This document shows, one piece after another, positions 1 through 2,799 of a stretch of 2,799 nt of DNA. Position 1 is the first letter of the stretch, and each line of letters begins with the position of its first letter. The notes beneath the pieces were generated by a model, which worked only from the letters and a program-made list of their open reading frames with translations, did no database searches and had not been told where the DNA came from. A program made the position numbers and the translations under genes. Origin of the DNA: a virus (lineage: Duplodnaviria; Heunggongvirae; Uroviricota; Caudoviricetes). The stretch is taken from IMG/VR virus record IMGVR_UViG_2778261536_000004. One strand, written 5' to 3'.

Positions 1-126
1 TCAAAGACATGCTTTAACCAACACGGTAATTATCATCCAGTGGTCATAGCAGTCGTTGATGTTCTCCGCTTCGATAACTCTGTTGAATGGTTCTCCATTC
101 CATTCACCTGTGACTCGGAAGTGCAT
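1..126 (-). CDS. Small hypothetical protein, 41 aa (MHFRVTGEWNGEPFNRVIEAENINDCYDHWMIITVLVKACL)
   Basis: Seen in sequence: ATG at 124-126 (minus), TGA stop at 1-3, and a GGAG Shine-Dalgarno 8 nt upstream (minus-strand TATGGAGATGATAA-ATG). Not in the supplied ORF track (short); hand-translated. It lies just downstream of the terminator at 165-195, so its transcription source is unclear. Confidence 0.3.
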   Translation of the reverse strand: MHFRVTGEWNGEPFNRVIEAENINDCYDHWMIITVLVKACL

Positions 127-164
127 TTATCATCTCCATAAAACAAAACTAGCCGTAGCGAGTT

Positions 165-195
165 CAGATAAAAGAAAACCCGCACTCGGCGGGTT
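165..195 (-). terminator. Rho-independent (intrinsic) terminator for the leftward transcript
   Basis: Seen in sequence: on the minus strand, a 7-bp stem AACCCGC / GCGGGTT (plus 177-183 and 189-195) with a 5-nt loop, followed by the U-rich run TTTTCTTTTAT (plus about 165-178). It sits about 20 nt downstream of the stop codon at 216-218. On the plus strand the hairpin is not followed by a T-tract, so it is oriented for minus-strand transcripts. Confidence 0.6.
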
Positions 196-215
196 CGCAT
201 TCGTTCAAATTGCGT

Positions 216-497
216 TTACTTCTTGGCGTTCTGTTCATCCATATCGATATACCATGGGTTGCTTCCCTTGGGCATGTTTAACGACTGCTCGCGATAGTAT
301 CTGATGCGCTCCATGAAATACTCGCGTGAGTGCTCAGGTTGCTCTCATGATACCTGCTCAGTGATAACAGGTATGTTAAGGCGCTCTCTGTACTCCATGC
401 CTGATGCTGCAAGGTCAACGTTTACCTTGTTCTGTTTTTCTTTCGATTTCTCGGCGATGTTATGCCTGACATTGTCAACCCGCCTCCTTCTGAACAT
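216..497 (-). pseudogene. Reading frame of 93 codons interrupted by a single in-frame TGA (plus 345-347); possible nonsense-disrupted gene, or alternatively just a 32-aa ORF at 216..314
   Basis: Seen in sequence by hand translation of the minus strand: ATG at 495-497, 50 codons (MFRRRRVDNVRHNIAEKSKEKQNKVNVDLAASGMEYRERLNIPVITEQVS), TGA, then 42 codons in the same frame (EQPEHSREYFMERIRYYREQSLNMPKGSNPWYIDMDEQNAKK) to TAA at 216-218, followed by the terminator. There is no convincing Shine-Dalgarno at the 497 ATG, and the first codons (AGA AGG AGG CGG) are really the 3' end of the overlapping 475..717 gene in another frame. Inference only. Confidence 0.25.
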
Positions 498-717
498 AAC
501 GGTTATAAATCAGTCCCTGAGGGCCATAAGGAAGCGGGATGTGCAACTCCTCTGGTTCAGAAACTATCCATTCCCCGGCCATCTCCGCTGGAGAGGTAAT
601 GATAAGTTGTTTGCTAATAAAAGGACCACTCCTCTCAACAACAAGCTTACCATCTTCATTAATAAAAGCTTGGATGTCAGGTGTGCTTCCACACTTGGTG
701 ATGCAGCGTTTGAACAT
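475..717 (-). CDS. Hypothetical small phage protein, 80 aa (MFKRCITKCGSTPDIQAF...NRYVQKEAG)
   Basis: Seen in sequence: the ORF track gives 475..759, but the ATG at 757-759 and the one at 730-732 lack a ribosome-binding site. The ATG at 715-717 is preceded by a purine-rich G tract (GGGGGGA, 6 nt spacer), so I prefer that start. TGA stop at 475-477. The opposite-strand ORF 304..762 has junk-like, Cys/Ser/Leu/Phe-rich composition. No family recognised. Confidence 0.5.
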   Translation of the reverse strand: MFKRCITKCGSTPDIQAFINEDGKLVVERSGPFISKQLIITSPAEMAGEWIVSEPEELHIPLPYGPQGLIYNRYVQKEAG

Positions 718-747
718 TTTGTGTCCCCCCATTTTATGTACGGGGTA

Positions 748-777
748 ATTATAACACATTGAAATATAGTAATATTT
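748..777 (-). promoter_or_regulatory. Candidate extended -10 promoter (TGnTATAAT) with adjacent palindrome, directing leftward transcription of the 475..717 gene
   Basis: Seen in sequence: minus-strand TGTTATAAT (the TATAAT hexamer is plus 748-753 reverse-complemented), placing a transcription start near 741. The inverted repeat AAATAT-AGTA-ATATTT (plus 762-777) overlaps the expected -35 region. The intergenic region 760-843 is AT-rich, so chance matches are likely; there is no good -35 hexamer. Confidence 0.3.
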
Positions 778-843
778 GACGTAGATTTCTTTTGATCTAT
801 AAGCGATTTTTTAATGCTTTTAAGTTATAAATACTTGTTTTCA

Positions 844-1452
844 TCACCCATCTTGCTGCGGTGCTACTATTGAAAAGTACTCACACCCTTTAGCCCAAAT
901 AGTTTTGATAGTTGTCCAACTGACTGGAACCTTGATTTCGATTCTCCCGCTGCCGTCACAAGTTTCGCAATCATCATCACCAAAGCATTCCGGGCAGCTT
1001 ATAAACGTAGTTTCTGAAAATTCACCGGATAGCACACCCTTAGCGCCGTTCTCAGCGGTTAGTTTCTTCGGCACTATAACCCAACCATCCGGAGTTACCG
1101 GAGAGTTGCCCGATGGCTCGTTCAACTTGCAAGTTTGGCTTACAGGTTCGGCTTCCAGTTCTGCTATGCGCTTTTTTGCTGCTTCCAGCTCGCCAAGCAG
1201 CGCCAAGACGGTAGCCGGATTGGCTGCGGCGATGAATTCAGCATTGGCCTGCTGTTCCATTTGGAAATCTTCATCGAAACCGCTTTCAGGATGCGCTCCT
1301 TCAATTCTGCAAATGGGAAGATATCCAACAACTTCACGATGAATTAGCGCATCACCAGCATCAAATCTCTCCTCTCCATATTCGAGCGACCACACACCAC
1401 TCGTTGCTTTCTCTGCCTTTTCACGCAGCGCCTGATAGTTAATTTTGGTCAT
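844..1452 (-). CDS. Ead/Ea22-like prophage protein, 202 aa, with a C-terminal CxxC-x5-CxxCxGxG zinc-finger-like motif
   Basis: Seen in sequence: 202-aa ORF with ATG at 1450-1452, 1 nt after the upstream gene's stop (TGA-T-ATG). Established knowledge, from memory: the N-terminus (MTKINYQALREKAEKATSGVW) and the coiled-coil-like LLGELEAAKKRIAELEAE segment resemble Ead/Ea22-family proteins of lambdoid phages. Cys153/156/162/165 (CPECFGDDDCETCDGSGR) are encoded at 958-996. Family call not checked by search. Confidence 0.6.
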   Translation of the reverse strand: MTKINYQALREKAEKATSGVWSLEYGEERFDAGDALIHREVVGYLPICRIEGAHPESGFDEDFQMEQQANAEFIAAANPATVLALLGELEAAKKRIAELEAEPVSQTCKLNEPSGNSPVTPDGWVIVPKKLTAENGAKGVLSGEFSETTFISCPECFGDDDCETCDGSGRIEIKVPVSWTTIKTIWAKGCEYFSIVAPQQDG

Positions 1453-1453
1453 A

Positions 1454-1753
1454 TCACATCACCCTGAAGCCGTTGCATTTACGTAAGAAATCGCAGATAT
1501 AGCCCTTCATTTTTTCATGCCAATCTCGATCATTCCCATTGCACCAACCATCAGGTGGAGTCCAGTTTTCTATCAGAGCAGCCATTTTCTTTGCTTTCGC
1601 CGGAGTAGCTGTTGCGGTATCGCAGTAATGACGAGTGTCAACCAACGCATCCATACCATCGATATCAAGTACGCAAAACCATGTGTGATTCGGCATTCTA
1701 ACAGATGGTATTTGTTGCCCACGTCGACGTTTATCAATAAGACATACACTCAC
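1454..1753 (-). CDS. Hypothetical small phage protein, 99 aa, Cys/His/Trp-rich
   Basis: Seen in sequence: GTG start at 1751-1753 preceded by a strong Shine-Dalgarno AAGGAGG (plus 1759-1765 reverse-complemented, 6 nt spacer). The start overlaps the upstream gene's TGA stop (GTGA), indicating translational coupling. Stop TGA at 1454-1456. Protein-like composition; no family recognised. Confidence 0.6.
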
Positions 1754-1917
1754 TGCTTGCCTCCTTTACGCCACATCGCATTCAGATATTTGTTGTCATT
1801 AACAGAACCGAAACTCTTCCTTTTAAGCAATTCCTCTCTCGATGGCATTGGCTTTACGCGTTGGCGAATAATCATTTCTGCCGGAAGAATGCCGGGATTG
1901 TATGCAAGTCCTCTCAT
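1750..1917 (-). CDS. Hypothetical small basic protein, 55 aa ([55 protein letters not shown])
   Basis: Seen in sequence: the ORF track extends this frame to a TTG at 2067 with no ribosome-binding site, overlapping the 1928..2221 gene. The ATG at 1915-1917 is preceded by GAGG (8 nt spacer) just after the upstream gene's stop, so I prefer this start. Stop TGA at 1750-1752 overlaps the next gene's GTG start. Confidence 0.5.
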
Positions 1918-1927
1918 GGTAAATTCC

Positions 1928-2221
1928 TCAGTCATTACTGATAGCGCCATAGCGTGAGCGGTAATTACGCAGGCGCGGGTCAATTTCAGGGAAGTGGGTA
2001 TATGTGGCTTTGCGGAATGGTCGGATTGATGTCTGGTAAATTCGCTCTCGTTCTTCTTTCTCTGCAAGCCATATACAGTGGCGAAATTCCTTTTCCTCTT
2101 TCGTTTCCTGCGGTAGCGACATTATCCGATCGTAGTTTTTTCTGAATTTATCCAGCACCTCTGATACGGAATTGCCGGAACAGCGGCGCGCGTCGTCCGC
2201 ACCATACAGAGGCGCTGGCAT
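1928..2221 (-). CDS. Hypothetical phage protein, 97 aa, Glu/Lys/Arg-rich
   Basis: Seen in sequence: ATG at 2219-2221 preceded by AGGAG (minus CAGGAGAAAATC-ATG); TGA stop at 1928-1930. It starts 13 nt downstream of the ssb-remnant stop. No family recognised. Confidence 0.6.
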
Positions 2222-2234
2222 GATTTTCTCCTGA

Positions 2235-2453
2235 TTAAATTGCGTGAATAGCGTGACGAGGGAAGGGGAGAGTTACTGGTGCAAAGGGTATATCGTCGTC
2301 AAAATCCATAGGTGGTTCGCTGTGATTCCCCTGCTGCTGAGATTGCTGTCTTTGTTGCTGACCGTTATTTCGCTGAGGTGAAGACTGTTCATTGCCTCCT
2401 TGCTTGCCACCAAGCATTTGCATGGTTCCACCAACGCCCACGATGACTTCGGT
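2235..2453 (-). pseudogene. ssb: ssb (single-stranded DNA-binding protein) 3' remnant: OB-fold N-terminus missing, C-terminal linker and acidic tip retained, native stop lost
   Basis: Seen in sequence: the minus-strand frame encodes [20 protein letters not shown]...[12 protein letters not shown]. Established knowledge: E. coli SSB has [20 protein letters not shown] followed by a Gly/Gln/Pro-rich linker and ends ...[11 protein letters not shown]. Upstream of about 2453 the similarity stops (frame closes at TAA 2508-2510, no OB-fold sequence in any minus frame). After DIPF the frame continues 15 codons ([15 protein letters not shown]) to TAA at 2235-2237. Confidence 0.6.
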
Positions 2454-2799
2454 AAGTGATTTTGAAATTAACTTAAAAGTCGCGCATATCGTGCTAGGAA
2501 AAAACAATTACGACTGGGATCCAGAAAAGAAAGAAGTTTACTTGGCTGGAATTGATGGTGGTGAGTTTTTGCCTTGCGGATATTTCGACCCATGTAATAT
2601 GGCCGCTGACGCATATCCGATCATCACTGAAAACAAAATTAGCACCATGTGGATGACAGCGGAAAAAGAATGGTGCGCATGGTCAGGAGGTGATTTAGAG
2701 GAAGGTTGTTGGGTTCCTGACTACTGCTTCTGCGGTGAATCGCCTCTCCGCGCAGCCATGATTGTATTTCTCATGATTCAGGACGCCAATAATGCTTAG
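2443..2799 (+). CDS. Hypothetical Trp/Cys-rich protein on the plus strand; start uncertain, possibly 5'-truncated at the ssb junction
   Basis: Seen in sequence: plus-strand frame open from 2392 to TAG at 2797-2799. From about 2460 the translation is protein-like (…[35 protein letters not shown]…[46 protein letters not shown]), while all three minus-strand frames over 2508-2799 are broken by stops or lack an ATG. Codons before about 2455 are antisense to the ssb linker. The ATGs at 2422 and 2443 have no Shine-Dalgarno. No family recognised. Confidence 0.35.

Follow-up and report, generated by a model that had tools for sequence, protein, structure and literature searches.

The three small open reading frames (ORFs) at positions 1454-2221 on the minus strand of the analysed DNA (a 2,799-nt stretch of the IMG/VR virus record IMGVR_UViG_2778261536_000004, referred to below as the window) probably form the part of the early-left (PL) operon in which the recombination module reaches its promoter-distal end and the first accessory gene follows; the operon is that of a lambdoid prophage of the P22/Sf6/HK620 type. 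They are read here as three separate genes for proteins of 97, 55 and 99 aa, namely Abc2 (ORF1), a DUF2737 protein (ORF2) and a DUF7739 protein (ORF3). The initial annotation treated all three as unknown and considered that nothing in the sequence assigns a function to any of them. That description fails for ORF1, which is recognizable as Abc2; ORF2 and ORF3 are catalogued, and so named in RefSeq, under DUF2737 and DUF7739, although both families are without known function. The accompanying guess of host-takeover or anti-defence factors is borne out for ORF1. The region as such is already annotated: each of the three genes has a family name, and together they belong to the routine annotation of a defective P22/Sf6-type prophage.

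Gene identities, translation signals and coding constraint

ORF1 extends from an ATG start at 2221 to a TGA stop at 1930-1928 and is preceded by the Shine-Dalgarno sequence AGGAG (2232-2228), located 6 nt 5' of the ATG in a junction that is the same in 41 related loci. Its product matches the Pfam family PF11043 (Bacteriophage P22 anti-RecBCD protein 2) at 209.6 bits (threshold 25) over positions 1-97 of 97, as well as phrog_656 ("abc2 anti-RecBCD"), and is identical at 88 of 97 positions to chain A (Abc2) of the PDB entries 8B1T and 8B1U, with P68 kept. By these sequence matches, ORF1 is a full-length orthologue of the anti-RecBCD protein Abc2 of P22.

ORF2 (1917-1750, ATG start) follows after a spacer of 10 nt, and its Shine-Dalgarno sequence GAGG (1929-1926) overlaps the ORF1 TGA by 2 nt and lies 8 nt 5' of the ATG; this abc2/DUF2737 junction is identical in 142 loci. 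The protein is a full-length member of DUF2737 (PF10930, 101.9 bits, threshold 25; phrog_1117), a family that includes P22 Orf56, to which it is 73% identical, HK620 HkaI, HK97 gp38 and Sf6 gp23. It is very basic (pI 10.7), and its AlphaFold2 (AF2) model comprises three short helices at low confidence (pLDDT 66). ORF3 (1753-1454, GTG start, TGA stop at 1456-1454) begins within the end of ORF2, so that its start and the ORF2 TGA overlap as GTGA, and it has the Shine-Dalgarno sequence AAGGAGG (1766-1760) 6 nt 5' of the GTG. Its product matches DUF7739 (PF24881) at 74.5 bits (threshold 27) and contains the invariant residues W25, F89, C93, G95 and F96. No NCBIfam model matched ORF1, ORF2 or ORF3, and a PDB sequence search with ORF2 and ORF3 gave nothing meaningful.

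After the ORF3 TGA, one T precedes the ATG, at 1452, of the Ead/Ea22-like gene (TGA-T-ATG). The geometry of stops and starts and the separate ribosome-binding sites described in the initial annotation can be read directly in the sequence, and the RefSeq starts agree: in E. coli CUVET20-1667 the same three genes are called with identical starts and boundaries. At the junctions among the three ORFs, stop and start overlap or are separated by a spacer of at most 10 nt, and the Shine-Dalgarno sequence lies inside the end of the upstream gene, as in coupled operons. This geometry, and nothing besides it, suggests translational coupling of the ORFs. RNA folding at the junctions predicted no significant structure, including none that sequesters a Shine-Dalgarno sequence, and coupling is therefore not demanded by the sequence. 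Between 2460 and 844, the minus strand showed no promoter-like or terminator-like sites, and no Rfam RNA families were found in the window.

The coding status of the ORFs was assessed with homologues taken from 240 IMG/VR loci. In the related loci, variable sites are distributed over codon positions 1/2/3 as 19/20/54 in ORF1, 9/14/28 in ORF2 and 12/11/28 in ORF3, and the pN/pS ratios (Nei-Gojobori) are 0.13, 0.33 and 0.31, respectively. All three ORFs are under purifying selection and are conserved coding sequences, beyond chance; the initial annotation had raised conservation as coding sequence in related prophages as a point on which its reading could fall, and what is found is third-position bias with pN/pS between 0.13 and 0.33. 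The notion that chance or pseudogene decay accounts for ORF2, ORF3 or both draws on the defective state of the prophage and on the loss of the operon's promoter (see below). Against it stand, besides these values, the intact reading frames of both ORFs, their membership in curated Pfam families above threshold, and the well-folded DUF7739 model (pLDDT 94.5). Its probability is practically negligible, and for coding status in the family the chance-ORF view is already refuted.

Genomic context and state of this copy

At the DNA level, the region is ~95% identical to Sf6 (genes 25, 23 and 22) and 96.7% identical to HK75 (genes 30, 29 and 27). Its description as packed early-left-operon genes of a lambdoid phage, with an ssb remnant on one side and an Ead/Ea22-like gene on the other, is upheld, and the type is that of P22/Sf6/HK620. 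Intact relatives carry the order Rad52/Erf - ssb - abc2 in their early-left recombination module, whereas the window retains only a 3' remnant of ssb (2235-2459, minus strand), comprising the acidic tail motif, a further 16 residues and a TAA stop at 2237-2235. The NCBIfam and PHROG SSB matches cover the C-terminal part only, and the homology shared with intact E. coli prophages extends only as far as 2459, inside ssb. The 3' part of ninX (2453-2799, plus strand) shows homology from 2453 onwards, so that the two remnants, which are divergent as ssb and ninX are on the lambdoid map, are joined at 2453-2459 through the 7 shared base pairs TAAGTGA.

The simplest reading of this junction is one deletion with 7-bp microhomology, extending from the 5' part of ssb through the 5' part of ninX. 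A deleted span comprising erf, N, PL, the repressor gene cI, cro, the replication genes O/P and the proximal nin genes would fit this reading. Among 5,426 complete E. coli genomes, none contains the ssb-ninX junction. The remaining operon is intact but detached from PL, and because the deletion would have removed this promoter, the genes are probably silent in this copy.

Several features of the neighbouring genes were observed. The Ead/Ea22-like gene (844-1452, minus strand; 202 aa; PF13935, 71.1 bits) is the usual downstream partner of DUF7739. Its protein is mosaic: the C-terminal half matches PHROGs other than those of the N-terminus, and the C-terminal ~100 residues (window 844-1150, minus strand), unrelated to the Ead_Ea22 domain, contain a CPEC...CETCDGSG motif that may form a zinc ribbon. 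Farther downstream, at 216-497 (minus strand), lies a phage-borne gene resembling that for DNA polymerase III theta (HolE), with an in-frame TGA (...PVITEQVS*EQPEH...). Since a RefSeq relative is also annotated with an "internal stop" (locus L001, 8577-8858), the stop predates this copy. A 94-aa ORF (475-759, minus strand), located after the Ead-like gene and before the theta pseudogene, matches phrog_9613 (unknown function) and has no Pfam family.

A near-constant abc2-DUF2737 pair and an independently shuffled DUF7739 gene

The initial annotation grouped the three ORFs as a cassette and proposed a check of their co-occurrence across prophages. Synteny was examined in 80 IMG/VR loci per anchor gene, a narrow and redundant sample in which every locus shares at least 93% identity with the queries. 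Among the abc2-anchored loci, DUF2737 lies downstream of abc2 in 80/80, with the 10-nt spacer in 63 and one inserted gene of ~290 bp (DUF5405 / Sf6 gp24 type) in the other 17. Agreement extends to a phage collection with 225 Abc2 records and 221 records with a full-length DUF2737 match, and to Stx2 phages, which keep the adjacency with an Abc2 that is only 61% identical. In Cronobacter, DUF2737 follows a 31%-identical Abc2 homologue whose stop overlaps the ribosome-binding site (TAAGGAGttaaccATG; TAAGGAG-N7-ATG), and in P22 the gene order is erf-abc1-abc2-orf56-eaE.

The Cronobacter homologue is a 101-aa prophage protein (locus L252, 3617-3922), whose gene is flanked by a 157-aa gene and DUF2737. 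Over the full length, it shares 31% identity with Abc2 (pairwise E 2e-7), yet it does not match the Pfam Abc2 family (PF11043) even at E <= 0.1; it is probably a divergent Abc2 missed by current models.

DUF7739, by comparison, is found within 3 kb in only 12/80 abc2 loci, and DUF2737 directly adjoins it in only 21/80 DUF7739-anchored loci. Of the 56 DUF7739 loci with an Ead/Ea22-like gene, 55 have it immediately 3' of DUF7739. Thus, abc2 and DUF2737 are a near-constant pair, while DUF7739 shuffles independently and mostly travels with the Ead/Ea22 gene. A single co-evolving functional cassette of all three genes, to which the tight packing and overlapping signals could point, as could the contiguous order that recurs in, for example, E. 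coli CUVET20-1667 and phage APC_JM3.2, is very unlikely in view of these counts; moreover, its members are split by inserted genes in Sf6, HK75 and Cronobacter, and the sequence shared at the ORF2-ORF3 boundary explains easy swapping. The trio is not a unit.

The boundary sequence in question, AAAGGAGGCAAsCAGTGA (window 1750-1767, minus strand), combines a ...KGG(N/K)Q protein tail, the ORF3 Shine-Dalgarno sequence and the GTG start. It recurs behind differing genes (DUF2737, EaE/Oad2-like and others) and before differing ones (DUF7739, Ead/Ea22), for example at about 3470-3490 of locus L003. It is typical of lambdoid boundaries, looks like a module-exchange joint and accounts for the mosaic gene arrangements.

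Proposed roles of the three proteins

P22 Abc2, for which cryo-EM structures have been solved, docks on RecC at the domains that recognize Chi (the "inactivated helicase" domains), close to the latch helix and to the alternative ssDNA exit channel (PMC9836394). RecBCD unwinding is largely unaffected and the Chi response is abolished; according to the proposed model, Abc2 diverts RecBCD from loading RecA to loading the phage annealing protein (PMC9836394; also PMC12315714). P22 Abc2 also co-purifies with the host protein PpiB via P68, which enters the PpiB active site (PMC9836394). Orthology predicts RecC binding and an altered RecBCD response to Chi for ORF1 as well: the helicase would be kept running with its Chi response blocked, the processed DNA end is thought to be handed to the phage annealing protein, and proline 68 would engage host PpiB.

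ORF2 would be translated directly behind abc2 from the ribosome-binding site that overlaps the abc2 stop. Such an arrangement invites the view that DUF2737 is a dedicated Abc2 partner, a third "abc" component co-translated to stabilise Abc2 or to act with it on RecBCD. The synteny in 80/80 abc2 loci with a conserved overlap of stop and Shine-Dalgarno sequence agrees with such a partnership, as do the retention of the arrangement in P22, in Stx phages and in Cronobacter despite the divergence of Abc2 (61% and 31% identity in the latter two) and the reported instability of Abc2 when expressed alone (PMC9836394). Conversely, RecBCD-Abc2 complexes were obtained and solved without Orf56, the DUF2737 protein of P22 (PMC9836394), and the family also occurs apart from Abc2. 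About 400 further phage records, mostly of virulent Guernseyvirinae such as SE2 and K1H, contain the DUF2737 core only (residues ~23-51) and no Abc2; in Salmonella phage SE2, gp24 (locus L246, 3941-4096) carries this core, in a stretch of tiny ORFs that separates the lysis genes from the terminase genes. In 6/80 DUF2737 loci, abc2 is replaced by RecT - Sipho_Gp157 - 104-aa gene, 3' of which DUF2737 is found. Because DUF2737 is present in Guernseyvirinae and RecT-Gp157 modules without Abc2, an Abc2-specific link is not required, and we regard the dedicated partnership as possible but doubtful.

The DUF2737 core is near-invariant (including ..N.NKYLN): between E. coli and Cronobacter this core is 88% identical, while Abc2 is only 31% identical. 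Our inference is that DUF2737 has a conserved host component as its binding partner and travels at the distal end of recombination modules; in lambdoid phages its action would fall within the recombination / RecBCD pathway or beside it. An exhaustive profile search retrieved 106 cluster representatives among 1.84 billion proteins, almost all of them small and stand-alone, and no informative domain fusions; apart from one repeat protein, the long matches are gene calls that deletions have turned into run-ons.

Three side observations concern the records of this family. The long "DUF2737" database proteins P0221, P0222 and P0223 are annotation artefacts and not true fusions, having arisen, after upstream deletions, by run-on through an out-of-frame stretch that overlaps the 3' end of abc2. 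The K1H ORF with the DUF2737 core (locus L247, about 4001-4081) is unannotated. The alternative recombination module before DUF2737, RecT - Sipho_Gp157 - 104-aa protein (- DUF5405), is seen at 1527-2984 of locus L108 and in five similar loci.

For DUF7739, the AF2 model (58-sequence alignment) has high confidence (pLDDT 94.5, pTM 0.86) and forms a beta-beta-alpha ... alpha-alpha-beta domain. Its fold matches are weak, namely Neisseria DMP12, a Burkholderia CdiI immunity protein and E. coli YfbM at 6-10% identity with Foldseek E values above 0.1, and a BFVD search with the model matched only unnamed proteins. A literature search on DMP12 and YfbM found no link between those folds. Since DUF7739 is basic (12 acidic and 15 basic residues; pI 8.59), DNA mimicry of the DMP12 kind is excluded. 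The predicted fold hints at a small protein-binding inhibitor, nothing more. The gene is an independently exchanged accessory gene for a protein modelled as compact alpha/beta, in a variable slot that is filled in related phages by other accessory genes, that for the anti-OLD inhibitor Oad2 among them. We infer that its product binds or inhibits a host or defence protein stoichiometrically. In prophages of Plesiomonas, Serratia and Cronobacter, distant members are invariably located in the interval from the recombination module to xis/int, next to genes that vary (RecT/RdgC; HNH-like/Ead-like; PAPS reductase), and weaker relatives (34-38% identity) occur in phage records of about 92-95 kb. The Sf6 annotation notes similarity of gene 22, its DUF7739 gene, to a gene of Salmonella plasmid pHCM2.

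The slot itself has drawn attention recently: HK446 gp27 (Oad2, EaE-related) inhibits the OLD defence nuclease, and the region beside the recombination genes has been termed an anti-defence hotspot (preprint 10.64898/2026.07.10.737580). By analogy, DUF7739 might be an anti-defence protein that binds and inhibits a host immune effector. The analogy gains from its position after DUF2737, where HK446 has Oad2, from HK75, in which an Oad2 homologue (gp28) and DUF7739 (gp27) stand in series, and from the occurrence of DUF7739 in phage records of about 92-100 kb. It loses from the weakness of the fold matches and the circumstantial nature of a hotspot position; no PADLOC or other functional match was obtained, the matches to PADLOC defence-system models being at chance level (E >= 0.014). 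ORF3 shows no similarity to EaE/Oad2 (E = 3.6; positive control HK75 gp28, 2e-17), so the anti-defence idea is founded on position and fold only, and we put it forward tentatively, as an option with less than an even chance. The Ead-like gene, including its C-terminal half, was likewise rejected as an EaE/Oad2 relative (E = 0.59).

The most far-reaching combination would make DUF2737 an overlooked partner of the recombination / anti-RecBCD module, one that binds a conserved host factor and might stabilise or aid Abc2 on RecBCD or hide what follows from RecBCD manipulation from the defence systems that sense it, and, separately, DUF7739 a new anti-defence inhibitor in the Oad2 hotspot; we judge this combination unlikely. 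In a literature search, DUF2737 had one incidental mention and DUF7739 none, and neither has been addressed by experiment or publication. Two leads follow from the three separate genes recognized here. One is a small protein that has stood behind abc2 since P22 and is absent from the published "recombination locus" constructs that were found (the HK620 module; the HK75/HK446 Rec locus). The other is a confidently modelled 99-aa DUF7739 protein in a recently identified hotspot of anti-defence genes. Both would be cheap to test in P22, HK620 or HK75.

Comparison with P22, lambda and related phages

The closest characterized counterpart of ORF1 is P22 Abc2, which has the same length of 97 aa, the same P68 and the same position, 3' of annealing-protein/ssb genes and 5' of an Orf56 homologue. 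ORF1 differs from it by nine substitutions: A11P, R32L and S65A lie within residues 3-66, the modelled RecC-binding region, and the remaining six affect the disordered C-terminus. A further difference concerns the upstream module, which is of the Rad52/Erf+SSB type in the intact relatives and erf-abc1 in P22. No Abc1 homologue was found in the window; neither ORF2 nor ORF3 is similar to P22 Abc1, and ORF3 gave no alignment with it at E <= 100. Lambda Gam is a functional analogue of ORF1, as a small protein of the early-left operon that neutralises RecBCD (PMC9836394; PMC12315714). However, Gam acts by blocking the site where DNA enters, with inhibition of every RecBCD activity, whereas Abc2 binds RecC and modulates rather than blocks the enzyme (PMC9836394).

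P22 orf56 joins abc2 through the same TGAGGAgTTTACgATG junction (overlap of stop and Shine-Dalgarno sequence) as ORF2, and no substantive difference separates ORF2 from P22 Orf56, HK620 HkaI, HK97 gp38 or Sf6 gp23. The products of Sf6 gene 22 and HK75 gp27 are 94-95% identical to ORF3, and their genes have the same GTG start and the same Ead/Ea22 gene behind them; in Sf6 and HK75, however, other genes part DUF7739 from abc2 or DUF2737, which it abuts in the window. HK446 has the order abc2 - DUF5405 - DUF2737 - Oad2, in which Oad2 overlaps DUF2737 by 4 nt and occupies the slot directly 3' of DUF2737 that DUF7739 takes in the window, but Oad2, at 175 aa, is unrelated in sequence to both ORF3 and the Ead-like gene.

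What the first reader, a model, noticed from the sequence alone, without database searches (positions are those of the whole stretch)
2235..2507. ssb remnant retaining only the disordered linker and acidic tip, with the terminal DIPF no longer C-terminal
The retained region matches the SSB OB-fold-to-tail segment closely (17 of 20 identical to E. coli SSB over [20 protein letters not shown], plus the exact [11 protein letters not shown] tip). The entire N-terminal OB fold is absent and the stop after DIPF is replaced by a 15-codon extension. The simplest reading is a decaying recombination-module ssb in a cryptic prophage. A less likely alternative is a small expressed SSB-tail-like peptide starting at the internal ATG at M29 or M31; because SSB partner proteins bind the free C-terminal Phe, the extension argues against tail-mimic function.
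Basis: partly seen in the sequence, partly recalled or inferred. Interest (0 to 1): 0.55.

Follow-up and report, generated by a model that had tools for sequence, protein, structure and literature searches.

The report
Dead phage ssb fragment, native tail
This is the leftover 3' end of a phage single-strand-binding-protein gene in a badly decayed E. coli prophage, cut off by one large deletion; the 15 extra residues after its DIPF motif are the normal, conserved ending of this class of phage SSBs, not decay.

Summary
Window 2235-2454 (minus strand) encodes the last 72 residues of a phage SSB: the final OB-fold strand, the linker, the [11 protein letters not shown] tip and 15 further residues.

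The truncation comes from one deletion. The sequence is 100% identical to an intact prophage ssb up to base 2454. It is 100% identical to a ninX gene from base 2453, so the two overlap by 2 nt (TA). By the Sf6 gene order, about 11 kb is missing: recombinase, kil, cIII, N, PL, repressor, PR, replication genes, ninB and ninE.

The same junction is found on at least 24 E. coli draft contigs. There it lies in a roughly 6-kb prophage stump between a truncated dsdC and IS1/intS. None of 5,426 complete genomes has it. No gene caller has ever called the fragment.

The intact 171-aa SSB has the same ending (...[19 protein letters not shown]) and occurs on 404 contigs. A 14-16-residue extension of this pattern follows DIPF in at least six unrelated phage ssDNA-binding protein families. 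It is conserved at the amino-acid level despite many synonymous changes.

In Sf6, an HNH homing endonuclease gene sits exactly between DIPF and the extension.

The remnant itself is ordinary. The conserved extended tail appears undescribed and is the only interesting part.

The parts
2235..2454 (-). ssb-derived remnant: the last 72 codons of a 171-codon phage ssb (residues T100-I171) plus the stop codon
   Evidence: 100% identical to the ssb/abc2 region of E. coli PK5074 over window 2200-2454. The translation matches the intact 171-aa SSB and E. coli SSB residues 99-178.
2412..2453 (-). Last beta-strand of the OB fold ([14 protein letters not shown]), the only piece of the DNA-binding domain that is kept
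   Evidence: Alignment to E. coli SSB 100-113. There is no PF00436 hit for the fragment.
2316..2411 (-). Q-rich disordered linker (GGKQGG...GNHSE)
   Evidence: Alignment to the SSB linker. The equivalent region of a related extended-tail SSB is predicted disordered, with pLDDT below 52.
2283..2315 (-). Acidic tip [11 protein letters not shown] (SSB-Ct motif), internal here rather than C-terminal
   Evidence: Exact match to the E. coli SSB tip. This is the DNA that is recoded and interrupted in Sf6 by the HNH gene insertion.
2238..2282 (-). Native 15-residue C-terminal extension [15 protein letters not shown]
   Evidence: It is present in the intact 171-aa SSB, which is on 404 contigs. There are 65 distinct 14-16-aa variants after IPF on many scaffolds. 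The amino acids are conserved with synonymous codon changes.
2453..2454 (.). Deletion junction with 2-nt microhomology (TA) between ssb and ninX
   Evidence: Base-by-base comparison: identity to ssb ends at 2454 and identity to ninX begins at 2453. The same junction is in L005, L007 and L008, and the junction peptide is on 22-24 contigs.
2455..2507 (-). First 18 codons of the mechanical ORF ([18 protein letters not shown]); this is the antisense of ninX, not ssb
   Evidence: 100% identity of 2453-2799 to ninX of E. coli M2021-10044802/2-E on the plus strand.
2443..2799 (+). ninX', a NinX gene whose first 6 codons are replaced by 4 codons read from the antisense of ssb ([11 protein letters not shown]...). 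It is annotated by NCBI as a NinX-family protein of 118 or 125 aa.
   Evidence: Pfam PF10765; comparison with the intact 120-aa NinX; exact proteins found in the collection.
1928..2221 (-). abc2 (anti-RecBCD protein 2), the intact gene immediately downstream of the remnant
   Evidence: PF11043 at 5.6e-63, full length. The 14-nt spacing to the ssb stop is the same as in the intact prophage.

Best explanation
The feature is a non-functional 3' remnant of a lambdoid/P22-like prophage ssb gene.

A single illegitimate-recombination deletion, with 2-nt TA microhomology, joined ssb at codon 99/100 to codon 6 of ninX. This removed the 5' 60% of ssb and, by the gene order of related phages, about 11 kb of early genes. 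The lost genes would be the Rad52/Erf-type annealase, kil, cIII, N, PL/OL, the repressor, PR/OR, cro, cII, the replication genes, ninB and ninE. Because PL is gone and only the last OB-fold strand remains, the fragment cannot bind ssDNA and has no dedicated promoter. It is a relic in a roughly 6-kb prophage stump at the dsdC-argW (IntS) site of one E. coli lineage.

The 15 residues after DIPF were not created by decay. They are the normal C-terminus of this SSB type. The unit DDDIPF-AP[IV][GT]L[PQM][FY]xxxx[IL][HY]x[ILFM] is a discrete, disordered peptide module that occurs on several unrelated phage ssDNA-binding scaffolds. In the intact proteins it most likely acts as a short linear interaction motif that changes what the SSB tip binds.

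Status of each step:
- Shown: the junction, the context, the nativeness of the extension and its conservation.
- Inferred: the size and content of the deletion, the lack of expression, and any function of the extension.
For: - Junction. Window 2200-2454 is 100% identical to the intact ssb-abc2 region of PK5074, and 2453-2799 is 100% identical to an intact ninX.
- Genes on either side. The intact neighbours are Rad52/22, kil, cIII and N on the ssb side, and ninB and ninE on the ninX side. In Sf6 these two points lie about 11 kb apart with the whole immunity and replication region between them.
- Real, not an artefact. The junction-specific NinX' proteins are on 22-24 E. coli contigs. Four loci that carry them are 99.8% identical to the window over all 2,799 bases.
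- Context. The order is evgSA-emrKY-dsdAX, truncated dsdC, theta, Ead, DUF7739, DUF2737, abc2, [remnant], ninX', ninF, ninG, ninH, IS1, intS, yfdC.
- No gene call. None of four possible translations of the fragment exists among about 15 billion predicted proteins.
- No OB fold. PF00436 does not hit the fragment.
- No obvious promoter. No promoter-like site above the chance level lies upstream.
- Extension is native. The intact 171-aa SSB ends identically and is on 404 contigs. The extension also occurs on other protein families:
  - phrog_44 SSBs of E. coli, Salmonella, Cronobacter, Xenorhabdus, Klebsiella and Vibrio
  - the two-OB SSB-like family phrog_4477, in Klebsiella, Acinetobacter and Escherichia myophages
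  - phrog_3284, phrog_2544, phrog_9002/DUF669 and phrog_32668
.
- Discrete module. The number of residues after IPF is bimodal: 0 in 120 proteins and 14-16 in 130 proteins.
- Protein-level selection. Window against Acinetobacter phage ABPH49: 10 of 15 residues identical, 9 of them with different codons. Vibrio against Escherichia phage G1: 11 of 15 identical, 10 with different codons.
- Disorder. AF2 predicts the tail, including the extension, to be disordered.
Against: - No expression data were available. Read-through transcription from ninX-antisense or IS1-proximal promoters cannot be excluded.
- The internal ATG at M29 (window 2423) is preceded by GGTGGA, a weak Shine-Dalgarno-like sequence.
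- The fragment carries no inactivating point mutations. It is 100% identical to the intact gene, so the deletion is recent and sequence alone cannot show relaxed selection.
- The deletion size rests on the gene order of other phages, not on the direct ancestor.
Confidence: 0.9

Rival explanations
1. One reading: a decaying ssb in which a mutation removed the stop codon after DIPF, adding 15 read-through codons.
For: The E. coli chromosomal SSB and many phage SSBs, for example Sf6 gp27, end exactly at DIPF.
Against: - The fragment is 100% identical to an intact gene that has the same ending.
- Extension length is discrete at 14-16 aa, with 65 variants conserved at the amino-acid level across unrelated scaffolds.
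- In Sf6 the DIPF-stop form is the derived one. An HNH gene plus a recoded tip was inserted, and the old extension remains fused in frame to the end of the endonuclease. The HNH family profile ends 16 residues before that tail.
Confidence: 0.02
2. The fragment is an expressed small protein (62 or 60 aa, from M29 or M31) that acts as an SSB-tail decoy and competes for partners of the tip and extension.
For: - A GGTGGA lies 4 nt upstream of the ATG at 2423.
- The ORF is intact.
- Several other tail-only ssb remnants exist in databases (P0012, P0013, P0027, P0033, P0044).
- The tail module is a conserved interaction-type peptide.
Against: - None of the four candidate products is in a 15-billion-protein collection, although the locus is in at least 24 assemblies.
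- The natural promoter PL is deleted, and no promoter-like site above the chance level lies upstream.
- The short form is confined to one lineage with one junction.
- One sub-lineage already has a non-synonymous change, E64K at base 2318.
- The other remnants have different junctions and look like ordinary deletion products.
Confidence: 0.05
3. The ssb-ninX junction is an assembly chimera, so the fragment is not a real feature.
For: No complete E. coli genome among 5,426 carries the junction.
Against: The junction-specific protein is called on 22-24 contigs from independent assemblies, some of them 200-254 kb long. All share the same chromosomal context and are 99.8% identical to the window.
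Confidence: 0.01

Closest known systems
E. coli SSB C-terminal tail (disordered linker plus SSB-Ct tip ...[15 protein letters not shown])
   Same: The last OB-fold strand is identical at 17 of 20 positions, the linker is Q/G/P-rich, and the 11-residue tip is identical.
   Different: In the window, and in its intact parent, Phe is not the C-terminus; 15 conserved residues follow. From established knowledge of SSB-partner complexes such as ExoI, RecQ, chi and PriA, the free alpha-carboxylate of the last Phe is part of the binding determinant. An internal DIPF is therefore expected to bind differently. That expectation was not tested here.
Shigella phage Sf6 gp27 (SSB) and gp26 (HNH endonuclease)
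   Same: The ssb sequence is near-identical up to the PPM codons, and the flanking abc2 is the same. The 14 residues [14 protein letters not shown] are identical.
   Different: Sf6 carries an HNH homing-endonuclease gene of the I-KsaII family inserted between DIPF and the extension, together with a recoded tip (NFDDSDIPF*). As a result the Sf6 SSB ends at a free Phe and the old extension terminates the endonuclease. The window has the uninterrupted allele.
Cryptic prophage remnants at the argW/dsdC (IntS) site of E. coli, such as CPS-53/KpLE1 of K-12 (from my own knowledge of the K-12 map)
   Same: The chromosomal site is the same, between dsdC and intS-argW-yfdC. The decay is of the same kind, by deletions and IS elements.
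   Different: The surviving gene set differs. This remnant retains theta, Ead, DUF7739, DUF2737, abc2, the ssb stub and ninX'-ninH, and its left end cuts into dsdC.
Phage HK620 SSB, whose last six residues (NDYPPF) recruit and stimulate its cognate annealase Sak4 (PMC5928155)
   Same: It is a lambdoid-phage SSB encoded next to the recombinase, with a C-terminal peptide that mediates partner binding.
   Different: The SSB family and tail are different, and the HK620 protein ends at Phe. No partner of the extension described here is known.
Bas52_0087, a two-OB SSB-like phage protein with an FDDDIPF motif that triggers the DRT10 defence system (bioRxiv 10.64898/2026.04.29.721553)
   Same: By its description (two OB folds, more than 351 residues) it resembles the roughly 400-aa phrog_4477 proteins of Vequintavirinae-type phages, which carry the SSB tip on a non-canonical scaffold. 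I did not compare the sequences.
   Different: That paper discusses only the tip, not a conserved extension after it. I did not check whether Bas52_0087 itself has the extension.

Membership tests
SSB (PF00436, OB-fold single-strand DNA-binding protein) | Complete OB-fold DNA-binding domain of about 100 residues | tested here: not met
   There is no PF00436 hit for the 90-aa ORF. Only the last strand aligns. The intact relative hits PF00436 positions 1-99 of 104 at 2.1e-38.
SSB (PF00436, OB-fold single-strand DNA-binding protein) | Disordered linker followed by the acidic tip ...DFDDDIPF | tested here: met
   Exact [11 protein letters not shown] at residues 65-75.
SSB (PF00436, OB-fold single-strand DNA-binding protein) | The Phe of the tip is the C-terminal residue (free carboxylate) | tested here: not met
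   15 codons follow before the stop. The same holds in the intact parent.
Gene remnant (pseudogene) in a defective prophage | Truncated relative to intact orthologues at a defined rearrangement junction | tested here: met
   The junction is at 2453/2454, between sequences that are 100% identical to intact ssb and intact ninX.
Gene remnant (pseudogene) in a defective prophage | The surrounding element lacks essential phage modules | tested here: met
   L005-L008 contain no immunity, replication, lysis or morphogenesis genes, and the element is flanked by a truncated dsdC and IS1.
Gene remnant (pseudogene) in a defective prophage | Not expressed as a protein | not testable with these tools
   Only indirect evidence is available: PL is deleted by inference, no promoter-like site exceeds the chance level, and the fragment is never called as a gene.
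   [15 protein letters not shown] fits the position frequencies derived from 40 distinct 15-mers.
Beta-clamp-binding motif, hexapeptide class Q-phi-x-L-x-[LF] (consensus as given in bioRxiv 10.64898/2026.05.27.728225) | Gln at position 1 | tested here: not met
   The position is Pro in 35 of 40 variants.
Beta-clamp-binding motif, hexapeptide class Q-phi-x-L-x-[LF] | Aliphatic residue at position 2, Leu at position 4, Leu or Phe at position 6 | tested here: inconclusive
   Position 2 is I/V in 36 of 40 and position 4 is L in 35 of 40. Position 6 is F or Y in 31 of 40 but E or H in 7. Binding to the clamp could not be tested.
HNH homing-endonuclease-interrupted ssb allele (Sf6 type) | HNH gene between the DIPF codons and the extension codons | tested here: not met
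   The window is uninterrupted. It carries the unrecoded DFDDDIPFA-coding sequence that is replaced in Sf6.

The most novel reading that the evidence does not exclude
The 14-16 residues after DIPF define an undescribed, phage-specific extended SSB tail. It is a disordered short linear motif under protein-level selection. It has been shuffled among at least six unrelated phage ssDNA-binding scaffolds in phages of Enterobacterales, Vibrio and Acinetobacter. It also appears to be the homing site of an HNH endonuclease family.

By burying the normally free C-terminal Phe and adding a second hydrophobic patch (P-I/V-G-L-Q/P-Y/F ... I-H-x-I), it would redirect the phage SSB. It might turn the protein away from some host SSB-interacting proteins, or towards another conserved host factor, the beta clamp being one guess. 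The window holds only a dead copy of this module.
Probability: 0.45. Interest if true: 0.6.

Novelty: new member of a known kind. Interest (0 to 1): 0.33.

Why it matters
The fragment itself matters little. It is one more deletion scar in a cryptic prophage, useful only as a lineage marker and as a clean example of a 2-nt microhomology deletion that also rebuilt an in-frame start for ninX.

What could matter is the by-product. The field treats the free C-terminal Phe of the SSB tip as central to partner binding. Yet a large, diverse set of phage SSB-type proteins keeps a perfectly conserved tip followed by a conserved 15-residue cap.

If that cap changes partner choice, it bears on several questions:
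- how phages use or evade the host SSB interaction network
- recombineering with phage SSB and annealase pairs
- defence systems that sense phage SSBs

The Sf6 and HK75-type allele pair, with and without the homing endonuclease, gives a natural pair of near-identical SSBs that differ only in whether Phe is free.

Tried and rejected
- Word-indexed protein search with a 19-aa extension-only alignment.
- The same search with 40-aa tails. It returned only fragments of 70 aa or less, so it gave variants but no architectures. The exhaustive profile search was used instead.
- Full-text literature searches for the motif strings [57 protein letters not shown] and GLQYGR. These found nothing relevant. 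Two keyword searches on phage SSB tails found papers on the tip only.
- PDB sequence search with the tail profile. Every match stops at DIPF and no solved chain has the extension.
- Rfam scan of the window: no family matched.
- Promoter and terminator scan of 1900-2799: one weak promoter-like site, at the chance level, and no terminator.
- AF2 of an intact extended-tail SSB, to see whether the extension docks on the OB fold. The tail was predicted disordered, so there is no support for an intramolecular role.
- Beta-clamp-binding motif. I considered it and did not adopt it: the defining Gln is absent and position 6 is variable.
- ClpX-type C-terminal degron (basic residues followed by A-I-COOH, as in MuA, recalled from memory). 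This resemblance could not be tested.
- Estimating the deletion size from PK5074 failed, because that prophage is itself deleted on the ninX side. The Sf6 map was used instead.

Full report
**1. Observation**

The window has a minus-strand ORF at 2235-2507, 90 codons long with a TTG start. Its residues 19-75 align to E. coli SSB residues 99-178 in PDB chain 1eqq_[21 protein letters not shown] against [20 protein letters not shown] is 17 of 20 identical, and the [11 protein letters not shown] tip is exact (E = 1.1e-8).

The fragment also matches PHROG SSB families, with phrog_44 at 3.7e-13, and phage or prophage SSBs in the large protein collection at up to 1.5e-39. Pfam's SSB domain does not hit it, whereas the intact relative hits nearly the whole profile. 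Fifteen codons, [15 protein letters not shown], follow DIPF.

- Only 2235-2454 is ssb-derived.
- The last OB-fold strand is retained along with the linker and tip.

**2. How the truncation arose**

A megablast of the window against 5,426 complete E. coli genomes finds thousands of lambdoid or P22-like prophages that share parts of it. None spans 2459/2460.

The left part matches prophages with the gene order Ead/Ea22, DUF7739, DUF2737, abc2, ssb, Rad52/22-type annealase, kil, cIII, N. The right part matches ninX in the order ninB, ninE, ninX, ninF.

Base by base:
- Window 2200-2454 is 100% identical to E. coli PK5074.
- Window 2453-2799 is 100% identical to E. coli M2021-10044802/2-E.
- The overlap is the dinucleotide TA.

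This is the signature of one illegitimate-recombination deletion. ssb and ninX are transcribed divergently, from PL and PR, so the deletion removed both 5' ends and everything between them. On the Sf6 map the two points are about 11 kb apart. They enclose the annealase, kil, cIII, N, PL/OL, the repressor, PR/OR, cro, cII, the replication genes and ninB/ninE. This content is inferred from gene order.

By chance the antisense of ssb supplies an in-frame ATG at 2443. NinX therefore reads [11 protein letters not shown]... instead of MDYSQL-SDFEINL....

**3. Is the junction real, and where is it?**

The junction-specific NinX' proteins (118 and 125 aa) exist in the 15-billion-protein collection on 22-24 E. 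coli contigs. Four loci that carry them are 99.8% identical to the whole window and give the following order:
- evgS-evgA-emrK-emrY-dsdA-dsdX
- a truncated dsdC (window bases 1 to about 30)
- a theta-like gene, a small ORF, Ead/Ea22, DUF7739, DUF2737, abc2
- the remnant, which is not called as a gene
- ninX'-ninF-ninG-ninH
- IS1, the integrase, yfdC

This is the dsdC-argW (IntS) site. PK5074 has a different decayed prophage at the same place.

The element is a stump of about 6 kb with at least three deletions.

None of the four plausible translations of the remnant (from the TTG, the GTG, M29 or M31) is in the collection. The promoter scan finds nothing above the chance level upstream, and Rfam finds nothing.

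The remnant has no point mutations relative to the intact gene, so the deletion is recent. One sub-lineage has E64K.

**4. The extension is not decay**

The intact PK5074 gene (WP_032266179.1, 171 aa) ends ...[26 protein letters not shown], 14 nt before abc2, exactly as in the window. That exact protein is on 404 contigs.

Divergent relatives keep the extension:
- Salmonella and a second SSB allele
- Cronobacter: APATLPFPRHTIQAI
- Xenorhabdus: APIGKQYPGHAIHAI
- Proteus and Providencia: APIGLPYPRHAIYVI

A tblastn of the tail against 50,697 phage records hits 183 records, and 90 of them cover at least 80% of the 31-aa query.

The extension also sits on unrelated scaffolds:

| Source | Protein | Tail |
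|---|---|---|
| Vibrio phage V039C | canonical SSB | DIPFAPVGLQYGRNLLHVI |
| Klebsiella phage VIK251 | 406 aa, phrog_4477 | DIPFAPIGLPYGRNFIHCI |
| Acinetobacter phage ABPH49 | 413 aa, phrog_4477 | DIPFAPIGLQYARHAIHAI |
| Phapecoctavirus phages | 308-310 aa | APIGLQYGRNFLHCF |
| Escherichia phage morffagbaw | SSB | ASVGLQYGKHRIYAL |
| Escherichia phage BUCT618 | SSB | ATIGLQYGKSRIYAL |
| Citrobacter phage Omnitron | unannotated ORF | APIGLPFPSHSIYAL |
| K. aerogenes prophage (P0043) | second OB scaffold, 35% identical | APITLPFPRHTIHVI |

An exhaustive profile search of 1.84 billion representatives gave 99 hits at E of 0.001 or better, and about half extend into the extension. These include proteins of 128-480 aa from phrog_3284, phrog_2544, phrog_9002/DUF669 and phrog_32668. 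In each PHROG family the profile ends at DIPF. The extension is therefore present in only a subset of members in each family.

Three facts argue for a selected peptide module rather than read-through:
- **Discrete length.** Among 284 retrieved proteins, the number of residues after IPF is 0 in 120 and 14-16 in 130, with almost nothing between. There are 65 distinct extension sequences.
- **Synonymous variation.** Window against ABPH49: 10 of 15 residues identical, 9 with different codons. Vibrio against Escherichia phage G1: 11 of 15 identical, 10 with different codons.
- **Position-specific conservation.** The pattern is A-P-[IV]-[GT]-L-[PQM]-[FY]-x4-[IL]-[HY]-x-[ILFM].

AF2 on an intact extended-tail SSB gives a confident OB fold and a disordered tail, with pLDDT below 52 and no secondary structure. 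This fits a short linear interaction motif. No PDB chain contains the extension. Full-text searches for the motif strings found nothing. Papers on phage SSB tails discuss only the tip: PMC5928155 for HK620 and bioRxiv 10.64898/2026.04.29.721553 for Bas52_0087.

**5. The DIPF-stop form in close relatives is the derived one**

In Sf6, ssb (gp27, 157 aa) ends NFDDSDIPF*. It is followed by gp26, an HNH endonuclease whose last 14 residues are [14 protein letters not shown].

On the coding strand, Sf6 and the window are near-identical up to the PPM codons. Sf6 then has a recoded tip, a stop codon and the HNH gene. Identity resumes at A-CCA-GTA-ACT, the PVTL codons.

The HNH family profile ends 16 residues before the gp26 C-terminus, so the tail is not intrinsic to the endonuclease. 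The family includes the intron-encoded I-KsaII of Staphylococcus phages.

In phages nieznany and morffagbaw, a related HNH gene starts at an ATG inside the Y-G codons of the extension.

The simplest reading is that the DNA encoding the tip and extension is a homing site. The window carries the uninterrupted target allele. Cleavage specificity is inferred, not shown.

**6. Mechanism and verdict**

- The remnant is a dead gene fragment: it has no OB fold, no PL promoter and no gene call. Confidence is about 0.9.
- An expressed tail decoy starting at M29 remains possible but is unsupported (about 0.05).
- Stop-codon loss (about 0.02) and an assembly artefact (about 0.01) are effectively excluded.

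For the intact proteins, the extension most likely changes partner binding of the SSB tip, but its target is unknown.

I considered a beta-clamp-binding hexapeptide, using the consensus Q-phi-x-L-x-L quoted in bioRxiv 10.64898/2026.05.27.728225. P-[IV]-G-L-[QP]-[YF] matches the hydrophobic positions, but it lacks the defining Gln and varies at position 6. It is a lead only.

**7. Novelty**

The finding as given is an ordinary prophage pseudogene fragment, so it is a new member of a known kind with low interest. The conserved extended tail that it happens to preserve seems undescribed in the searchable literature. It is worth a separate look, using intact genes rather than this remnant.

Noticed in passing
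window 2238-2315 (-); L004:4107-4586 (-); L013:1565-2059; L014:1547-1987: An HNH homing-endonuclease family (Sf6 gp26, phrog_2340, related to intron-encoded I-KsaII) is repeatedly found at the DNA encoding the SSB tip and extension. In Sf6 it sits between DIPF and the extension, with the tip recoded. In phages nieznany and morffagbaw it starts at an ATG inside the Y-G codons of the extension.
   Followed up: partly
window 2443-2799 (+): The deletion rebuilt an in-frame start for ninX from the antisense of ssb ([11 protein letters not shown]... instead of MDYSQL-SDFEINL...). NCBI annotates the 118- and 125-aa products as NinX-family proteins on 22-24 contigs.
   Followed up: yes
window 2451-2459 (-) and proteins P0012, P0013: Three independent ssb remnants begin at the same TTEV codons: the window (fused to ninX antisense), P0012 (fused to the N-terminus of the Rad52-type annealase) and P0013 (fused to an unrelated leader). 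This may be chance, or it may be a recombination or mosaic boundary at the end of the OB fold.
   Followed up: no
window 1-30 (+); L005:7032-7628: The window starts inside dsdC, which is truncated (198 aa called, against 311 aa intact) where the prophage stump begins. torI and the left attachment region, present in PK5074 and ETEC4089, are missing.
   Followed up: partly
window 1958, 1961, 2042, 2048, 2078 (abc2): The only differences shared by all four related loci L005-L008 are five substitutions clustered in 120 bp of abc2. This suggests a small recombination patch rather than scattered mutation.
   Followed up: no
A5 alignment; L019-L021:5001-5468: A Klebsiella aerogenes prophage SSB with a different OB scaffold (about 35% identical) carries an almost identical tip plus extension ([28 protein letters not shown]). 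The tail therefore appears to have been exchanged as a cassette between ssb genes. Its neighbours are Arf, a Rad52/22-type annealase and the SSB.
   Followed up: partly
L001:5267-5768 (E. coli ETEC4089): In ETEC4089 the roughly 500 bp between abc2 and a 157-aa ssb carries no annotated gene. By comparison with Sf6 this is where the HNH endonuclease gene lies, so it is probably unannotated or decayed there.
   Followed up: no
window 475-759 (-) and 304-762 (+): A 94-aa ORF downstream of Ead/Ea22 has no Pfam match. It is called as an 80- or 94-aa gene in related loci, next to a theta-like (HolE family) pseudogene.
   Followed up: no

Follow-up and report, generated by a model that had tools for sequence, protein, structure and literature searches.

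A minus-strand ssb fragment that runs directly into a plus-strand gene raises the question of what event brought the two together. The arrangement lies near the right end of the 2,799-nucleotide stretch of DNA analyzed here (the window). The initial annotation had placed a rearrangement breakpoint at 2420-2520 and offered two origins for it, either a deletion of the 5' ends of two divergent genes with their intergenic region or an insertion into ssb of foreign DNA carrying the plus-strand gene. It also proposed an alignment to prophages with an intact ssb, an extension of the locus to the right, and a family search with the plus-strand protein. The flagged interval does contain a sharp break in homology, at 2453/2454. 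We consider it highly likely that one illegitimate deletion of ~10 kb, in a decayed lambdoid/P22-like prophage of Escherichia coli, joined the tail of ssb to a near-complete ninX gene. The features of the window, from left to right, are as follows.

1 to 32, plus strand: internal fragment of dsdC (nucleotides 549-580 of the gene), a 100% match to L001 10763-10794, within dsdC at 10215-11150 (L001 being the intact prophage described below)
33 to 126, minus strand: 5' part of a small phage ORF, from the ORF list; E. coli prophage matches start at window 31-34
216 to 497, minus strand: phage-borne HolE/HOT-like homologue of DNA polymerase III theta, whose reading frame contains a TGA (345-347); Pfam PF06440 matches both halves
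475 to 759, minus strand: hypothetical 94-aa early-left ORF, no family match
844 to 1452, minus strand: ead/Ea22-like gene (PF13935, E = 1.8e-19)
1454 to 1753, minus strand: DUF7739 gene (PF24881, E = 1.1e-20)
1750 to 1917, minus strand: DUF2737 gene (PF10930, E = 1.7e-29)
1928 to 2221, minus strand: intact abc2 anti-RecBCD gene, matched over its full length (PF11043, E = 5.6e-63)
2235 to 2454, minus strand: 3' fragment of a phage ssb, codon 100 to stop, by alignment to the intact SSBs of L001 and HK75
2443 to 2799, plus strand: 118-aa fusion ORF as called by gene finders, with an ATG and three further codons (MTSV) from ssb antisense sequence, in frame into ninX
2453 to 2454, no strand: probable deletion junction, a TA dinucleotide present in both parents (2-bp microhomology)
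2453 to 2799, plus strand: ninX from nucleotide 17 of the gene to the stop codon, 100% identical over 347 nt to ninX of four E. coli prophages (PF10765)

Coding signal from ~33 to 2454 is entirely on the minus strand in the ORF list, and this part of the window is the early-left (pL) operon of a lambdoid/P22-like phage. The ORF called at 1-126 (41 aa) is itself a fusion that ends in dsdC antisense sequence. The only plus-strand gene is the one at the right end, which had been described correctly as the sole rightward coding signal. A search against Rfam families returned no match to the window at E values up to 1.

Base-by-base comparison of ssb, ninX, and the window located the junction. The last base assignable only to ssb is G2452 and the first assignable only to ninX is A2455, with T2453-A2454 common to both; minus-strand ssb homology stops at 2454, and plus-strand ninX homology begins at 2453. 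At the join, the parental ssb reads CTTCGGTA followed by GTGAACC, and the parental ninX reads CACAGTTA followed by AGTGATTT (in a longer view, ATGGATTATTCACAGTTA followed by AGTGATTTTGAA). The window reads CTTCGGTAAGTGATTT across the same point (in the other view, CTTCGGTAAGTGATTTTGAA). Each base can be assigned to one parent or the other, only TA is shared, and no IS end, att site, or long repeat is present at the join, which is the pattern of an illegitimate (microhomology) deletion. A crossover inside the 5-bp AGTGA that ssb and ninX have in common was considered and rejected: it predicts GGTAGTGATTT, one A short of what is observed, which puts the join at TA.

Database matches break at the same place. 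Of 5,426 complete E. coli genomes and 50,697 phage records searched by megablast with the entire window as the query, 3,035 and 367, respectively, gave matches, and all early-left-operon/ssb matches that reach ssb end at window position 2459, with one gap, none going further. When positions 2400-2799 alone were used as the query, ssb matches covered 2400-2459 with one gap (E = 5e-19), and ninX matches ran from 2453 to 2799, four being 100% identical throughout the 347 nt (E = 0). Neither collection contained a record that spanned both sides. Judged from these alignments, both homologies are far beyond chance.

Both genes are truncated at the junction. The ssb fragment lacks codons 1-99 of the 157 in the reference, and the ORF at 2235-2507 on the minus strand can be aligned with the last 72 residues of intact phage SSBs. 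The fragment retains the Gly/Gln-rich linker, the acidic tip DFDDDIPF, and a 15-aa extension after the tip, as in the intact HK75 SSB; the N-terminal OB fold is deleted, only residues from codon 100 on are left, and a Pfam search returned no SSB match for the fragment. The ORF of 60 to 90 aa opposite the fusion ORF is an ssb pseudogene. On the other side, ninX has lost its first 16 nucleotides, which comprise MDYSQ and the first base of codon 6 (Leu), and so lacks its own ATG and first five codons (native start, MDYSQLSDFEIN); the native Shine-Dalgarno sequence GAGGAAA is deleted as well. It is not a complete gene with a native start codon and ribosome-binding site.

The family of the plus-strand protein, for which a search had been proposed, is NinX (Pfam PF10765, formerly DUF2591). 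The match scores 40.2 bits against a gathering cutoff of 22.6 and spans profile positions 5-114 of 114, and the conserved motifs of the NinX family of P22-like phages are present. The two differ at the start, where the native N terminus is MDYSQL and the protein encoded in the window has MTSV from ssb antisense sequence. The initial annotation had singled out a Trp/Cys-rich C-terminal half as unusual, a description that does not hold, as this is an ordinary NinX allele. The stretch is nearly identical in NinX of Salmonella phage Sasha, other sequence occupies its place in the P22-type (ST104) and L001 alleles, and only one Cys is invariant in a five-sequence alignment; the stretch is an allelic module, and the family is an ordinary one of unknown function. 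No solved structure was related to NinX by sequence (best E value, 0.037), and among the papers listed by a literature search none dealt with the phage gene, the name matching mostly nickel-nitrogen chemistry.

Alignment to prophages with an intact ssb defined both the breakpoint and the loss. L001, an intact prophage of E. coli CUVET20-1667 (NZ_CP115361.1), occupies the same chromosomal place, adjoining dsdC. It carries ssb at 14769-15242 (minus strand) and ninX at 24944-25306 (plus strand), in the order and orientation seen in the window but ~10.0 kb and 17 annotated genes apart. These genes encode a Rad52/Erf-type recombinase, kil, a small ORF, DUF2528, a hypothetical protein, N, rexB, rexA, a cI-type repressor, cro, cII, a small ORF, a replication protein, a replicative helicase, ninB, an adenine methylase, and ninE. 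The retained part of ssb ends at L001 14946 and the ninX part would start at ~24960, which gives a deleted interval of approximately L001 14947-24959. Removal of this interval in one step yields the arrangement of the window exactly. Thus, the earlier proposal that the 5' ends of two divergent genes were lost by deletion was right about the ends and wrong about the scale, since in intact relatives the two genes are separated by far more than an intergenic region.

The same comparison extends to the phages Sf6, HK75, N7, and IME10, which like L001 show 95 to 97.6% nucleotide identity to the window over the ead-to-ssb arm, with the same gene order and the same orientation of ssb and ninX. In contrast to the window, all five retain a full ssb, the ~10-kb recombination/immunity/replication block, and a full ninX; in L001, abc2 and ssb are separated by an additional ~460-bp block, and the ninX allele is different. 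In the junction-carrying loci, the chromosomal flank from evgS to dsdC is 99.97 to 100% identical to that of CUVET20-1667. The locus is thus a defective remnant, collinear with intact prophages on both sides and short of 17 genes relative to L001.

Loci that carry the junction have the gene order evgS-evgA-emrK-emrY-dsdA-dsdX-dsdC', remnant, ninX'-ninF-ninG-ninH, and the evgS-emrY-dsdA-dsdX-dsdC' flank is present in L003-L005, which identifies the attachment locus. The argW/dsdC locus is a hypervariable site at which Kapi1, Sf6, HK620, and KplE1 integrate, with xis adjoining dsdC, and P22-like phages are located between yfdC/argW and dsdC (PMC8787464). The window would accordingly represent the xis-proximal end of a decayed prophage of the KplE1/Sf6/Kapi1 type at this site. 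A second deletion junction lies at ~32/33, where truncated dsdC is joined to phage DNA, and in L005 a truncated LysR-type ORF of 198 aa runs into the start of the window. Because window positions 1-32 are an internal piece of dsdC fused to phage DNA, the prophage's xis/torI end and attL were lost in this second deletion, as was the 3' third of dsdC. Truncation of dsdC, the D-serine regulator gene, could affect D-serine metabolism in the carrier lineage.

The rightward extension that had been proposed showed that relatives with the same junction continue with ninF, ninG, and ninH. This is normal phage order (intact ninX copies lie between ninE and ninF), and the larger inserted module that the extension might have revealed is not supported. 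In these relatives ninH is interrupted near its 3' end, at L003 11295, by sequence that we take to be the left end of IS1; the median number of places matched by L003 11301-11688 in an E. coli genome is 10. The junction-carrying contigs all end in or before this stretch (L003 11295-11688), and the element is therefore seen only up to ninH.

Could the junction have been produced by assembly? The exact 118-aa fusion protein is listed in 29 blocks of the collection used for the exact-sequence look-up and occurs on at least 24 contigs; at NCBI it is named "DUF2591 domain-containing protein [Escherichia coli]" and is found on 22 contigs. The junction is unchanged in all six loci retrieved, which come from two NCBI assemblies, three assemblies of Logan runs, and an ENA metagenome contig and match the window at 99.8%. 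The exact junction 24-mer had no match in the GTDB species-representative genomes, IMG/VR, or the JGI metagenomes, which together with the absence of the junction from the 5,426 complete genomes might suggest a chimera or sequencing artifact. However, the carrier lineage is not represented in those collections, contigs assembled by separate projects with different pipelines share the junction, and a 2-bp overlap is too short to mislead a k-mer assembler. With six independent loci carrying the junction unchanged, an artifact has a negligible probability; the junction is real and inherited. Equally implausible is that the arrangement works in its present form as a natural mosaic boundary of a viable phage; the one argument for it is the open reading frame that crosses the junction. 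Against it, the SSB is without its OB fold and NinX without its conserved start, no repressor, replication genes, or promoters are left between the two operons, and the locus is damaged on both flanks, by truncation of dsdC on the left and by the presumed IS1 in ninH on the right.

A single deletion suffices, because order and orientation on both sides match those of an intact lambdoid/P22-like prophage. An illegitimate recombination between two elements, a resident prophage and a second prophage or infecting phage, would leave the same structure and is unlikely. It could account for the fact that the closest relatives of the left arm carry a very different ninX (L001 NinX is only 42% identical to that of the window at the amino acid level), while the copies of ninX that are 100% identical sit in prophages with a different, RecT-type recombination module; no intact progenitor with both this ssb arm and the exact ninX allele was found. 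But lambdoid phages are mosaic, and the free variation of allele combinations among relatives explains the mismatch just as well. Moreover, a single prophage would have exactly this order and orientation, and the number of events is no lower than for a deletion. The initial annotation's other suggestion, here the insertion of a foreign ninX-ninF-ninG-ninH segment into ssb, fares worse and is very improbable. The right flank beyond ninH is hidden by the presumed IS1 and the contig ends, where a downstream 5' part of ssb could lie; yet insertion needs two illegitimate joins rather than one, the supposed insert consists of the phage's own nin genes, oriented as usual with respect to the pL operon, and ninX is itself truncated at the junction.

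For the single ~10-kb deletion, we infer an essentially homology-free event (2-bp TA overlap) between ssb codon 99/100, in the leftward pL operon, and ninX nucleotide 16/17, in the rightward pR/nin operon, probably through RecA-independent illegitimate recombination, by slippage or end joining at TA. The event would have removed the 5' two-thirds of ssb (codons 1-99 of 157), the Erf/Rad52-type recombinase, kil/cIII, and N, and also the immunity region (cI, cro, and cII with pL and pR), the replication genes, and ninB-ninE. With the immunity and replication block lost, the remnant is predicted to be noninducible and unable to replicate, and both surviving gene blocks would be without their native promoters and the N antiterminator. 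The junction is a scar without an active role.

The fusion ORF reads MTSV from the ATG at 2443 and then continues SDFEIN, and the sequence preceding the ATG, CCACCAACGCCCACG, contains no ribosome-binding site. In a consensus scan, the stretch from 787 to the junction contained no promoter-like site on the plus strand; the sole match on that strand is at 759-787, and the window as a whole has fewer such sites than shuffled sequence gives. The description of the junction as having no intergenic space, promoter, or ribosome-binding site between the two genes was therefore accurate, the genes overlapping at TA. Given that it has neither a Shine-Dalgarno sequence nor a promoter-like site, the 118-aa ORF is most likely silent, and its in-frame ATG is best read as a coincidence. 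An exact-protein look-up found no record of a 135-aa version with a TTG start. The deposited 118-aa "DUF2591 protein" is best regarded as a fusion artifact of the deletion.

Cryptic lambdoid prophages are well known in E. coli and include KplE1/CPS-53 (at argW-dsdC), Rac, DLP12, and Qin. Like the remnant described here, they are of the P22/lambda type, have regulatory, replication, and other genes deleted, and are further eroded by IS elements, and KplE1 is at the same site. KplE1 keeps its torI/xis end, whereas the remnant does not and has a truncated dsdC. The survivors also differ, being here the theta homologue, ead, DUF7739, DUF2737, abc2, the ssb fragment, and ninX-ninH. The locus is an instance of routine prophage decay, another event of a known kind, and one more well-resolved example at a hypervariable site, with three steps visible: the immunity/replication block was deleted, the xis end disappeared along with part of dsdC, and the presumed IS1 inserted.

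A comparable structure occurs in L010, the sbcB-site prophage of E. coli VE-T2, in which a rightward adenine methyltransferase gene of the nin region, truncated at the N terminus, directly adjoins an early gene that reads leftward (L010 18583-19337). This prophage likewise has no immunity (repressor) or replication genes; it differs in the prophage, the site, and the breakpoints, and its gene arrangement points to a second, independent pL-operon-to-nin deletion. It is quite unlikely, in our estimation, that such deletions are a recurrent, selected way in which E. coli disarms lambdoid prophages while sparing abc2, the theta homologue, and ninG, with the ninX fusion expressed and retained.

Several smaller observations concern the left arm. 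The TGA in the theta homologue sits where E. coli HolE has Arg, and the half downstream of it is still open and still matches the theta profile. RefSeq labels the gene "internal stop" in L001 and L010, and all of the 32 copies examined carry the TGA, among them 24 IMG/VR contigs and prophages that look intact. The gene may be a pseudogene, may be read through, or may yield a functional 50-aa product, readings that are not separable because the alleles are nearly identical. For the same set of 32 almost identical copies no selection test is possible, and the TGA was rejected as evidence of recoding. On the minus strand, a strong terminator-like hairpin at 176-196 (GAACCCGCCGAGTGCGGGTTT followed by a T run) follows the theta homologue and precedes the small ORF at 1-126.

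In abc2, five single-nucleotide differences within 121 bp (window 1958-2078) are the sole differences between the window and the other junction-carrying loci, as checked base by base in four of them. The cluster looks like a short gene conversion patch from the abc2 allele of another prophage. The free C-terminal Phe of SSB is important for partner binding, which makes the SSB allele of the window curious, since it runs 15 residues past the canonical DDDIPF tip (2235-2291, minus strand). The SSB of phage HK75 (L009 2791-3297), which is intact, has the same extension, whereas that of L001 stops at IPF and is followed by the ~460-bp block that precedes abc2.
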